DNA of 64,000 nucleotides. Source: Longimicrobiales bacterium. Lineage in GTDB: Bacteria > Gemmatimonadota > Gemmatimonadetes > Longimicrobiales > Gaopeijiaceae. The translations under genes were made by a program, and so were the position numbers. How positions within the stretch are numbered: position 1 is the stretch's first letter; each line of letters begins with the position of its first letter. This document shows positions 1 to 64,000 of this stretch, piece by piece. The notes under the pieces were generated by a model, which did no database searches, was not told where the DNA came from, and saw nothing but the letters and a program-made list of their open reading frames with translations. The stretch is from assembly GCA_965219445.1 (NCBI GenBank), contig CBDCNQ010000004.1, positions 320,001 through 384,000 on the forward strand. The letters run 5' to 3'.

Positions 1-1
1 G

Positions 2-658
2 ACCATCCTCGCGGAGGCGGAGGTCGGCGGAGTCGTGGCCAACAACCCCAGAAACCACGAGCGCATGGGGTTGTCCGGAGACAGCGCCTGGACGGTGGAC
101 TTCACGCTTGCCGACGGCGGCGGCATGGCATCCATGCTCGTGGGAGAGTCAGGGCCAATAATCCCCAGCGGGTATGTGCGGCTACCCGATCGGGACGCGG
201 TTGTCGTCGTGTCCGGAGATCTTCGATCCACGCTGACCCAAAGCGTCACCGATTGGAGGGACAAGACGATTCTGCAGGTCGATACGGCCGCCGTGGTGCG
301 CGTCGTGTTGGAGACGGACGAGGGGACCCATGTAGCCGAGCGATTGGACAGCACGTGGTCGGTCGATGGAGAGCCCGCGGACAGCACCACAATGAGTTGG
401 GTTCTCGACGAGCTCGCAAATCTTGTTGCCGTCGGGTTCGTGGAGGACGGTGAGGTATTCCAAGAGAATGGAAGGCGCGTGATCGCCCTCGGGGCGCAAC
501 AGGACACACTGGGGGCCGTCCTGATCACGGGTGAAGGAGGCGCCCGCCACGCACGCACACCCGGCAGCGATGTGGTGTTCGAGGTTGAGAGCATCCGAGC
601 GAATCGCATCACGCCCGATATCGAACGCCTTCGGCCGGGGGATGCCGGCGGCGCCTGA
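2..658 (+). CDS. DUF4340-like protein, 5' partial (Gld/ABC auxiliary type)
   Basis: Frame open from the window edge; 'YVRLPDRDAVVVV..DWRDKTIL' and 'W.VDGEPAD' resemble DUF4340. Confidence 0.65.
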   Translation, partial: TILAEAEVGGVVANNPRNHERMGLSGDSAWTVDFTLADGGGMASMLVGESGPIIPSGYVRLPDRDAVVVVSGDLRSTLTQSVTDWRDKTILQVDTAAVVRVVLETDEGTHVAERLDSTWSVDGEPADSTTMSWVLDELANLVAVGFVEDGEVFQENGRRVIALGAQQDTLGAVLITGEGGARHARTPGSDVVFEVESIRANRITPDIERLRPGDAGGA

Positions 659-780
659 GCCTCGGGAAACTGCACCAAAGAGCTTGGGGACCCGCTCCCC
701 CCCGTTCGTGTATTTCGAAAGCGACCCTGCGGTGGGATCGTTCAGCGCGCCATGACCGCTTACCCGACGTTTGGAGGAGA

Positions 781-2679
781 ATGCTCGTGCTAACCTACGT
801 GACCACCCGAGCGAAACTGATCCTTCCGACCGCCGCGTTCGCGGTTCTCATTGCCCCGACTTCCGCCGTTGGCGCCCAGGACCCCGATGGACCCAATCCG
901 GACTCCGTGGCTCTTCACGAGGAGGCGAAAGAGTCCCAGGCCCGCTTCGAGCGTTTTCGTGAGGACCGCATACCTCCAGAACTGGGGGGATTCGGGGGCG
1001 GGTGCGACGAGCTCGTCGGCCGGTTTTGCCTCCGATTCGAGAGTGGCGAGGACGAGAGCGAATGGAGCGTGCCTGAGGAGCCCGTGGAATTCGGCATGGC
1101 ACGGGTGCGGATCCTTCGTGAACTCCGCGAAATCCACGACCAGATCCCCGGTGACTCCTGGATTCTGGGCCAGCGCGTGTTCTACATGGGCGAGGTGGGC
1201 GACTGGCGGAGCGCGGAAAGCCTGGTCCGCAGATGTGGTGGCGGGAATTGGTGGTGCACGTCGCTGCTGGGGTTCGTGAGGCACGCTCAAGGAGACTGGA
1301 ATACCGCCGCCGACCTGTTCGCGCTGGCCGTGGAACAAATGCCCGAGGGTGAAGATTTCCTCTCGCTTGCTCTTCTACTGGACCCCGACGCCCTCGACGT
1401 CTACGAGAGCTCATCCGATCAGGACGCCGCACAGGAACGGCTGTGGCTCCTTTCCGACCCACTCTATCTGGTGGACGGAAACGACCGGATGACCGAGCAG
1501 TTCACACGCGCGGTCCTCGTCCGCATGCGGCGTGAAGCCGTCAACCCATATGGCGTCGAATGGGGTGACGACGTCGAGGAGCTCACGCTCCGCTATGGAG
1601 CCGAGAAGGCGTGGGAGCGCCGACGCGCTTTGCCGAACGGCCAGCTCCAGGACACCCGTAGCATCGTGGGCCGACACCACCCGAAGAGCCAGGAGTTCCT
1701 CCCGCCGGACGAGGCCCTCGAAGATCCGGCGCAGGTGGCGCCCGGCGATTGGACCCTGGAGCAAGAGCGCCCGTGGACCGGATACGCACCTCCGTACGCG
1801 CCAGACCTCAACGCTTTGGAGACCCAGGTGGCCCGTTTCCGGCGCGGGGACTCACTGCTCGTTGCAGGGGCGTTCGCACCTGAGGAAGAGGACGCGGCGG
1901 CGGATGCCCGCCGGCAGGCCCAGAGGAGGAATCCACGCATCGTCGATCTTCGCGCTCGGCGGAACGAAGACCGGGGTGACCAACAGGCTCGCACCAATCC
2001 ATTCGGTCGGCCCGTCGAGGAGCCGCAACCTTTCTTGGTCGAGGAGCCCGAGCCGGAGGGCCCCATCCGATCCGGCCTCTTCCTGATCGACACCGAGAGT
2101 GGTATGACGCACCAAGTCTTGGGGGAGGGTCCGCGTGGTGCGTTCCAGCTCCAGGTGCCGAACGGACGGTATGTGGTCGGCATCGAGGCCTTCAGCGCCG
2201 ATGCGAAACAAGCGTGGCGTGACCGCCACGGATTGTGGCAAGACCCGATTTTACCCGGTTTGGCAGCAGTTTCGGATCTACTGATCCTCGAGGGTGGAGG
2301 AGAGATCCCAGCCTCACTCGACGAGGCGCTGCCAACCGCACTTCCTGCGGTTCGCATCTCGGTTGGGGAGCCATTCAAGATTGCATGGGAGCTATACGGA
2401 CTCGCGATCGGCGAGTCGGCGAGTGTACGGATCGGTGTGGATCAGGGCGGCCAGGGTCTCCTCCGTAGATTGGGCCAGTTCCTGCGCGTGCTCGAGCCAG
2501 ATTCCCCCGTGGTGATGACGTACGAAGACGCAGGCCCCGACGTCTTGGGCACAGTTTTCCGGGCGGTCCAGCTCAACCTTCCCGACCTCGAGCCGGGCGA
2601 ATACACGCTGACTGTGGAAATCGAGCTGTCCGGACGTGAGCCGATGGTCGTTGCACGACCGATCGTCATCGTGTCCTGA
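781..2679 (+). CDS. Secreted hypothetical protein (GWxTD-like region, Cys pairs, C-terminal Ig-like domain)
   Basis: 632 aa ORF after GGAGGAG RBS; signal peptide; 'LWLLSDPLYL..GNDR.TE', 'LRYG', C-terminal 'SDLLIL..LEPGEYTLTVEI'. Confidence 0.6.
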   Translation: MLVLTYVTTRAKLILPTAAFAVLIAPTSAVGAQDPDGPNPDSVALHEEAKESQARFERFREDRIPPELGGFGGGCDELVGRFCLRFESGEDESEWSVPEEPVEFGMARVRILRELREIHDQIPGDSWILGQRVFYMGEVGDWRSAESLVRRCGGGNWWCTSLLGFVRHAQGDWNTAADLFALAVEQMPEGEDFLSLALLLDPDALDVYESSSDQDAAQERLWLLSDPLYLVDGNDRMTEQFTRAVLVRMRREAVNPYGVEWGDDVEELTLRYGAEKAWERRRALPNGQLQDTRSIVGRHHPKSQEFLPPDEALEDPAQVAPGDWTLEQERPWTGYAPPYAPDLNALETQVARFRRGDSLLVAGAFAPEEEDAAADARRQAQRRNPRIVDLRARRNEDRGDQQARTNPFGRPVEEPQPFLVEEPEPEGPIRSGLFLIDTESGMTHQVLGEGPRGAFQLQVPNGRYVVGIEAFSADAKQAWRDRHGLWQDPILPGLAAVSDLLILEGGGEIPASLDEALPTALPAVRISVGEPFKIAWELYGLAIGESASVRIGVDQGGQGLLRRLGQFLRVLEPDSPVVMTYEDAGPDVLGTVFRAVQLNLPDLEPGEYTLTVEIELSGREPMVVARPIVIVS

Positions 2680-2901
2680 GATCCACATCGTGCGGCCACG
2701 GATTTGAGGAGCTGCGCGCCAACCGTGTCGAGTTCAAGATCGACTCGAGGAACGAACGCTCCCGCGCCGCTCTGGCGAGGATCGGAGCCGTAGAAGAGGG
2801 GACGTAGGGAATGGCGAAAATGTAGTTCTTGCCTCCCGAGTACGTCACGCCACACTGTTCAAGAACAGCTGTGCACGCCTCTTCCGCCCCTGCGAGGCTT
2901 C

Positions 2902-3312
2902 ATGAGCGATAAACCTGCGACCGGGACCATCCTCTTTGAAGTGGCCCTCTTGACCGTCGTGGTCCTTCTGGTCGACGAATGGCTGATCCGTGGCGCTCTG
3001 GCCTTCATACCGGCCATGCTGCTGGCCCAGCGAGCCCTCGATGCTGGCGGCTCTAGGGCCTCCGAGGATTTGAGCTCCACTAATGATCTGGGAACGCCAG
3101 TCCGCGAGCACGTCGCGAAGCTACTCGAATATTTCCAGAAGTTTTACACCACGTGCGGGCTGATGGGGTCCGGCAAGATCACTCCCGAAGAGGCGCTGCA
3201 GCGGACGCGTGACCTCGAAGAGGATTTGAGTAGCCTACTAAACGAGGTGACCAAGGACTCGCCGGAGGTGAGGGTGAAGCCGCAAGAGTTGGTGCCCCTG
3301 CCCACCCTATAG
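2902..3312 (+). CDS. Small hypothetical membrane protein
   Basis: 136 aa; N-terminal hydrophobic hairpin followed by a helical soluble part; GAGG upstream. Confidence 0.55.
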   Translation: MSDKPATGTILFEVALLTVVVLLVDEWLIRGALAFIPAMLLAQRALDAGGSRASEDLSSTNDLGTPVREHVAKLLEYFQKFYTTCGLMGSGKITPEEALQRTRDLEEDLSSLLNEVTKDSPEVRVKPQELVPLPTL

Positions 3313-3340
3313 GCGGCCACGGAACGACAAGGACTTAGGC

Positions 3341-6127
3341 CTAGCTCTCGGTCGTCCCAAACTTGATGTGCACGGTATCTGAATCCTCATCACGAAGCGC
3401 CTTCACCGCATCGTGAATCCCCTGCGTCAATTCGCGCTCTTCACGGAGCGCGTTGATGAGCCCCTCGGCTTCTCTCGCCTCGAAGCTCAGCTTCCCGGCG
3501 GTCGAGATCACATGATCGACCACCGTCCTCTGACTGGTCAGGGACTCGAGGCCGGACCGGATCTCCCTGAGTAAGGCATCCGCCCGTGCAAGACGCACCT
3601 CCGCCTGTTCAATCTGCTGCTGCCGCCCGTCGATATCGTCGAGCGCCTCTCTCATGGCATCCGCCTTGGCCTGCACTGACTCCAGCATCCGGGCGGCACC
3701 CTGTACTTCGTCACGCGCCGCGGAGATGGCCCTCACATCCTCCAGCGTTCGCTCTGACGCAGCAAACAGTTTTTCCACATCGTTGCGGACCTGCCCGACG
3801 CCCTCTTGTCTGGCGAGCAGGGTCTCAATCGACTGTTGGAGCTCCAGCTCCACCCCATCGAGCCGCGCGAGCTTCTCCTCGAACTGGGTGATTCGCTTTT
3901 CGGCGAAGCGTAGGCTGCCGGCCCTGGCCTCCAGCACGTCCGCCCGCTGCCCAATCTTCTCGGACTGCTCCTCGGCGATGACGAGGCTCTCATTCACCCC
4001 CCGGATCTTATCCTCCAAGGATTGGACCATCTCGGCCGCTTCCTTCCTCAGGGTCGACACAGCATCGAGCTGTCCCACCGCCTTCGACAGCGTGCGCTCG
4101 CCCTGGTGGATATCCTCCAACACACGGTCGGCCCGCTCGGACAGTGCGGTGACGGCCTCGGAGCGATCGACTGTCGAGTCGACTCTCTCACCCAACTCAG
4201 CCATTCGCCCCTCGGCCTGCTCAACCGCAGCCACGACCTCCTCGACCACCACGCGAACTTCATCCGCCTTATCGGCGTTCCGTGCAGCGGCCTTGAACCG
4301 ACGATCCGCATCCGTTAGGCCAGTGAGAAGGTTATTGGTGCGCTCGTCCAACTGCGTACCGATCTGACGGAGCTCCGACATCCGGACCTCGAGTTCTTCG
4401 AAAGATTCACGACGCTCGTCCAGATCCGACGCGGCTGTGACGACGCCATCCGCCATCTCCCGCATGTGATCGACGTTCGACCTCAAATCGTCCAGCTGGG
4501 CGACGTTCGCTCGTAGCTCCCCAACTCTTTCCTGGGTCTCGACCAGCCAGGCAGCGGTCTCGTCCTGCCCCATTTGCGTCCGCTCCATCTCGGCCTTCGT
4601 CGCTCGCATTCTCTCCAACGCGCCGGCGACCTCCTCTTGAGCACCACGAAGCGTTCGTAGGTCGTTCACGGCGTTCTCTACGTCGGACTGCCGCGCCTCG
4701 ATGCTGGAGAGAGACGAAGCCACGTCGACGGAGATTCGCCGGGCTTCCGACATCCCTTCCCGCATCCCTTCAACCAACTCCACCTGCTCACTGAGACGGC
4801 CCAACTCCCCAGACAGCGATGTCGTACGAGCAGACATATCGTCGACCCTGCGGTTGGCCTCGTTCAGCGCTTGGCCAGCTTCCTCGAGCTCACGGAAGCG
4901 GTTCTCGAGGTCGGTCACACTGGCCCGGAGAGCGATGACCCGCTGTCCGTCGGCCTCCAACGTGCTTTGCTCCAGCTCGAAGCGTTTGGTGCTACGCCGC
5001 ATCTGCTCCTGCAGCCCAGCTAGCGCCGCCCTCAGCGTCTTGCTATCCCGCTCGACTTGGGACTGCTCCGCCCGCAACTCGTCCGATCGCTCTCCGACCT
5101 TGGCATTCAGCTCGCGGAGGGCCTTCTTCACCTCATTGATCTGCGCTCGGGCGTCTTTCAGCTTCCCCTCGAGTTCCCAGTGGAGGTCGGTGAGCGCCCG
5201 GGCCTGGGCCTCCGTCCGGTCCATCGCCTCACGTTCCCGCTCTACCGCCGCGATCTTCCCGCTGATGTGGTCCGACAGGGTCTTCAGGGCGTTCAACTGC
5301 CGTTCCGTGCGGGCTCCGAGCTCCTCCGCCTTGTTGAGGTCCACCATTGCCTTGTCGACGCGCGCCACATTTGCGTTCGCCCTGTCCACACCGGCGTCGA
5401 CCGATTCCAACTTGGAACGCAAGTCCTTGTACCCTGACGAGATACTCTCTTGCGCCGCTCGAATACCCTCCTGGTCGTCGCTGAGCTGGGCGACTTCCTT
5501 ACCGTAGCTCAACGATTCTTCACGAGCCTGTTCGATCTGCGCTCGCACTCCGGCCAGCGCCCCTTTCGGCCCCGTAATCTCTTCGATCTCCTGCCTGATT
5601 TGCGCGATGGACTGGAGGCCTTCACCCAACTTCGCGACCCTTTCGTCGGCTTCGACCAACCGCCTCGACACCGATTCTACGGAGCTGGTCATCGCCTTCT
5701 GGTCGTCCTCTAGACCTCCTGCTCGCTCATCAATCGTCCCGATCCGGTCTTCGATCCGGGCAAGGTCGGTGGTTCGCGTCTCGAGTCGGTCGGCGGCGCT
5801 CGCACTCTGTTCGACAGTCTCCTTGAGATGTTCCTGGGACCTGCCGATTTCCTCTTCCCGCTGCTCCAGGAGGTCGAGTCGAGAAACAGATTCCGCCAGG
5901 GCGGCCGCGTGCGTCTGTAAGTCCGACGTCTGCGAATCCAGAGATTCGGCAGCGGCCTCGAGCGGATTTCCGAGATCCTCGATTTTCTTCGAGGCGGTCT
6001 CCGACCGCTTCAGAAGATCACGAAGGGCCCTTTTGTCACGATTTGCTTGGGCGAGCAGCTTCATGAGCTCCTCGGGGAGCTCTTCGAGTTCTCCGCTACC
6101 CAGTAGTGACTTGAGCCAAGACTTCAT
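3341..6127 (-). CDS. Long coiled-coil protein (no ATPase motifs)
   Basis: 928 aa, E/R/L/A/Q-rich heptad pattern throughout; GGAGAGG RBS; no Walker A/B. Confidence 0.8.
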   Translation of the reverse strand: MKSWLKSLLGSGELEELPEELMKLLAQANRDKRALRDLLKRSETASKKIEDLGNPLEAAAESLDSQTSDLQTHAAALAESVSRLDLLEQREEEIGRSQEHLKETVEQSASAADRLETRTTDLARIEDRIGTIDERAGGLEDDQKAMTSSVESVSRRLVEADERVAKLGEGLQSIAQIRQEIEEITGPKGALAGVRAQIEQAREESLSYGKEVAQLSDDQEGIRAAQESISSGYKDLRSKLESVDAGVDRANANVARVDKAMVDLNKAEELGARTERQLNALKTLSDHISGKIAAVEREREAMDRTEAQARALTDLHWELEGKLKDARAQINEVKKALRELNAKVGERSDELRAEQSQVERDSKTLRAALAGLQEQMRRSTKRFELEQSTLEADGQRVIALRASVTDLENRFRELEEAGQALNEANRRVDDMSARTTSLSGELGRLSEQVELVEGMREGMSEARRISVDVASSLSSIEARQSDVENAVNDLRTLRGAQEEVAGALERMRATKAEMERTQMGQDETAAWLVETQERVGELRANVAQLDDLRSNVDHMREMADGVVTAASDLDERRESFEELEVRMSELRQIGTQLDERTNNLLTGLTDADRRFKAAARNADKADEVRVVVEEVVAAVEQAEGRMAELGERVDSTVDRSEAVTALSERADRVLEDIHQGERTLSKAVGQLDAVSTLRKEAAEMVQSLEDKIRGVNESLVIAEEQSEKIGQRADVLEARAGSLRFAEKRITQFEEKLARLDGVELELQQSIETLLARQEGVGQVRNDVEKLFAASERTLEDVRAISAARDEVQGAARMLESVQAKADAMREALDDIDGRQQQIEQAEVRLARADALLREIRSGLESLTSQRTVVDHVISTAGKLSFEAREAEGLINALREERELTQGIHDAVKALRDEDSDTVHIKFGTTES

Positions 6128-6286
6128 GATACCTCTCCATCAGTGCCATCAAGTGGTCGCTTGAAACTTGATGTTTGTGCCGCCAAGGCGCCAGGTCATT
6201 CTGTCGTCCCCGCGGGCTGAATCCACTAGACGCTGAAACCGAACCGATCGGAGGCCCGCATTACAGGGTCCACCGCCGCCGAAGCG

Positions 6287-6793
6287 TCATCGGATCAGCC
6301 GTCGCACCGGGACACTGCCTCGGGTCGTCATCTCGATCGGGTGGTCGCCCAATGGCGTGTCCACCGTGAGTTTCGTCTCAAGTGTATAGCCGATCGTACC
6401 CCGCTCCAACAGAGCACGTGCCCCCGCGCCAACTCCCCCCCAACCGAAAGAGAGTGGGAGTTCGATGGGAGTGACCGCCTGTGAGCCGAACCTGGTGGAG
6501 CCATCGAGGAATGCCTCGCCGAAACGAGTGCCCTCGAAGTCGATGGCCATGTCGATCTGACCCGTACGGAGATCATAGGAATTGGGGTTGTCCACGTCGA
6601 CCAGGAGCGTGAGTGATCCACCCGTGAGGCCGAGTCCGTCGATTTGGACCGAAGTGAGGTCGAAGTCGGGCGACTCGAAGCCGCCTTGCTGGAACATCGC
6701 ACACCCACTTGGCACGAGCGCCCAAATCAGGGCAACACAACGAGAGATGGAGATTTTCCCCGCGAAATGGCCGGCATGAACACGTTTTCTCGT
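6287..6793 (-). pseudogene. LEA_2/WHy-domain lipoprotein with its start removed at the IS256 boundary
   Basis: 'VDVDNPNSYDL' LEA_2 motif; frame stays open through a signal peptide (RKRVHAGHFAGKISISRCVALIWALVPSG-C) up to the IS end at 6794 with no start codon ahead of it. Confidence 0.7.
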
Positions 6794-6960
6794 GAGCTAG
6801 GATCAAAGGCATCATAGGGGCATGGCGACCGCTACCGGTACCGATCAGCAGCTAAGCAGCCCGAAGACGAAGAGGCGTTCTCCTCCGGGAGCGGGTGCGC
6901 GTTCATCATTATTCGCGCAAGCAAGCAACCCAACCCGTCCTACCCAAGAGGAGGATGCCC

Positions 6961-8015
6961 ATGGAGAGGTATATCGGACTCGACGCACACGCGTCGAGCT
7001 GCACGCTGGGGATTGTAGGCCCCAGCGGCAAGCGCTTGGGCTCGCAGGTGGTGGAGACGAACGCGCGGGCGCTGATCGAGGTGCTGCGAGGGATTCCGAG
7101 GAACCGGCACTTATGCCTGGAAGAAGGGACGCTGTCGGGGTGGCTGTACGAGGTGCTGAAGCCGCACGTGGAGGAGCTGACGGTGGCGGGGGTCGGCAAG
7201 AGCCGGGGCCCGAAGACCGACAAGCTGGACGCGTTTGCCCTGGCGGAGAAGCTGCGGATCGGATCACTGGAGACGACGGTCTACAAGAACCGGGGCCAGT
7301 TCAGGCGGCTGGGGGAACGGGCGAAGAGCTACGACTTCTTGGTCGGCGACACGGTGCGGGTGAAGAACCGGCTCAAGAGCGTGCTGCGCTCGAGAGGAGT
7401 GGCCTACGGCGCGGGGCGCTCGGTCTACTTAAAGCGCGACCGGGAGGAGTGGTTGGCCAAGCTGCCGGAAGCGAGCAGGACGACGGCCGGGTTGCTGTAC
7501 GAGGAGCACGACGCACTCGTGGCATTGAGGGCGAAGGCCGAGAAGGCGTTGCTGGCGGAAGCACGCAAGCATCGAGAGTGGCATGTGCTGAAGACGTGCC
7601 CGGGTCTGGGTCCGATCCGGACGGCGGAGCTCCTGCCGGTGGTGGTGACGCCGTACCGGTTCCAGAGCCGGAGCAGGTTCTGGGCGTACTGCGGACTGGG
7701 CGTGGTGATGCGGAGCTCGTCGGACTGGGTGCGGGGTCCGGGTGGGCGGTGGGTAAGGGAACCGGTACAGCAGACGCGGGGGCTGAATCGGAACTTCAAC
7801 CACACGCTGAAGCGTGTGTTCAAGGGCGCAGCGACGACGGTGATCGGTCGGGCCGAGGACGAGCCCTTGTACCGCCACTACGAGCGACTCCTGGAGGGGG
7901 GCACGAAGCCGAATCTGGCGAAGCTGACGATCGCGCGTCAGCTCGCCTCGATCGTGCTAGCGGTGTGGCGCACGGGCGAAGCGTACGACCCAAGAGACTG
8001 GAAGCGACGGAGTAA
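6961..8015 (+). CDS. IS110 DEDD transposase/recombinase (1-nt deletion near 7990 relative to copy 2)
   Basis: YIGLDAH, LEEG, KTDKLDA (DEDD), PGLGP, YCGLG..RSSS serine motif; GAGGAGG RBS. Confidence 0.93.
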
Positions 8016-8092
8016 ACCGGCCTGGGATCGGCGAGCGTGGGGTCGAAAGCGGTCACAACATGGGGTCCGACGAAACGGAAGCGAACCGGTTA

Positions 8093-8228
8093 CAGGGGAC
8101 AGCATCCATACACACCGTGGGCCGGGGCAGAGAGCCCAAGCCCCCACTCAAAGGCTATGCACCCCTGGAAGAGCCGAACGAAGCGATGGGCCACAGAGTC
8201 CCAGATAGAAGGATGGTTCCCGCTCCAG
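8093..8228 (+). ncRNA. Putative bridge/seek RNA core (target-binding and donor-binding loops)
   Basis: Stem CAGGGG..GCAT/ATGC.CCCCTG encloses loop strands TACACACC (8109-8116) and TCAAAGG (8148-8154) matching the insertion target; second stem-loop carries ATAGAAGG (8205-8212) matching the element end; transcript ends unknown. Confidence 0.8.
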
Positions 8229-8382
8229 AGCGGAGAACGCGACGGCTGTGAACGTCTTCCGGACTGCGATGCGGACCCTGCGAGCGCACCCCTCCCCACC
8301 CTGAGTCGTCGACCGGGCAATCCAAACCATGCGGACGCCGACGGTCAAAAAATGAGCCGACGGCGCGTGGGGAAGGTGCGTC

Positions 8383-8405
8383 TTGACCGCCAGCCCCATA
8401 GAAGG
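8383..8405 (+). promoter_or_regulatory. -35 half of a circle-junction promoter
   Basis: TTGACC at 8383-8388; joining the ends places CATCAT (6810-6815) exactly 17 bp downstream. Confidence 0.7.
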
Positions 8406-8501
8406 GTGTGTAAAAAAAGAGGCGACGTACCTTTCCGCTAGGTAGTAAGAAGTTAACCAGCGAATCCCGGGTGAGCGCCCGGGGGAAAGGAACGATGCCT
8501 C

Positions 8502-9746
8502 GTGAGGAAGAATATGGTGGGACCCGAGAGTGAGTCCAGCACGCCGACGTGGGAGTGCTTGGAAGCGCTGGTTCGTGAGAAGGCCCAGGAGATGGTCCAG
8601 CGGATTCTGGAGGAGGAAGTGACGGAGTTGCTCGGCCGGGAGAAGTCGGAGCGGAAGACGGTCGTAGACCCGGCGCCAGGCTACCGCAACGGCTACGGCA
8701 AGGCTCGGCGGCTGGCGATGAGCTCGGGCACGATCATGCTCCGACGGCCCCGGGTTCGAGGCATTGAGGAGCGGTTCGAGAGTCGGGTGTTGCCGTTGTT
8801 CGCACGACGGACGAAGGAGGTGGGTGCTCTGCTTCCGGAGCTGTATCTGCACGGGCTGGCGGAGGGAGACTTCGAGCTGGCGATGCGGGGCCTGCTGGGC
8901 GAGGGGGCCCCGTTGTCGAAGTCTTCGATTTGGCGGCTGCGGGCGGGATGGACAAGGAAATTCGAGGAATGGTCGAAGCGCTCGCTGGCCGACCGTGAGG
9001 TCGTCTACGTCTGGGCGGACGGGATCTACGTGAAGGCGGGGCTCGAGCGGGACAAGGCAGCGCTGCTGGTGGTTCTCGGTGCGATGCGAGATGGTACGAA
9101 GGAGGTGTTGGCCCTGAGATCGGGCTACCGAGAGTCGGTCGAGTCCTGGTCCGAGGTGTTGCGGGATCTGAAGGCACGCGGCATCGAGGCGCCCCGGCTT
9201 TTGATGGCGGACGGCAACGCGGCGATCTGGGGCGCAGTACGGCAGGTATGGCCTGAGGCGGGCGAGCAACGGTGCTGGAACCACAAGATGAGGAACGTGC
9301 TGGACCGGCTGCCTCAGCGGGAGCAGAGCGAGGCGAAGGACCTTCTCAGGACCGTGGTCTACGCACCGAGGCGGTCCGAGGCGCTGAAGGCCCGTGAGGC
9401 GTTCGCCAGGCGCTACAGACCGTGGTATCCGAAGGCGGTGGATGTACTCGAGGACGACTGGGAGCGGATGGTGGCGTTCTACGACTTCCCCGAGGACCAC
9501 TGGAAGCATCTACGCACGACGAACGTGGTCGAGAGCCCCTTTGCCGCAGTACGGCTCAGGACAACGGCGGCGAAGCGCTTCAAGCGGGTCGAGAGCGCTA
9601 CGGCGCTGATCTGGAAGCTGCTCTTGGTGGCGGAGAAGCGCTTCAGAAGGCTCGACGCTCCTCACCTCCTCAAGGACGTATTTGAAGGAAGAAAGTTCGA
9701 AGACGGAAAGCCCGTCTCAACCCAACAGCGGAAAAACGCCGCCTGA
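8502..9746 (+). CDS. IS256-family (Mutator) DDE transposase
   Basis: YRNGY, LYLHGL, WADG, MADG, QRCWNH, LRTTNVVES motifs; 414 aa. Confidence 0.95.
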   Translation: MRKNMVGPESESSTPTWECLEALVREKAQEMVQRILEEEVTELLGREKSERKTVVDPAPGYRNGYGKARRLAMSSGTIMLRRPRVRGIEERFESRVLPLFARRTKEVGALLPELYLHGLAEGDFELAMRGLLGEGAPLSKSSIWRLRAGWTRKFEEWSKRSLADREVVYVWADGIYVKAGLERDKAALLVVLGAMRDGTKEVLALRSGYRESVESWSEVLRDLKARGIEAPRLLMADGNAAIWGAVRQVWPEAGEQRCWNHKMRNVLDRLPQREQSEAKDLLRTVVYAPRRSEALKAREAFARRYRPWYPKAVDVLEDDWERMVAFYDFPEDHWKHLRTTNVVESPFAAVRLRTTAAKRFKRVESATALIWKLLLVAEKRFRRLDAPHLLKDVFEGRKFEDGKPVSTQQRKNAA

Positions 9747-9775
9747 AACATTTACACACCTATTGACCCAACCTC

Positions 9776-10970
9776 CTCGGGTAACGCCCATATCCTGAGC
9801 AACAACCATGTGATGGCGAACTCCAACAACGCCAGCATTGGGGACAACATCCTGCAACCCGGGCCGTTCGACGGAGGCTCCGCCCCGGCGGACATCATCG
9901 GCACCCTCTCTGCGTTTGAGGAGATCAGGTTCGACGGCAGCAACAACGTCATAGACGCCGCGATCGCGAGCGTCGCCCCGGGCGATGTGATGTCCCATAC
10001 CGGGAATGAGGGATATGGCCAGCCGAGCGCCACAACGGTGGCGGCTACAACCGGCATGTCGGTGACGAAGTACGGCCGCACGACCGAGGCAACCGTCGGC
10101 ACCGTGGATGCAACCAACGCCACGGTCGATGTCTGTTACCAGACGCAAGGCCCATTTCGTTGTAAAAAACTCGCCCGCTATGTGGGCCAGGTCGTCATCA
10201 CCCCCGGCACATTTAGCGACGGAGGGGATTCCGGATCGGGGATCGTGACAAATGACAACAACCTAAACCCGGTGGCACTCCTCTTCGCGGGAAGCTCATC
10301 GTATACGATCGCCAATCCGATCGACGCGGTGTTGAGCGCGTTCAACGTTACGATCGACGACGGCAGTGGCAGTACGGGCGGCAGCGGTGGGGGCAACAGC
10401 TCCCCGACAGCGTCGTTTACGTCCAGTTGCTCGAACCTCACTTGCAGCTTCGACGGATCGGGCTCCTCCGACGACGGTTCGATTGCGAGCTGGGACTGGG
10501 ACTTCGGCGACGGGAGCCCGGCGGAGTCCGGCCCGACGCCCCAACACACTTACAGCGGGAACGGCACGTACAACGTGACGCTGACTGTCACAGACGATGA
10601 AGGTGCAACCGACACGGAGAGCCAGAATGTCTCGGTCACGCAGCCGGCTACGGGTCAGCACGTCGGCGATCTCGACGGTAGCGGCCAAAACAACGGCTCT
10701 ACCTGGACGGCCGTTGTCACGATCACCGTCCACGATGCCAACCACTCGCCGGTCGCGGGGTTCTCGGTGACCGGCTTATGGTCGGGGCCCGTTGCCGGAT
10801 CCGGGGACTGCATCACAGGCCCGAATGGTCAATGCACGGTGAGTCGCGGGGGTATACGGAAGCGGGACGGAAGCGTGCAATATGACGTGACGAATGGATC
10901 GGCGACGGACGACAACCACGACCCGGATGGTGATAGCGACGGGACCACGATTACGGTGACTAAACCGTAG
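9776..10970 (+). pseudogene. 5'-truncated trypsin-like (Nal1-type) serine protease with PKD domain
   Basis: Frame begins at the IS end with 'ILSNNHV' (His), 'IDAAIA' (Asp), 'GDSGS' (Ser), 'K.GRTT', PKD 'WDFGDG'; signal peptide and prodomain absent. Confidence 0.8.
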
Positions 10971-11009
10971 TCCCAGCAGCCGCATGGTCCCGAACGGCGC
11001 ACTGCGAGC

Positions 11010-11399
11010 GTGGACGTTCTTGGTGAGCGCCTGCTCAGTCCTAAGTGCGACGGCCGCAGAGGACAGATCATAAGGGATCCAGCTCTTCTCTCGCTCGTGA
11101 CGATGATCGCACTCTCGTCCTGTACGGGAACGGGAGAAAGAAGCGATAACGCGCCTCTGGAGACGACTGTTGTGCGATCCATCGAAGAAGTTCAGGAGGC
11201 GTTCACTCCAGAGTGGATGGACCTTCCCGGCGTAGTGGGGACGGGTATCGGCCTCTGTGAAGATCAACCATGTATCAAGATCTTCGTTGCCGGGCCGATT
11301 CAACAGCTGGAAGACCGGATTCCGAACGAGATCGACGGTCATCGCGTTGTCCTGGAGGAAACCGGGCGGTTCCAGGCCCGCGACACCGTCGACTCCTGA
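11010..11399 (+). CDS. Putative lipoprotein resembling a stand-alone Nal1-type protease N-terminal domain
   Basis: Lipobox-like LSSC; 'LPGVVGTGIG..CIKIFV..IPNEIDGHRVVLEETG.F.A'; start uncertain. Confidence 0.6.
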   Translation: MDVLGERLLSPKCDGRRGQIIRDPALLSLVTMIALSSCTGTGERSDNAPLETTVVRSIEEVQEAFTPEWMDLPGVVGTGIGLCEDQPCIKIFVAGPIQQLEDRIPNEIDGHRVVLEETGRFQARDTVDS

Positions 11400-11476
11400 G
11401 CAGCCTCACGCGTCACGGTGCTGGCCAATGCACCGGGAACGCCACGAAAAACACGGGCCGACCCCCTCCCCCAAGA

Positions 11477-12707
11477 TCAGAAGAAATACGACAGCGAAAC
11501 GTACCCCACCGGCGGCCGGCCACCGAACTCCGACCCGATCCCGGTAATGGGATCGAGGGTATCGTCTCCGAATCCGAGGAAGAAGCCACCCCGAAGGCTC
11601 GAATTGGCTCCCACCGACCAACTCCCACCGCCCGACACAAGGCCGCTCCCGTCCGCCAAGCTCATGATGGTCAGCAGGTCGATGCCCCACAGTGGACGGA
11701 TTTGGTAGGACGCCTGGACGGCAAGCGCGTCCCGGCCGAGAACCTGAAGCTCTCCCCGCTGGAACGGATCCGACGCAAGAACGTCGAAGAGATCTTCCGA
11801 GCTCGCAGCCCCGAATCCGTCGTGCTGATACTCGGCAATCAGGTAGAGATCTCGTCCCTGGACGGAGACCCGCCGGTCGACGCCGACGGTGCTTCGCACC
11901 ATCACGTCGTCGGCCTCCGATCGGACCGCGACCTCGCTGCGCACGGCCCACGGTCCGAGCGCCCCGACGAAGCTCAGGGCGCCGGCCGGCTCGTCGAATA
12001 TGACTCCTCCCCAGGCGGCGAAGTCCCAACCGAGCCAGTTGGTCTTCCCGCGGGCGAGTGCCGTGATCTGATCGCTCTCGGTCGTAGAGACGGGCCGCAC
12101 CACGATGTCGATCTCACTGAACGGACCGGGATAGGCCCGGAACCGGAGGGCATCGACGCCGGCACGGTACTCCCGGAACGGATCCGCGGGATCGAACGGC
12201 GTGAAGGGGTCGGCAGGCGTGAGGATGATCGTGCTCGCCCATGAAATGACCTGCCGGCCCACGGACAATTCGGTCACCCCACCCAGGGGAACGGTCAGGC
12301 CGAGACGGTCGAAGCGATGCCGCCAGGCAAAGTGGTCCCCCTCGTCTACCGTCCAATACCAGGGTCAACCAATTCCCGCCGGCTTCGGGTACGAGGATCC
12401 CCTCAGCCGTGCCCAGTACGTCGGTGCTGTTCAAGAGCAGCGTGTGCTCATAGGCCACGTCTAGGGCCAGCGGGCCCACGTCCGGTTCCCCCATGAGGCG
12501 GAGGCGCTGAAAGTCCGAGGCGCCCGCATCGCTTACGGGGCTGCTGCCCGCTCCACCCGCCAGATTGAAATAATACGCCGAAACATCCAGGAACTGCGCC
12601 CGCAGGTCTGCGGCAACGAGCGCGACGCTGATCACCGAAGCGACGAGCGCCCACAGGGTCGTCCCACTCCCGGCGCCTGATGGTGAAGTGATTCGGCCGA
12701 TCCTCAA
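11477..12707 (-). CDS. Outer-membrane beta-barrel-like protein, frameshift near 12358
   Basis: Two ORFs join with one extra base: signal peptide, 'RLRL', 'HRFDRL', 'VGRQVISW', 'RAGVDALR', C-terminal YFF. Confidence 0.7.
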
Positions 12708-12737
12708 CGGCGTGCTCTCAAGGACTCCAGCGCATCG

Positions 12738-13535
12738 TCATTCCCTCTCGTCCGATGCAATCCGCCCGTCCACGAGCCTTACCCGACGGCGGGCTCGCTC
12801 CATGACTCGGGGATCGTGAGTCGAGAACAGGAAGGTCGTGCCGTGCTCGCGGTTCAAGCGCTCCATGACATCCAGGAGGGCGTCGCTCGTGCGCGAATCC
12901 AGGTTGGCCGTGGGCTCGTCGGCGAGGACGAGCGTAGGTTGGCCAACGACGGCTCGTGCGACCGCCACCCGTTGTTGTTGGCCTCCCGAGAGCCGGGCCG
13001 GCTTACGATCCGCCAGCCCCTCGAGCCCGATCTCGTCGAAGAGCGCATGCACCCGTCGATGACGCTCCTCGGCCGGCACGCCCCGGAGGAGGAGTGAGAA
13101 CTCGGCGTTCTCGAGTGCCGAGAGCACGGGCAGAAGATTGAAGGCCTGAAAGACGAAGCCGATGCTCTCGAGGCGGAGGCGAGCCAGCTCCTTGTTGGAG
13201 AGCGTCGTAATCTCCAGATCCCCCACCCAAATGCGTCCGCGGGTGGGGCGGGTCAGCCCTCCCAGCATATTGAGGAGCGTGGTCTTCCCGGAGCCCGACG
13301 GTCCCGCCATGGTCATGAAGTCTCCCTCACGAACCTCCAGAGACACCCCGCGGACCGCCTCCACGTCCTCCGGCTCCTGCGGGTAAATCTTCCAAACGTC
13401 TTCGGTCCTGAGGGCGATGTCGGCTGTCGCCACCGGATCGTTGGCAAGGCCCACGGCCGGCTCCTCGGCCGGGTCCTCGACCGGGTCCTCGACCGGGTCC
13501 TCGAACGGATTCTCCTGCGGGGTCTCGCTCGTCAT
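12738..13535 (-). CDS. ABC transporter ATP-binding protein (LolD/MacB-like)
   Basis: [31 protein letters not shown]. Confidence 0.93.
13469..13504. repeat. 12-bp tandem repeat x3 (CCGGGTCCTCGA) encoding (V/F)EDP repeats
   Basis: Three perfect units plus degenerate flanking units in the N-terminal extension of the ATPase. Confidence 0.9.
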
Positions 13536-14809
13536 TCGAATTTCAGTGCCTCTCCGACATCGATCCTCGTCGCGTGATAGGCGGGATAAATCGACGCCGC
13601 GATCCCCACGAGGGCGATGGACACGAAACTCTGAAACAGCTGCATCATGCGAAACTCCGGAACGATGACGGGATCCATGACGATGCCCGAGAAGGTGAAC
13701 TCCTCGTCCATGAAGAACGAGAAGTCCAGCCCGTCGTGGAAGAAGCCCCAGGTCACCGCCACCCCGACAATGATGCCGACGACACCCGCGAGCGCCGTGA
13801 GCAACAGCCCCTCGACGAAAACGACGAGCCCCGTCTCCGCCGGGGTGAGGCCCAGAGCCTGGAGCACGCCGAACTCCCGCTTCCGGTAGAGTACGGCCAT
13901 GAGTACCGTATTGAGCACGGCCAGAGCGACGATGGCAAACAGAATGCCGTGAAAGACATAATCGGCATAGTCATCGATGCGTACCGCAGCATCGAGCTCC
14001 GGATAGGCCTCCTGCCAGCTCAACACCCGGACGTCGTCATCCCCGAGACCCGAGCGGACGGCGATATCCGAGCGGACGGCGCTCACCACCTGAGGTACCA
14101 TCTTACTCCGCGGCAGGATGGCGCCCACCGTGGTCGCCGCACCCCCCGCCCCGAGCCAGGACCGGGCGGTAGAGATGGGAATGTGGACCAAGCTCTCGTC
14201 CACTTCCGGCAGTCCCGTACGAAAGACCCCAACTACCCGGACCAGCTGCCCCTCGATTTCGCCGTCGGTCGACTGGGCCGTCAGTACGAAGCGGGACCCG
14301 AGCGACAGGCCCAGACGTTCGACCAGTCCCGTTCCCACGTAGGCGGCCAGGCGGTCATCGAGCTCCAGGTATCGGCCCTCCATGACTGTTTCCGCGGCGT
14401 GGGAGAAGCCGGCTTCCGCCTCGGGGTCCACTCCGTCGATCATGACGGGAAGAGCAGACGATGCTGAACTGGCGAGCCCGCTCGTGGAGAGACGGACGGT
14501 TGTGGCCAACGGCGCGAGTTGCTCATCCAGCGCGGCCAAAGCCGCCAGGGCAGCGCTGGCCTCGCTGCCGGAAAGTCGGTCATCCAGGCTCCTACTCTCC
14601 CGGAAGCCCGGAGCCTGGAACAGGACATGTCCCGAGCCCATCCGAACACCCGTGTTGATCCAGTCCTCGTGGCCCCCATCGGCAAGCGAACGGGAGAACA
14701 TGAGAAGGGCCAGGCCGAGCGCCATGGCCGAGGCGGTGAGCAGGCTCCTCCTCGCTTCCCGCAGGACGCCGCGGCTGGCGAGCCGCAAGAGCGTGGGAGT
14801 ACGTCTCAC
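13532..14809 (-). CDS. ABC permease (FtsX/LolE-like)
   Basis: 'RRSLLT', periplasmic MacB domain, 'RKREFGVLQALG'; ATGA overlap with next gene. Confidence 0.9.
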   Translation of the reverse strand: MRRTPTLLRLASRGVLREARRSLLTASAMALGLALLMFSRSLADGGHEDWINTGVRMGSGHVLFQAPGFRESRSLDDRLSGSEASAALAALAALDEQLAPLATTVRLSTSGLASSASSALPVMIDGVDPEAEAGFSHAAETVMEGRYLELDDRLAAYVGTGLVERLGLSLGSRFVLTAQSTDGEIEGQLVRVVGVFRTGLPEVDESLVHIPISTARSWLGAGGAATTVGAILPRSKMVPQVVSAVRSDIAVRSGLGDDDVRVLSWQEAYPELDAAVRIDDYADYVFHGILFAIVALAVLNTVLMAVLYRKREFGVLQALGLTPAETGLVVFVEGLLLTALAGVVGIIVGVAVTWGFFHDGLDFSFFMDEEFTFSGIVMDPVIVPEFRMMQLFQSFVSIALVGIAASIYPAYHATRIDVGEALKFE

Positions 14810-16077
14810 AGGCCAGCGAGGGCATCGGCGGGCGGTATGCTCACCGCTCGGTACGCCGGATAGAGGGCCGACAAGACCGAGGTGATGAGAAGACCGGCCG
14901 CACTCGCCAAGGGACCATTCAACGAATAATCGGCGCGAAGCACCGGCCGGACGATGGACCCGGCCATGGTGAAGTCGCCGAACAGGTTGGAGAGGTCGGG
15001 CGGATAGTTGTGGAGCCAGTACAGCACGGGCACGGACAGCGCGGCCCCAGCGGCGAGGGCCAAGATCCCCAGGATCATCCCTTCGAAGACCACCGTGCGA
15101 GCTACGCTCGATGGATTCGTGCCCAGGGCAAGCACGACGGCGAACTCCCGGCGACGCTCGAACGTCCCCAGAAGTATGGTGTTCGCGACCCCGAAGACCG
15201 CCATGATGAAGACGATGCCGACGACGATTCCGTTGGCCGCCCCGGCGAGGTCCGCGTATGCGGCGAGCTCAGCGCGAAAGACGGTCCAGGGCCGCGGAGA
15301 CACCGGATAGTCGAGTCCACGGACGTCGATTGCGGCGGCGAGTGAATCCCCCAGAGCCGGTGCGCTCCACGCATCCTCCACGGCGGCAGCCACTTCGTGG
15401 ACCCGGTTTTCCGGCAGGGCGAGAAGCTCCTGGAAGGACCGGATGGGAAGGATCCCGAGCGATCTGTCGAGCGCGCTCATGCCCGTCTCGAACACACCGC
15501 TCACCCGGTAGAGGTCATTGCCGAGCGAGCCATCCGCCGCGGGAGTCACCAGGACGACCTCTGCTCCGACCCCGACATCGAGAAGGTCGGCCATATCCCT
15601 CCCGATGAAGATCTCCCGTTCACCCGCTCGCGGAGCGCGGCCCTCGGCCGGAGTCGCGAGGAGCCGCGTCACCTCCCCCTCCCGATCGGGATCCACGCCC
15701 ACCAGCATGCCGGCCACGGTCTCGGTACCCGAGCTCACCAACCCCCCTCCGTAGACCCGGGGCGAGGCAGCCACGACACCGGGAGTCTCCCGGGTGAGGC
15801 GAACCAGCTCGTCCACGTCGATGCCTTCTCGACCACCGAGCGTGGCGTACATGCTCCGCTCGGGATAATAGTCGGGAGCGTGAAGCTGCAGCTGACCCGA
15901 AACCAGATTGGTTCCAGTCTCGATCATCTCCCCGATCATGCCGTGCCAGATCCCGATCATGGTCACGGAGGCCAGGTAACCGAATGCGAGGGCGGAGGCG
16001 GTGATCAGCGTGCGCTTTCGGTTACGCCAAAGGTTGCGCCACGCCAGGCGCCACCAGATCCTCCGATCGTCGATCAT
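14806..16077 (-). CDS. ABC permease (FtsX/LolC-like)
   Basis: 'LAWRNLWRNRKRTLIT', 'ERRREFAVVLALG', 'LYPAYRA'. Confidence 0.9.
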   Translation of the reverse strand: MIDDRRIWWRLAWRNLWRNRKRTLITASALAFGYLASVTMIGIWHGMIGEMIETGTNLVSGQLQLHAPDYYPERSMYATLGGREGIDVDELVRLTRETPGVVAASPRVYGGGLVSSGTETVAGMLVGVDPDREGEVTRLLATPAEGRAPRAGEREIFIGRDMADLLDVGVGAEVVLVTPAADGSLGNDLYRVSGVFETGMSALDRSLGILPIRSFQELLALPENRVHEVAAAVEDAWSAPALGDSLAAAIDVRGLDYPVSPRPWTVFRAELAAYADLAGAANGIVVGIVFIMAVFGVANTILLGTFERRREFAVVLALGTNPSSVARTVVFEGMILGILALAAGAALSVPVLYWLHNYPPDLSNLFGDFTMAGSIVRPVLRADYSLNGPLASAAGLLITSVLSALYPAYRAVSIPPADALAGL

Positions 16078-16872
16078 CTACCTCTCGCGGCGGAGGTTCC
16101 GAAGCGAGAAGAAATCCTCGTCGAGGCCCGTGTCGAACTCGAGCTCGTGGTAGCGCACGACGGTGGTCTCGTCCGGCTTGTCGGCCGGCTCAACCGTCAT
16201 GACCGTGGGGACCAGCCGCGAGTCCATCACGCGATTTTCGCTGAACGTCATCGTCCGAACGAGCTCGTCGGACTCGTCGTAGTATCGAGCCCATGTCGGC
16301 AATAGATCTTCTTTCATCACCTGGTAGCGGATCTTACCCCAGACGACCGGAGCCTCAGGGAGAGGCACGAGCACGAATTCCCATACGTCGAGCCCGTCAC
16401 GGGGACCCTCGTATTCGATTTCGATCTCGTAGTCGTCGACGAGCCGGCTCTCCTTCACGAGATCGTCATTGGTGAAGTGCGAACCCATCCACGAGCCCAT
16501 CATCATGGAAGACGGCACCTTGATGGTGCGGTCCACACGAGGGAGGTAGTTCCAAACTTCCTGTCCGGCCCTGAGGGTGGCCATTCCGGCCTCTTTCTGC
16601 GGCGTCTCGACCCGGATGAGGGCGTGTTCGGTGCCGAGCGACCAGGCCCGCAGCGTCAGGGAGCGGTCCCAGTTTTCCGTCCGAATGTCCATCGTGAACC
16701 GGGCGAGACTCGACTCTCCCCTCATGAGCCGGTCCACACGGTCGACAATCTCTCGAGCGCTCTGGGCATGCGCGGGGAAAGGCGCAAACGAGCCTCCCAG
16801 GAGGCCCAGCGAGATGGTGAGGATCGCGCGCCTGCCGGGCGTCACTGTGGCCCTGCGAAGGTGTAGCACCAC
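16078..16872 (-). CDS. Outer-membrane lipoprotein-sorting protein (LolA-like)
   Basis: 'WNYLPRVDRTIK..SWMGSHFTNDD', C-terminal 'FFSLRNL'. Confidence 0.88.
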   Translation of the reverse strand: MVLHLRRATVTPGRRAILTISLGLLGGSFAPFPAHAQSAREIVDRVDRLMRGESSLARFTMDIRTENWDRSLTLRAWSLGTEHALIRVETPQKEAGMATLRAGQEVWNYLPRVDRTIKVPSSMMMGSWMGSHFTNDDLVKESRLVDDYEIEIEYEGPRDGLDVWEFVLVPLPEAPVVWGKIRYQVMKEDLLPTWARYYDESDELVRTMTFSENRVMDSRLVPTVMTVEPADKPDETTVVRYHELEFDTGLDEDFFSLRNLRRER

Positions 16873-17249
16873 GCCTCTCCCTCCAGCACGGTCTCCCCAT
16901 CCTGACGTCGCACGGTGATCCCCAACTGCGTGACCGGCTTCGTGTCGTGCGCGCTCAAGACCTCCGCCTCAGCGGTAATCGTGTCATCGAGGTAGACCGG
17001 CGCCGTGAACTTCCAGTCTTGGCTCATGAAGACCGTACCCGGTCCGGGCAGGTCCGTGGCCACCAGCGCGTGCAGGAGACCGGTTGTGAGCCCGCCCTGG
17101 ACGACGAGCCGGCCAAATGGCGTGGCAGCGCAGAAATCCTCGTCGAAATGAAGTGGGTTGCGGTCGCCGCTGAGTTCCGCGAATCGCTCGACGTGTTCAG
17201 CGGTGAGTGTCAGGCTACGGGTTGCCCGGTCTCCAACACTGATGTCCAT
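16842..17249 (-). CDS. MaoC-family (R)-hydratase/dehydratase
   Basis: 'FAELSGDRNPLHFD', 'LPGPGT..F.APV'; GAGGTG RBS before ATG 17249. Confidence 0.9.
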   Translation of the reverse strand: MDISVGDRATRSLTLTAEHVERFAELSGDRNPLHFDEDFCAATPFGRLVVQGGLTTGLLHALVATDLPGPGTVFMSQDWKFTAPVYLDDTITAEAEVLSAHDTKPVTQLGITVRRQDGETVLEGEAWCYTFAGPQ

Positions 17250-17344
17250 GAATGCACCTCGGTCGGTAAGCACCTGGTCCAGCATGTCCCCGTGTCGAGG
17301 AACCTAGTCCACGGGACCACTCGAGGGGAACAACCCGCCCTACC

Positions 17345-17758
17345 TCACGCGATATCCTCGAAGCCCTGGGTGTCAAGGTCGCACTGTGACCAGGCCTCGT
17401 CCTTGTGATCGATGTCGCCGCGTAGGAGCTCGTGGAGCATCTCGTGACTCACGACGAAGACGTTCTCCTTGGCGGTGTTCACGACCGTGATGTCGTGCGG
17501 AGGCTCCCAGAGTCCGAGCACGATCTCGCCCTGGAAGACAATGCCCTCCGCTTCGTGCCAGTGCACGAGATCGAAGTCGCCCGACCTGGACGAGCACCCC
17601 TCCACGGTTTCCCACAAGCTCCGGTATTGTGCGGGAGGCTCGAAGCGCTGGCGCTGCGTGAACGCGAGGATCACACTTTCGGTCGGGACCGAGCACGCCG
17701 GCAGCGCCAGCGTTGCGGCGGCTGCCACGATCAGCTCGATTCGTGTATTGGTGTTCAT
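17345..17758 (-). CDS. Small lipoprotein with HExxH motif
   Basis: Lipobox LPAC; 'SHEMLH'; two further Cys. Confidence 0.65.
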   Translation of the reverse strand: MNTNTRIELIVAAAATLALPACSVPTESVILAFTQRQRFEPPAQYRSLWETVEGCSSRSGDFDLVHWHEAEGIVFQGEIVLGLWEPPHDITVVNTAKENVFVVSHEMLHELLRGDIDHKDEAWSQCDLDTQGFEDIA

Positions 17759-17860
17759 GGGGAATGCGGCGACTCGTATGAATGCGACTGTGCCAATTTA
17801 GCAGGTCCGTCCGTTCGTGTTTGCACATAGGAGAGGCACAGCCACATCGAGAAGGCACAG

Positions 17861-20834
17861 ATGCGACCTTTAGGGTTCGGAACGACGGCTCTGGCGGCCA
17901 TGCTCCTGTCGGCCTTGCCCGCCGAAGGGCAAGTGATCACCGGCCGGATTTCGGATGCCCACAACGGGCGGGCGATCGCCGCAGTTCGGGTCTCCCTCTC
18001 TGGCTCGAGTTTGGGAGCACTCTCCGAGGGAAACGGAAAGTACCGGATCCAGAACGTGCCGGCCGGAACGCACACCGCGTCGGTCCAGCGACTCGGATAT
18101 CGGCCCGCATCCCAGGTCGTTGAGGTAGCGCAGGGTCAAGCGGTCGAGCTCGATTTCGAGCTCGAGTCCCAGGGCCTGTCGCTCGATGCCGTGGTCGTGA
18201 CCGGAACCGCCGGGGGCTCTCGGGCACGCGCCGTCGGCCACCTGGTCGAGCGTGTCGACGTGCCGGACCTTCTGAGTGAAGCCGCGGTCTCGACCGTAGA
18301 GGACGTGCTCACGGGAAGGATCCCCGGCGTGATGATGATTGGCTCTCCCAACAGCGCCGGCGACGGCGCCCAGATCCGGATCCGTGGCAGTGCGAGCATG
18401 AGTCTTCTGGGAGATCCCATCTTCTATGTGGACGGCGTTCGAATGATCAGCGACCGGGGCTTCGTCCAGCGGTATTCTGCCACGTCACGGCTCAATGACA
18501 TCGATCTGAGGGATATCGAGAGCATCGAGGTCATCAAGGGTCCTGCCGCTGCCACCCTCTACGGGACCGAAGCCTCAAATGGCGTGATTCAGATCGTCAC
18601 CAAGCGGGGGGAAGTGGGTGCGCCGGTCTTCGACTTTACCGCCGAGACCGGGACGATGTGGCTGCCGGAGCGCTACATCACGAATGGGTGGATTCCCGAT
18701 CCTGCGCTCTGCCCGTCCATACCCTGCGCCAGCGTTGATCAACCGGTCAAGGTCAATCTCATCGAGATCAACAAGGAACGTGGGTTCAGTGACGTCTTCA
18801 CGCATGGCCTCACCCAGAGATACAACGCCTCGGTTCGAGGGGGCACGGAGCTGCTACGGTACTCGGCTTCTCTGAGCCGAAGCGATCAGGACGGGGTCGT
18901 AGACTGGAACTGGGACGAGCGCTCTTCGGTCCGAGCATCAATCCAGGTGAATGCGACCGAGACCTTCAGCTTCACGCTGAACGGAGCCTACTCCGAGTCA
19001 GAGCGGGGGCCTCCGCAGAACTTCTGGGGTGCGAATTTCGCCTGGGGAGGGCAGCCGAACACCATTTTCAATGACCATCCCAACAGAGGATTCCGAACTC
19101 CGCCCGAGGCGCTCGATCCCTCCGTACATAGTGAAATCTTCACTACCAAGCGGACCACTTGGAGTCTGGAACTGAACCACGAAGCCACCAATTGGCTTTC
19201 GTATCGTCTCGTCGCCGGCATCGACGAAATAGACGAAAGGTTCGACGGGTTGGACATCTCTGGAACCTTTTTTGTGCCCGACGCGAGGGAGGAGGAGATG
19301 GAGGTGCGAAAGCGGCAATTGCCAGTAGCGACGTTGGATTTCTCGGGAACCGCGTCGTTCCGCTTCGGCGATGGCTCGTTGGGCTCGGCGAGTTCCTACG
19401 GGGTCCAATACTATCACAGAAGGGACCTATCATCCCAGGTCACTAGCGAGACCCTCACGGCAAGCGCGCCCTCAACGGTAGGGGCGACGATAACAACTGC
19501 GGATAGGTTGCTCTGGGAGAACACGACTCTCGGCGCGTACATCCAGCAGGAGTTCGATTGGGAAAATCGGATCTTCCTTACCGGTGCCATCCGGAGGGAC
19601 GACAACAGTGCCTTTGGAGCGAAGTTCGATAACGCGTTCTATCCCAAAGTCATGACTACCTGGGTGGTGCACGAGGAGGACTTCTGGAACATCGACTGGG
19701 TGAGCCAGCTCCGGCTGAGGGGCGCGTGGGGCGCCTCTGGGCAACAGCCAGACGTGTTCGCGGCGTCGCGCCTCTCCACACGGGGGACGGACACCAACCG
19801 GCGGCCGATTCTGACACCCTCTTCGATCGGGAACCCCGACCTTGGTCCGGAGAGAAGTGAGGAGCTCGAGCTCGGCTTCGACGCTGAGCTGTGGGATGGG
19901 AAGGTCTCCGCAAACTTCACGTGGTTCAGCCGCTCGACGAAAGACGCGATCCTCGCGAGAATTGACGCCTCGTCGGTCGGGATGGGCGGGGTCCGGCCGG
20001 TGAACATCGGAGAAGTGAAGGCTTGGGGCGCCGAGACCAGCCTGAGGGTGAGGGCTCTGGACAGGGAGCCCGTGCAGTGGGACATGGCCATCGCCTTCAC
20101 GACGCTCGGCAATAGGATCGTCGAGATGGGTGAGACCGAGAGGGTTCCGATCGGCCGGAGCAGGGCCCACTACCAGGGATTTCCGATCGCCGCCGTGGCC
20201 GAGAGGCGGATCCTTTCCGCAGAGTTCGTAAACGGCGTAAACGGCCAGATCACGAACATCCTGTGTGACGGCGGAACCGGGAGGAAGGGTCTCGAGCTCG
20301 GTGGCGCCCCGGTGCCCTGTGACAACGCACCGCTACTGGTTTGGGGTCCCATCGGAACCGTCCTGGCTCGTGAACCTGACGTCGACCTGGACGCTGTTCG
20401 ACGATTGGCGGCTGACGGCCAACATCGACGCCCAAGGCGGCCACTGGATGAGTTCCGACTACCTCGCCGCCAGGCACACCAACTTCCATACCTCCCGACT
20501 CACGCACCTTCAGGACAACGCCGTCGGTCAGGCCTACCGCCAGGAAACCCGGAACGGGCTCGCCTACCACAGGGCCGGCTTCGCCAAGCTACGCGAGCTT
20601 ACGTTGGCCTACACGCTCCCCGATGCGGTCACGGACAGGATCGGTGCCACGCGCGCGAATGTGACCCTCGGAGTGCGCAACCTGGCGAGGCTGTGGCTTG
20701 CACAGAAGTTCGTGGAGCGCGAGCGGATCACGGACCCCGAAATGAGCCGACCTGATAACCAATTCGCCGGTGAGTCCGGAGGAGACTGGCCTCCCCTGAG
20801 CTTCTGGTCCCTTCGGATGAACATCACGTTCTAG
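17861..20834 (+). CDS. SusC/RagA-like TonB-dependent receptor, frameshift near 20349
   Basis: CarboxypepD-like N-terminus, plug 'DIESIEVIKGPAAATLYGTEASNGVIQIVTKRG', 'GNPDLGPE', barrel ends 'MNITF' in the shifted frame. Confidence 0.88.
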
Positions 20835-20865
20835 ACCCAGCCTCTCGAGGTTTCGGCGATTCTCG

Positions 20866-20920
20866 TTGCATCCCACCGATTTCCAGTCTATAATGGCACT
20901 AGCCCGAACAAAAACCGAAC
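20866..20920 (+). promoter_or_regulatory. sigma70 promoter (TTGCAT-17-TATAAT) followed by GAAC-N7-GAAC putative LexA box
   Basis: -35 at 20866-20871, -10 at 20889-20894, CCGAAC direct repeat with GAAC at 20906 and 20917, upstream of dnaE2. Confidence 0.7.
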
Positions 20921-20946
20921 ATCGGCCTACACTTCGATCGAATACC

Positions 20947-23900
20947 GTGCTCACGCCTCCCTACATCGAGCTCCACTGTCACTCCGGCTTCTCCTTCCTG
21001 GATGGGGCCTCTCATCCGGAAGAGTTGGTCTTTCGGGCCCTCGAGTTGGGCTATCCCGCCATGGCGCTCACGGATCACAACGGCCTGTACGGGTCCATGG
21101 AATTCGCCCAAGCGGCCCGCGCCGAAGGACTTCAGCCCATCACCGGTGCCGAGGTCACGGTGGCTCTGGACATTCCGGGGATCCCCGAGGGCTTGGACGG
21201 ACTGGGCGGAGACCCCGACGGCGACTCGCTGGCTCGGGGCTGCCACATGACCCTTCTGGCCGAAACTCCGGCCGGTTACGCCAACCTCTGCCGGCTCCTG
21301 AGTGAGGCGCACCTCCAGAGTGAACGCGGACGGCCCACCCTTCGCCTCTCGTCCCTCCTCGCACGCACGGAGGGGCTCATCGCCCTCACCGGGTGCCGGC
21401 GAGGCCCGTTGTCGAGGGCGCTGGAAGACAGCATGGCCACGGCCGAGCTCCTGGCCCGGCGCCTGCACGCTGCCTTCGGCCCCCGAGGCCTTTTCGTCGA
21501 GCTTCAGGACAATGAGCAGAAGGGCGACGGCTACAGAAACCGCAACCTCGGTCGACTCGCCGACCGGCTCGGAATTCCCGTGGTGGCCACGGGAAACGTC
21601 CACTATCACCGCCCCGAGCGGCATCGGCTTCAAGACGTCTTGGTGGCCATCCGGAATCGGACCACGCTGAACGGCTCGCACGAGCAACGCCGTGCCAACG
21701 CACGATTTTACCTGGCTGCGCCCGAGGAAATGGCCCATCGCTTCCGGAGCCGCCCGGACGCCCTCGCTCACACTCTGGAGATCGCCGAGCGTTGCGCCGC
21801 CTTCGACTTGACCAAAGACCTGGGCTACACGTTTCCGGACTTCGAGGGGAGCGACCGGGGTGGAGCGATCGAAAATCTGGCCGCCGTCTGCCTCGCCAGA
21901 CTGGACGAGCGCTACCGGGGCTCCAAGCTGGAGGCCGAAGCCCGTGAGCGGCTCCACCAGGAACTCGTGCTGGTGGACCGACACGGCCTCGGGGGGTTTT
22001 TCCTGGTCTACCGAGACATCATGGAGTTGGCCCGGGATGTGGCCGCCGAGATCCGGAGCGGCGCCCCCAGGGCCCACGCTGGCCTGCCTCCGGGGCGTGG
22101 GCGAGGCTCCTCGGTATCGTCGATCATCTGCTACCTGATCGGCCTCTCCCACGTCGATCCCATCAAAACGAACCTCTTCCTGGGCCGCTTCCTAAACGAC
22201 GCCATGCGAAGCGTCCCGGACATCGACCTCGACTTCCCGCGCGACATCCGGGAACAGTTGATCCTCCGGGTCTACGAGCGATACGGAGGCGAGCACACGG
22301 GGCTCGTGTGCACGTTTCCCACGTACCGTCTGAAATCGACGCTCCGTGAAATCGGGAAGGCCCTCGATCTTCCGATGGGAGATCTGGAGAAGCTCTCCAA
22401 GCTGGCGGAGCGGCGCTCGGGCGGAGGCCTGCTCGCTGAGCTCGAGCGTCTGCCCGAGTTCGGTGAGAAGGCCGGCTCACCGCTGTGGCAAGCGCTTTGC
22501 GAGCTGGCCGACGACATCCGGGGCCTTCCCCGCCACATCTCCCAGCACGTGGGCGGCATGATCATCTCGAGCCGTCCCCTGGTGGAGATCGTGCCTCTGG
22601 AGCCCGCCGCCTGGGAGGGTCGGGTGCTGTGTCAGTGGGATAAGGACTCCTGCGACGACGCGGGGTTCATCAAGATCGACTTTCTCGCGCTGGGCATGCT
22701 CTCCCTCGTCGAAGAGGCCGTGGACCTGATCTCGGAGCGACACGGCCGCGCGCCGGACCTCTCCCGCATCGACTTTGCCGACGAGACGCTTTACGAGCAC
22801 ATCTGCACGGGCGACACGATCGGCATGTTCCAAGTGGAGAGCCGGGCCCAGATCCAGATGATCCGCCGTGTGCAGCCTCGCAATCTGGAGGATCTGGCCA
22901 TCCAGGTGGCCATCGTCCGGCCCGGCCCCATCGTGGGGGGCGCGGTCAACCCATACGTGCGCCGGCGCGAGCTCCTCCGCGAGGATCCGAGCTTTCGGGT
23001 CCCGTACGACCATCCTCTTCTGGAGGAGGCCCTGGGAGAGACGCTGGGCGTCATCATCTTCCAGGATCAGGTGCTCCAGGTATGCCAGGCCCTCGCAGGA
23101 TTCTCGGACGGCCAGGCAGAGAGCCTCCGGCGCTCCATGAGCCGAAAGCGCTCCAAGGAGGCCATGGACGCCCACTGGGAGGCCTTCCGCGACGGCTCAC
23201 ATGAACGGGGCGTCGACGAGACCATCGCTCAAAAGGTCTTTCAGCAAGTGACCGCCTTCAGCGAGTTCGGATTTCCCAAGTCCCATGCAGCCGCCTTCGG
23301 CCTGCTGGCCTACCAATCCGCCTGGCTTCGCTACTACCACGGCACGGAGTACTACGTGGCGCTCTTCAACAACCAACCCATGGGCTTCTACTCCCTGGAC
23401 GCCCTGGGCCGCGACGCCCGCCGTCACGGTATCGGCATCCGCCTGCCCGACGTCAACCACAGCCGGGTGAAGTGCACGCCCGAGGACTCCGACCTCCGGA
23501 TCGGCCTGGGGTTCGTCCGGGGCTGGGGAGCCGACATTGCCGAGTGCGTGGTGGAGGAGCGAGAGCGGCATGGGCCGTTCGTCTCCCTCTCCGACTTCCT
23601 CCGCAGAACGCCCGGGTCCCTGAAGAGGCCCGCGATCGAGAACCTGATCTGGGTCGGTGGATTCGAGAGCTTCGGCCTCACGAGGAGGGAGCTGCTGTGG
23701 CAGGCCGGGCTCTGGCTGGGCCCCGAAGACGATTCGGGGCTGAGCGGCGGCCGGGACGACCATCCCCAGACCGAGCTCGGCTTGGAGGACCCGTACGAGC
23801 GGATCGAATTCCCCGACCTCGACGATTCGGAGCGGATGGTGGCGGAGTACCGCATGCTCCGCTTCTCCACGAACCTCCATCCCCTCTCCCTACTTCGGGA

Positions 23901-24342
23901 TGAACTCCCCGCTGAAACCGTGACCGGAGATCGTTTTTCGGACCTTCCCAATCACTCCACTGTGACGGTGGCCGGCATTGTCGTGGCCCGCCAACGCCCC
24001 TCGACTGCAAACGGCTATGTGTTTGTACTGATGGAAGATGAGTCCGGCCCTATAAACGTGATTGTGAAGCCAAAGATCTACGAAAAGTGCCGGACCACAG
24101 TGCGTATGGAGCCATTCCTCGTGGTGCGTGGACGCCTTCAAAAGGATGGGCTGACCACGAATGTGATCGCCCATACCGTGAAGGCCGTTCGGGTTCAGGA
24201 GGCGGAACAGCCGGAGGCTCTCCACCCTGCCCTGCCGGGCACCCTGGAGTACTGGGCCGAGCCGGAGCGGAGCCCCCGCGCTCCCTTTCGTTATCTGACG
24301 GCGCTCAGGCAGTCTCCGCCGGGCATCAAGAACTTCGGGTGA
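20947..24342 (+). CDS. dnaE2: Error-prone DNA polymerase III alpha subunit
   Basis: PHP 'YIELHCHSGFSFLDGASHPEEL', PDIDLDF, 'PRHISQHVGG', 'QWDKD', 'FQVESRAQ', 'GFPKSHA', 'NNQPMGFY', OB fold 'RQRPSTA'; GTG start chosen downstream of the promoter. Confidence 0.93.
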   Translation: MLTPPYIELHCHSGFSFLDGASHPEELVFRALELGYPAMALTDHNGLYGSMEFAQAARAEGLQPITGAEVTVALDIPGIPEGLDGLGGDPDGDSLARGCHMTLLAETPAGYANLCRLLSEAHLQSERGRPTLRLSSLLARTEGLIALTGCRRGPLSRALEDSMATAELLARRLHAAFGPRGLFVELQDNEQKGDGYRNRNLGRLADRLGIPVVATGNVHYHRPERHRLQDVLVAIRNRTTLNGSHEQRRANARFYLAAPEEMAHRFRSRPDALAHTLEIAERCAAFDLTKDLGYTFPDFEGSDRGGAIENLAAVCLARLDERYRGSKLEAEARERLHQELVLVDRHGLGGFFLVYRDIMELARDVAAEIRSGAPRAHAGLPPGRGRGSSVSSIICYLIGLSHVDPIKTNLFLGRFLNDAMRSVPDIDLDFPRDIREQLILRVYERYGGEHTGLVCTFPTYRLKSTLREIGKALDLPMGDLEKLSKLAERRSGGGLLAELERLPEFGEKAGSPLWQALCELADDIRGLPRHISQHVGGMIISSRPLVEIVPLEPAAWEGRVLCQWDKDSCDDAGFIKIDFLALGMLSLVEEAVDLISERHGRAPDLSRIDFADETLYEHICTGDTIGMFQVESRAQIQMIRRVQPRNLEDLAIQVAIVRPGPIVGGAVNPYVRRRELLREDPSFRVPYDHPLLEEALGETLGVIIFQDQVLQVCQALAGFSDGQAESLRRSMSRKRSKEAMDAHWEAFRDGSHERGVDETIAQKVFQQVTAFSEFGFPKSHAAAFGLLAYQSAWLRYYHGTEYYVALFNNQPMGFYSLDALGRDARRHGIGIRLPDVNHSRVKCTPEDSDLRIGLGFVRGWGADIAECVVEERERHGPFVSLSDFLRRTPGSLKRPAIENLIWVGGFESFGLTRRELLWQAGLWLGPEDDSGLSGGRDDHPQTELGLEDPYERIEFPDLDDSERMVAEYRMLRFSTNLHPLSLLRDELPAETVTGDRFSDLPNHSTVTVAGIVVARQRPSTANGYVFVLMEDESGPINVIVKPKIYEKCRTTVRMEPFLVVRGRLQKDGLTTNVIAHTVKAVRVQEAEQPEALHPALPGTLEYWAEPERSPRAPFRYLTALRQSPPGIKNFG

Positions 24343-24380
24343 GGGGTGCGGCCGGCTAGCCATTCGCGTACGCGAGGATA

Positions 24381-24420
24381 TTGACCCAACGCAGCCGATG
24401 TCAGATATTCTGATTATCAG
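24381..24420 (+). promoter_or_regulatory. Toxin-antitoxin promoter with overlapping palindromic operator
   Basis: TTGACC at 24381; palindromes TCAGA-TAT-TCTGA and CTGAT-T-ATCAG over the -10 region. Confidence 0.55.
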
Positions 24421-24429
24421 GAGGTCTGC

Positions 24430-24729
24430 ATGCCGGTTAAGGAAGCAGGACGTGTCGGAAAAAGGGGCACGCTCGTCATTCCCGCGAAGCTTCGCAGGAT
24501 CTTCGGGCTTGAGGAGGGATCCGAACTCATTGCCGAGGAGACCCCGGAGGGGATTCTCCTCAGACCTGCGGTGACGGTTCCGCTCGAGCTCTACGGTCCC
24601 GAGCGGAAGGCCGAGTTCATTCTGTCGAACTCGGTCGACGCCCCGGACTACGCCCGAGCCGTTGAGGAGGTTTGCGCTATGGGCCTGGACCCCAAGGACA
24701 TTCCCCATCGCCGCCCCGACGACACGTAG
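24430..24729 (+). CDS. AbrB/MazE/SpoVT-family antitoxin
   Basis: 'VGKRGTLVIPAKLRRIFGLEEG..ILLRP'; AGGAGG RBS. Confidence 0.88.
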   Translation: MPVKEAGRVGKRGTLVIPAKLRRIFGLEEGSELIAEETPEGILLRPAVTVPLELYGPERKAEFILSNSVDAPDYARAVEEVCAMGLDPKDIPHRRPDDT

Positions 24730-24732
24730 TCG

Positions 24733-25131
24733 GTGGATCGGCTCTTCCTCGACGCCAACGTCTTGTTCTCTTCAGCCTATCGAGAGGACCCCGGCGTTCA
24801 GCGGCTTTGGGCCCTGCGGAACGTGACCCTGGTGACCTCTGAGTACGCAGTAAACGAAGCGCGGAGGAATCTCGCCGGGACCGAGCAACTCAACCGGCTC
24901 GACAGACTTCTGGGCCCCATGGAGGTCGGGCCATCACGAACTCTCGACCCTGTCCTTCGAGGTGAGATCGAGCTTCGGGACAAGGACTGGCCGATCTTGG
25001 GTGGAGCCGTCGCGGCTGAGGCCACGCATTTGATCACCGGAGACCTGAGGGACTTCGGACCGTTCATGGGCCAGGTGGTCCTCGGCGTGCTCATCCTCAC
25101 CCCGGCACAATACCTCAAATCCGTGCCATAG
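24733..25131 (+). CDS. PIN-domain (VapC-like) toxin
   Basis: 'LFLDANVLFS', 'E..RNL', 'KD.PIL', 'LITGD..DF'. Confidence 0.88.
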   Translation: MDRLFLDANVLFSSAYREDPGVQRLWALRNVTLVTSEYAVNEARRNLAGTEQLNRLDRLLGPMEVGPSRTLDPVLRGEIELRDKDWPILGGAVAAEATHLITGDLRDFGPFMGQVVLGVLILTPAQYLKSVP

Positions 25132-25148
25132 ACTGACCAGTTGACCCC

Positions 25149-26309
25149 TCAACGAACCATGATCGTGCCCACCATGGCGGCTCCCTCGTGCGGGATGCAG
25201 AAGTACCGGTACTCCCCCGGCTCGGTGAACGTCCAGGTGAAGCTCCCCCCCGATCCGATATCGCCCGAGTCGAAAGCGCCGACGCCGGAGGGAAGTCGAA
25301 CGTTGTCCGCCTGCATGGCCCTGGACGGATCGGCTGTGACCGTGTGGACGACGGCCGAGGAGTTGCGCCAGCGCACGGCCTGACCCGCCGAAACGGTGAC
25401 CACGGCCGGCTGGTACGTGAGCTGGTTGCTCATAGCGACCTCGGCCGCCACGTCGCCGCTGGGACCCTGTTGAACGGTCCCCTCACGACCACCGAAGTAG
25501 CGCGACAGCGTGAACGGAATCGTGAACTCGAACCCGTAGCGGGTCTGGCCGTCGCCGAACGACGAGCCCTGGAGGCTAGCCGTACGGGCGTTCGTCACCT
25601 GGAGCGAGAGCGTATGGGGCGTAAAGGGCACCGCCAACTGGAGGGCTCCGCTCCACGCCACATCCAACTCTCCGTCGGGCACTCCAGCACCCGTCCCACC
25701 CGGTCCGACCTCACGGTCGGTGAGGGCGACCACGTCCCCAGCGAGGGCCACATTGTCCGAGACTCGGATCGTCGCTCCACCGCCGACGGCCCACTTCGAG
25801 TCGTCGAGCCCGTCGTCGAAGACATCCGACAAGAACCGCCCGACCGCCATGAGCCTGACGGGTCCGGCAGGAATGGCCACCGTCACCTCACCGTCCCCGC
25901 TGGAAGCCGCTTCGTTGAAGGCTCCCGTGATGGAAACGTCGACCGGGTGGCCCACCGTCGTCGATACTGGAGTCCAGCGGGCGAAGTACTCGTACTCGTT
26001 GAGCTCGCCCCCGTCCACGAGCGAATTGCTCGAGTAATCGACGCCCACGAGCGTTCGACCGGGCAGGGGAACGGCCAGGAAGAACGTCGGCGAGTTGAGG
26101 ATCTTGCTCTCAGTCGTCGTGTCCACCTTCCAGAAGCGGTGGAGGAAGTTGAAGTAGACGGTGCCCTCGATGCCGGTCCAGCCACCGGCGAGGCTGGCGG
26201 TTCGATCCAGGACGGACTGGGCGTGGGCGGGGTAGGGTGAGGGGAGGATGGCAGCGGCGGACAGGGACAGGAGCATCAGTGAGTGGCGGGTCCGACGAAA
26301 TTTGCGCAT
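25149..26309 (-). CDS. DUF5777-like beta-barrel fused to a C-terminal plastocyanin-like cupredoxin
   Basis: Signal peptide; 'FNFLHRF' and 'HTLSLQVTN'; type-1 Cu ligands HTVT..YFCIPHEGAAM. Confidence 0.75.
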   Translation of the reverse strand: MRKFRRTRHSLMLLSLSAAAILPSPYPAHAQSVLDRTASLAGGWTGIEGTVYFNFLHRFWKVDTTTESKILNSPTFFLAVPLPGRTLVGVDYSSNSLVDGGELNEYEYFARWTPVSTTVGHPVDVSITGAFNEAASSGDGEVTVAIPAGPVRLMAVGRFLSDVFDDGLDDSKWAVGGGATIRVSDNVALAGDVVALTDREVGPGGTGAGVPDGELDVAWSGALQLAVPFTPHTLSLQVTNARTASLQGSSFGDGQTRYGFEFTIPFTLSRYFGGREGTVQQGPSGDVAAEVAMSNQLTYQPAVVTVSAGQAVRWRNSSAVVHTVTADPSRAMQADNVRLPSGVGAFDSGDIGSGGSFTWTFTEPGEYRYFCIPHEGAAMVGTIMVR

Positions 26310-26583
26310 GGGCCTTTCTCCTGCTTGGGTAGGTCGTAAGGGGGTCCGTCGGGCAAACGTGAGGGCAACCGAACGTAAAAAGACCGCACCTCCGACGGGC
26401 GCCGCAAACGTATTCGGTTCTTGGGTGGGTGGCTATGTCGGGCATGACCTGAATGCCCGTTTGGGCTCAGCGGTTCCCGCTTGCGCCTTGTCGTGACACC
26501 GCCATAGCCCTTGGAAGCCGCGTTCCGCCAGCCAGCACGGGATTCCATGTCCAACCAAACCGATTATAGGTAGCCCAGCTGCT

Positions 26584-27942
26584 CTACGGACCCGTTATTA
26601 GCCCAGCCTGATTGGACAGGGGTCCGAACTGCGCATCCACACCGAGCGTGCCCCTGAAGGGTCTCACCTCGAAAAAATAGAACGTTGCCGCTTGTAGCCC
26701 ACCCGCCGTGCAAGCGAGCACTTGGCCTATTATCGCTCCAGCGACCGGGGCACCACATCCTCCGCTGGTGATATCGGTCCAGGCCAGGGTTGTGCTGGGA
26801 CGGAACCGGACGGTATAGCTCGAGGGACTCCCAAAGCCGTCGTCCACCTCGGTCCAGTTCAACGTGAGCGTCGTGCTGGTTGCTGTGACGGCGGTGAGAT
26901 CGATCACCTGGCCAGGGAACGGAATCGCGTCTACCGCTAGGTCTGTGCCGGATCTAGGGATCAATCGCCAACTTACCACGCCTCCAGCCGTTTGGCTGGG
27001 AACGAGCAGCCCAACGGCCTCAAGGATCGAGAACGAATCCGGGTGGACCTGGCCTAGATTGAATCCTCCGAGCTCTAGGAGAATCATGTCCAGCGGGCCG
27101 GAGCCATCGTCGACGGTCATGCGCAAGTCACGACCGGTCGGACTCGTGACCGTTGCCGTGTCCACGATATCGGCATCACGGATTCGCACGAGCGCAGCGT
27201 CTCTGAGCCCGCCGGCGGCGGTCGCAGCCGTTGCCGTGTTCAGCACCAGCGGCTGCGGAAGGACCACCTGTTGAGCCAAGAGGAAGGGCTCTCCTTCGCG
27301 GAAAATTGGCTGGCTGGCCTGCTGGGCTGCTCGCCCCAGGATCCTAACGCTGTCGCCCGGGAAGAGAGTCGATTGGGGGGTGCCGACCACTCTCAAGTAG
27401 GTCTCACCGGCCTGCAGGTGCAGGGATCCATCGCCAAAGGCACTGCCAGGGTTGAGCACGATTCCTTGGGTGAACCCCTTCGTCCCATCAGGGAGGCTCC
27501 GAGCCTCGGCAAGACTAAACGACGGGAAGGTCACGCCCATGATTACGCCCAAAGTATCGCCCGCTCGGAGGGTCAGCTCTGGGTCATCGAGGTCGAAGAC
27601 GGCAAGCGAATCTCCGAGGAAAGCGCCGTCCGCCTCGAGTCGGAGACGGCCTACGGGAACGTTGGCCAGGGCGAAGATTCCGTTGGCGTCTGTCGTAGCA
27701 CTGGCAGCCAGGCTCCGCGTTCCCGCCACGAAGAGATGAATATCCAGTCCCTTTACCGGATCATCGGAAGCGTCTTGGACTTCGTTTCCGTTGTGATCCA
27801 GGTACGCGAATCCGGTGATGGCACCCTCCGACTCTACGAGCAGTATGCGACCCGCGAGATCGGCATCGGTGCAGGATGAGACAACGAGCGCCAGTGCAAG
27901 AAGCGCCGCCGCGAGACTCAGCGTCCTCGTCCACCTCTTCAT
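26584..27942 (-). CDS. Lipoprotein with SdrD-B-like, OB-like and fibronectin type III domains
   Basis: Lipobox VSSC; 'YLDHNGN..D', 'TTDANGIF', 'VDDGSG', FN3 'LTLNWT..Y.F.VR'. Confidence 0.7.
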   Translation of the reverse strand: MKRWTRTLSLAAALLALALVVSSCTDADLAGRILLVESEGAITGFAYLDHNGNEVQDASDDPVKGLDIHLFVAGTRSLAASATTDANGIFALANVPVGRLRLEADGAFLGDSLAVFDLDDPELTLRAGDTLGVIMGVTFPSFSLAEARSLPDGTKGFTQGIVLNPGSAFGDGSLHLQAGETYLRVVGTPQSTLFPGDSVRILGRAAQQASQPIFREGEPFLLAQQVVLPQPLVLNTATAATAAGGLRDAALVRIRDADIVDTATVTSPTGRDLRMTVDDGSGPLDMILLELGGFNLGQVHPDSFSILEAVGLLVPSQTAGGVVSWRLIPRSGTDLAVDAIPFPGQVIDLTAVTATSTTLTLNWTEVDDGFGSPSSYTVRFRPSTTLAWTDITSGGCGAPVAGAIIGQVLACTAGGLQAATFYFFEVRPFRGTLGVDAQFGPLSNQAGLITGP

Positions 27943-30900
27943 CCGCCCCCCCCAACCAAATGGAACCCAATCCGTAGCATTCTACCTGTACTCGTCGAGG
28001 CGAGCTTCCTCCCAAAGCGAGGATTCACTGTGACGGGGACATCGACGTCACCCGTGATTGGATCGACCGACACCTGCCCAGACCCGTCGACCAGCAGAAG
28101 CGCGGTGTCCCGCAACCCTTCGTGGGATTGAAGGAGGTTGAAGCCCTCGACGACGAACTCCACCCGACGCCCACTCGATCGGAAGATGCCGAGGGCCAAC
28201 CGAAGGTCCAGAGCGTGCACTCCCCCCCCTCGGCAACGGTTGCGCTTTGCGAATTGCTCCAAGGCGGTCGTAAGGCAACTCCAACGCCGCGCCAGATCGA
28301 GAACCGCTGGATCATCAGGCACGAAGGACACGTCATTCGAGGCGGAGCCGTCCCCGTTGGCGTCTACTCCCGCCCGGTAACCCGCCGTGAAGGGGTAAGC
28401 GGAACGGAAACGGTACGTCCCAGTCAGGGTCCCCTCAGGGAAGCGGAGCGACAAGCCCACAGCCACGCGGTGCGGGGTGTCGAGGTCTGATCTACCTTCG
28501 CTCCACGGCGTGGGGGTGAGATCGTCTAGCCCGGGATCGAGCGCGGCGTCCGGCTGACCGGAAGCTACGCCCAGCCAGTTGTCCCTCGTTTCTGACCAGG
28601 TATAGGCACCGAACAGCTCCAACCAGTCTTCAACCCTGTGGTCGAGTGACACCGTAGCAGAGATTTGCTCGGACCAGCCATCAGGGTTCAAGGCCCATAC
28701 CTGGTCGAATTCGGCGAATCGCCGATTCGACCCAGGGGCGGACGTCAGCACGCCGCCTTGCTGGGCGAGCTGCCCAAGAACGCGCCGGCCGAACTGGTCT
28801 GAGCCGGCCGCCTCGGTCAGCAGGTTCAGATCGGAGCGGCGTAGCAGGAATTCGGTTCGCCGAAAGGAGCCCGACGCCCGGAAGGCCGTTCTCCTTCCTA
28901 GGAGCTGCCACAGACCGACATATGCGCGACGGGTTCGGGGGGACTCTATGCCGGTGCTCATCAGTGTGATGCGCTCCCCGGTCACCGGAACGGCAGTCTC
29001 ATCCGGTAAGCTGGGCCACGCACCGAGGTTCCCTACACCTCTCCGGATGTCGATACCTCGACCAAAGGAGAGGACCTCGCTGAGGGCCCCCGGATCCAGA
29101 TCTCCGTGGTGCGTTCCGGCCCCGGCCAAGAAGACCGTGTTTCCCTGCCCTCTCAAGTCCCAGCGAAGCCCGATTCGGGGGCTGAACCTATGCAATGTGG
29201 ATTCCGGCGCTTCCGCCCCAAGTCCGCTAGCCGCGATCCAGTCACCATTCACGCTTACGTCCTCGTCTGGAAGGAACTCCGCGTCGTACCGGAAGCCGCT
29301 GGTCAATCTGAGTCCTGGAGCCGCGTCCCAGCCGTACTGAACGAAGCTCGAGATCCTGGGCAGTGAAAAATTTACTGGCGGCCTTGGGGCCGCGATCTGC
29401 CTGAAGGCGCCGTCCCCGCTCGCGACCTCGTTCGGACTGGAGTACACGAAAGTTCCGACTCCGCTGCTCGGGAACCGGTACTCGAATGACGGAATCGAGA
29501 ACTGACCGCCGACCTTGAGATGGTGCTGCGGGCCGATCGAAAAATGGAGGGTAGGACCCCCGACAAAGCCGGCCCGGGACACCCGGCTGGGTAGCGAAGG
29601 ATCGAGCCCGATCCAGTCGCCCGAGTCAACGAGCCACGTGCCCGGGATGGGTTCACGGGCCGCCCCCGGGTGTTCCCTGCTGCTGCTTTGGAAACCGGTC
29701 CGGAACTCCAGATCAGCCGCACCGAATGGGCGCGTAGTGAGGGTCGCCGAGATCAGAATGTCCAGGGCTTCGAGCGGCGGTGTGGTGCCATAGGCTGCCG
29801 GAAACTGCATAGCCAGGCCTTGCGAAACCTGGAGCGCAGCGGCCATCGCCCCCACTTGGAGGCTGCTGGTGGGCGATAGCGCCCAATCGACTCGAGTGAT
29901 CCCGGTAACGGACCTCGTTTTTTCTACCCAAGGCTCACCGAACTCGGAGGCCCTTTCACCGAGGCCGGGCAACGCTGATGCAGTTGGACCAGCTACTACG
30001 GGAAGACGAGGCGTCTCCACCTGGTAGCCTTCCGCGGCCACGAAAAGGCGGGTCGTGTCTGCTATGAGGGGGATGCTCGCTCTGGCCCCACCCCAGAACG
30101 ACGTAAGGCTAGGAACACTCGCTTCGAAGGAATCGGAGAACCAGAGTTGGTCCGCCGAGCCACTACCGAAAACATCGATGGCGTTCCGTTGCCCGCCGGA
30201 TCGCGTCCCGACGACCGTGTAGCCTCCGGCGCCACCTTGCCCTTCAATGTCCGTCTGGGCCTCTGGAAACGCCAGGTACGCCAATCCCGACCTAGGGAGG
30301 ATCAGGGCTTCCGTTCCTCCGCCCGGCAGCCACGGGTGTCGAGCGGGAGAAAAGGGGATGCCGTCCACAAACGTCTGTGTCATGGAAGCTGGAAGACCCT
30401 CCGACCCCATGAACGGGTCGAAGCGAGACGAGAGAGAAGAGAGCGACGATATCGTCCGGAGGCGATCCGGGTAGTCGTCGACCTCATCCCCCTGGATCCA
30501 GCGGCCACCTCCGGGTATCACGATTCCGGTCAGCCCGATGGCGAGTGACACCGTGTCCACTCGTAGGACAGGGGGTACTGCCGGCGCGATGGTCACCGGG
30601 ACTCGGGTGCGTTCCCCGGGTCGGATCGGAATGCCGATCACCCGCACGGGTCCATACCCGATGATCTCCACGAGGAGGTCATACTCCCCGGGGGGTACTT
30701 GCGGGAATTGAAAGGCACCACCTCGCTCTGTCAGTTCCACTCGCTCCCACCCCGACGTCACCGAGGCGGCGACCACGCGTGCCTGCGCGACTGGTCGCCC
30801 AAACTCATCGACCACGAGTCCGTTCAGTTCACCGCTTGTGATACTCTGAGCGGCCAACCCGGTCGCCGACCCAACCATGGAGCAGAGGAGCACGCTGAGG

Positions 30901-30956
30901 ATCCGGCCGTTTGGTAGCAATCTTGCCGAACCGTTGAGATCGGTAGCACGGGTCAC
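27939..30956 (-). CDS. Oar-like TonB-dependent receptor
   Basis: Carboxypeptidase-regulatory N-domain, 'LTSGFRYD', 'FSPRIGLRWD', 'YTWS', 'DANGDG..ND'. Confidence 0.82.
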   Translation of the reverse strand: MTRATDLNGSARLLPNGRILSVLLCSMVGSATGLAAQSITSGELNGLVVDEFGRPVAQARVVAASVTSGWERVELTERGGAFQFPQVPPGEYDLLVEIIGYGPVRVIGIPIRPGERTRVPVTIAPAVPPVLRVDTVSLAIGLTGIVIPGGGRWIQGDEVDDYPDRLRTISSLSSLSSRFDPFMGSEGLPASMTQTFVDGIPFSPARHPWLPGGGTEALILPRSGLAYLAFPEAQTDIEGQGGAGGYTVVGTRSGGQRNAIDVFGSGSADQLWFSDSFEASVPSLTSFWGGARASIPLIADTTRLFVAAEGYQVETPRLPVVAGPTASALPGLGERASEFGEPWVEKTRSVTGITRVDWALSPTSSLQVGAMAAALQVSQGLAMQFPAAYGTTPPLEALDILISATLTTRPFGAADLEFRTGFQSSSREHPGAAREPIPGTWLVDSGDWIGLDPSLPSRVSRAGFVGGPTLHFSIGPQHHLKVGGQFSIPSFEYRFPSSGVGTFVYSSPNEVASGDGAFRQIAAPRPPVNFSLPRISSFVQYGWDAAPGLRLTSGFRYDAEFLPDEDVSVNGDWIAASGLGAEAPESTLHRFSPRIGLRWDLRGQGNTVFLAGAGTHHGDLDPGALSEVLSFGRGIDIRRGVGNLGAWPSLPDETAVPVTGERITLMSTGIESPRTRRAYVGLWQLLGRRTAFRASGSFRRTEFLLRRSDLNLLTEAAGSDQFGRRVLGQLAQQGGVLTSAPGSNRRFAEFDQVWALNPDGWSEQISATVSLDHRVEDWLELFGAYTWSETRDNWLGVASGQPDAALDPGLDDLTPTPWSEGRSDLDTPHRVAVGLSLRFPEGTLTGTYRFRSAYPFTAGYRAGVDANGDGSASNDVSFVPDDPAVLDLARRWSCLTTALEQFAKRNRCRGGGVHALDLRLALGIFRSSGRRVEFVVEGFNLLQSHEGLRDTALLLVDGSGQVSVDPITGDVDVPVTVNPRFGRKLASTSTGRMLRIGFHLVGGGG

Positions 30957-30984
30957 GACCGGGCCTCCACTTCTTTGCGTGTAC

Positions 30985-32295
30985 TCATGTGCATGTACTC
31001 ACGGATTGTTGGCGCATCGGCGAGCTGGCGGTCGCACGGTCGTCGGGCGGGCCGAGGGTACGCCTGAGAACGAGACCGAGCATCACGCCCCCGAAAGCCG
31101 CCAGAATCTCCGCTACGGCCATATCCGTCAGGGGTCCCGTGGCCGCAGCTGTCGCCATGCCTGAAACAGCTAGAAAAAGTGCTCCCGTCGCCCATCCGAG
31201 TCCTGGCGCCCACCATCCCGCCAAGATGAGAGGCCCCGCGACCCAGGTGAGACTGAGCGTGGAATCGACCCATGGAGCCGTATGCTCCGGATGGATGAGC
31301 AGGGCCCAACCTTCTCCCGGTGTATGCCGGAGCGCCGCATATTCGTACTCGTCCAGCCAGAGGGAGTATCCCTCCACGGCATTCTCCGCGCGAAGCCTGA
31401 TCGTGTCACCGGGCCGAGTAGCTGCGAAGGCTTGTCGAACCCGTAGGTCCGGACGGTCCAACCGGAGCTCGTTCGCCCGGTATCGCACGCGGAGGACGAG
31501 GTCCGTGGCATCGGCCCCGAGGACCACCATCTCTACGCCGGACTCGTCGAAGATACTTACGATCGGGGCCAGAGCGGGGGGAGCGGGCCCGGCCACCGCT
31601 TGCACGTACAGAGGCGCTCCAGAGCGAAGCAAATCCACGGCAAGCTCGGGGTTCGACGTCCTCTCCGATCCCAAGAACATGGATCCCAACGAGGCCTCGA
31701 GCACCTGGCCCTCGTATGCCTCCAGGTACTGAAGGTCGGCCGTCCATTGTCCGTAGTAGATCGTGGCCGGGAAAGAGGGAGCCAGCAGGACTCCGGCCAT
31801 AAAGAGGAGCACCGCCGCCGCCGCTCCCGTGCCTACGGTCAGAGCCCCGGCCAGACGCCGGCTCGGCCAGAGCAACTGCTTTGCCATCGCGCCGATACCG
31901 GCCCCGGCAGCCCCTCCGAGGGCGTTGTTTACCACGTCGCCCAGACCCGGGTACCGGCCTGGAATCATCCCCTGCAGCACCTCGATGAGAATCGAAAGCG
32001 CCACGGAGAGAGCTACCACCCGCATGGCGTTACCGGTAGCGGCCATCAGGGCGATTCCAAGAGGCAAGAAGAGAAGTAGATTGAGAATCCCGTCGGCGCC
32101 GCCCCTCTCACCGCAGATGAGGCAGAAGATCGACGGGAGGTCCCTCGGCGAGCCCGTGATCGCCGAGCCGGGCATCAGTGTCAGAAGAAGGATCGGCCCG
32201 ACCCAGCCCAAGGCGAAGAGCTTGCCCCACCTCGGGGACGGGAGGCTAGGAAGCTCCTTTCGCCTTGACGAGGTTCGACTCGACAGTCTATTCAC
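30985..32295 (-). CDS. VanZ-family membrane protein
   Basis: 'NLLLFLPLG', 'IEVLQ..IPGR....DVVNNALGG'. Confidence 0.8.
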   Translation of the reverse strand: MNRLSSRTSSRRKELPSLPSPRWGKLFALGWVGPILLLTLMPGSAITGSPRDLPSIFCLICGERGGADGILNLLLFLPLGIALMAATGNAMRVVALSVALSILIEVLQGMIPGRYPGLGDVVNNALGGAAGAGIGAMAKQLLWPSRRLAGALTVGTGAAAAVLLFMAGVLLAPSFPATIYYGQWTADLQYLEAYEGQVLEASLGSMFLGSERTSNPELAVDLLRSGAPLYVQAVAGPAPPALAPIVSIFDESGVEMVVLGADATDLVLRVRYRANELRLDRPDLRVRQAFAATRPGDTIRLRAENAVEGYSLWLDEYEYAALRHTPGEGWALLIHPEHTAPWVDSTLSLTWVAGPLILAGWWAPGLGWATGALFLAVSGMATAAATGPLTDMAVAEILAAFGGVMLGLVLRRTLGPPDDRATASSPMRQQSVSTCT

Positions 32296-34008
32296 CTAAG
32301 TCTGCGCGTGCTCGGGGACCGGAAGCGTCGCCGCTGGCGGGGACGAGCTGACCTTGGCAAGCTCCCGCCGGGTTCTCTTGGCGTTCCACCCGAGCTCACT
32401 GCGCATCAGGTAGGCAGCCTCCTCGAGGGCGGGCCCGGGGAGCTTTCCTAGTCCAAGGTCCGTTCTGCGGTGGACGAGATCCTCCAGGCTCTGGGCCATC
32501 TCCATCCGGACCGCATGCACGACCTCGGCCCCGAGAACCCACGTCCCGGGCAAGGAAGCCCCAAGGCTCGGGTCCTTGTGAACGAGATCGAAGACCTCCC
32601 CATATCGGGTGCCATGGTCGTGGGCCAGGGCTCGTGCCTGGTCCCTCGTGAACCCCCAGGTCCGAGCGGCGTCGTGAACCTCTTCCACCAAGTTCTCGAG
32701 CGAACCGAGGTCACCCCCGTACACCGGTACTGCCAAGGTACGGGAGGGCGGTGCGTTCGTCCCGATTCTTTGGAACACATGATCCACGACGCTGAGAGCG
32801 TTAAGGCGGGCGGACCCCCATGTCACTCCCACCAAGGAAATAATTCCACGGGTTCCATGGACCTTGGAGTGATCGACAAGGCGTGCCTGAGTGGCGTCTC
32901 GCATACTCCGTGTTCCGCCCTTGTAGCGCTCGAGAAGCCCGAGCGCGGCGTTCCGCTGTACGACTTCACTCGGATGGAGACGCAGACCCGGATATCCCTC
33001 GTTAATGTCCGCGATGTAGGTCTCGACCTCCTCGTCGGTGACGTCGATCTCGTCCGGTGCACCAGCGTAAGCCCCGTGCCAATCTCCCAGGACCGTGTGA
33101 TCTCGCCAGGGTAGGACGAAGAGGTGGTGCTTGCTCCGACTGAGTGGCGTCCGTGAGTCGCGACTCTCGTCGAGCAGGGCCAGCCCGATCCTGTGGGTTG
33201 GGCGCCGATTCACTACGAACGAGAGCCGGCGTGAGAAGGAGAGAGGGGGATCGAGCGTGAGTCCTAAACCCTCCTCCAGGATGCGTGCCGCCCATGCCCC
33301 AGCCGTGTTCACCACCATTCGGCCCTGAATCACGAACGAGTCGGCACTCTGCGTGGCGCGAACCCCGACTCCGGTAACGGTGACGCCTTTTCGGACCACT
33401 CCCGTGGCTTCCAACCCATTTGCGGCCTGAGCGCCGGCGTCCACCGCTGAGCGTAGCAGGGCCAGCGCGAGGCGGGCTGAGTTGTGCATCTGGGCATCCG
33501 TGAAGATGGCGGCCCCCGTTAGGCCGGCCCCAGTCAAACCGGGAAACATCTCCAGAACCGCCTTGCGGCTCAGGGTTCTCGAGGGTGGAAGACGATGGGA
33601 TGGCTCGGTTATCCCATCGTTACGGTGGGTCGTCAAGAAATCATAGAGACCGAAACCGGCATGTAGAGCGGACTTTCCGTCCCGGCCTTGGCCGTAGGTG
33701 GGAACCGCGATAGGTACGGGAAACACGAGATGAGGAGCGTTCCTGAGGAGTGCGTTGCGCTCTGCCGACAGTGCCCGAAGTCGACCGAGATCGAGTCGCT
33801 GAAGGCAGCGCATTCCACCATGAATTAGACCCAAGGTGTGGCCACTACTGCCAGAGGCGAAGTCACCTTTTTCTACCAAGGCCACCGCGAGGCCCCGAAG
33901 CGCGGCGTCCCGTGCCACTGAGATTCCTGCAATGCCGCCCCCCACCACGATCAAATCGAACGTATGGGACGCCAACGCTTCAAGATCTCTCCTCACCTTA
34001 CTCCTCAA
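32296..34008 (-). CDS. FAD-dependent glycerol-3-phosphate dehydrogenase-like oxidoreductase
   Basis: 'DLIVVGGGIAG..ARDAALRGL.VALVEKGDFASGSS..LIHGG.R', C-terminal 'EMAQSLEDLVHRRT'. Confidence 0.85.
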   Translation of the reverse strand: MRSKVRRDLEALASHTFDLIVVGGGIAGISVARDAALRGLAVALVEKGDFASGSSGHTLGLIHGGMRCLQRLDLGRLRALSAERNALLRNAPHLVFPVPIAVPTYGQGRDGKSALHAGFGLYDFLTTHRNDGITEPSHRLPPSRTLSRKAVLEMFPGLTGAGLTGAAIFTDAQMHNSARLALALLRSAVDAGAQAANGLEATGVVRKGVTVTGVGVRATQSADSFVIQGRMVVNTAGAWAARILEEGLGLTLDPPLSFSRRLSFVVNRRPTHRIGLALLDESRDSRTPLSRSKHHLFVLPWRDHTVLGDWHGAYAGAPDEIDVTDEEVETYIADINEGYPGLRLHPSEVVQRNAALGLLERYKGGTRSMRDATQARLVDHSKVHGTRGIISLVGVTWGSARLNALSVVDHVFQRIGTNAPPSRTLAVPVYGGDLGSLENLVEEVHDAARTWGFTRDQARALAHDHGTRYGEVFDLVHKDPSLGASLPGTWVLGAEVVHAVRMEMAQSLEDLVHRRTDLGLGKLPGPALEEAAYLMRSELGWNAKRTRRELAKVSSSPPAATLPVPEHAQT

Positions 34009-34419
34009 GCGGCCTTGCAGCCTGTTTTGCCTTGGCTTCCGTCACCGGACCATCACCACGAGGGCCATGGCAACCATCGAGGTGAACTCCAACGCCAACA
34101 CGAATGCCAGCCCGACGTGTTCTCTTGCGAAGTCCGTGTACATTTTCGCTCTCCCGGTTGGGTGATTCATCCCCAGCCACGGTTTTGACCCCACCTGGGC
34201 GGGTTCCACACGTATTGCGACCATCGAACACCGTGCCCGTGAATTCTGCTTTCGTATCTCGATTTGAGACTACGAAGCACTTCAGAAACGTGGCACGGGC
34301 AAGATGCGGACCGCGTTGCCGGCCTGATCTTTGCTCCCCAAGTGTTTCCCGGACGCAGCAAACACACGGCAACTGTTGCAGGGAAACGACATAACGCTTG
34401 TGAACTCGTGAAGGGGCAG

Positions 34420-34435
34420 CGGCATGGCCCTTGCT
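34420..34435 (+). promoter_or_regulatory. sigma54 -24/-12 promoter
   Basis: CGGCATGGCCCTTGCT (GG-N10-GC) 44 bp upstream of the EPS operon start. Confidence 0.7.
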
Positions 34436-34479
34436 CTTCGGTGAATTCGCAGGTTTCGTAACGAAATGAGGACCGACGG

Positions 34480-36294
34480 ATGCTCGTGCTTGGTTTGGGG
34501 GATTACATTGACTGTGGAAGCGCCCTGCTCGACAACGGGAGGGTGGTGGCCGCGATCAATGACGAGAGGCTCGTGCGCAAGCCCTCCGTCCTCGGGATTC
34601 CTAGAGAGTCCATCCGGGAGGTTCTGGCGCTCGCCGGGGTCCGACCCGATGCGGTCCAAGCGGTAGCCGTGGGCACCATCAACAGGCGCCTGGTCGCAGG
34701 TTATACGGAGTTCTTGGGTGGATGGTTCGGGTCGAATGGGAAGCGGCTCGATCAGCGTGTCGTCGATGCGGTAACCCAGGTGAGTCATCGACGAGCGACA
34801 CGTACCTGGAGCCAGGCGGTCACATCGCTTCGGGGCATTCCTACCTTCAAGCACCGCCGCAATAAGCTGCGGCGCGTGCTGCGGAGGGAGTTTGGAATCA
34901 GGGCTCCGGTCCGCTTCGTCGACCACCACTACTGTCATGCGACCTCGGCGTACTTTACGAGCGACTTCGGGCCCGATGCGACCGTCTTCACCATCGACCA
35001 CGGCGCTGACGATGTGTCAGCGAAAGTGTTCGAGGTCACCGAGGGTCGGATGACGGAGATCAAGGCCGTGTCCAGTTTCGACTCACTCGGGGCGTTCTAT
35101 ACGTGCATCGCTGAACTCTGCGGCTTCGACCCGGGAAGGGATGAGCAGCAGGTCAGCGGGCTTTCGGCCCACGGACAACCGGCACATGTGGACCTTCTCG
35201 ACTCGCTGATCACTTTTGAGGACTCCGGATTCGTCAACAGACGTGGCATCCCCTTCGAGGCGGTGGTCGAGACGATTCGACGCGCCCTCCCGGAGGGATG
35301 GGAGAGAGCGGACCTGGCGGCCAGCCTCCAGGCGCACACTGAGCGACTGGTCGGGGAGTTCGTTCGGTTTTGGGTGGAGCAGACAGGACACCGAGACGTG
35401 GCCTTGGGGGGTGGAATCTTCGAAAACGCTCGACTCAACCAGAGGGTCCACGAGATCGACGAGGTGGAGCGTTGCTTCGTGCAACCTGGCATGTCGGATT
35501 CGGGCGTAGGGATCGGTGCGGCGTTGGCCGTCACCTACGAGCGTGTCCCGCGTCCGGCGGCCAATACTCGGGCCTTCGAGAGTGTGTACCTGGGGCGGGA
35601 GCATGGTGCGGAAGAGATGGAAACCGAGCTCGAACGGGCGGGGCTTCAGGTTGAGCGCCCGGAGGATCTGGAATCGGAGGTGGCGTGCCTGCTTTCGCAG
35701 GGAGCGCTGGTATCACGCTTCAGTGGCCGCATGGAGTGTGGGCCCCGCGCGCTGGGAAACCGGGTGGTGCTCTTTGAGCCCACAGATTCCTCGGTGAGCG
35801 AGGATCTGAATCGGCGGCTGGGCCGAAGCGGGTTCTCACCTTTCGGGCCCGTGGTGCTCGAGGAATACGCGAGTAAATGCTTCAACGGCCTCGAGGGGGC
35901 GGAACGGGCCGCACGTTTCATGACCATGACGTTTACGTGCACTCATTGGATGCGGGGGCACCTCCCTGGGGTCGTCCGCATCGACGGGACCGCTCGCCCC
36001 CAGATCGTTCGTCGGCAGGACAACCCCGGGTTGCACCGAATTCTCGAGGAGTACCACCGGCTTACAGGACTGCCAGCTCTCCTGAGCACCAGCTTCAACT
36101 TCCAAAGAGAGCCCACCGTCTGTACACCCGCTGACGCCGTTCGCCTGTTCGGCTTGGGTCACCTCGACTACTTGGCTCTGGGGCCCTTCCTGGTGGCGAA
36201 CCGGACATCGATCACGCTCCAGAGTCCCTCAGTCGGCTTCCCGAAGATGTCGGCGGGGGGGATGCCCGCATCGGCAGATTCCCACCCTGGGTAG
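34480..36294 (+). CDS. NodU/CmcH-family carbamoyltransferase (divergent motifs)
   Basis: 'AAINDERLVRK', 'DHHYCHA.SAY', 'GRME.GPRALGNR', 'DGTARPQ', 'TSFN'. Confidence 0.88.
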   Translation: MLVLGLGDYIDCGSALLDNGRVVAAINDERLVRKPSVLGIPRESIREVLALAGVRPDAVQAVAVGTINRRLVAGYTEFLGGWFGSNGKRLDQRVVDAVTQVSHRRATRTWSQAVTSLRGIPTFKHRRNKLRRVLRREFGIRAPVRFVDHHYCHATSAYFTSDFGPDATVFTIDHGADDVSAKVFEVTEGRMTEIKAVSSFDSLGAFYTCIAELCGFDPGRDEQQVSGLSAHGQPAHVDLLDSLITFEDSGFVNRRGIPFEAVVETIRRALPEGWERADLAASLQAHTERLVGEFVRFWVEQTGHRDVALGGGIFENARLNQRVHEIDEVERCFVQPGMSDSGVGIGAALAVTYERVPRPAANTRAFESVYLGREHGAEEMETELERAGLQVERPEDLESEVACLLSQGALVSRFSGRMECGPRALGNRVVLFEPTDSSVSEDLNRRLGRSGFSPFGPVVLEEYASKCFNGLEGAERAARFMTMTFTCTHWMRGHLPGVVRIDGTARPQIVRRQDNPGLHRILEEYHRLTGLPALLSTSFNFQREPTVCTPADAVRLFGLGHLDYLALGPFLVANRTSITLQSPSVGFPKMSAGGMPASADSHPG

Positions 36295-36322
36295 GCCTCA
36301 TGAGCATCGGAACGCGCAGGCG

Positions 36323-37180
36323 ATGGTAGCCCACCACTTCACGGTCGACGTCGAGGAGTACTTCCATTCCTCTGTCCTCGATCGGCTGATCCCGGAAGCG
36401 AGATGGGCAGAGCTGAATCGGCGGGCCCCCCTTTTGGTGCGGCGTCTACTGGACCGGATGGACGCCTTTGGTGTTCGCGGGACTTTCTTCATGCTCGGCT
36501 GGCTAGCTGGGTACGAGCCAGACCTGGTCAAGGAGATCGCCAAGCGGGGCCACGAAGTTGCCTCGCACGGTTGGGATCACAAGCGAATCACTCATCAAAG
36601 CCGGCAGTCGTTTCGGGACTCGGTCCGCCGCACGAAACACCTGCTCGAAGACCTGGTGGGACAAGACGTGCTCGGTTTTCGCGCACCCAGCTTCTCCATC
36701 GTACCCGGAACGGAATGGGCCCTCGACGTTCTGCTCGAGGAGGGTCATCGCTACGATTCGAGCCTGTTTCCAATCAAGCAGCACCCCAACTACGGGTACC
36801 CAGAGGGGGAGCGGGATCCGTACTGGATCACACGTCCGGCCGGCCGCATCGCTGAGATCCCTCCTGCGACGTTGCGACTCGCCGGAACGAATCTGCCCGC
36901 CGCGGGGGGTGCCTACTTTCGGCTGCTCCCGTACCCTTTGATTCGCGGTGCGCTACGCAGCGCACAGGACCGTAGGGTGCCGGGGACCTTCTTCATCCAC
37001 CCGTGGGAGCTCGATCAAGAGCTCCCCGCGCATGTCGTGCTTCCGCCACTGGTGCGGCTGCGCCTCTTCGGAGGGAGGGGTAAGGCTTGGTCCCGCCTCG
37101 ATCGGCTGCTCAGCGAGTTTCGCTTTGGTCCGATCTCGCATACGCTCGCCGCCATGGAATCCCAGGTGCTGGCCGGGTGA
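36323..37180 (+). CDS. Polysaccharide deacetylase (XrtA/PEP-CTERM-associated, DUF3473 type)
   Basis: 'FTVDVEEYF', 'HEVASHGWDH', 'GFRAPSFS', 'GGAYFRLLP', 'HPWELD'. Confidence 0.9.
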   Translation: MVAHHFTVDVEEYFHSSVLDRLIPEARWAELNRRAPLLVRRLLDRMDAFGVRGTFFMLGWLAGYEPDLVKEIAKRGHEVASHGWDHKRITHQSRQSFRDSVRRTKHLLEDLVGQDVLGFRAPSFSIVPGTEWALDVLLEEGHRYDSSLFPIKQHPNYGYPEGERDPYWITRPAGRIAEIPPATLRLAGTNLPAAGGAYFRLLPYPLIRGALRSAQDRRVPGTFFIHPWELDQELPAHVVLPPLVRLRLFGGRGKAWSRLDRLLSEFRFGPISHTLAAMESQVLAG

Positions 37181-37203
37181 GGCAGGTGGCGGTGGAGGCG
37201 ACC

Positions 37204-38229
37204 ATGCAGATCACCACTGAGGCCAGTGCGCCCGAGGATTGGGGCGGGATTCTGGATGGAGCCGAAGGAGCCACCTTTTGCCACCTCCCAGGTTGGCGGA
37301 GGATCATGGAAGAGATCATGGGCCACCAGTATCTTTTCTTGTCGGCTCGGTCGAATGCGGGGGAGCTGCTAGGCGGTCTGCCTCTGGTGCGTATGCGCAG
37401 CTCGATCTTCGGCCATCATCTGATGTCCCTTCCGTTCTTGAACTACGGTGGCCCATTGGGATCGAATACCGTGCGGACGGCGCTCGCCGAAGTCGCGCAA
37501 CAGTTGGCGCTTGACTCCGGTGCGGACCGTCTCGTGCTCCGTAATCGGACCCCCCTTTCCGTCGGTCTCGATCAAGGCCGAGACAAGGTCATGGTAAGGA
37601 TGGAACTGGGAGATGATGCGGAGTCTCTTTGGAAGAAGGGATTCTCCACCAAACTTCGAAACAAGATCCGAAGGCCCCAAAGGGATGGGATGACCTGTCG
37701 ATTCGGGCCGAGTGAACGCCAGGCCTACTACGAGGTTTTCGCCGAGAACATGCGTGACCTAGGAACGCCGGTCCATTCCCGTCGCCTGTTTGATGGGCTG
37801 GTCGAGGTCTTCCCGGAGGAAGTGATCTTCGGCGTGGTCTACCTCGGCGACGAACCGGTGGCAGGAGGCTGCGGGTTCTTGTGGGGCGGAGAGTTCGAGA
37901 TGACGTGGGCCTCGGCCCTGAAAAAATACAACCGCACGAGGCCTAACATGCTCCTGTATTGGTCTTTCATGGAGGAGGCGATAGGGAGAGGAGCGGCCAT
38001 TTTCAACTTCGGGCGGTGCACTCCGGGTGGAGGGACGCACGTGTTCAAGCGCCAATGGGGTGGAGAGGACACTCCCCTGCCTTGGCTGGAGTGGCACCGG
38101 CATGGCTCGGGCGGACCATCGGCCGACTCGTGGGCGTACGGGACCGCCATACGTCTATGGAAGCACCTCCCACTTCCACTCGCGAATCGCGTCGGGCCGG
38201 TTTTGTCCCGGCGTATTCCTACCTTCTAG
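37204..38229 (+). CDS. FemAB-related GNAT protein (XrtA/PEP-CTERM-associated)
   Basis: 'SLPFLNYGG', 'NMRDLGTP', 'PNMLLYW', 'FNFGR', 'FKRQWG'; GGAGG RBS. Confidence 0.9.
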   Translation: MQITTEASAPEDWGGILDGAEGATFCHLPGWRRIMEEIMGHQYLFLSARSNAGELLGGLPLVRMRSSIFGHHLMSLPFLNYGGPLGSNTVRTALAEVAQQLALDSGADRLVLRNRTPLSVGLDQGRDKVMVRMELGDDAESLWKKGFSTKLRNKIRRPQRDGMTCRFGPSERQAYYEVFAENMRDLGTPVHSRRLFDGLVEVFPEEVIFGVVYLGDEPVAGGCGFLWGGEFEMTWASALKKYNRTRPNMLLYWSFMEEAIGRGAAIFNFGRCTPGGGTHVFKRQWGGEDTPLPWLEWHRHGSGGPSADSWAYGTAIRLWKHLPLPLANRVGPVLSRRIPTF

Positions 38230-38239
38230 CTTGTATTCC

Positions 38240-39092
38240 GTGGGGAGTCGGGGTGCTCGTGATCTACACGGTGTTCAATGTTGGCTATCTGGGGATGAAC
38301 GCGGTGGCAAACCCGGATAGGCGCCTTCAAACCGTGCGCGAATGGGTTGTGAGCAACACCGAGCCCTCGGACCGAATAGGCGCAGCGAGCTATTTTTCCG
38401 TGGATCTGGGGATCTCGACGCACGTCCAGGCAGGCCGGGCGCTCGTGCAGGCGGCCTGCCTGGCATCGCTGTACTGTCCGGACCTCATCGTCGAGAGAAT
38501 GGTCTTCGGTGAGTCTTATCGGTTGCTCTATCTGGACGGAGAGTTCCTGCACGCGGTGCGGCGGCGCGGCGCTCACGTCGTCGGCGATGGCGCCACCGAC
38601 ATTCGGGGGCTTTTAAAACAAGACGGCGTGTTTGGGCTCGAGCGGGACCGCAACTCGCTTCTCACGCTCCGTGCGCAGCGGCTCGAGCACGGATCCGTGC
38701 CGCTCGCCGGACGCGACGTGCTGGTACGCAGCCTTCCTGACGGTGTGCGCGGCACGCGGGAGCTTCGCACCGAGTACGACGAGGACGTGACCGAACTCAT
38801 CTGCGATTCGATCCGCCGCGAAGGCTCAAAGGTGGTGACGTCGATCGGAGTCCGTCTGGCTGGAGTGGATCTGATTCTTTGCGACCCGACCCTGCCCCTC
38901 GCCGAGGGTGGCGGAGTGTTCATCGAGGTCAACGGGACTCCTGGGATCCACCACCATTACATCGATGATGGGCGGGGCGTGCCCCTGGCCATCCCGGTGG
39001 TTGCACGAATGCTGGGATTGGAGTTCCCCGGGACGCCAATCCACTCCGACCGCCCTGTCCCGTGGGCATCATTGACCCCGAAGAGGAACTAG
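38240..39092 (+). pseudogene. Chimeric remnant: C-terminal half of a cyanophycin-synthetase-like ATP-grasp ligase
   Basis: 'IVER...G.SYRLL', 'VVGDG', 'DVT', 'LAGVDLI..D', 'IEVNGTPG'; N-terminal ATP-grasp lobe missing and replaced by an unrelated segment. Confidence 0.65.
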
Positions 39093-39093
39093 C

Positions 39094-39930
39094 ATGACCC
39101 CCCAGGACGATTCCGCCCCCACGGGCGAGCATCGCCCCGCAGACTATCTCCGGTCCATCGGTGTGCCCGATATCCCCCCCCGCCTCAGTGCGTTCGATCC
39201 GGGCGACGACCTGTTCACTCTCACGGGACACCTGGAGCAAAGCCGGCATCTGATTTCGACCCTCAAGGTCTCGATGGCCTGCTGGATGATCGCCGAGGAG
39301 GGGACGACTCGGCGGAAGGTCGAGGTGGCGAAGAGCTTCGGCATTCGCACCGTGACCGGGGGCGGACCCTTCGAGGTCGCGGTGGCCCAGCGTGAGCTAC
39401 CGGCCTACCTGGACCTCTGCGCGGACATCGGGTTCGATTGCATCGAAGCGGGGGAGGGCTTCACCGAGATGGGCATGGCCCCTGGCGAGGTCCTGTCGAT
39501 GGCGCGAGAGCGCGGGCTCGAGGTACAGTTCGAACTAGGCGAAAAGCACTCCGGCGCTTTTACAGAGGAGGTGGTCCAGGAGCTCCTCGACCAGGGGCAG
39601 CGGTGGCTGGACGCTGGCGCCATCGAACTTGTAGTGGAGGGCCGCGAGAGTGCCAAAGGCGTTGGACTCTTCGATAACGACGGCAACCTCAACGCGGGCT
39701 TCGCTGACCTCTTCGCGGCCAAGTTCGGCATGGAGCATCTCCTCTTCGAGGCCCCGAACAAGTCGAGCCAGTTTGCACTCCTGGATCATTTCGGGCGCGA
39801 GGTCCATCTGTGCAACGTGCGGCTGGAGGAGATCCTGCGTGTCGAGATCTATCGCCGCGGCTTGCACTCCGACGCTTTCCGTCGTGAGAATCTTCGTCCG
39901 AGGAAGGGGGCCGAGGGGCGGCCAGCCTGA
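39094..39930 (+). CDS. comA: Phosphosulfolactate synthase (ComA family)
   Basis: 'TGGGPFEVA', 'GFDCIE..EGF', 'ELGEK', 'VVEGRES', 'LFEAP.K..Q', 'NV..EE...VEIYRRGL..D'. Confidence 0.85.
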   Translation: MTPQDDSAPTGEHRPADYLRSIGVPDIPPRLSAFDPGDDLFTLTGHLEQSRHLISTLKVSMACWMIAEEGTTRRKVEVAKSFGIRTVTGGGPFEVAVAQRELPAYLDLCADIGFDCIEAGEGFTEMGMAPGEVLSMARERGLEVQFELGEKHSGAFTEEVVQELLDQGQRWLDAGAIELVVEGRESAKGVGLFDNDGNLNAGFADLFAAKFGMEHLLFEAPNKSSQFALLDHFGREVHLCNVRLEEILRVEIYRRGLHSDAFRRENLRPRKGAEGRPA

Positions 39931-39953
39931 CCTCCACGTGAGGAGTACCAGGA

Positions 39954-40670
39954 ATGTCGAAGACCGTCGTCATTGACTGCTTTCCGGAGAGCGCCCGCCA
40001 CTACTGCGAGGCCTACGCCATCGTGGCCATCGATGTGATCCGGGCCACGACCACGGCGATCACGGGCGTTCACCTCGGACGGCGCTGCTTCACGGTGCCG
40101 ACCATCGAGGCCGGCCTGCCTCTGGCAGCTCGCCTCTCCGATCCGCTCCTGGTGGGAGAGCTGGGGGGCAACATGCCTTACGGCTTTCACATGACGAACA
40201 GTCCCGCGCACATCGCCACGCGAGACTACGATATGATGCGGCCGATGATCCTGGTGTCGTCGGGGGGGACCCAACTGATCCACGGCGCCAGGAATGCGCC
40301 GGCGCTCTACCTCGCATGCCTTCGCAACTACAGCGCCACGGTCGACCACTTGGCCGAACGGCATCGGCGCATTGCCGTCCTCGGGGCGGGTACGCGCGGC
40401 GAGTTCCGCGAGGAAGATCAGATGTGCTGCGCTTGGGTCGCACGGGGGCTGATCGAACACGGCTACGCACCAGAGGACGAAAACACCCAAGAGATCGTCG
40501 AGCGTTGGCGCGACTCGCCCGTAGAGGCCTGCGCCGAGGGCAACAGTGCCGCTTACCTGCGAGACACCGGCCAGCTCGAGGATCTGGACTTCATCCTGCA
40601 GTACGTCGACGATCTAAACGCCGTATACATGGTCAAGCATGATGAGGTAGTCGAGATAACAACTACGTGA
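39954..40670 (+). CDS. comB: 2-phosphosulfolactate phosphatase (ComB family)
   Basis: 'VAIDVIRATTT', 'GE.GG...GF...NSP', 'SSGGT', 'ACLRN', 'ED..CA'. Confidence 0.88.
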   Translation: MSKTVVIDCFPESARHYCEAYAIVAIDVIRATTTAITGVHLGRRCFTVPTIEAGLPLAARLSDPLLVGELGGNMPYGFHMTNSPAHIATRDYDMMRPMILVSSGGTQLIHGARNAPALYLACLRNYSATVDHLAERHRRIAVLGAGTRGEFREEDQMCCAWVARGLIEHGYAPEDENTQEIVERWRDSPVEACAEGNSAAYLRDTGQLEDLDFILQYVDDLNAVYMVKHDEVVEITTT

Positions 40671-40678
40671 TACCGCCC

Positions 40679-41810
40679 ATGAGAGTCCTTCACCTTCTGG
40701 CCCCGGCGCAAGTCGGAGGACTCGAGCGCGTCGTCCAGGGCCTTGCCGATGGGTTCTGCCGCCGGGGGCACTCGGTGACCGTTGGGGCGGTTGCTGCGGG
40801 GGACGACCCGTTGTCACCGTTCCTCGAGCCATTGATCAAAAGAGGAGTAAAAGTCCGCCGGATTCATGTGCCACACCGCGCTTACGTGCGAGAGCGTCGC
40901 CGAATGGCGGAAATATGCCGCCAAGTAAACCCGGACGTGCTGCATAACGCATGGATATCGGCCCGACCTCCTCGCCAGGGGTCCGGCAAAGAGGCAGGGG
41001 ATCGCGACCGTCACCACTGTACACGGCTTTACCGGAAACGGATGGAAGAACCGCTTCTACGAGGCTCTGCAAGTTCAGGCCTTCAAGAAATTTGACGCGG
41101 TTGTGGCCGTCTCAGAGCCCATCCGGAAAGGATTGGTCAAAGCCGGGGTCCTCAAGAGCCGAGCCTGGATGATCCGGAATGCCCCGGTTTGTTTGGAGGC
41201 ATCTTTGACCCGCACGGAGGCTCGACGGGCTCTTGGCCTCCCCGAGGAAGGGCCGATCGTAGGATGGGTGGGGCGCCTGAGCCCCGAGAAGGGCCCGGAT
41301 GTCCTACTTAGGGCCGTGACCCTGATTGGCCGGCCCCAGGTACGCCTCTCCTACCTCGGAGACGGTTCCTCACGGGTAGCTCTCGAGGCACAGGAAAGAG
41401 AGATAGTGGCCCACGGATCAGTGGATTATGATCGAGTTCGCTTCCACGGCAATGTCGCGAACGCGGGCCGCCTGCTAAAGGCTTTCGATGTCTTGGTATT
41501 GAGCTCCCGGAGCGAGGGTACACCTATGATCCTTTTCGAAGCCATGGATGCTGAGGTGCCGGTGGTCGCCACTCGGGTTGGCGGGGTGCCGGATGTGGTG
41601 ACCGAACAAGAGGCGATTCTGGTTCCATCGGAGGATGCTGAGGCGTTGGCCCACGGTATTCGGCAAGTGCTCCACAACCCCACGGACGCTAGTCAACGGG
41701 CGCAGGGAGCTCGACTTGTACTCCGACAGAAGTTCGCCCCAGAGCGTTGGCTGGATGCGTACGAGGACCTCTACCGTGCTGTAATGGCAGGTAGGAGAGG
41801 CCTTGGCTGA
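40679..41810 (+). CDS. GT4 glycosyltransferase, frameshift near 40947
   Basis: 'GGLERVV', 'LHTHGY' restored by removing one A, 'VGRLSPEKG', 'SSRSEGTP..LFEAM', 'ATRVGGVPD'. Confidence 0.85.
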
Positions 41811-41891
41811 TCGTATGCCACCTCCAGATAGCGGATTGGCTCCACTCCCCTATGCGGAGGGATCGTCATGCGCAGAGTTCCCTAGGACCGC

Positions 41892-41918
41892 GCCTGGATG
41901 ATCCGGAATGCCCCGGTT
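41892..41918 (+). repeat. 27-bp exact direct repeat of 41163-41189
   Basis: GCCTGGATGATCCGGAATGCCCCGGTT occurs inside the GT4 gene and again in the downstream intergenic region. Confidence 0.9.
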
Positions 41919-42074
41919 AGCTTGGGATCTGAACCGAGAGGAGTTCGGGAGATATTGGGTCACGGATCCGATGCCGTGTTGTCTTGCTCAGAGATGGCTC
42001 CGCGGCGGATGGCCCTCGAAACCCAGAAACCCGAGATGGAGGACTGTAATCGCAAGTAGCCGAGGGCCGCACTG

Positions 42075-43247
42075 ATGGGAGACCTGGGGATCGTTCTCCT
42101 CGGCGTTGGGGCAGGGCTATTCGCCTACACTTACGTCCTCTATCCGGGGCTCCTGAGAGTCTTGGGTACCGGCAAGGCACGCCTTGGCCCCCTTGTGGAC
42201 TCTGACGATTGGCCGACCCTGAGCATCTCGCTTCCCGCCTACAACGAGGAGCACCAGATCGCAGAGACACTCGAGAGCCTGTTGTCTCTGAATTATCCAA
42301 GAGACCGTATACAAATCTTGGTGGTTTCGGATGCTTCCACGGACAAAACAGACGATATCGTGCGGGCATACGGGGACCGTGGAGTGGAACTCCTCCGTCT
42401 CCCGGAGCGTCGAGGAAAAGGGGCCGCGGAGACGGCCGCAACGCCACACCTCACGGGTGAGATCGTTGTCAATACGGACGCATCGATCCGCATCGTCCCC
42501 GACGCGTTGAAGCCCCTGATCCGACAGTTCTCCGACCGTGAAGTGGGCTTGGCATCCGGTCGGGATATCAGCGTGGCCCCAGGCGTGGAAAACGCGAACA
42601 AGGGTGAGTCGAAATATGTGGGATACGAAATGGCGATCCGTAACCTGGAAACTCGGGTGGGGAGTATCGTAGGAGCTTCCGGGTGCTTCTATGCTATCCG
42701 GCACCATCTACATCGGTCACCGTTGCCCGTCCCTTTGAGTCGGGACTTCGCCGCTGCTCTTCTCTGCCGCGAGCGGGGTTATCGTGCCGTCTCGGTCCCT
42801 GAGGCGATCTGCTTTGTGCCGAGGGCTGCGTCACTAAGCCAGGAGTACCGTCGCAAGGTACGGACCATCACGCGTGGCCTGTGGACGCTGCTCCACAAGC
42901 GGAGCCTGATGAACCCATTCCGGTACGGGCTGTTCGCGTGGATGCTCTTCAGCCACAAAGTGTGCCGGTGGCTTGTGCCTTGGGCGGGTGTGACCGCCCT
43001 GGTCGGACTCGCTCTGATGACTCCCAGCATACCCTGGGCCCGCCTAGGCCTTCTGGTTGCGGGCGCCGGCCTCTTGTTGGGATCTGTCGGTTGGCTGGCG
43101 TCAGACCGGCGAAATCTTCCCTGGATTCTCGAATTTCCCGCCTTCGGCCTCATCGGAAATGTAGCCGCGATGCACGCGGTGCTACGGGTGATGAGGGGAG
43201 AAACGTACGCGCTGTGGGATCCGACGCGGAGAGCTTCGGTTCTCTAG
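42075..43247 (+). CDS. GT2 glycosyltransferase
   Basis: 'PAYNEE', 'VSDASTDKT', 'TDA', 'GASGCFYAIR', 'RRKVR'. Confidence 0.9.
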   Translation: MGDLGIVLLGVGAGLFAYTYVLYPGLLRVLGTGKARLGPLVDSDDWPTLSISLPAYNEEHQIAETLESLLSLNYPRDRIQILVVSDASTDKTDDIVRAYGDRGVELLRLPERRGKGAAETAATPHLTGEIVVNTDASIRIVPDALKPLIRQFSDREVGLASGRDISVAPGVENANKGESKYVGYEMAIRNLETRVGSIVGASGCFYAIRHHLHRSPLPVPLSRDFAAALLCRERGYRAVSVPEAICFVPRAASLSQEYRRKVRTITRGLWTLLHKRSLMNPFRYGLFAWMLFSHKVCRWLVPWAGVTALVGLALMTPSIPWARLGLLVAGAGLLLGSVGWLASDRRNLPWILEFPAFGLIGNVAAMHAVLRVMRGETYALWDPTRRASVL

Positions 43248-44002
43248 ATCGCACCCCGCTTCATGACAACTACAGGGAGTGTCCGTGCCATGATCTCGAG
43301 ATCCAGAAGGGGGGAGCGGTTGCGGATGTACTCCAGGTCCAGATCTGCCTTCCTCCGCACATCGTCGATCGAGCGATCGTAATGGTGGCATACCTGGGCG
43401 AGCCCGGTGATTCCCGGAAGGACCTGCTGCCGGCCGGAAAGGTGGCGGACCTCACCGCGGAGTCGGACGAAAATATCCGGCTGTTCCGGACGCGGACCGA
43501 CCAGGTTCATGTCTCCGGTCAGCACGTTCCAGAACTGAGGGAGCTCATCAAGCCGATACTTCCGGAGGAACTTACCGACTCGCGTGATCCGCGCGTCGCC
43601 CTCCTCGGCCCAAACCTGGGAGGAGTCAGAGTCCGCTTGGACCATCGACCGGAACTTGTAGATGGTGAAGATCCGACCCCCATAGTCCTGGCTTCGGCGC
43701 GCCTCCTCCCGTCGGCTACGTAGTCCGCGCCGGTCCAGACCTACACGCGGCTGCATGAACAGGACCGGTCCTCGGGAGGTCAGCTTCACCACTACCGCAA
43801 CGGCCAGCATCAAGGGCGATAACACAGGTAGGACGACTAACGCTGCCAGCACGTTGAGAGCTCTGCACATGCCCTGGTTGAGGGCCGATCTCCCTTTCAG
43901 AGTCCGAGGTCGAACGAACTCCGGCTCCCGATAGTATAGCCTGAGACCATTCGGCAGGATGTCAACGCCCGTCGAAGCGCTCGTTTGAGTCTCTACCTGC
44001 AC
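43244..44002 (-). CDS. Priming polyprenyl-phosphate sugar transferase (WcaJ/WbaP C-terminal type)
   Basis: 'IYKFRSM', 'RITRVGKFLRKYRLDELPQFWNVL.GDM.LVGPRPE', 'PGITGLAQV'. Confidence 0.92.
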   Translation of the reverse strand: MQVETQTSASTGVDILPNGLRLYYREPEFVRPRTLKGRSALNQGMCRALNVLAALVVLPVLSPLMLAVAVVVKLTSRGPVLFMQPRVGLDRRGLRSRREEARRSQDYGGRIFTIYKFRSMVQADSDSSQVWAEEGDARITRVGKFLRKYRLDELPQFWNVLTGDMNLVGPRPEQPDIFVRLRGEVRHLSGRQQVLPGITGLAQVCHHYDRSIDDVRRKADLDLEYIRNRSPLLDLEIMARTLPVVVMKRGAI

Positions 44003-44101
44003 CTAGCCTCTGTGCTCCACTCGAGGTCTCTGCCTGCAATCCGCTTAAGACGGCGAGATGCAAGATGCGTTCACAGATCGTGGCCCTACTTCACGATTAC
44101 C

Positions 44102-44842
44102 TTAAACCCTATGACAGCAATTATTTACGTGACTGGACATTCGATCCAACGGGGAGTGCGTGCGGACCGACGTGTCGTGAAGAGAAAAGGCGACTGCCTC
44201 ATCGTACTGACGGGAGGCCTCCTCTTGGGCAATAGTCATCAGGTCGTTGGAGACTCCTGCTAACCCCAACGCAGCAGAATAGATGAGGCCAAGCTGGCTT
44301 TTTTGCAGCTCGGTGAGACTTCCGCTCTGCCCATTCCGCAACGCCTCGGCAAGGAAAAGGATCGAGGTGAGAGGCGACCGCAGATCGTGAGCCACTTCAG
44401 CCACGAGTCGAAATGCGTTGGTTTCCGGCATTAGGGGCTCGAAGCCCTCGATGGCCGGTGCTTCGGCGAGGAGATCTATCGAGTGCAGCAATGCGAGAAC
44501 TCGATCCTGGTCGACGATTGGGTCCTCACGGTGCCATTGCTCGAGGAGACTCCTCCGAATCGCCGCAAGCAGGCGTACGTCGGTGTGCTCCAACGTCTCT
44601 TGCCCTTCACCATCCTCATACAGGACTCGGCCATCGCCGACCCGGTCCAGACGTATTGCGATGCGCATCAGTGCGTGGTCTATGGAGGATTCGCCGTCGG
44701 ACCCATTGGTCCAGTGGGGAGCCCACTCGGCAGATACCTCCCGAAGCGCCGTCTGGAGAGCGGGGCAGAACACCGCGGCAAACGGGTCGCTCGACCGGCG
44801 CTCGTCGACCGGATTCAGACCGGATGCGTCTGCGAGCATCAA
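44102..44842 (-). pseudogene. Truncated sensor histidine kinase (HisKA only)
   Basis: H-box 'EVAHDLRSPLTSI'; no N/G boxes, HATPase domain absent. Confidence 0.75.
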
Positions 44843-45463
44843 TCCGGCTCCGGCAGTAGGGTGGTGCGGTGGGTTCCGTGCTTCTCCATGAGTCGATAGA
44901 GCGTCGTCCGGTCTACACCCGCATGCCGAGCCGCGTTGGAGATGTTTCCACCCGCCTGCTTGACAGCGTGCTCCAGATACGCCCGCTCGAAATCCGCCAG
45001 AATCAACTCACGGGCCTCATGGTAGCCCTTGTTCAGGTGGGACGACATGGGAGCGAATGCAGCTTCGGGCGAGACACCCTCACCCTCGAAGAAGGGGATC
45101 TCGTCGGGTCCGAGTTGTTGCCCGGGAGGTCGCAGCACTGAGATGCATTCGATGATGTTTCGCAGTTCTCTCACGTTGCCGAGCCAGGGACGGGCACGTA
45201 GTGACGCGAGGCCTTCGGGCGTAAAGATAGGGCGATCGAGTTCCTTCCCACGGTGTCGAATCCAGAACTCATCCAGAAAGGATTCGGCCAACGTCTCGAT
45301 GTCGTCTGGGCGCTCCCTGAGTGGCGGTATGTGAATCGGGAAGACCCGGAGCCGGTAATACAGATCTCCCCGCAGGCGCTTTTCTTTGAGCGCCTCAGTG
45401 GCGTCTTCGTTCGTGGACGAGATGAATCGTACTTGAGGTTGGGTCAATAGGTGTGTAAATGTT

Positions 45464-46708
45464 TCAGGCGGCGTTTTTCCGCTGTTGGGTTGAGACGGGC
45501 TTTCCGTCTTCGAACTTTCTTCCTTCAAATACGTCCTTGAGGAGGTGAGGAGCGTCGAGCCTTCTGAAGCGCTTCTCCGCCACCAAGAGCAGCTTCCAGA
45601 TCAGCGCCGTAGCGCTCTCGACCCGCTTGAAGCGCTTCGCCGCCGTTGTCCTGAGCCGTACTGCGGCAAAGGGGCTCTCGACCACGTTCGTCGTGCGTAG
45701 ATGCTTCCAGTGGTCCTCGGGGAAGTCGTAGAACGCCACCATCCGCTCCCAGTCGTCCTCGAGTACATCCACCGCCTTCGGATACCACGGTCTGTAGCGC
45801 CTGGCGAACGCCTCACGGGCCTTCAGCGCCTCGGACCGCCTCGGTGCGTAGACCACGGTCCTGAGAAGGTCCTTCGCCTCGCTCTGCTCCCGCTGAGGCA
45901 GCCGGTCCAGCACGTTCCTCATCTTGTGGTTCCAGCACCGTTGCTCGCCCGCCTCAGGCCATACCTGCCGTACTGCGCCCCAGATCGCCGCGTTGCCGTC
46001 CGCCATCAAAAGCCGGGGCGCCTCGATGCCGCGTGCCTTCAGATCCCGCAACACCTCGGACCAGGACTCGACCGACTCTCGGTAGCCCGATCTCAGGGCC
46101 AACACCTCCTTCGTACCATCTCGCATCGCACCGAGAACCACCAGCAGCGCTGCCTTGTCCCGCTCGAGCCCCGCCTTCACGTAGATCCCGTCCGCCCAGA
46201 CGTAGACGACCTCACGGTCGGCCAGCGAGCGCTTCGACCATTCCTCGAATTTCCTTGTCCATCCCGCCCGCAGCCGCCAAATCGAAGACTTCGACAACGG
46301 GGCCCCCTCGCCCAGCAGGCCCCGCATCGCCAGCTCGAAGTCTCCCTCCGCCAGCCCGTGCAGATACAGCTCCGGAAGCAGAGCACCCACCTCCTTCGTC
46401 CGTCGTGCGAACAACGGCAACACCCGACTCTCGAACCGCTCCTCAATGCCTCGAACCCGGGGCCGTCGGAGCATGATCGTGCCCGAGCTCATCGCCAGCC
46501 GCCGAGCCTTGCCGTAGCCGTTGCGGTAGCCTGGCGCCGGGTCTACGACCGTCTTCCGCTCCGACTTCTCCCGGCCGAGCAACTCCGTCACTTCCTCCTC
46601 CAGAATCCGCTGGACCATCTCCTGGGCCTTCTCACGAACCAGCGCTTCCAAGCACTCCCACGTCGGCGTGCTGGACTCACTCTCGGGTCCCACCATATTC
46701 TTCCTCAC
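45464..46708 (-). CDS. IS256-family transposase
   Basis: Protein identical to 8502-9746. Confidence 0.95.
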   Translation of the reverse strand: MRKNMVGPESESSTPTWECLEALVREKAQEMVQRILEEEVTELLGREKSERKTVVDPAPGYRNGYGKARRLAMSSGTIMLRRPRVRGIEERFESRVLPLFARRTKEVGALLPELYLHGLAEGDFELAMRGLLGEGAPLSKSSIWRLRAGWTRKFEEWSKRSLADREVVYVWADGIYVKAGLERDKAALLVVLGAMRDGTKEVLALRSGYRESVESWSEVLRDLKARGIEAPRLLMADGNAAIWGAVRQVWPEAGEQRCWNHKMRNVLDRLPQREQSEAKDLLRTVVYAPRRSEALKAREAFARRYRPWYPKAVDVLEDDWERMVAFYDFPEDHWKHLRTTNVVESPFAAVRLRTTAAKRFKRVESATALIWKLLLVAEKRFRRLDAPHLLKDVFEGRKFEDGKPVSTQQRKNAA

Positions 46709-46981
46709 GAGGCATCGTTCCTTTCCCCCGGGCGCTCACCCGGGATTCGCTGGTTAACTTCTTACTACCTAGCGGAAAGGTACGTCGCCTCTTTTTTTAC
46801 ACACCCTTCTATGGGGCTGGCGGTCAAGACGCACCTTCCCCACGCGCCGTCGGCTCATTTTTTGACCGTCGGCGTCCGCATGGTTTGGATTGCCCGGTCG
46901 ACGACTCAGGGTGGGGAGGGGTGCGCTCGCAGGGTCCGCATCGCAGTCCGGAAGACGTTCACAGCCGTCGCGTTCTCCGCT

Positions 46982-47116
46982 CTGGAGCGGGAACCATCCT
47001 TCTATCTGGGACTCTGTGGCCCATCGCTTCGTTCGGCTCTCCAGGGGTGCATAGCCTTTGAGTGGGGGCTTGGGCTCTCTGCCCCGGCCCACGGTGTGTA
47101 TGGATGCTGTCCCCTG
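46982..47116 (-). ncRNA. Putative bridge/seek RNA core, copy 2
   Basis: Same guides (47093-47100, 47055-47061) and stems as 8093-8228. Confidence 0.8.
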
Positions 47117-47193
47117 TAACCGGTTCGCTTCCGTTTCGTCGGACCCCATGTTGTGACCGCTTTCGACCCCACGCTCGCCGATCCCAGGCCGGT

Positions 47194-48249
47194 TTACTCC
47201 GTCGCTTCCAGTCTCTTGGGGTCGTACGCTTCGCCCGTGCGCCACACCGCTAGCACGATCGAGGCGAGCTGACGCGCGATCGTCAGCTTCGCCAGATTCG
47301 GCTTCGTGCCCCCCTCCAGGAGTCGCTCGTAGTGGCGGTACAAGGGTTCGTTTTCGGCCCGACCGATCACCGTCGTCGCCGCGCCCTTGAACACACGCTT
47401 CAGCGTGTGGTTGAAGTTCCGATTCAGCCCCCGCGTCTGCTGTACCGGTTCCCTTACCCACCGCCCACCCGGACCCCGCACCCAGTCCGACGAGCTCCGC
47501 ATCACGACGCCCAGTCCGCAGTACGCCCAGAACCTGCTCCGGCTCTGGAACCGGTACGGCGTCACCACCACCGGCAGGAGCTCCGCCGTCCGGATCGGAC
47601 CCAGACCCGGGCACGTCTTCAGCACATGCCACTCTCGATGCTTGCGTGCTTCCGCCAGCAAGGCCTTCTCGGCCTTCGCCCTCAATGCCACGAGTGCGTC
47701 GTGCTCCTCGTACAGCAACCCGGCCGTCGTCCTGCTCGCTTCCGGCAGCTTGGCCAACCACTCCTCCCGGTCGCGCTTTAAGTAGACCGAGCGCCCCGCG
47801 CCGTAGGCCACTCCTCTCGAGCGCAGCACGCTCTTGAGCCGGTTCTTCACCCGCACCGTGTCGCCGACCAGGAAGTCGTAGCTCTTCGCCCGTTCCCCCA
47901 GCCGCCTGAACTGGCCCCGGTTCTTGTAGACCCTCGTCTCCAGTGATCCGATCCGCAGCTTCTCCGCCAGGGCAAACGCGTCCAGCTTGTCGGTCTTCGG
48001 GCCCCGGCTCTTGCCGACCCCCGCCACCGTTAGCTCCTCCACGTGCGGCTCCAGCACCTCGTACAGCCACCCCGACAGCGTCCCTTCTTCCAGGCACAAG
48101 TGCCGGTTCCTCGGAATCCCTCGCAGCACCTCGATCAGCGCCCGCGCGTTCGTCTCCACCACCTGCGAGCCCAAGCGCTTGCCGCTGGGGCCTACAATCC
48201 CCAGCGTGCAGCTCGACGCGTGTGCGTCGAGTCCGATATATCTCTCCAT
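47194..48249 (-). CDS. IS110 DEDD transposase/recombinase (intact, 351 aa)
   Basis: DEDD and Ser motifs; GAGGAG RBS before ATG 48249. Confidence 0.93.
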   Translation of the reverse strand: MERYIGLDAHASSCTLGIVGPSGKRLGSQVVETNARALIEVLRGIPRNRHLCLEEGTLSGWLYEVLEPHVEELTVAGVGKSRGPKTDKLDAFALAEKLRIGSLETRVYKNRGQFRRLGERAKSYDFLVGDTVRVKNRLKSVLRSRGVAYGAGRSVYLKRDREEWLAKLPEASRTTAGLLYEEHDALVALRAKAEKALLAEARKHREWHVLKTCPGLGPIRTAELLPVVVTPYRFQSRSRFWAYCGLGVVMRSSSDWVRGPGGRWVREPVQQTRGLNRNFNHTLKRVFKGAATTVIGRAENEPLYRHYERLLEGGTKPNLAKLTIARQLASIVLAVWRTGEAYDPKRLEATE

Positions 48250-49712
48250 CGGCGTTCTCCTCTTGGATAGGTGGGTTGCTTCCTTGCGCGAACAATGATG
48301 AACGCGCACCCGCTCCCGGAGGAGAACGCCTCTTCGTCTTCGGGCTGCTTCGCTGCTGATCGGTACCGGTAGCCGTCGCCATGCCCCTATGATGCCTTTG
48401 ATCCTAGCTCTCGTACTTCGGCCAGGACGTCAGTGTCGGTGCTCCCCACACGGCGGATAACCCCATCTTGGATGACCCTGAGAAGCTTGGCCTGAGTGGG
48501 CATCGGCATCTGGGTGAGCTCATCCAGGAAAAGGGTCCCGCCGCTGGCTATCTCCATCAGACCCTTCTTGTCGCTCACCGCGCCCGTGAATGAGCCAGCG
48601 ACGTGTCCGAACATCTCCGACTCCACCAGATTGTCGGGGACGGCGGCACAGTTGATCGACACCATCGACCGACTGCTTCTCCGGCTGTTCTGGTGGATGA
48701 ATTGCGCGATCAACTCTTTGCCCGTGCCGCTCTCGCCGCTGAGGAACACAGTGGCATTCGTACGTGCGACGCTCCTGGCCATGTCGACAACCCGCCCAAG
48801 AGCAGCCGATTGACCAAGAATAGGGATCTCCGCGCCGTATCCCAATCCGGTCTCGTGGCTCTGGTACTGCTTGTCGCTCTCTCTCGACACGACGATCGCG
48901 TGCGCGGCCCGCCCCATGAGAATGTGGAGATGGGTAGCCGAAAAGGGCTTCGGGATATAGTCCCAAGCCCCCAGACGAAGGGCCTCGAGGCTGGTCTCCA
49001 CCGACGGCTTCCCGGTCATCATGACGACCAAGCACTCTTCGTCCTTCTCCACCGCAGCGTTCAGGAGATCCATTCCCGAGACGTCTCGCATGTAGAGGTC
49101 GAGCAGAACGATCTCAAAATGACGACGACGAATGAAGTCGAGAGCCTCCTCTCCGCCCGCCGTTACTGGAAACCCTTCGGCACGAAGCAAGGACGCACAA
49201 CTCTCGCGGAGGCTGTGGTCGTCGTCGACCACGAGTACGGGCATGGTCGATTTTACGTCGGTCTCGACGATCGTCGGGGGCCTCTCGCTGCCAGGCGTCC
49301 CTGTGGCTTCGGACGTCTTCAAGCTCGCCGGTCCCTCAGGTAGATGCCGCGGTTACAGTTGCGGAGACACGGATTCATACTCGATCCTCATTTGGGGCCT
49401 CGCCATTCAGGGGCAGTAAACATACGTTGCTGGAGGTACGCCGCAACGCACCTGTGGACTTCATGCAACGGTTCGTGTGTGGAGGTGCCATGAATCAAGC
49501 GGGGGGTAGGAGCCGAATCCCCAGTGTTTGCAAGTGTTTGCAAGAGTTTCGGTGAGTTCTTATTCTCCCGGAACATGTCGGTATCGGTCGTGCTGTGCTT
49601 CGGCTCTCGAGGGCTCACACGGCCATTCTGGGACAATCGATTCGTTGAGTAAATATGAACAAATGTTTGAGTGGAAGTAAACAAAAAGACGTGTTGGGAC
49701 GATGAGGACACC

Positions 49713-52109
49713 GTGAACAAAGACGAGTTGCCGGCTCCCAGCGCGGGGGTCGAGTTCCCGCTTATGGCGGCGCCGGATTCGCCGGACGTCAGTTACGAGT
49801 CTTTCGGCTCGGACCAGGATGAGGATTCCGGCGTCGACGTGCGGCGGCTCGTCGCGGCTGTTTTTCGCTTCAAATGGGTGGTGGCTCTTGCCACGATCCT
49901 GGGAGCCGTTGCGGGGGGAATAGCCTGGTCCAGAGTGGACCTGGAGTACGTCGCGGGAGGGTCTCTGTGGTTGCAGGCCTCCGGGGGTCAACTTCGAAGT
50001 CAGGGTCCGATCACCGGAGCTGAGCTGCTGAGCTCTTCTTCCTGGATTGAGCTCCTCAGGTCCCTCGCGGTGCTGAATACGATGGCGGTCGAACAGAGGC
50101 TCTACTTGAGCGTGCCCGACACGACCTTCAGGCCGGTGTTCGTTTCGTTTGGGATCGACGAGACGTTGGTCCCCGGGGATTACGAGCTCCATTATGCACC
50201 CGTGACACAGACGGTGACACTTTTTCGTGAGGGACTCATCGTCGAGAGTGCGGCGCCTGGAGCAAGGCTTGGCACCACGGTGGGATTTGACTGGACCCCG
50301 CCGGTAGAGGCGCTTGCAGCTGAGGAACGGATCCAGTTCTCCGTCGCTGCACCGCGGGTCGTGGCGGGCCAGATCCGAGCAAACCTCACCACTCAGATGG
50401 ACCAGAACGGGGCCTTCATGCGTGTCCAGCTCAGGGGGAGAGACCCAGTTGAAGTCGCGTCCACGCTCAACGCGATCCTGGACCGGCACGTCAACCTCGC
50501 GGCCGACTTGAAGAGCGCCGCCCTCGACGAGCGGACATCTGTTCTCGAAGGACAGCTTGCTACCGTCGAGAGTGAGCTTCGGGACTCCGAGCGACAGCTC
50601 GAGTCGTTTCGGATCAACACGATTGCCCTCCCGTCGGACGCCGCCATGCCCATTCAGGGAGGCATCCAGCTAACGCAGGGACCCGTATTTCAGACCTACA
50701 ACAGCCTGAAAATCGAAATTGAGGAGCTGCGTGCTGGGCGGAGAGCGATGGAGCGTGTGCTGGCGAGCCTGCCGGACTCGACGCTCAGGGTAGAGGTTCT
50801 GGAAACCATTCCCGAGGTTGCGACCTCTTCTCAACTCGTCACGGCGCTGAACGAACTCACCAATGCCCGCGTCCTGCTTCGCTCGCTCAAGCAGCGCTAT
50901 ACCGACGAACACACGGACGTGCAGGATCTCACGCGGGTGACCCAGATACTCGAAACCGAAACGATCCCAGACCTCCTGCGGTCCCTTGTTCAACGGGTCC
51001 AGGACACCGAGGAACGACTGCAGGTTCGGATCGACGAGGCAACTATTGAGCTGGGCGATATTCCTCCCCGAACCATCGAGGAGACCGGATTGGTACGGCG
51101 AGTCGCTTTGGCCGACCGCCTTTATGGGGACCTCAGAGGGCGGTATCAGGAGGCGGTGCTGGCATCGGCCAGTTCAGTGCCTGACGTCCGAGTACTCGAC
51201 CGCGCATCCCCGCCGAGGACGCCCGAAGTGGACGCCCGTGTTCGGGCGGCTTTGATTTCTCTTCTTCTCGGACTCGGAATCGGGCTAGGCTTGGCAGCCC
51301 TTTTGGATCGTGCCGACACTCGCGTCCAGTACACCAGTGACGTCACCAACGCGCTCGGGCTTGACATCCTCGGGGTTGTCCCAGTGATGAAAAACGGACG
51401 CGAACAGAGCCGGCGCCAAGCGGTGGAGGCCTTCCGGGAACTCCGCATGAACTTGGAGTTCGCGTACGGAGCCGGGAAGCCACTCGCTCTGACGCTGACG
51501 AGTCCGGATCAGTCGGAGGGTAAGTCGACGCTGGTGGCTAATCTGGCGACCAGCTTCGCCTCGGTCGGTCGCAAAACCCTGGTGATCGATGGGGACACAC
51601 GAAGGGGGGATCTGCATCGGATGTTGGAAGTGCCGCGGAAACCTGGCCTCACCGAGTTCCTCCGAGGCGACGCTGCCCTCACCGAAACGGTCCAGGCTAC
51701 CGGGTATTCAGGGGTCCACCTCATTGCGTCGGGCTCCCGCTTCCAATCCTCTCCAGAGCTGCTCGCCTCCGGGAAGCTCGGCGATCTTCTGGGTGAGTTG
51801 TGGGCGCGCTACGACGTCATATTAGTGGATAGCCCGCCGCTCGGCGCTGGCGCCGACGCCCTGATCCTGGGAACTCTCACCGGTCAACTCGGGCTCGTTC
51901 TCCGAGCCGGCCAAAGCGACATGAGCTTCGCACAAGCGAAGTTGGGAGCTCTTGAGCGTCTTCCTGTTAGGATGCTCGGCGTGATTCTCAACGCCTTTGT
52001 TCCGGGACGAGCGCAGGGGCACTACGCTTATGCGGACTACATCGAGGGATACGGCTCGGCAGATGAAACGGAGGAACCAGAGGCCCTCTTAGGCGTGGTG
52101 GAACGGTAG
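49713..52109 (+). CDS. wzc: Polysaccharide co-polymerase / BY-kinase
   Basis: Two TM segments with a coiled-coil periplasmic region, 'EAFRELRMNL', Walker A 'QSEGKST', 'IDGD.R', 'LVDSPP', Tyr-rich tail; GTG start after GAGGA. Confidence 0.9.
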   Translation: MNKDELPAPSAGVEFPLMAAPDSPDVSYESFGSDQDEDSGVDVRRLVAAVFRFKWVVALATILGAVAGGIAWSRVDLEYVAGGSLWLQASGGQLRSQGPITGAELLSSSSWIELLRSLAVLNTMAVEQRLYLSVPDTTFRPVFVSFGIDETLVPGDYELHYAPVTQTVTLFREGLIVESAAPGARLGTTVGFDWTPPVEALAAEERIQFSVAAPRVVAGQIRANLTTQMDQNGAFMRVQLRGRDPVEVASTLNAILDRHVNLAADLKSAALDERTSVLEGQLATVESELRDSERQLESFRINTIALPSDAAMPIQGGIQLTQGPVFQTYNSLKIEIEELRAGRRAMERVLASLPDSTLRVEVLETIPEVATSSQLVTALNELTNARVLLRSLKQRYTDEHTDVQDLTRVTQILETETIPDLLRSLVQRVQDTEERLQVRIDEATIELGDIPPRTIEETGLVRRVALADRLYGDLRGRYQEAVLASASSVPDVRVLDRASPPRTPEVDARVRAALISLLLGLGIGLGLAALLDRADTRVQYTSDVTNALGLDILGVVPVMKNGREQSRRQAVEAFRELRMNLEFAYGAGKPLALTLTSPDQSEGKSTLVANLATSFASVGRKTLVIDGDTRRGDLHRMLEVPRKPGLTEFLRGDAALTETVQATGYSGVHLIASGSRFQSSPELLASGKLGDLLGELWARYDVILVDSPPLGAGADALILGTLTGQLGLVLRAGQSDMSFAQAKLGALERLPVRMLGVILNAFVPGRAQGHYAYADYIEGYGSADETEEPEALLGVVER

Positions 52110-53072
52110 AATCGTTCCTGACCCCGGGTCGCCGACTTGAGCCGCTCGGAGAGCTTCCATACTTCGCCCGATCAGGTCTTTCGCCCTGAGCGAGCCCCCC
52201 GTCCCGTCGAAAGCGGCATAGTACCCTGCCGAAATCTGCAGGTCTGACCGCCGGCGCTCTTTGAGGACGGCCCGGTCGCTCACGGCCTCGACGAGGCGAG
52301 TCGCCAGGATCGCCGCACCTTCTTCATCCGTTCCAGGGGCTAGGACAAGGAACTCGTTCGTGCCCAGGATCCCCGTTGAGTCAGAGTCCCGGGTTACCTC
52401 CACCAGAGTCGCCGTGATTCGGTCGAGAAGCCGGGGAAACCCCGGATCGCTCAAAGGCACTTTTAGGACTTCGTCCGGAGATCCCTCCACAACCTCTTCA
52501 GAGGAAACGACGCTCTGGCCCTCCCTTGGCCCGAGAGCCACGCAGGCCGTCCACCGCTGGCTCCGCTGTGCGTCCGCAACCAACTCCACGGCCCGCGCGA
52601 ACAACCCGTGCCAGTTATAGAGACCTGTTGCGGGATCCTTGTGTGTGTACTCCCAAGCATCCTCGACCTGTCTACGGGCACTAAGAAACGTTTTCAGCTT
52701 ACCTACAAGCTCGACCGGATCGATCGGTGAAGAAAAAATATCCCAAATACCGGATCTAAAGCACTCGTGCCGCTCCGTCCTGCTGAGACGAGCGGCGGTG
52801 GCAATGATGAAGGGGGTAGTATCGTCTACCGACGGCATGGCTCTGATGGCACGGCAGGCGTCCAGACCCAAGACGTCGGACAGGCTGTAGTCCACGATGA
52901 CGAGGTCGGGCCGGAGCCGGACGGCCAAGTCGATCGCTTGCCGACCGGTATAGGCTTTGACAACCGCAAATCCTGCTGGCTGGAGGACGCTCTCTATCGA
53001 CCGTGCAGTCCACTCTTGGCGGTTGACGAGCAGTACGATTGGAGCACGTGAGGCCGCGTGCTGACGGGTCAT
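52089..53072 (-). CDS. Atypical receiver domain plus degenerate GGDEF protein
   Basis: REC 'PDLVIVD'; 'DPATGLYN'; GGDEF replaced by GTNEF; 'ISAG'. Confidence 0.8.
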   Translation of the reverse strand: MTRQHAASRAPIVLLVNRQEWTARSIESVLQPAGFAVVKAYTGRQAIDLAVRLRPDLVIVDYSLSDVLGLDACRAIRAMPSVDDTTPFIIATAARLSRTERHECFRSGIWDIFSSPIDPVELVGKLKTFLSARRQVEDAWEYTHKDPATGLYNWHGLFARAVELVADAQRSQRWTACVALGPREGQSVVSSEEVVEGSPDEVLKVPLSDPGFPRLLDRITATLVEVTRDSDSTGILGTNEFLVLAPGTDEEGAAILATRLVEAVSDRAVLKERRRSDLQISAGYYAAFDGTGGSLRAKDLIGRSMEALRAAQVGDPGSGTILPFHHA

Positions 53073-53424
53073 GTGCGGCCTCTCGGGGCCGATGGGATGT
53101 TCCAAATAAGGGTCACGGGAGCCCTCGGGAAATACATAGCACAAATAGCTGCATGAAACGTGCTAGCGTCGAAGCTGATGCTGAGCAGAGCCACTTTCCC
53201 GATGAGTTAGAAAGGTTGAGGTAGGCCGGACCGATAGCGTTCGCCGAGTCCACGGACCCTCACAAGGATAAAGGGTAGGGGGAAATCGTTGCACGAAGGC
53301 GAAAAACGTGGTGACTCTGCAACGGATTCGTACGATCGACGCGAAGGCGCGTGTGACGTGGCCCGGCGACCCCTGGAGCCCGATCGTTATTGAAAGAGGG
53401 TTCGATCTTGCCACAGGATAATGA

Positions 53425-53440
53425 TGGCAAGGGTATTGCA
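53425..53440 (+). promoter_or_regulatory. sigma54 -24/-12 promoter
   Basis: TGGCAAGGGTATTGCA, near-consensus, upstream of the export gene. Confidence 0.8.
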
Positions 53441-53486
53441 AGCCGGTCACAGCGGGCTTCGAAATGCCGGACTCTTATAGAGGGGA

Positions 53487-54275
53487 ATGTGGATGACCAA
53501 GCTTGTGACGATAGTAGCCGCACTTGGCTTCGCTGTCCCGGCCCTGTGCAGTGGTCAGGACGCCGTCGATCCGACACGCCTCGAGATCGATCGAGCGGAG
53601 CTGACACGTCTCCTGGCCCAATACGACGCTGTAGCACAGTCTACCGCTTTTAGCGATGTGCTGCGCGACGAGGGGCGGACACGCGCAGGCGTCATCCGAG
53701 AGCGCTTGAGTATGGGTGACTTTCGGGCCGGCGACCAGATCGCACTATTCATCGAGGGGGGCGGGGCCGTTCAGTGGGATACCGTGGTGGTCGAGGCTGG
53801 GCCCCTGATCGATGTACCGACTCTCGGGCCGATCCTGCTAGAGGGGGTGTTGAGATCGGAGCTGGAGACGCACCTTAACACGGAACTCGGTCGCTTCATC
53901 CAATTACCAAGAGTACAGGCACGCGCTTTGATCCGCGTCTCGGTGATGGGAGTGGGGCAGCCAGGGTTCTATATGATGCCAGCCGACCTGCCGTTGAGCG
54001 AGGCGGTGATGTTGGCGGGTGGCCCCGGCCCCGGGGTCGATCCGGGTCAGATGCGGGTCGAACGGGGGCAGGAAGTGCTGTGGTCTGTTGAGGAGCTCCT
54101 GGCTCCGGTGGCGGAGGGCCGTACGCTGGACGACCTGGGACTGAGGGCCGGGGACAGAATCATCCTACGAGAGGGGAGTGCGCCTGGTGGTGCTGGCCTA
54201 ACATCAAGGATCACGAGCACGGCCATCTTTTGGATTCCCACCGTTGTGTTGGGGTTTTTTGGGCTTCGGCGTTAG
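53487..54275 (+). CDS. Polysaccharide export protein (Poly_export/SLBB, Wza-like)
   Basis: 'FRAGDQI', 'VPTLGPI...GV.RSEL', 'GVGQPGFY', 'AVMLAGG', 'LRAGDRI'. Confidence 0.8.
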   Translation: MWMTKLVTIVAALGFAVPALCSGQDAVDPTRLEIDRAELTRLLAQYDAVAQSTAFSDVLRDEGRTRAGVIRERLSMGDFRAGDQIALFIEGGGAVQWDTVVVEAGPLIDVPTLGPILLEGVLRSELETHLNTELGRFIQLPRVQARALIRVSVMGVGQPGFYMMPADLPLSEAVMLAGGPGPGVDPGQMRVERGQEVLWSVEELLAPVAEGRTLDDLGLRAGDRIILREGSAPGGAGLTSRITSTAIFWIPTVVLGFFGLRR

Positions 54276-54414
54276 CGTCGCGCTACGTCGACGCTCGTGA
54301 CTGGGACCGGGTCCCACTTAGAAGGGCGACGCGGCTTTTGACGCCACGACGAATTTGCTGCTGGGCCTGTACACCGTGAACACCGACACCTGGGAGCTGT
54401 CGTAGGCTCCCCCC

Positions 54415-55204
54415 TCACCCGGTCGGATCCCCCACCGTCCCCAAAAACAGAATCGCCCCAGACACCCGTTCCCGAATAGCGAACACAAACGGCCGGTCGG
54501 CCTGGAGCGCAGGCGTCCCTGGGGTGGCGAAGGCGGTGCCGGTAGCGGCGGCGGTCTCGGTGCCGGAAGTCTACCGTCACGATCTCAGCCGGGTCGAACG
54601 GGTCGGTCCATTCCCCTTTGAAGTAGATGGTGTTGACCAGCAGGGCGAGCATGCCTTTGAACTCCTCGGCCGTGACCAGTGCCGGAATTCGGCCCTCGGT
54701 GGCCGTGCCCACCCAGTGGTTGATCGTATCGGCCATGTGGGATTCCTCGAAGCGCACGCTCTCGATCCGGGCGTCGAAGCTTTCCTGCACTCGGTTCCGG
54801 TAGTCACGTCGGAACCGAAAGCCCTCGTCGAGCCAGGAAGTGTTAGCGAGCCGAAACTCGACGCCGGGGTCCGGCCGCATCAACGACGCCGTCAAGGCCC
54901 TGAAGACTTCGTTGGCCTCGTCCCTTACGAGGCCGTTCAGGCCCAGTGCGTCCCCTATGGCGCTGAAGGTCTTGCCGCCCGCGCCGTTCATCAGCATCCC
55001 CAGCGACATGGACAGGCTGAGGGGGGAGACGAAGACGTTGAGGACGTCATCCGACCGATCCGCGTAGAGCCGCCGGAGCAGCTCGAAGCCGAAGTCGTTG
55101 CCTGTCCGGAACGCCTGCGTCTCGGCCGCGCTCAGAGTACGCGGGAGCTCGCTGATCTCGGCCGGCGGGCTCTCCGTCGACCGGCGCACGATAATTCGCA
55201 CCAC
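54415..55204 (-). pseudogene. Serpin pseudogene with internal deletion and frameshift
   Basis: 'NVFVSPLS', 'INHWV..ATEGRI', 'LVNTIYFKGEW..PFD', then in another frame the hinge 'GTETAAAT' and 'ADRPFVFAIRE..ILFLG.V.DP*'. Confidence 0.85.
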
Positions 55205-55298
55205 CCGTCTCAGCTTATTCGTTCCCTCCCGCGTGGCAACCCCGATGGTGCACTAGTCGGCGGACTTGCCAGTGGGCGGACTTGGCGGAGAGGACCTC

Positions 55299-56186
55299 TC
55301 AAACGCGATTCGCCCGCTCGAGGTAGAACCGCATCCCGTCCCAATCGACTGCGGCCTTGAAGGCGTCGAAGTACCCGTCCACCTCGTCCGTCGGCCGGAA
55401 CGCCGAGATCGCCTCCCGAACCTCGCCCTCATATACGTCGCGATCCGCCTCGTTCCCTGCTGCCAGGGCCGCTTCGACCCGGTCACGGAAGGCCGACAGC
55501 CGGCTCCGCATCTCGCTAACGCGGCCCGCGAAGTCTTCGTGGACACCGAAATGGGAGACGCCAAAGGTCTCAGGGTCAATCGACTCGAGGTCGTGGAGAG
55601 TATCCAACCAAGCGGACACGTCGACAGAGGGAGGCGGCGTCGGCGGATGCGTCGGCGCATCCGGGGCGAGGATCACACCCAATGCATCTCCTGCCACGAG
55701 GGTCCCCGCCGCCTCGACCAGGTAGGACACATGATGCGAAATATGCCCCGGCGTGGCCAAGGCCCGAGCCCCGGGGACCGGCAGCCGTCCCGTCGGCTCC
55801 CAAGGTCGTATGCGCTCTGTGGGGATGGGTACGACGTCACCCCATAGGCGATCATGCGCCCCGCCGAACGTCCTCCGGGTGCTGGCCACGAGGCGCTCGG
55901 GGTCGGCCATATGCGGCGCACCATCGGTGTGAACATGCACTTCGAGGTGAGGATGGCGGGAAACCAGGTGCCCTGTCCCACCCGCATGATCGAGGTGAAC
56001 ATGCGTGAGTAAGACATGGTGGATGTCGGAGAGTCCGACACCCAGCTCGGCCAAGCCGTCCTCGAGCCCGCCGAGCGATGTGGAGGGGCCCGGGTCAACG
56101 ATCGCCGGCTCGGGACCATCGATCCAATAAGCCGAGATCGCCCCACGAACACCGAGGTGTATGACGTCGATCGGCGTAACGGTCAT
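55299..56186 (-). CDS. MBL-fold metallo-hydrolase
   Basis: 'THVHLDHAGG', 'TPGH..HH', 'AGDALG', 'SHFG'. Confidence 0.9.
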   Translation of the reverse strand: MTVTPIDVIHLGVRGAISAYWIDGPEPAIVDPGPSTSLGGLEDGLAELGVGLSDIHHVLLTHVHLDHAGGTGHLVSRHPHLEVHVHTDGAPHMADPERLVASTRRTFGGAHDRLWGDVVPIPTERIRPWEPTGRLPVPGARALATPGHISHHVSYLVEAAGTLVAGDALGVILAPDAPTHPPTPPPSVDVSAWLDTLHDLESIDPETFGVSHFGVHEDFAGRVSEMRSRLSAFRDRVEAALAAGNEADRDVYEGEVREAISAFRPTDEVDGYFDAFKAAVDWDGMRFYLERANRV

Positions 56187-56225
56187 GCGCGGGGCTGGCC
56201 GTGGTGGCGGCGGGAAAGAATCGGT

Positions 56226-57554
56226 CTAACGATCCTCTGCGGGGACGAAGTCACGCTGTTCACTCCCCGTGAAGATCTGCCTCGGGCGCGAAATGCTCTG
56301 TTCCTTGTCTTCGAGAAGCTCATCCCACTGCGCCAGCCAACCCACCGACCTCGGAATCGCGAAGAGCACGGGGAACATCTCCACCGGAAAACCCAGCGCC
56401 TGGTAAATGAGGCCTGAATAGAAGTCGACGTTCGGGTAAAGGTTCCGGGAGACGAAGAAGTCATCTTCGAGTGCGATCCTCTCCAACTCGAGCGCGATGT
56501 CGAGAAGCGGGTTTCTCCCCGTGACCTCGAACACTTCATCGGCGGCCCGCTTGAGGATGCTCGCGCGTGGATCGTACGCCTTGTACACGCGATGCCCGAA
56601 GCCCATCAGGCGCTCCTCCTTACGCTTCACGCCCTCCATGAACGCGGGAATATTGTCCGTCGTTCCGATCCTCAGGAGCATCCTCAGGACCGCCTCGTTC
56701 GCGCCGCCATGGAGCGGCCCGAAGAGTGCCCCTATCGCTCCGGCGAGAGCCGAATAGGGGTCCGCCTCACTGCTCCCGATCGTCCGCATCGCCGTGGTCG
56801 AACAATTCTGCTCGTGGTCCGCATGGAGGATGAAGAGTATGTCCAGTGCGCGCTCGACGATGGGGTTGGGCTTGTAATCGCCCCCTCCGATGCGGAACAG
56901 CATGTTGAGAAAGTTGGCCGTGAAGGAAAGCTCGTTCTCCGGCAATACGGGGGGGAGGCCCTGGTGGTGCCGGTATGTGAACCCCGCGAGCGTCGGCATC
57001 TTCGCCACCAGCCGGTGGATTTGGAGCCGCCGGTTGTCCGCGTCTCGCACGTTCCTCGCTTCGGGGTAGAATGTTCCGAGTGCGGCTACACTGCTGATCA
57101 ACATGCTCATGGCATGAGCGTCGTACCGGAACCCGTTCATGACGGTCCGGATATTCTCGTGTACGTACGTATGGTTCGTGATATCGTGCACGAAATCGTC
57201 CAGTTCGGACGGCGTCGGCAGCTCTCCGTTCAGCAGCAGATACGCGACCTCGAGGAACGTACTGCGCTCGGCGAGTTGTTCGATCGGATAGCCGCGGTAG
57301 CGAAGGATCCCCTTTCCACCGTCGATGTAGGTGATGGTGCTTCGGGTCGAGGCGGTATTCTTGAATCCGGGATCGTAGGTCATCATGCCGAAATCGCCGT
57401 CGTCGATCTTGATCTGTCGGAGATCCATGGCGCGAATGACCTCGCCCTCGTGGATGTCGACCTCGTACTCGCGCCCTGTCCGGTTATCCCTGATCGTCAG
57501 ACTGTCCTTCCCACCACTCCCGTCTTCAGTCATTTCCTCTCCGTAAGCGGTCAT
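56226..57554 (-). CDS. gltA: Citrate synthase (type II)
   Basis: 'YDPGF.NTAS..S.ITYIDG..GILRYRGYPIEQL', 'LHADHEQNCST', 'GPLHGGANE', 'MGFGHRVYK', 'PNVDFYSG'. Confidence 0.97.
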   Translation of the reverse strand: MTAYGEEMTEDGSGGKDSLTIRDNRTGREYEVDIHEGEVIRAMDLRQIKIDDGDFGMMTYDPGFKNTASTRSTITYIDGGKGILRYRGYPIEQLAERSTFLEVAYLLLNGELPTPSELDDFVHDITNHTYVHENIRTVMNGFRYDAHAMSMLISSVAALGTFYPEARNVRDADNRRLQIHRLVAKMPTLAGFTYRHHQGLPPVLPENELSFTANFLNMLFRIGGGDYKPNPIVERALDILFILHADHEQNCSTTAMRTIGSSEADPYSALAGAIGALFGPLHGGANEAVLRMLLRIGTTDNIPAFMEGVKRKEERLMGFGHRVYKAYDPRASILKRAADEVFEVTGRNPLLDIALELERIALEDDFFVSRNLYPNVDFYSGLIYQALGFPVEMFPVLFAIPRSVGWLAQWDELLEDKEQSISRPRQIFTGSEQRDFVPAEDR

Positions 57555-57728
57555 GTAGCCCGTGAACCCCAGCGAACCGAACTCCCGAAAGCGATGGAAT
57601 GTCGTGCCTCTGAAGCTGGATAGGGCCTAACTTAAGGAATTCATGGTCGCCGATGAAGTACGAGGAGGCGCCCACAACCGCAAGCACGAGAGGGAAACAC
57701 TGTCCAAGGGTCCGAAGGGAGTCCGTAG

Positions 57729-58283
57729 ATGAGTGCCGCCCCAATCTCCTTCACCTTCGACTGGCGCCCCGGCGAGCACGCCCGGGTTACGAGCTTGCTG
57801 ATCCACGAACAGTTCTCGTCCGGGCTGTGGCGCATCCTCAAGTGGGCCGTCGTCTTTGTGCTGGTCCTGAGCGCGACCCTGACCGTCGCCGCCGCGGCAG
57901 TGGGCGATCTCGCTTCCACGGTGCGGCTCGGTCCACTTACGCTCGTCGTGTCCGGGCTGACCTGGAAGCTGCCGATCCTTACTGGACGACTCCAAGCTTG
58001 GCGCGTAAGACGGAGTGATCCCAACGTAGCGCACCCGATAACCCACACGCTCGACGACTCGGGGCTCCATATCGGCATGCGCACGCTCAACGCCGAACTC
58101 AAGTGGGCGGGGATGAACAGGGTCCGTGAAACGCCCGAGATGTTTCTCTTCTACTACAGTCGGCGCACGGCCTACTTCCTTCCCAAGCGCGTACTGGGGC
58201 CCGCCGATGATTCGGCGCGTCTCGCCGACTGGATCCGGACTCGACTTCCGCAAGGCGTGGCCTACATCACCCCCTGGGGGTGA
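57729..58283 (+). CDS. YcxB-family membrane protein
   Basis: Two TM helices, then 'W....RVRET..MFLFY......FLPKR'. Confidence 0.75.
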   Translation: MSAAPISFTFDWRPGEHARVTSLLIHEQFSSGLWRILKWAVVFVLVLSATLTVAAAAVGDLASTVRLGPLTLVVSGLTWKLPILTGRLQAWRVRRSDPNVAHPITHTLDDSGLHIGMRTLNAELKWAGMNRVRETPEMFLFYYSRRTAYFLPKRVLGPADDSARLADWIRTRLPQGVAYITPWG

Positions 58284-58376
58284 AGGAGAGAGAGAGGGGG
58301 GGGGCAGCGCCGCCTTGCGCGGCCACTCCGAGGCCCATCAGGCCCAAGACCCGAACGACTTCGATGGGAACTCGAC

Positions 58377-59279
58377 TCAAAAGAGACCCCACGTCGTCCG
58401 GTAACTCACCCCGATCCCGACTCCCGTCGGGAGGTTTCGCCCAGCCAGCGGAATCTGACCCGACACCTCGACTTTACCGGGACCGACAGGGTACCCTACC
58501 GTGGGCACGATCTGAAGCAAGCGGCGCGCCTCGTCGTCGGACAACGTGAGTCCGGATACGGTCGGTGCCTGGCCCCAGAGGCCGTCGGCTCCGAGTTCCA
58601 AAGTGAGCTCACCTACCGAGCCACCGACGGCCAGATGTCCGAAGGTCTCCTCACCTGGCTCGTATTCACGCACGTCGCTAAGGCCTCGCCACCGATACCC
58701 CACCCACCCCGCAACATAGATGGGAAGGAAGTGCAAGGCCGTTCCGGATTCGAGGCTGACTTCGAAATCGCTCTGCCCCTCCGTGAGCGGTAAAACGGTC
58801 GCGTCCACGGGGAATGTGCTACCGGGCGTTTTACCACCAAACCTGAGCCCCACGGGTGCATCAAATCCGAAGAGAGCAGGAGTAACGCGGACCGCGAATC
58901 GTAAATCGCCAACTCCCGAACTCGCGCTGTTCCCACCATCACTCGTCACATCGAGGTTATGGACCGGCAACTGGGCCCAGAGATCGATGCCCTCCGCCAG
59001 GCCCACAGAAGCGGTCAAGAAAACCGAGCGGGTCAAGAAATTGCTCGCCGCCAGAAAATCCTGGACGTCACCATTCCGGTTGTAGAAGCTGACGGATCGC
59101 TGACGAAACAGGGATATTTGGGCCCAGCCGGCGCCGGGCGGGAGGCCGGTGATCGATCCGCCCTGCGAAAGAGTCGGCGATGAATGTGGAGCACTGCAGA
59201 TAGCCTGGCCCGAGAGGGGCAAGGGAAGAAGCACGGCCAAAGCGATGACCGAGAGGCCGGACAATCGAGTCAACATCAT
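58377..59279 (-). CDS. Outer-membrane beta-barrel (MetA-pathway/phenol-degradation-like)
   Basis: Signal peptide; 'SGVGDLRF', 'KTPGS', 'G.SD', alternating beta pattern, terminal F. Confidence 0.6.
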   Translation of the reverse strand: MMLTRLSGLSVIALAVLLPLPLSGQAICSAPHSSPTLSQGGSITGLPPGAGWAQISLFRQRSVSFYNRNGDVQDFLAASNFLTRSVFLTASVGLAEGIDLWAQLPVHNLDVTSDGGNSASSGVGDLRFAVRVTPALFGFDAPVGLRFGGKTPGSTFPVDATVLPLTEGQSDFEVSLESGTALHFLPIYVAGWVGYRWRGLSDVREYEPGEETFGHLAVGGSVGELTLELGADGLWGQAPTVSGLTLSDDEARRLLQIVPTVGYPVGPGKVEVSGQIPLAGRNLPTGVGIGVSYRTTWGLF

Positions 59280-59423
59280 CACCCCCGAGTGCTGGGCACA
59301 AAAAATGGCAATCTCTTGGCGTCGACCAGCGTTCGGCGGACGTTTCGAGCGTGGCCTAGAGAGAAAGCGTTGTCGTCTTCTCAATCGATGGCGCGGAGAG
59401 AAGGTTCCGCAGGGCAGGCCCAC

Positions 59424-60293
59424 TTAAATCGTTATCACGAGCGCGAGCGTAAGGATCTTGTCGACCTTGTCACCCGGGGTCAGTACGTCGGTCCCTGACG
59501 GCACCCCGCCCGGGTCGAGCAACACGACGCTTAGCAGCGAGGGCCGCTTGTCGTAGAGCAGCTGAAGGGACGTCTTGAACGAGAGCCGCTCCGACAGTGA
59601 CACACCCAGCGAATTGACCCAGTCCGCGCGTAGGTCGTCCGTGTCTTCCACGTTCTCGTCGACGATGAGCGCAGACGAGAATTCGGCGCCTCCGGGAAGC
59701 TGCCGCATCGCCTCCACCGTCAACCGTATGCCGCCGAACCCTTCGTCCACGTCCGGTGCCGGATCCACGTCCTTCTGGATCGTGTAAGTGAGTCCGATGT
59801 CGGTCTTGAAGCGGCCCGTCTCACTGTCGGTCCAAGCCTTGCCGAGACCTGCGACGAAAGAGTAGCGGTTCTGAATCCCCGCGAAGGTGTTCCGATCCCA
59901 CCCGGCTCCCGAGAACGCAAACGCACTCGCGAAAGCACGATCGTACCGACCGCGCGCGAAGTAATTCTCGGCCGTGAGCTCGGAGTTTCTGGTCTCGTTC
60001 ACGGTGAAGTTGGTCGCGCTACCGGTTGCCGTGAGGGTGCGGAAGGTCGTCTCGCCACGGATTCCGCCCAGCTCTATCTTGAACGCGTTCTGTCCGCCCG
60101 TCGCGACCAGTGTGGACTTCAGGCCGAGTGTGCTTGATGAGGCGTTTCCACCCGTAGAGACAAAGCTCAGCTCCGTCGAATTCTCCCATGTGTAAGCACC
60201 CGTGTCGTCTTGCGCCCTGGCGTAACCCAGAAGGGCCAGCAGAGCGATGAGGAGAAACGAACCTTTCACACCGTGGACACACCTCTTCTTCAT
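59424..60293 (-). CDS. DUF481-family outer-membrane protein
   Basis: 'W....ELSFVSTGGN....LG', 'WDRNTFAGI..RY....GLG', 'LLYD..P'. Confidence 0.8.
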   Translation of the reverse strand: MKKRCVHGVKGSFLLIALLALLGYARAQDDTGAYTWENSTELSFVSTGGNASSSTLGLKSTLVATGGQNAFKIELGGIRGETTFRTLTATGSATNFTVNETRNSELTAENYFARGRYDRAFASAFAFSGAGWDRNTFAGIQNRYSFVAGLGKAWTDSETGRFKTDIGLTYTIQKDVDPAPDVDEGFGGIRLTVEAMRQLPGGAEFSSALIVDENVEDTDDLRADWVNSLGVSLSERLSFKTSLQLLYDKRPSLLSVVLLDPGGVPSGTDVLTPGDKVDKILTLALVITI

Positions 60294-60486
60294 GTTATCG
60301 CACCTTTCATGATGATTGATACCTGAGGACCCCGGGGCTCGAGGCTGGTGAAAAAGCTAACAATTCTGGGCCCGTGGGCTCTTCTTCAGAGGCCGGGAGG
60401 AACGGGCCGCTCAAGCCACGATCAAGAACGAGATCACCGCATTCGCGAAGCCCTCGGAAAGCACTTTGTACAGAGCCGCCAGGGCC

Positions 60487-60858
60487 TCAGTTGCCCCCGT
60501 CCGGGGGATGCGTCTCCATCCACTCGCGGGACAGCCGTTCGGCCTCGGCGATTTGTTCGCGAGTCATCCATTGCTGGATGATGTCCCTGTTGCCCTGTGC
60601 AGTCCTGTTTCCTTGGGTAGCCGAGAGATTAAACCTCATATAGGCGAAAACATCGTCTTCCGGCACACCATCACGATTGCCATACATGGTTCCAAGGTTC
60701 AGCTGGGCACCAGCATACCCCTGCTCGGCGGCCAGTCGATACCACCGTACCGCTTCCGCATCGTCCTCGGGGATATCCCCCTCAATGCCGTACTTCAATC
60801 CGAGCGAAAACTGCGCTTCAGCATGCCCCTGCCCGGCGCAACGAAGCAGATCATCCAA
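60487..60858 (-). CDS. Sel1-repeat protein, probably truncated
   Basis: 'QGHAEAQFSLG', 'AVRWYRLAAEQGYAGAQLNLG', 'MTREQIAEAERL'; no signal peptide. Confidence 0.7.
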   Translation of the reverse strand: MDDLLRCAGQGHAEAQFSLGLKYGIEGDIPEDDAEAVRWYRLAAEQGYAGAQLNLGTMYGNRDGVPEDDVFAYMRFNLSATQGNRTAQGNRDIIQQWMTREQIAEAERLSREWMETHPPDGGN

Positions 60859-61117
60859 CGGTCGGGGCTCAGTCGGTTTGCGAGAGCTGGTGAAGCTAAG
60901 CCCTCACTCCTTACCCTGCGCCGTTCCCTCGGGTGTGGTTCGCCTGGGCACGATCAACGCCGGACAGGCAGCCCCTCACATCATAGCAAATTCTAGCGAT
61001 AGAATACGTACAACGAGAGCCGTCACGGGTATGGAGTTAAAGTGCTCCGAGCCCGACACCCTCGAAGACAAAGTGCGAGCTCTTGAAGCTCTTCCGCCGT
61101 CTTCACAGGAGAGGACC

Positions 61118-61500
61118 ATGAAGGACTGTTCGATTCAACTGACGCATCACCCCGGCGATCTCGCCCGGGTGGCGCAGGCACTCGCGCGACGCGGTGCCAA
61201 CATCAAGGCACTCGCGGTGGTCAGTCTCGGCGGCCACGCAGTCGCGCGCATCATCCCGACAACATCGAAATAGCACGCCGAGCATTCCAGGCAGAGAACA
61301 TCCATTTCGAGGAAAGCGAAGTGCACACCGTGCTACTCGAGAACAGGCCGGGCGAGCTCGCTGCCGTCACGAACGAGCTCGGGGATGCGGGGATCAACCT
61401 CGAGGCGCTCTACATCACCGGGATCGCGGACGACCTCGTCGAGATCGCCATCGTCTGCGACACCCCCAAAAAGGCCAAGAAGCTGCTGGAGGAGTTCTGA
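61118..61500 (+). CDS. Tandem ACT-domain protein, frameshift near 61257
   Basis: 'HHPGDLARV...L...GANI' then, after adding one base, 'ENRPGELA.V...LGDAGINLEALY'; GGAGAGG RBS. Confidence 0.8.
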
Positions 61501-61528
61501 GCCAAGGGACCCAGGCGCACGAGCTCCG

Positions 61529-61960
61529 TTATGTCCCGGCCTGGATGTAATGTCTGAGCTGCTGGTTCTCGTCCTCTGCAATACTCCGGAAGGCGTTCAC
61601 GACATCACCGATTGTGACGATTCCGGCTAGCCCTCCGTCCGCGACGACGGGCAGGTGTCGAACCCGGTTTTCCGTCATGACCTCCATGGCGTGAGCCAAA
61701 TCGTCGTCGGGCGCCAACTGGATGACGTCGCGCGTCATCACCTGGCCAACTTCGAGGGTCTGGAGCTTGTCCGGATTCTTCGCTGCGAGACGGAGGATGT
61801 CACGTTCCGTGAGAATCCCGATGACCTCTCCGCCTTCCACCACCACCACACCACCGATGTTGTGGTCCACGAGCGCGCGAGCGGCCTCTAAGACGGTCTC
61901 GCTGGTGGACGCGGTTACGACGTTGGCTCCTTTGTGTCGGAGGATATCCTTGATCTTCAT
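61529..61960 (-). CDS. CBS-domain pair protein
   Basis: 'GILTERDI', 'VMTRDV', 'VRHLPVV', 'GIVTIGDVV'; AGGAGG RBS. Confidence 0.92.
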   Translation of the reverse strand: MKIKDILRHKGANVVTASTSETVLEAARALVDHNIGGVVVVEGGEVIGILTERDILRLAAKNPDKLQTLEVGQVMTRDVIQLAPDDDLAHAMEVMTENRVRHLPVVADGGLAGIVTIGDVVNAFRSIAEDENQQLRHYIQAGT

Positions 61961-62324
61961 CCCTACCTCCTGCGGACGGGTGGAATCCCCTCCCAATCTC
62001 GTGTTCTACTGCTCATTTGTCCAAAAAGTTGTCCAAATTAGGCCTTTTGCGTATCACTGCCAACCATTGCTTTTCCCTTTAAGTATGCGGGCATGGGGCC
62101 TGATCGGCTCCTGCGCACACTCTACCCAATTGCCAGGTTTTGTATCCTTTTACAACCGGATATGTCTCAGAATATGTCCAAGCAGACCCGGACCTCGACG
62201 GTCTAGCAACGGTGGGGTTTACGAGAAGACGGCCACCTTCCGAACGATGGGGGTGGCCGCTACTGCGGAGTTCGACTCTGGTCGCTGTCAGCATCGGCAG
62301 CCGGGAGTACGTTAGATTACCGTC

Positions 62325-63395
62325 ATGGACTTGACGCCTGATGAGCAACCCGTGGTCCGTCGTGCTGTGGCCGCGTACCTGGAGATGAAGAAGAAGGAGC
62401 ACAAGGGGGCTTTCGGAGGCACGACTGCCAACGAGATTCTCGAAGAATTGGAGCCGTCTCCAGTCCGTTGGAATGAACTCGCCTCGTTCGTGATCGAAAG
62501 GGCAGAAAAACCACGAAAATATCTAGCGAGCAGTCTATGTGTGACCGCTATGCAGGAGCACTTCTCTCAGATCGCGGGCGAGTACCGCGCCGCCAGGGCC
62601 ACCGACGTCGAACCGATACTGGTTATCATCGATCAGCTAGGTTCGACGCGCAACATCGTCGCTGCTGACGTCGGATGCGGCGCGGGCCGGTACGACGAAC
62701 TTCTGTTCCGCTTTCTGGGAGAGCAGCTGTTCCTGCACTGCACGGACGTCAACGCCGAGATGCTTGGTGAGCTGGACACCTATCTCACGGACCTCGGCAT
62801 CAAGGACTTCGAGACACACCAGGCCTTTGCCCACGACCTCCCGTTCGCCACGGGCAGCCTGGATTGCATCTTTACTTTCAACGCCTGTCACCACTTCGAT
62901 CTCTCGGATTTCGTGACGGAGGCGCACCGAGCCCTGAAGCCCGACGGCAGGCTGTTCCTGTACACACGGACCCGCACGCAGAACGCTCAGAGTGTCTGGG
63001 GTGTGCACTTTCCGTCGTTCTCTGAAAAGGAAACGCGACTGTACACAGACGACCAAGTAGGCGTCGTCGTCTCTAGGACGAGAGGGATGGAGCTGACGAA
63101 CCTCAGAACCTTCTGGTACTACCGCGAGCAAAGCCTGGACCACTTGGTCGATCTGGCGCGCACGGGTCATTACTCCACTTTCGACCTGTACGGTGACGCC
63201 GAGTTTGAGATCGCGCTGGACCGATTCGCCCGCAATGTGGAAGCCGGTTACGACGACCTAGATAAAGTCACGTGGCGCGACGAGAACACCATGTACGTGA
63301 TTACCCGGACGGGCTGGCCCTTTCTGACACGAGGCGGGGCCGCCCAATCACTCGAACCCGCGAGACCTCGGACGCGTGGAGACCTACGAACGTGA
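62325..63395 (+). CDS. Class I SAM-dependent methyltransferase
   Basis: 'ADVGCGAGRY', 'D.NAEML', 'LPF..GSLD', 'HHF', 'RALKPDGRL'; start could be the later ATG (MQEHF). Confidence 0.85.
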   Translation: MDLTPDEQPVVRRAVAAYLEMKKKEHKGAFGGTTANEILEELEPSPVRWNELASFVIERAEKPRKYLASSLCVTAMQEHFSQIAGEYRAARATDVEPILVIIDQLGSTRNIVAADVGCGAGRYDELLFRFLGEQLFLHCTDVNAEMLGELDTYLTDLGIKDFETHQAFAHDLPFATGSLDCIFTFNACHHFDLSDFVTEAHRALKPDGRLFLYTRTRTQNAQSVWGVHFPSFSEKETRLYTDDQVGVVVSRTRGMELTNLRTFWYYREQSLDHLVDLARTGHYSTFDLYGDAEFEIALDRFARNVEAGYDDLDKVTWRDENTMYVITRTGWPFLTRGGAAQSLEPARPRTRGDLRT

Positions 63396-64000
63396 AACTC
63401 AGAGGCTATTTGGCCTTATCCCTCGCCGCCGTCTTTCTGCTGGCTGGCGACCCGGTTCAGCGCTTTGTCATCTGCCCTGCGACGCGCATGTTTCCTTCGG
63501 TCGGACCACACATACTGGGAGCATGGCAGCGCTTTCTCGCGCGCGTAGTGTTTTTCATCCTAGGCTGGATCGGCGGCGCGGCTCTGCCGGCGGCTCCCCG
63601 CATCCCGGGAGAGGCTGGGGTCCTCGTTCTCATGAACCACCAGTCTTTCCTAGACATTCCCCTGATCATTGCGTCCCTGGACGGCTTCTATCCCAGGATC
63701 GTCACCCGCAGTAGGTATGCCAGGTGGATTCCCCTCATCTCCCACACTCTCAGGAAATTCGCGTACCCGTTGGTGGATTCCGGGGCGAAGGCAGGCACGG
63801 GGAGGCGAAACCTAGACGACCTAGCTGAAGTGGCACGCACCAGTGCCGTCCCGCTGGCACTGTTTCCGGAGGGCAGACGCACCAGGGACGGCAAGATCGG
63901 TCGCTTCAGGACCGCAGGCCTGGAGAGGATTCTGGGGGCGCGGGATTGGAGCGTATACGTTCTCGTCTGTGACGGCTACTGGAAGCACGCCAGGTTCGGA
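63392..64000 (+). CDS. plsC: 1-acyl-sn-glycerol-3-phosphate acyltransferase family protein, 3' partial
   Basis: Not in the ORF track; manual translation from GTG 63392 gives NHQSFLD and FPEGRRTRDG. Confidence 0.85.
   Translation, partial: MKLRGYLALSLAAVFLLAGDPVQRFVICPATRMFPSVGPHILGAWQRFLARVVFFILGWIGGAALPAAPRIPGEAGVLVLMNHQSFLDIPLIIASLDGFYPRIVTRSRYARWIPLISHTLRKFAYPLVDSGAKAGTGRRNLDDLAEVARTSAVPLALFPEGRRTRDGKIGRFRTAGLERILGARDWSVYVLVCDGYWKHARFG

What the first reader, a model, noticed from the sequence alone, without database searches (positions are those of the whole stretch)
6794..8412. RNA-guided IS110 element apparently programmed to insert into the terminal inverted repeat of an IS256 transposon
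Seen: removing 6810-8405 rejoins GAGCTAGGATCAAAGG and GTGTGTAAA into a 25-bp IRL that matches the IS256 IRR at 20/25 positions. The same junctions occur in the second copy (46805-48394). Established: IS110 recombinases use a non-coding bridge/seek RNA to choose targets, and IS4321/IS5075 target Tn21-type IRs. Inference: this is an IS110 specialised on IS256 ends, a hyperparasite that lands in non-essential DNA, probably disables its host element, and could restore the IRL by scarless excision. I do not know of this pairing having been described.
Basis: partly seen in the sequence, partly recalled or inferred. Interest (0 to 1): 0.92.

Follow-up and report, generated by a model that had tools for sequence, protein, structure and literature searches.

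The report
RNA-guided jumping gene targeting IS256 ends
A small jumping gene carries a guide RNA that spells out the left end of another jumping gene (IS256) and has landed in nearly every copy of that end in this bacterium; it is a well-supported new example of a known habit, with hints of an arms race between the two elements.

Summary
Observation confirmed. A 1.6-kb IS110-family element (6809-8404) sits after bp 15 of a 25-bp IS256 left inverted repeat (IRL). In this genome 23 of 24 copies follow an IRL half, 0 of 29 complete right repeats (IRR) are hit, and no intact IRL is left: all 5 uninterrupted IRLs are altered in the target. The predicted empty IRL exists in relatives (41 copies in G044). 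The right non-coding end folds into a two-loop bridge RNA; its guides match the IRL and covary with the flanks of relatives (108 of 136 and 168 of 216 positions, shuffles 67 and 91). Other genomes: 25 of 28 left junctions lie in IS256 repeats, one, with changed guides, in an IRR. Insertions look independent, not hitch-hiked. 'Disables its host' is plausible but untested; 'scarless excision restores the IRL' is doubtful. The mechanism is known (IS4321/IS5075 on Tn21 ends), an IS110/IS256 association was noted unresolved in Paracoccus (PMC11578231), and this scan found IS110 in IS256 ends before on other DNA. New member of a known kind.

The parts
6794..6808 (+). Outer half of the IS256 IRL (bp 1-15), ending in the AG core (6807-6808); left half of the target
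   Evidence: same 15 bp begin uninterrupted IRLs in relatives
6809..8404 (+). IS110-family element, copy 1 (1,596 bp, one AG core copy at 8403-8404)
   Evidence: 24 left ends at 98-100% identity in the genome; boundary from relatives
6810..6815 (+). Predicted -10 hexamer (CATCAT) of the promoter formed when the ends join in the circle
   Evidence: 17 bp from the -35 after joining; inference, no circle seen
6814..6827 (+). Left subterminal inverted repeat, imperfect, 7 bp inside the core-inclusive left end
6961..8208 (+). DEDD recombinase gene (D8, E54/E55, D87, D90; S253 aligns with the IS621 serine). This copy lacks one C at 7988 and reads through to 415 aa; 17 of 23 copies give 351 aa
   Evidence: contigs of runs X1, X3, X6 all have the C, so it may be an assembly error
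8093..8219 (+). Predicted bridge RNA core: target-binding hairpin 8093-8167, donor-binding hairpin 8171-8219
   Evidence: single-sequence fold (z only -0.6 and -1.2); 15-sequence consensus, 12 of 30 pairs with changes on both sides; no Rfam match
8109..8116 (+). Right target guide TACACACC, complementary to IRL bp 16-23
8146..8154 (+). Left target guide ACTCAAAGG; TCAAAGG equals IRL bp 10-16
8205..8212 (+). Left donor guide ATAGAAGG, equal to the element's own right end
   Evidence: 35 of 35 positions over 5 distinct guides, shuffles 26.6, 176 of 20,000 reach it
8383..8399 (+). -35 hexamer TTGACC (8383-8388) and right subterminal repeat (8388-8399), followed by a 3-bp extension
8405..8414 (+). 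Inner half of the IS256 IRL (bp 16-25) with the TGTAAA motif; right half of the target
   Evidence: motif in PMC7780238
8502..9746 (+). IS256 DDE transposase, 414 aa, intact
9751..9775 (-). IS256 IRR, uninterrupted
48396..48410 (-). Copy 2: outer half of the IS256 IRL
46806..48395 (-). Copy 2: IS110 element (1,590 bp), recombinase gene 47194-48249, 351 aa
45435..46805 (-). Copy 2: inner IRL half, IS256 transposase (45464-46708) and IRR; body identical to copy 1
45427..48418 (-). Copy 2 with its 8-bp target duplication (45427-45434, 48411-48418), splitting a sigma-54 response-regulator gene (48387-49322 and 44839-45528)

Best explanation
An IS110-family bridge recombinase element of IS1111-like layout whose guide RNA is set to the IRL of a Longimicrobiales IS256 group. 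The ends join into a circle that forms a promoter (inferred); the right-end RNA binds the recombinase (inferred from the family); its target loop pairs with both IRL strands around an AG core and its donor loop with the element's own junction (shown by covariation, not by experiment); recombination puts the element after IRL bp 15 in one orientation (shown by junctions). It colonises resident IS256 copies one by one, most likely by copying, until matching IRLs run out, as in this genome. The IRR escapes because it differs at and beside the core. The occupied IS256 keeps an intact transposase gene but has a split left end and probably moves poorly (inferred, about 0.65).
For: 23 of 24 left junctions follow the outer IRL and 22 right junctions enter the inner IRL; 0 of 29 complete IRRs occupied; the 14-bp target occurs 0 times intact in the genome. 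Guides lie on the two strands of one internal loop. Left guide against left flank 108 of 136 over 17 distinct guides, shuffle mean 67.0; right guide 168 of 216 over 27 guides, best of three registers, mean 91.4 (fixed register 112 of 216, mean 65.2); 0 of 20,000 shuffles reach any of them. IRL-junction pattern in 8 of 301 family genomes, 4 genera. Independent insertion: 11 composites with identical IS256 bodies carry 11 different IS110 haplotypes, mean 13.6 differences; hosts range from 59 to 100% transposase identity; one IS256 site occupied here (C5 1030825) has the same left flank and is empty in G007 (L101).
Against: No experiment, no RNA evidence (the one RNA run covered two short pieces) and no circle joint seen. 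Saturation is not general: G044 has 1 full-length IS110 with intact guides and 41 perfect empty IRLs; G132 has 6 occupied and 4 perfect empties; G007 keeps perfect empties. A 12-bp target match at G000 C1 205750 is unoccupied. Off-target copies: 1 of 24 here, and 3 of 28 left junctions elsewhere. IS110 haplotypes are mosaic (326 of 528 site pairs fail the four-gamete test), so conversion or assembly mixing blurs the hitch-hiking test. Kin are not independent, so shuffle counts overstate.
Confidence: 0.88

Rival explanations
1. Hitch-hiking: one or a few insertions happened, and IS256 then spread the 3-kb composite using the 15-bp outer IRL half.
For: ISCth4 junctions with only 14 bp of the left repeat still integrate in vitro (PMC7780238). 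In G042 all 5 composites share an unusual IRL allele and four IS110 copies differ by 0-3 bases. 10 of 24 complete IS256 units have a matching 8-9 bp duplication, which fits either order of events.
Against: 11 identical IS256 bodies hold 11 different IS110 haplotypes, 0 of 55 pairs identical; several divergent IS256 alleles are occupied; an orthologous site is empty in G007; the guides themselves spell the IRL.
Confidence: 0.12
2. The IRL is only the commonest match to a guide that arose against something else; the element is not adapted to IS256.
For: The left guide matches the off-target site at 8 of 8 and the IRL at 6 of 8; relatives at 81% identity and below have other guides and no IS256 beside them.
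Against: The right guide matches the IRL at 8 of 8; all relatives at 95% or more keep IS256-matching guides; the G042 guide has moved closer to the IRL (7 of 8) and the L029 guide fits the IRR (6 of 8, against 2 of 8 for the IRL in that register).
Confidence: 0.1
3. The altered empty IRLs of this genome are assembly or polishing errors, not biology (bears on the arms-race reading only).
For: With 21 occupied against 5 empty copies, reads from the IS110 right junction could overwrite bases left of the core and give the same donor-like letters; one change is a loss of one A in a run; the assembly has a probable homopolymer error at 7988; duplications are shuffled between copies.
Against: Two of the five (one A>G, one T>A) are not donor-like, and the T>A allele also occurs in G041; four different changes occur at four loci; multi-copy core variants in G042 (8 and 2 copies) cannot be such errors.
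Confidence: 0.3

Closest known systems
IS4321 / IS5075 (IS1111 group)
   Same: Insert at one position in the terminal repeat of another transposon; circle junction with promoter; target sites can be fully occupied (PMC5001619 passages; Partridge and Hall 2003 seen only as a title in reference lists).
   Different: Target is the Tn21-family repeat, not IS256; this element hits the left repeat only; its subterminal repeats are imperfect; its recombinase is about 25% identical to the best plasmid-borne IS110 proteins.
ISEc11, ISKpn4, ISPa11 (IS1111 seekRNA elements)
   Same: Long non-coding region downstream of the gene; top-strand complement precedes bottom-strand match; 7-bp and 3-bp terminal extensions; natural reprogramming among relatives (PMC11187229).
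   Different: Other targets; near-perfect 11-13 bp subterminal repeats and a GL-P----S(t)G motif, neither clearly present here.
ISEc21 (IS110 group)
   Same: RNA-guided element that targets another IS family (PMC11187229).
   Different: Hits the IS3 transposase coding region; RNA upstream; guide order reversed.
IS621 bridge recombinase
   Same: Two-loop RNA with target and donor guides around a 2-bp core; catalytic serine aligns.
   Different: RNA in the left end, REP target, CT core; similarity weak (E 0.049).
ISPye46 of Paracoccus yeei (IS110 family)
   Same: Found flanking IS256- and IS5-family transposase genes; preferential insertion into them suggested (PMC11578231 passages).
   Different: No target site, repeat or guide was resolved in the passages seen; arrays have an IS110 at both sides; relationship to this element not tested.

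Membership tests
IS110 family (broad, DEDD bridge recombinases) | N-terminal DEDD RuvC domain and C-terminal Transposase_20 domain with catalytic serine | tested here: met
   PF01548 39.7 bits, PF02371 32.4 bits, both above cut-off; D8, E54/55, D87, D90; S253 aligned to the IS621 serine. NF033542 112 bits is below its cut-off of 140.
IS110 family (broad, DEDD bridge recombinases) | Non-coding RNA with target and donor loops that pair with target and donor DNA | tested here: met
   Fold and covariation; the right donor guide was not identified
IS110 family (broad, DEDD bridge recombinases) | Fixed site and orientation, no true target duplication | tested here: met
   23 of 24 copies; only the AG core is shared by both junctions
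IS110 family (broad, DEDD bridge recombinases) | Circular intermediate with junction promoter; RNA expressed and bound | tested here: inconclusive
   -35/17 bp/-10 geometry present; no circle joint in four runs of contigs, which cannot show absence
IS1111 group | Long non-coding region downstream of the gene | tested here: met
   about 390 bp downstream against about 150 bp upstream
IS1111 group | Top-strand complement precedes bottom-strand match in the RNA | tested here: met
   8109-8116 precedes 8146-8154 (rule from PMC11187229)
IS1111 group | Near-perfect 11-13 bp subterminal inverted repeats with 7/3-bp extensions | tested here: inconclusive
   7/3 spacing fits, but 6814-6827 and 8388-8399 match at 12 positions only with two 1-base bulges
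IS1111 group | GL-P----S(t)G motif | tested here: not met
   reads GLGVVMRSSS at 245-254
IS1111 group | Recombinase falls in the IS1111 clade | not tested
   no ISfinder reference set at hand; therefore filed as IS1111-like in layout, not as a member
IS256 family (host element) | Mutator-type DDE transposase, terminal repeats with TGTAAA, 8-9 bp duplication | tested here: met
   NF033543 295 bits; motif in both repeats; duplications at 10 of 24 complete units

The most novel reading that the evidence does not exclude
The pair is a visible arms race. The RNA-guided element acts as a brake that ends IS256 bursts by occupying every matching IRL; IS256 copies persist free only where the target is altered, either as spreading core-variant alleles (G042: 5 of 5 AG-core IRLs occupied, 0 of 10 core-variant IRLs) or as footprints of imprecise IS110 loss that immunise the site (this genome: 3 of 16 near-identical copies, each with a different change just left of the core, 0.06-0.09 expected); and the guide answers by retuning, including a switch from IRL to IRR (L029).
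Probability: 0.3. Interest if true: 0.72.

Novelty: new member of a known kind. Interest (0 to 1): 0.5.

Why it matters
It gives an unusually complete natural data set for one bridge RNA: over 50 insertions, a built-in near-miss control (the IRR, 20 of 25 identical, never hit by this guide), off-target sites, unoccupied target alleles and relatives with changed guides, in a recombinase clade about 25% identical to the best plasmid matches. It makes testable whether RNA-guided elements limit the spread of other insertion sequences, and whether they ever leave a site precisely, a point on which recent papers disagree. It is not a new mechanism.

Tried and rejected
the first left-guide test was one base out of register and gave a null (40 of 136, shuffles 37.0); repeated in register. 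The best-of-three register for the right guide was chosen after seeing the data and applied to the shuffles too. Of 55 aligned right ends, 4 were dropped for gaps in a guide; only rows with a readable flank and a guide not yet counted entered (17, 27, 5). Single-sequence folding energies are not unusual (z -0.60, -1.20). Rfam: 0 matches. Reads: no circle joint and no skip of the element in 4 runs held as contigs, uninformative; the RNA run covered only 7044-7329 and 9256-9289; a loose-end flank with an intact IRL in X1 is not in this genome. 'All empty IRLs are escape mutants' was rejected as a general rule: perfect empties coexist with the element in G044, G132, G007 and G086, the AAAAG allele is in 37 of 40 IRLs of G159, whose related IS110 has other guides, and the AAATG allele is in G180, where no junction was found. 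A metagenome IS256 relative has a natural AGAAG spelling (L157), which weakens the footprint idea. The IRR retargeting rests on one copy whose right flank does not match the guide, and 6 IRRs in that genome are empty. No truncated composite whose left end begins inside the IS110 right end was found in this genome. Partridge and Hall 2003 is not held; ISPye46 and ISPye43 were not found in the 10 supplement files held as text. No structure prediction or protein tree was run.

Full report
Observation. The window is G000:C4:320001-384000. At 6794-9775 lies an IS256 element (414-aa transposase, NF033543 above cut-off) whose left repeat is split by a 1,596-bp element with an IS110-family recombinase (PF01548, PF02371). 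The rejoined repeat matches the right repeat at 20 of 25 positions. Copy 2 (45435-48410, minus strand) has the same junctions, an identical IS256 body and an 8-bp duplication, and splits a sigma-54 response-regulator gene. Relatives in which the first base right of the element is A rather than G fix the element at 6809-8404 with an AG core. The nearest loci (95-99% amino-acid identity) are titled Longimicrobiales MAGs, so the host is probably of that order (inference).

Genome census. There are 24 left ends of the element; 23 follow the outer IRL half and 1 (C2 336726) lies elsewhere; a 57-bp remnant of a different variant was set aside. 21 right ends run straight into the inner IRL half, and one more does so with a group II intron-like element 3 bp further on. 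Of 29 complete IRRs none is occupied. The intact 14-bp target occurs 0 times. The 5 uninterrupted IRLs all differ within the target: one lacks an A, one has an extra G, two have A>G changes left of the core, one has T>A right of it. A 21-bp IRL stub on C1 matches 12 bp of the target and is empty.

The guide RNA. The 390-bp right end folds so that 8109-8116 and 8146-8154 face each other across one internal loop. The first is complementary to IRL bp 16-23, the second repeats IRL bp 10-16; matches this long to both halves arose in 68 of 20,000 simulated ends. In relatives these columns are the variable ones between conserved stems, and 12 of 30 consensus pairs show changes on both sides. Guides track flanks: 108 of 136 positions for 17 left guides (shuffle mean 67.0) and 168 of 216 for 27 right guides (mean 91.4), 0 of 20,000 shuffles reaching either; a second loop holds a donor guide that equals the element's own end at 35 of 35 positions over 5 guides (176 of 20,000 shuffles). 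Related loci are not independent, so these counts overstate. The order of the guides and the downstream position are those of IS1111-type elements (PMC11187229). Joining the ends gives a -35 and a -10 hexamer 17 bp apart. The off-target site here equals the left guide at 8 of 8.

Other genomes. The IRL-junction pattern is in 8 of 301 family genomes (4 genera) and an uninterrupted IRL in 18 of 301 (counts include G000). Left junctions of close copies in an IS256 repeat: G007 6 of 6, G042 5 of 6, G043 2 of 2, G044 1 of 1, G041 1 of 1, G132 6 of 7, G086 4 of 5, together 25 of 28. The G041 copy (L029, 95% identity) has both guides changed and follows the outer half of an IRR; its right flank is unrelated, so this retargeting rests on one junction. 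Three of four copies of a G086 variant sit in the IRL of an IS256 only 59-68% identical in protein. Relatives at 81% and below have other guides and no IS256 next to them. The specialisation is therefore confined to a recent branch of a clade that reprograms often.

Independent insertion or hitch-hiking. Eleven composites with identical IS256 bodies carry 11 different IS110 haplotypes (mean 13.6 differences, 0 of 55 pairs identical). One IS256 site occupied here is empty in G007. This favours insertion into resident copies after an IS256 burst. Against certainty: haplotypes are mosaic, only 10 of 24 complete units keep matching duplications, and the flanks of window copy 1 belong to two different original insertions, by recombination or mis-assembly.

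Effect on the host element. In ISCth4 the transposase binds bp 1-12 and bp 14-25 of the repeat separately (PMC7780238 passages); insertion after bp 15 moves most of the second site 1.6 kb away. A shortened left repeat still integrated in vitro (section 15), so 'disabled' is likely but not shown. Scarless restoration is doubtful: no rejoined target for ISEc11, 0 deletion junctions against 5,248 circles for IS4321, and two preprints argue for copy-out (abstracts only); IS621 does yield post-excision junctions.

Possible arms race. In G042 the 5 IRLs with an AG core are all occupied and the 10 with a changed core are all free, within one IS256 lineage (bodies differ by 1-30 bases between occupied and the commoner free allele). 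In G000, 3 of 16 near-identical copies carry a change in the 14-bp target where 0.06-0.09 are expected from the rate in their bodies (P about 1e-4); all three can be spelled as left flank plus the element's last bases, as imprecise loss would leave. But polishing errors predict the same letters, such alleles also occur where no junction was found, and G044 holds 41 perfect empty targets beside an apparently intact element. I give this reading 0.3.

Prior knowledge. Targeting of another transposon's terminal repeat is known for IS4321/IS5075, and of IS3 genes for ISEc21. PMC11578231 reports IS110-IS256/IS5-IS110 arrays and leaves preferential insertion open. Nine full-text searches listed no paper that defines an IS256 repeat as a bridge-RNA target; 'IS256' occurs 0 times in PMC11187229, PMC11208160 and bioRxiv 2026.08.14.744561. 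Subscription papers, ISfinder, TnPedia and the target tables in supplements of those papers were not seen and may hold such a case. Read: PMC11187229 parts 1, 2 and 5 of 9 plus passages; PMC13626964 abstract and section 5; PMC7780238 passages and section 15; passages of PMC11208160, PMC5001619, PMC11578231 and 2026.08.14.744561; abstracts of 2025.10.25.684509 and 2026.08.31.748434. The scan's own notes list IS110 elements in IS256 ends in other genomes, one archaeal (unchecked), and none resembling this protein, which suggests the pairing arose more than once.

Verdict. Interest 0.5.

Noticed in passing
G000 C4:1169770-1171667 and 12 other places: A 1,898-bp group II intron-like element (reverse transcriptase with YADD; class IIC by its ends and its position behind hairpins, recalled) in 13 copies at 99% identity; one sits 3 bp into the inner IRL half behind the IS110 end, making a three-layer nest.
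   Followed up: partly
window 6786-6793 and 9776-9783: Copy 1 has unmatched flanks: its left duplication partner is at C5 657022 and its right partner at C4 199261; joining that left flank to window 9784 onward gives an open frame (199 + 131 codons) of a protease-like PKD-domain gene. A 126-kb segment appears moved by recombination between copies or mis-assembled.
   Followed up: partly
G000 C5:1612735-1613245; L025/L116: Tandem duplications of the 3' part of the IS110 element, each including the whole guide RNA (one extra copy here, two in G043).
   Followed up: no
L175, L179, L183 (G159): A 77%-identical relative with different guides sits in a repeated non-IS256 sequence in at least two of three copies; the third is followed by a copy of its own target loop.
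   Followed up: no
L181 (G132 C4): A copy whose right junction enters a full IS256 but whose left flank is not an IRL, yet matches the left guide at 7 of 8: possibly a recombinase-made rearrangement.
   Followed up: no
G000 C4 1173281 and C4 110844: Two composites 1 Mb apart share the 9 bases just outside the IRL; the first has a 5-bp duplication 6 bp further out, as if it carried a circle-junction spacer from the second.
   Followed up: no
G005, loci L005 and L015: A 40%-identical relative has 15 copies in tight clusters in a same-genus genome, with its own matching right guide; target not identified.
   Followed up: no
window 3341-6127 (-): A 928-aa coiled-coil protein with only weak repeat-like Pfam hits.
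   Followed up: no

Follow-up and report, generated by a model that had tools for sequence, protein, structure and literature searches.

An IS110-family element of a Longimicrobiales bacterium with an IS1111-like layout and a candidate two-loop bridge RNA matching the end of IS256

Some insertion sequences of the IS110 family and IS1111 group land in the terminal repeats of other mobile elements: IS1383 reportedly targets the inverted repeats of IS1384, and IS4321/IS5075 are said to target the terminal repeats of Tn21-family transposons. The element described here behaves likewise, with the differences that its host belongs to the IS256 family and that its main variant uses the left repeat only.

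For IS621, a CT core, handshake pairing and a junction promoter have been described (PMC11208158), as has a strong preference for core pairing on both strands (PMC11208160), and handshake pairing and strand exchange in bridge recombinases are described in PMC13626964. Our locus shares with IS621 and ISCro4/IS622 a recombinase composed of a DEDD RuvC and a serine Tnp domain of common fold (PMC11208160, PMC11208158, PMC13626964). It also shares an RNA with target and donor internal loops, the CT core and the junction promoter geometry (bioRxiv 10.1101/2025.05.14.653916), with handshake dinucleotides after each right guide. As far as those accounts extend, it departs from IS621 and ISCro4 in that the RNA lies 3' rather than 5' of the gene, that the RNA reads target and donor in an orientation opposite to that of the gene and that the left donor guide is weak; eight guide-paired bases (7-9 across the clade) lie left of the core, compared with seven in IS621.

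In its layout the locus resembles the IS1111 group with a seekRNA (ISEc11, ISKpn4, ISPst6 and ISPa11), for which a long 3' non-coding region, a top-strand match that precedes the bottom-strand match along the RNA, subterminal repeats whose short extensions are asymmetric, and natural reprogramming among relatives are described (PMC11187229). The subterminal inverted repeats of that group are 11-13 bp long, perfect or nearly so, with extensions of ~7 and 3 bp (PMC11187229); the repeat here is 13 bp long with 10 matches, and its extensions total 10 bases including one core. Many IS1111 RNAs have a multi-loop (PMC11208160) at the place of the simple second loop found here, whose guide tracks the element end. 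Bridge RNAs have been predicted in 93% of catalogued IS1111 elements, mostly at the right end (PMC11208160), and in 32190 loci of a recent survey (10.64898/2026.10.21.760802). The RNA-guided mechanism and the targeting of other elements' ends by IS110 elements are already published, and our element, with the working mode of IS621 and the layout of IS1111 elements, is a new example of both. IS256 ends as an IS110 target were not found in the publications searched, and ISfinder, TnCentral, bioRxiv supplements and subscription journals may bear on this point; the name IS256 does not occur in the searched portions of the supplements of PMC11208160 and PMC11187229.

The window analyzed here is a stretch of 64,000 nucleotides (positions 320,001 to 384,000 of contig CBDCNQ010000004.1, assembly GCA_965219445.1), and plain positions below count from its first letter. 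Within it, an IS110-family element (6809-8404; the element proper is 6809-8402 plus one core) interrupts the left inverted repeat (IRL) of an IS256 element (6794-9775) that has terminal repeats of 25 bp. The recombinase gene is surrounded by 152 bases of non-coding DNA upstream and 387 downstream (Table 1). That the targeting loop of a guide RNA (8093-8167) steers this element into the end of an IS256-family element is well supported. We regard it as highly probable that the element, with its IS1111-like layout, uses a two-loop bridge RNA made from its own 3' end and set to the IS256 IRL. The original prediction had assigned the locus to an IS621-type architecture; its arrangement is instead of the IS1111 type, with a 3' RNA in which the top-strand match comes first.

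Table 1. Features of the IS110-family element and its IS256 host in the window
Feature	Position	Strand	Basis
IS256 IRL, outer 15 bp, with right-target half (6803-6806) and left AG core (6807-6808)	6794-6808	+	Inverted match to 9751-9775
Left non-coding end of the element, with -10-like hexamer (6810-6815) and left subterminal repeat (6815-6827)	6809-6960	+	24 genome copies; promoter geometry; repeat match
DEDD recombinase gene, 351-aa allele	6961-8015	+	PF01548 and PF02371; residues; model match to IS621/ISCro4
Target-binding loop; outer stems 8094-8098/8162-8166 and 8102-8105/8157-8160, inner stem 8119-8122/8140-8143	8094-8166	+	RNAalifold and pair counts, 56 sequences
Left target guide; 8109-8116 complementary to 8405-8412; opposite the core 8117-8118, with one mismatched and one matched base	8109-8118	+	Hypervariable columns; right-flank covariation
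Right target guide (8148-8153; four target bases and core) and handshake guide (8154-8155)	8148-8155	+	Left-junction identity
Donor-binding loop; closing stem 8172-8176/8214-8218, inner stem 8188-8191/8198-8201	8172-8218	+	RNAalifold and pair counts
Donor-loop guides: left 8178-8184 (weak, 5/7), right 8205-8211 (7/7), handshake 8212-8213		+	
Element right end, with -35-like hexamer (8383-8388) and right subterminal repeat (8388-8400); element closes at 8402, followed by right AG core (8403-8404)	8383-8404	+	
IS256 IRL, inner 10 bp, with left-target half (8405-8412)	8405-8414	+	
IS256-family transposase of the host element	8502-9746	+	PF00872; NF033543, 295 bits (cut-off 150)
IS256 right inverted repeat	9751-9775	-	

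Both PF01548 (DEDD) and PF02371 score over their Pfam cut-offs in the recombinase. The NCBIfam model NF033542 reaches 112 bits against a cut-off of 140, which marks the protein as a divergent IS110 member. Residues D8, E54, E55, D87 and D90 show no variation among 77 homologues (77/77) and S253 is conserved in 76, three frameshifted rows having been dropped from the alignment; an alignment to IS621 agrees with their assignment as DEDD residues and catalytic serine. A structure model (pLDDT 88) has its best matches in IS621 and ISCro4 (E 4e-13 to 1e-11), which share 17-19% identity with it when structurally aligned. Its closest named relatives, at 95-99%, occur in Longimicrobiales genomes; no close catalogued relative was found, as plasmid matches reach at most 27% identity among the best 15 of 51, and all 51 lie below 60%. 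In 17 of 23 copies the gene ends at the 351-aa stop (8013-8015), as it does in one internally deleted copy. The window copy and four others of the 23 lack a C at ~7988 (7988-7990), and their frame extends the C-terminus through the RNA region, running to 8208 in the window copy; the C is present in both non-RNA runs. An extra A at 8169 was seen in 8 of the 23 copies.

The RNA region (8090-8220) lies downstream of the recombinase gene, not in the left end. Stems had been proposed at 8093-8098/8162-8167, 8102-8105/8157-8160 and 8117-8121/8143-8147, bracketing the loop strands 8109-8116 and 8148-8154; all of them are located as described, and the strands fall within an internal loop when 8085-8175 is folded with RNAfold. 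The fold energy of that segment is unremarkable relative to shuffles (z -1.0), and single-sequence folding energy is no better than shuffles. A scan of 6700-9900 against Rfam returned no family and two chance hits under the gathering score. Starting from 188 homologous loci, of which 182 had a recombinase match and 141 enough downstream DNA, the scaffold was recovered by profile match in 130 of the 141 downstream regions, and it is conserved down to ~40% protein identity among homologues that span 39-100%. Its least conserved columns are those of the guides (8109-8117 and 8146-8151) and the hairpin apices. RNAalifold was applied to 56 sequences, obtained from 62 distinct ones by swapping one for the window and omitting six with large indels or high divergence, and it found the two tandem internal loops unaided. 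In this alignment both partners vary at 15 of the 27 pairs, and 92.9% of cells are paired compared with 35-50% in slid controls; because the sequences are related, the shuffle control is inflated, and the conclusion rests mainly on the slid control and on the counts for each pair. The proposed inner stem 8117-8121/8143-8147 was rejected as a conserved helix, with 63.6% of cells paired versus 63.0% in shuffles and 170 of 500 shuffles equal or higher; the conserved inner helix is formed by 8119-8122 with 8140-8143.

The match of both guides to the IRL was borne out: 8109-8116 is the reverse complement of 8405-8412 and is thus complementary to the + strand, and 8148-8154 equals 6803-6809, its bases 8148-8153 being complementary to the - strand. 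Covariation of the guides with flanking DNA had been named as the check, and in homologues both loop strands do covary with the element flanks. Junctions were mapped in 119 loci of at least 42% identity using end-internal motifs that exclude flank and core, which located 92 right and 82 left junctions. The left guide matches the right flank at 5.71 of 7 positions, compared with 3.02 when permuted (28 guide clusters; 0 of 5000 permutations, scored by the same best-of-three rule), and the right guide matches the left flank at 3.55 of 4 positions compared with 1.22 (11 clusters; 0 of 5000). Among 74 unique guide/flank pairs, at least six of seven bases match in 42 and fewer than six in 32. Positions 8148-8151 are identical to the left junction in 50-52 of 58 cases. 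One locus (L122) has IS256 guides yet an old-type left flank. The commonest guide class in the clade, which includes many of the loci L041-L188, points to a loose intergenic motif; no gene or element common to its target surroundings was found.

Guides as short as these might resemble their flanks by chance or through capture of flanking sequence, with the site chosen by protein-DNA contacts or by the IS256 transposase; the fold z of ~-1 would agree with this. Its probability is nonetheless very small, as both matches arose jointly in 3 of 20000 dinucleotide shuffles of 8016-8380, insertions outside IS256 are still guide-like (C2:336726 in the own genome; L210), and the covariation, which extends across 28 guide classes, already contradicts it. 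A different question is where the core lies. The original prediction had proposed a CC/GG core within a 7+2+5 target of exact IS621 geometry, and this split does fit the window letters; four bases are common to both window junctions, so that the core cannot be placed from the window copy alone. In 51 unique loci with both junctions, the shared positions are an A (48/51) followed by G or A (45/51). The base after AG is a G on the left in 51/51 and on the right in 38/51, differing between the junctions in the other 13. Invariant on the left and variable on the right, that base belongs to the left end of the element, and the core is AG on the + strand (CT on the - strand), as in IS621. Five copies in a related genome (G064) carry the same left guide and have an A on the right where the next base on the left is a G, and the base after AG changes along with RNA position 8154. 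The CC/GG register, which was rejected on these grounds and is off by one base, is therefore highly improbable. Position 8154, the seventh base of the second guide, had been taken to read the target; it follows the first base of the element (58/58 loci; G-G in 55 and A-A in 3) and, with 8155 (55/58), repeats the first two bases of the left end, making the pair the handshake guide of the IS621 model. Nor is a fixed 7+2+5 geometry present across the clade: among the 39 of the 74 pairs that could be assigned clearly, the spacing of the left guide from the core is 9 (21 pairs), 8 (12 pairs) or 7 (6 pairs), and two guides occur in two registers. The window copy has eight guide-paired bases on one side of the core and four on the other, and of the left-guide bases opposite the core, 8117 and 8118, one is mismatched. 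Of the predicted natural bridge RNA with a CC/GG core, what stands is thus the guide-directed insertion into the IRL, given the covariation and 23 of 24 left ends, and not the core.

A further alternative is that the target-loop RNA (~8085-8170) is by itself the guide, that the protein reads the element ends through the subterminal repeats and that the second loop is of minor importance. The IS1111-type layout is consistent with this, as are the weak left donor guide (8178-8184), which matches at 5 of 7 positions and hardly varies, and the finding that RNAs of 70-100 nt predominate and suffice for movement (PMC11187229). We judge it unlikely: the stems of the second loop are conserved with compensatory changes, the subterminal repeat is not perfect (10/13), and the right donor guide (8205-8211) equals the element's right end together with the core and varies as that end does. 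Positions 8205-8208 agree with the right end in all 37 unique pairs and follow its changes, and tracking of the element end is seen at 8206, 8207 and 8209. A two-loop bridge RNA is the reading we prefer. By the covariation, the target loop reads the two strands of the target, with 8109-8116 to one side of the core and 8148-8153 to the other, and the second loop reads the element's own right end via 8205-8211.

By analogy with IS621 and IS1111 work, the element would circularize at its AG cores, bringing the -35 box of the right end and the -10 box of the left end 17 bases apart so that recombinase and RNA are transcribed; expression of the RNA and its binding by the recombinase are likewise expected from that work. 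The boxes match at 5 of 6 (8383-8388) and 4 of 6 positions (6810-6815) with the 17-base spacing. A promoter scan of the linear element gave 0 sites, and as the two boxes come together in the circle only, the promoter would appear only across the circle junction. A tetramer with DEDD and serine active sites would then carry out strand exchange at the AG/CT core. Handshake pairing (8154-8155 and 8212-8213) would take place only after exchange and so favor insertion. The multicopy IS256 IRL would offer a non-essential, self-renewing landing site. Contigs of two RNA runs (Logan, 0.10 share) cover mainly IS256 relatives with almost nothing over the element and are uninformative on expression; a circle joint was not seen in the contigs of four runs, which is a weak test. 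The predicted empty IRL does exist: contigs of three public runs fuse the outer part of the IRL to 8402 onward, with loose ends, and the empty IRL is intact in related genomes. In both, the empty IRL equals the two flanks joined over one core, as expected if the element recombines at a short core, does not truly duplicate its target and restores the empty site on removal. Whether excision in the family proceeds by cut-out or copy-out is disputed (bioRxiv 10.64898/2026.08.31.748434; 10.1101/2025.10.25.684509), and the variable guide-core spacing and the altered free ends described below bear on cut placement and on the fate of the site after excision, which recent papers still dispute.

The genome from which the window derives (4.56 Mb in 5 contigs; coordinates prefixed C are those of this assembly) contains 24 copies of each end of the element. 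The IS256 IRL contributes the sequence before 23 of the 24 left ends, with its outer part, and that directly after 21 of the 24 right ends, with its inner part. The three exceptions are a non-IS256 insertion site at C2:336726 that is still similar to both guides, a copy in which a group II intron lies four bases deeper, and a partial tandem duplication. The right repeat of IS256, which differs from the IRL at right-target positions, holds 0 copies of the element. Near-identical element copies reside in IS256 hosts with 78-100% identity to the window IS256, and insertion has accordingly been repeated. Moreover, identical IS256 hosts bear different element haplotypes and a single haplotype, as defined by informative sites, occurs in different hosts; this pattern points to repeated independent invasion, and gene conversion may be an extra contributor to the mosaic. 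Because the insertion splits the IRL 15 bp from its end, the host IS256 is probably immobilized. Several whole composites of IS256 and element are flanked by target duplications of 8-9 bp. The element adds a divergent, probably active candidate clade of bridge recombinases, with 24 copies in one genome. Its compact, fully mapped two-loop RNA comes with dozens of natural guide/target pairs, which give reprogramming rules and recommend an ortholog for screening as a genome-editing tool. The locus further provides a clean instance of one mobile element parasitizing another, in which invaded, intact and altered host ends can be counted in related genomes.

The own genome no longer holds a perfect empty target, and its five free IRLs are each one base off inside the target. 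Among 18 near-identical IS256 copies, 15 are invaded and three are free, each free one with a different change just left of the core (C4:199262, C4:1221680 and C5:267938). The bodies of these IS256 copies show 5 differences in 24534 bases, so that ~0.05 changes would be expected in the target positions of 18 copies and three were seen; background mutation was rejected as the cause. The changes resemble slightly displaced junction joins, and the three altered ends look like recombinase scars or assembly artefacts, the latter as consensus errors at polymorphic sites. In related genomes, which are not independent of one another, G064 has five invaded ends and a changed core in 10 of 10 free ends, and G063 has two invaded ends and two of two free ends imperfect. 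Perfect free ends number 31 of 33 examined (of 55 candidates) in G062, 7/8 in G061, 5/5 in G302 and 8/8 in G254, four genomes with few or no on-target elements. A general rule of a host-parasite arms race is not supported: G329 has six invaded ends together with five of five perfect free ends, G007 also retains perfect free ends, and G209 has a changed core in 37 of 40 ends with no element carrying these guides found there.

The guides themselves have changed within the clade. In a quick tree of 38 proteins of this clade, the IS256-end guide pair occurs in two branches split by well-supported nodes, requiring at least two changes. Locus L124 sits in an IS256 IRL and has 12 of 15 guide bases as in the window at 73% coding identity, with 10-13 of the 15 differing from its sisters at 91%; convergence, exchange of a loop module or templated rewriting may account for this pattern. 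Close variants show retuning of the guides: in L039 (95%) the right guide is changed and the left junction is an IS256 right repeat, and in G267 a variant guide occurs together with a variant IRL. A broader proposal, that guides are rewritten wholesale, that the register slides among 7, 8 and 9 and that one-base footprints immunize used targets, we consider doubtful. If true, IS110 elements would acquire new guides from DNA, and host and parasite elements would display a readable arms race. Literature on imprecise excision of IS1111 elements at the target, or on a theme of escape and hyperparasitism, was not found in the publications searched.

The duplications flanking the window IS256 (6786-6793 and 9776-9783) do not match each other and have their partners at C5:657022 and C4:199262; ~10 swapped pairs were counted in the own genome. 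As the partners lie at other copies, genome or assembly has been shuffled between repeats, and the swapped duplications indicate recombination between copies or assembly mis-joins. A fragment of a PKD-domain protein gene lies 3' of the IS256 (9810-10970, + strand), and the beginning of a gene that breaks off at C4:199261, where the partner duplication is found, resembles the 5' half of this gene; the IS256 probably split a secreted protease-like gene.

The IRL is a target of several kinds of element. The group II intron of the own genome (RF02001, RF01998; ~1.9 kb with a 508-aa open frame; C4:1169768-1171666, L289) lies within an IS256 IRL, four bases inside the IS110 junction (window-equivalent 8408/8409), and has 13 copies in the genome. 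Another group II intron breaks the IRL in G064 (L291), as, judged by an identical flank, it does in G007 (L257), and other inserts occur in G007 (L220) and G062 (L266). At C2:218030 (- strand) of the own genome, an outer IS256 IRL gives way to unrelated sequence after ~14 bases, so that this hotspot would have undergone another insertion or else a rearrangement. Tandem duplications of the 3' part of the element, with the whole RNA included, were found at C5:1612735-1613243 of the own genome (one extra unit) and in L192 of G063 (two extra units); they join directly after the right-end AG to gene-internal sites (window ~7895 and ~7924) and may be half-match products of the recombinase. A 95% variant in G061 (L293, 1420-1435 and ~3020) has a fragment of the IS256 right repeat on its left and unrelated DNA on its right, which suggests a deletion or a one-sided event. 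Finally, a related element in G209 (L326, L329 and L332; 80% in the 3' end) has guides and flanks that resemble the left end of IS110-like elements, and is possibly an IS110 aimed at the end of another IS110.

Follow-up and report, generated by a model that had tools for sequence, protein, structure and literature searches.

This locus raises the question of why a bridge-type RNA should carry, within a single donor-binding loop, a perfect guide for one end of its element and an imperfect guide for the other. The window, i.e. the whole stretch of 64,000 nucleotides that was analysed, comes from a Longimicrobiales bacterium, and its features are given on the forward strand unless stated otherwise. 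The original prediction placed here the donor-binding loop of an IS1111-type element in which one guide is perfect and the other imperfect, a pattern that comparison with relatives extends to the whole family. As a whole, the observation was confirmed in part and its interpretation supported in part: the loop and the asymmetry of the guides stood, while the frame of the core, two stems and a "mismatched G" did not. Taken alone, the observation in a single window is an ordinary bridge-RNA feature. What appears new here is that the left-guide mismatch A8182/A6811 is kept in 60/66 relatives, at the -11 position of a predicted promoter.

The comparison was built on 227 loci, window included, collected from genome and metagenome contigs, viral contigs (one locus) and genome searches. 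The RNA could be parsed in 169/227, of which 106 were left after collapsing near-identical proteins; the poorly parsed relatives L066, L211 and L031 were omitted. Removal of L016 (a duplicate) and L223 (a wrong left-end call) then gave 104 relatives, with the right end known in 87 and the left end in 66. The donor guide played no part in the calling of left ends, which relied on the right target guide and the subterminal repeat; for L044 and L217 the left end was placed by hand from the repeat. The tree has 62 leaves, four frameshifted rows being omitted, and the structure alignment holds 75 of 101 available rows.

The element and its insertion site

The insertion sequence runs from 6809 to 8404, with ends set by the family junction comparison. 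Its DEDD transposase/recombinase (6961-8015) is matched by PF01548 (39 bits, cut-off 29) and PF02371 (31.9 bits, cut-off 21.3), and thus presents the DEDD RuvC-like domain and the C-terminal Tnp domain with a catalytic serine that characterise IS110 enzymes. In the family alignment D8, E54/E55, D87 and D90 are invariant and S253 is kept in at least 90%. Since NF033542 gave 112 bits, under its cut-off of 140, the protein is, by profile score, a divergent IS110-family member. The IS1111 motif GL-P----S(t)G is not found: the family consensus GLGIVMRSSSD has the right serine spacing, no proline and no glycine after the serine. The nearest plasmid proteins are 21-28% identical to the transposase, the nearest GTDB relatives are Longimicrobiales MAGs, and a PDB search returned no significant relative. 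Three similar rows in Durrant's supplementary table bear no ISfinder name.

The genome carries 22 near-full copies of the element, 98-100% identical, one of them elsewhere in the window (46806-48395, minus strand). The transposase is 351 aa long in 17/22 copies. The window copy lacks one base at 7988, extending the frame to 8208; this base is missing in 5/22 copies, where it extends or alters the transposase C-terminus, and an extra A at 8169 occurs in 8/22 genomic copies, the second copy in the window being without it. Both changes are absent from the contigs of three public runs and are probably assembly errors. The non-coding stretches measure 152 nt upstream and 389 nt downstream of the transposase, and the RNA (8093-8233) lies in the latter, so that the long downstream non-coding region with a guide RNA 3' of the transposase, as in IS1111 elements, is present. 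Coverage in the single RNA run was confined to 7044-7329.

The host of the insertion is an IS256-family element, whose left terminal repeat is interrupted: 19/22 copies run straight into the inner part of this repeat and 21/22 share the same 15-bp outer part (6794-6808) as their left boundary. The remainder of the IS256-family element (8405-9775) comprises a target arm (8405-8412), a transposase (8502-9746; NF033543 295 bits, cut-off 150) and a right repeat ending at 9775, to which the left repeat is identical at 20/27 positions. The target arm for the right target guide, 6802-6806, falls within the left repeat. Contigs of public run X1 showed the repeat uninterrupted, with loose ends at 8402.

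Several side observations concern this target. It is saturated in the genome, with 21 sites following the right end of the element and no exact empty left-repeat site found in the whole genome; each of the four unfilled left repeats differs at one base of the arm that the right target guide reads, and three of these repeats could be imprecise excision scars. Right repeats are hit in 0/29 cases. A target duplication of 8-9 bp is kept in seven of 16 composite IS256 copies, and several others, including the window copy, have flanks swapped between copies, pointing to recombination between them. One copy (G000:C2 near 336710) occupies a non-IS256 site, where the target register, by eye, is apparently one base off the usual. 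Two relatives at 69% identity (L095, L093) carry guides for the same IS256-type left repeat, and L095 sits in it; L009 (95% identity) has altered target guides and a left flank that resembles the IS256 right repeat. Upstream of the insertion lie, on the minus strand, a 928-aa protein, coiled-coil-like by eye (3341-6127), and a LEA_2-domain protein (6287-6715), and no connection of these two with the donor loop was seen. The genome also holds a second, unrelated IS1111-type family (G000:C2 near 274714, minus strand, and four more copies), with a 348-aa transposase, a long right end, clear subterminal repeats, a TG core and its own conserved target.

Fold of the RNA and frame of its guides

In the 75-sequence alignment, 93.3% of the cells of the two-loop RNA model are paired and 20/27 pairs show two-sided changes, the pairing being well above every slid control; covariation thus supports the two-loop structure. 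The segment holding both target guides (8093-8167) has helices that are 94-100% paired with two-sided changes, 8162-8167 pairing with 8093-8098 (94.4%). The donor-binding loop (8171-8219) is modelled as a simple internal loop between a closing stem, 8171-8175/8215-8219 (94.4% paired), and an inner stem, 8188-8191/8198-8201 (99.3%). A 3' hairpin follows at 8220-8233 (80.7% paired, two-sided changes in 4/4 pairs). Two of the three stems proposed originally were wrong: the outer stem CTGGA/TCCAG is paired in only 47.5% of the 75-sequence alignment and the inner stem TGGG/CCCA in 68.3%, a register that the alignment does not support. Folding of 8165-8228 alone was no better than shuffles (z -0.78), a search of Rfam gave nothing near any gathering score, and support for the stems comes solely from covariation in the alignment. 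The four guide strands are equidistant from an AG..CC motif, each with seven guide bases, two more bases and then the stem.

The shared core is AG (6807-6808 and 8403-8404), i.e. CT in the IS621 orientation. The dinucleotide is equal at both junctions in 50/55 relatives. A GG/CC core was rejected, the next base being equal in only 34/56, and the frame assumed in the original prediction was accordingly one base off. Immediately beyond the right-end core, the 87 relatives have G (59), C (11), A (10) or T (7); this variability assigns 8405 to the target DNA and makes G8212 a handshake position. Core types among the 87 relatives are AG (62), AC (16), AA (5) and other (4), with the guides changing along. 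As expected for IS110 elements, the core has two nucleotides and, in the IS621 orientation, a nearly invariant T at the second, with no duplication of the target outside the core; in IS621 itself T is almost invariant and C less so (PMC11208158).

The left target guide (8109-8116) is complementary to 8405-8412 at 8/8 positions; G8117 then faces the first core base as a mismatch and T8118 faces the second. The right target guide (8147-8153) matches 6802-6808 at 6/7 and is followed by the dinucleotide 8154-8155, identical to 6809-6810. This dinucleotide equals the first left-end base in 52/66 relatives and the second in 49/66, and the dinucleotide that follows the right guide in each loop behaves like a handshake guide. 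Since 8109-8116 complements the plus strand and 8147-8153 the minus strand, of the two target matches the top-strand one is the more 5', the order found in IS1111 elements. The left target guide reaches at least 5.5/7 in 64/87 relatives. Three pairing registers with respect to the core occur (18, 19 and 25 of 87), the third without core pairing. The mismatched G had been assigned to the second core position and regarded as a feature of both left guides; G8117 and G8185 face the first core base instead and lack conservation, the G8185 column varies more than any other in its segment (21 changes on the 62-leaf tree), and its target-guide counterpart pairs in 30/37 relatives with registers 15 or 16.

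The right donor guide (8205-8211) is followed by the handshake dinucleotide 8212-8213 and matches 8398-8404 at 7/7, a stretch that family comparison divides into the right donor arm (8398-8402) and the core AG (8403-8404). The identity first noted between 8205-8212 and 8398-8405 was right in its letters and wrong in its frame, since it joins seven guide bases to a handshake base. This 7-nt match is unique within 8016-8382, where 0.022 would be expected by chance. The guide is perfect in 81/87 relatives, and on the tree guide and DNA changes coincide, the joint changes equalling the larger single count at all seven positions. The comparison shows the right guide as an exact, co-evolving copy of the right end. 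As expected of an IS110 donor loop, both arms of the joined ends are matched, the left one partially and with covariation. The recombinase, the target and donor loops and the 2-nt core together place the element in the IS110 family by sequence.

The left donor guide and the base that it faces

The left donor guide (8178-8184) matches the left donor arm (6809-6815), the 7-bp left extension, at 5/7, and the two bases after it are not paired with the core. The two mismatches set C8179 opposite A6814 and A8182 opposite A6811; in the longer frame used originally, 8177-8184 matches the reverse complement of 6809-6816 at 5/8, exactly as reported. A 5/7 match to the left end is unremarkable by itself, as seven places in 8016-8382 reach it, and therefore the assignment of the guide rests on its position in the loop and on family covariation. 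Other registers were worse by eye, and a reading of the right end through the common GAAG was rejected by eye, this strand not tracking the shift of the core to AC in the Acidobacteria-type clade.

Among the 66 relatives with a known left end, the guide scores 7/7 in none, 6/7 in eight, 5/7 in 52, 4/7 in four and 3/7 in two, and both core positions are paired in 5/66. Guides match their own left ends at 5.0 positions, against a mean of 4.47 and a maximum of 4.67 in 5000 shuffles that ignore kinship. The mutual information between guide and left end peaks on the diagonal (position 3: 0.60), and at 45 departures of the left end from the consensus the guide is Watson-Crick paired in 25 and wobble-paired in eight (33/45, kinship ignored). 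Tree-independent contrasts, at 4-5 pairs per position, were too few to reach significance (p at least 0.25). In L217, which is 31% identical, the guide is 6/7, with position 5 alone wrong. Comparison thus shows a left guide that tracks the left end in part only.

The two mismatches differ in how they are kept. At position 2 the guide is loose, being mismatched in 40/66 with 14 changes on the tree. At position 5 the DNA base is invariant and the guide has A in 60 relatives, T in five and G in one, with three changes on the tree, compared with 21 at the free position after the guide. Two of these three changes go to the matching base, and five rows from two lineages are matched here, which means that a mismatch is not required. 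In the target guide this position is paired in 17/18 relatives of the same register.

The DNA base facing position 5 lies in a predicted promoter. Joining of the ends sets TTGACC (8383-8388), the predicted -35 box, 17 nt before 6810-6815, the predicted -10 box, in which A6811 is -11 and T6815 is -7; the -35 box is found in 81/86 relatives, a count that is not independent since most right ends were located with a TTGA anchor. Junction promoters of this layout have been described for IS1111 elements (PMC11187229). Every left end (66/66) keeps an A at -11 and a T at -7, and the comparison shows that the left end doubles as the predicted -10 box, which would fix these two bases. In promoter terms, the conserved mismatch falls on the -11 A of the non-template strand and the second mismatch on -8. 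Positions -11 and -7 are the most conserved of a -10 box, and sigma-70 flips the -11 base to open the DNA. The circle junction itself was found in 0 copies in the genome and in none of the contigs of runs X1, X3, X6 and X20, contigs being prone to drop rare forms. In relative L153 the right end is followed by 10 nt resembling the left end and then by divergence, which is at most suggestive.

Since its position-5 mismatch is kept opposite a predicted promoter base, the left guide, as judged from the comparison, is not simply decayed. The predicted junction promoter explains why the DNA base at -11 cannot change; it leaves unexplained why the guide has not changed to match. An unchanged guide calls for selection either for the mismatch or for A in the RNA.

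Six distant alphaproteobacterial plasmid elements (21-28% identical, parsed semi-manually; L232, which was unparsable, L230 and L235 were left out) have left guides of 5-6/7, mismatched at position 5 in two of the elements and at other positions in the remaining four; the right guide is exact in all four elements where the script located it. In the second IS1111-type family of the genome the right guides are perfect and the best left-guide candidate is 5/7, with other positions mismatched. A perfect right and an imperfect left guide may therefore be widespread; the link to -11 is seen in the family of the window element only.

Possible reasons for the kept mismatch

Our working explanation, which we rate as evenly poised between right and wrong, is that this is the donor loop of an IS621-like bridge RNA, whose left guide is a real guide kept below full strength by selection. 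As in IS621, pairing would bring each loop strand onto one of the strands of the joined ends, and the exchange would occur at the 2-nt core. The mismatch would loosen the grip of RNA and protein on the arm that bears the promoter, so that RNA polymerase could still use the junction promoter and excision or donor-donor recombination would be kept low; donor specificity would rest on protein contacts together with the right guide, core and handshake bases. Natural donor-guide mismatches have been described for IS621 (G161 with dT12, right guide; PMC11208158) and ISPpu10 (G.G, right guide; bioRxiv 2026.03.19.712850), and the right donor guide of IS621 reads the left-end arm, the bearer of the -10 box (PMC11208158). 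Small guide changes in IS621 shift the balance of insertion and excision (PMC13626964), whereas its left-donor mismatches are reported to be generally poorly tolerated (PMC11208160), which counts against a selected mismatch.

Selection could, alternatively, act simply for A in the RNA. A8182 would then be kept for an RNA or protein contact, and its mismatch with the promoter base would be tolerated without being useful, a possibility that we consider unlikely. The guide A is as conserved as paired guide positions (three changes), and some loop bases of IS621 are released from the DNA duplex and pair inside the RNA instead (U159 with A131; PMC11208158). However, the target guide is free to vary at the corresponding position, where it pairs, and the fact that two of the three changes at position 5 yield the matching base is likewise at odds with a need for A.

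The original prediction suggested that donor recognition may rely partly on the subterminal repeats; in the corresponding model, transposase binding to them would offset the weak left guide and carry much of donor recognition. The left repeat (6814-6827) is imperfect, with 12 identities in 14 columns and two single-base gaps, and its right counterpart, from family comparison, lies at 8388-8399. Across 54 relatives the own-pair score is 7.30, against a mean of 4.97 and a maximum of 5.65 in 1000 shuffles, and the top covarying pair (left-end position 11 with right-end position 10) is 91% identical. These data support joint selection on the repeats. The idea that they make up for a weak guide found no support, repeat strength and left-guide match being uncorrelated (rho -0.04, p 0.79, n=54, of low power as 43/54 share one guide score). 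The strongest repeat (L217), moreover, accompanies a 6/7 guide, the repeat of the window element is short and gapped, and the near-perfect tracking of the right end by the right guide indicates strong selection on RNA pairing. From the literature, an 82-nt target-only RNA supports ISEc11 transposition (PMC11187229), in line with recognition by the repeats, whereas circle formation and integration of CazIS110-1 require the full RNA (bioRxiv 2025.10.25.684509). We regard compensation by the repeats as distinctly improbable. Reliance on the repeats had been presented as proposed for IS1111-type elements; the compensation idea was not found in the available part of Siddiquee 2024, which says that end recognition may differ between groups and gives the end-binding domain as unknown. 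Relative to the 11-13 bp perfect or near-perfect IS1111 repeats with 7-bp left and 3-bp right extensions, those of this family are present, covarying and gapped (family mean local score 7.3). The element is IS1111-type by layout; the missing motif and the gapped repeats make strict IS1111 membership uncertain.

That the left strand is a relic or purely structural, unpaired with DNA, its 5/7 match being ancestral resemblance, fits the seven equally good places in the non-coding region, the lack of any 7/7 guide, the core pairing in just 5/66 and the non-significant independent contrasts, and is nevertheless very improbable given that the strand is spaced from the conserved AG..CC motif like the other three guides, changes in concert with the left end in separate clades (L044/L052, L208, L209, L219, L217) and, in distant plasmid elements with different left ends, matches 5-6/7 at the analogous place.

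A wider proposal would make the selected mismatch a general bridge-RNA rule, in which the guide that reads the left end is kept mismatched at the -11 adenine and the junction toggles between transcription and recombination, a switch coupling transposase expression to insertion. We put this forward as a speculation and consider it improbable.

Relation to known elements and significance

Features in common with IS621 are the pair of internal loops with four guide strands, the left arm of 7 nt, a CT core in which T is near-invariant, the 2-nt handshake that follows the right guides, the predicted junction promoter and natural non-canonical guide pairs. Unlike that of IS621, as described in the sources available, the RNA of the window element lies downstream of the transposase and target and donor are read in the opposite orientation; of its donor guides the left is imperfect, and this guide is unpaired with the core, whereas that of IS621 pairs over 8 nt including the core C. 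The two transposases are barely alignable (E 0.099). With ISEc11, ISPa11 and ISKpn4 (PMC11187229) the window element shares the downstream non-coding region, the 7-bp left extension, subterminal repeats, a predicted -35 box in the right end with a predicted -10 box in the left end, and a top-strand target match 5' of the bottom-strand match; it differs from them in its gapped repeats and in having GLG[VI]VMRSS in place of GL-P----S(t)G. A multi-loop is predicted to hold the donor guides of many IS1111 RNAs, in place of the simple internal loop modelled here. Donor pairing for seekRNA elements was not found in the accessible portion of PMC11187229. ISPpu10 (bioRxiv 2026.03.19.712850) likewise combines a natural donor-interface mismatch with a junction promoter whose -10 is in the left end, but its single G.G is on the right guide of one element, and family conservation or a tie to the promoter was not found in the part of that report available. 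The target recalls IS4321/IS5075, which insert into Tn21 repeats, and IS1383, which inserts into IS1384 repeats, these being described cases of IS110/IS1111-family insertion into terminal inverted repeats of another mobile element; here, in contrast, the target is the left repeat of an IS256-family element.

We found no report of a conserved left-donor-guide mismatch or of its link to a junction promoter in the literature searched, which left out most subscription literature; Extended Data Fig. 10c of PMC11208160, with the guides of three IS1111 elements, may show such mismatches. Siddiquee 2024 and bioRxiv 2025.10.25.684509, as far as these sources were available, treat the recognition of their own ends by IS1111-type elements as an open question. 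Because the right guide tracks the right end in 81/87 relatives, the RNA of this IS1111-type element appears to pair with the donor, and the family of the window element offers comparative evidence for such pairing. It also provides one named base pair, A8182/A6811, whose repair tests directly why natural guides stay imperfect. If the mismatch does restrain activity, its repair would be a simple lever for the engineering of IS1111-type bridge recombinases, which, from the literature available, have been little used so far.
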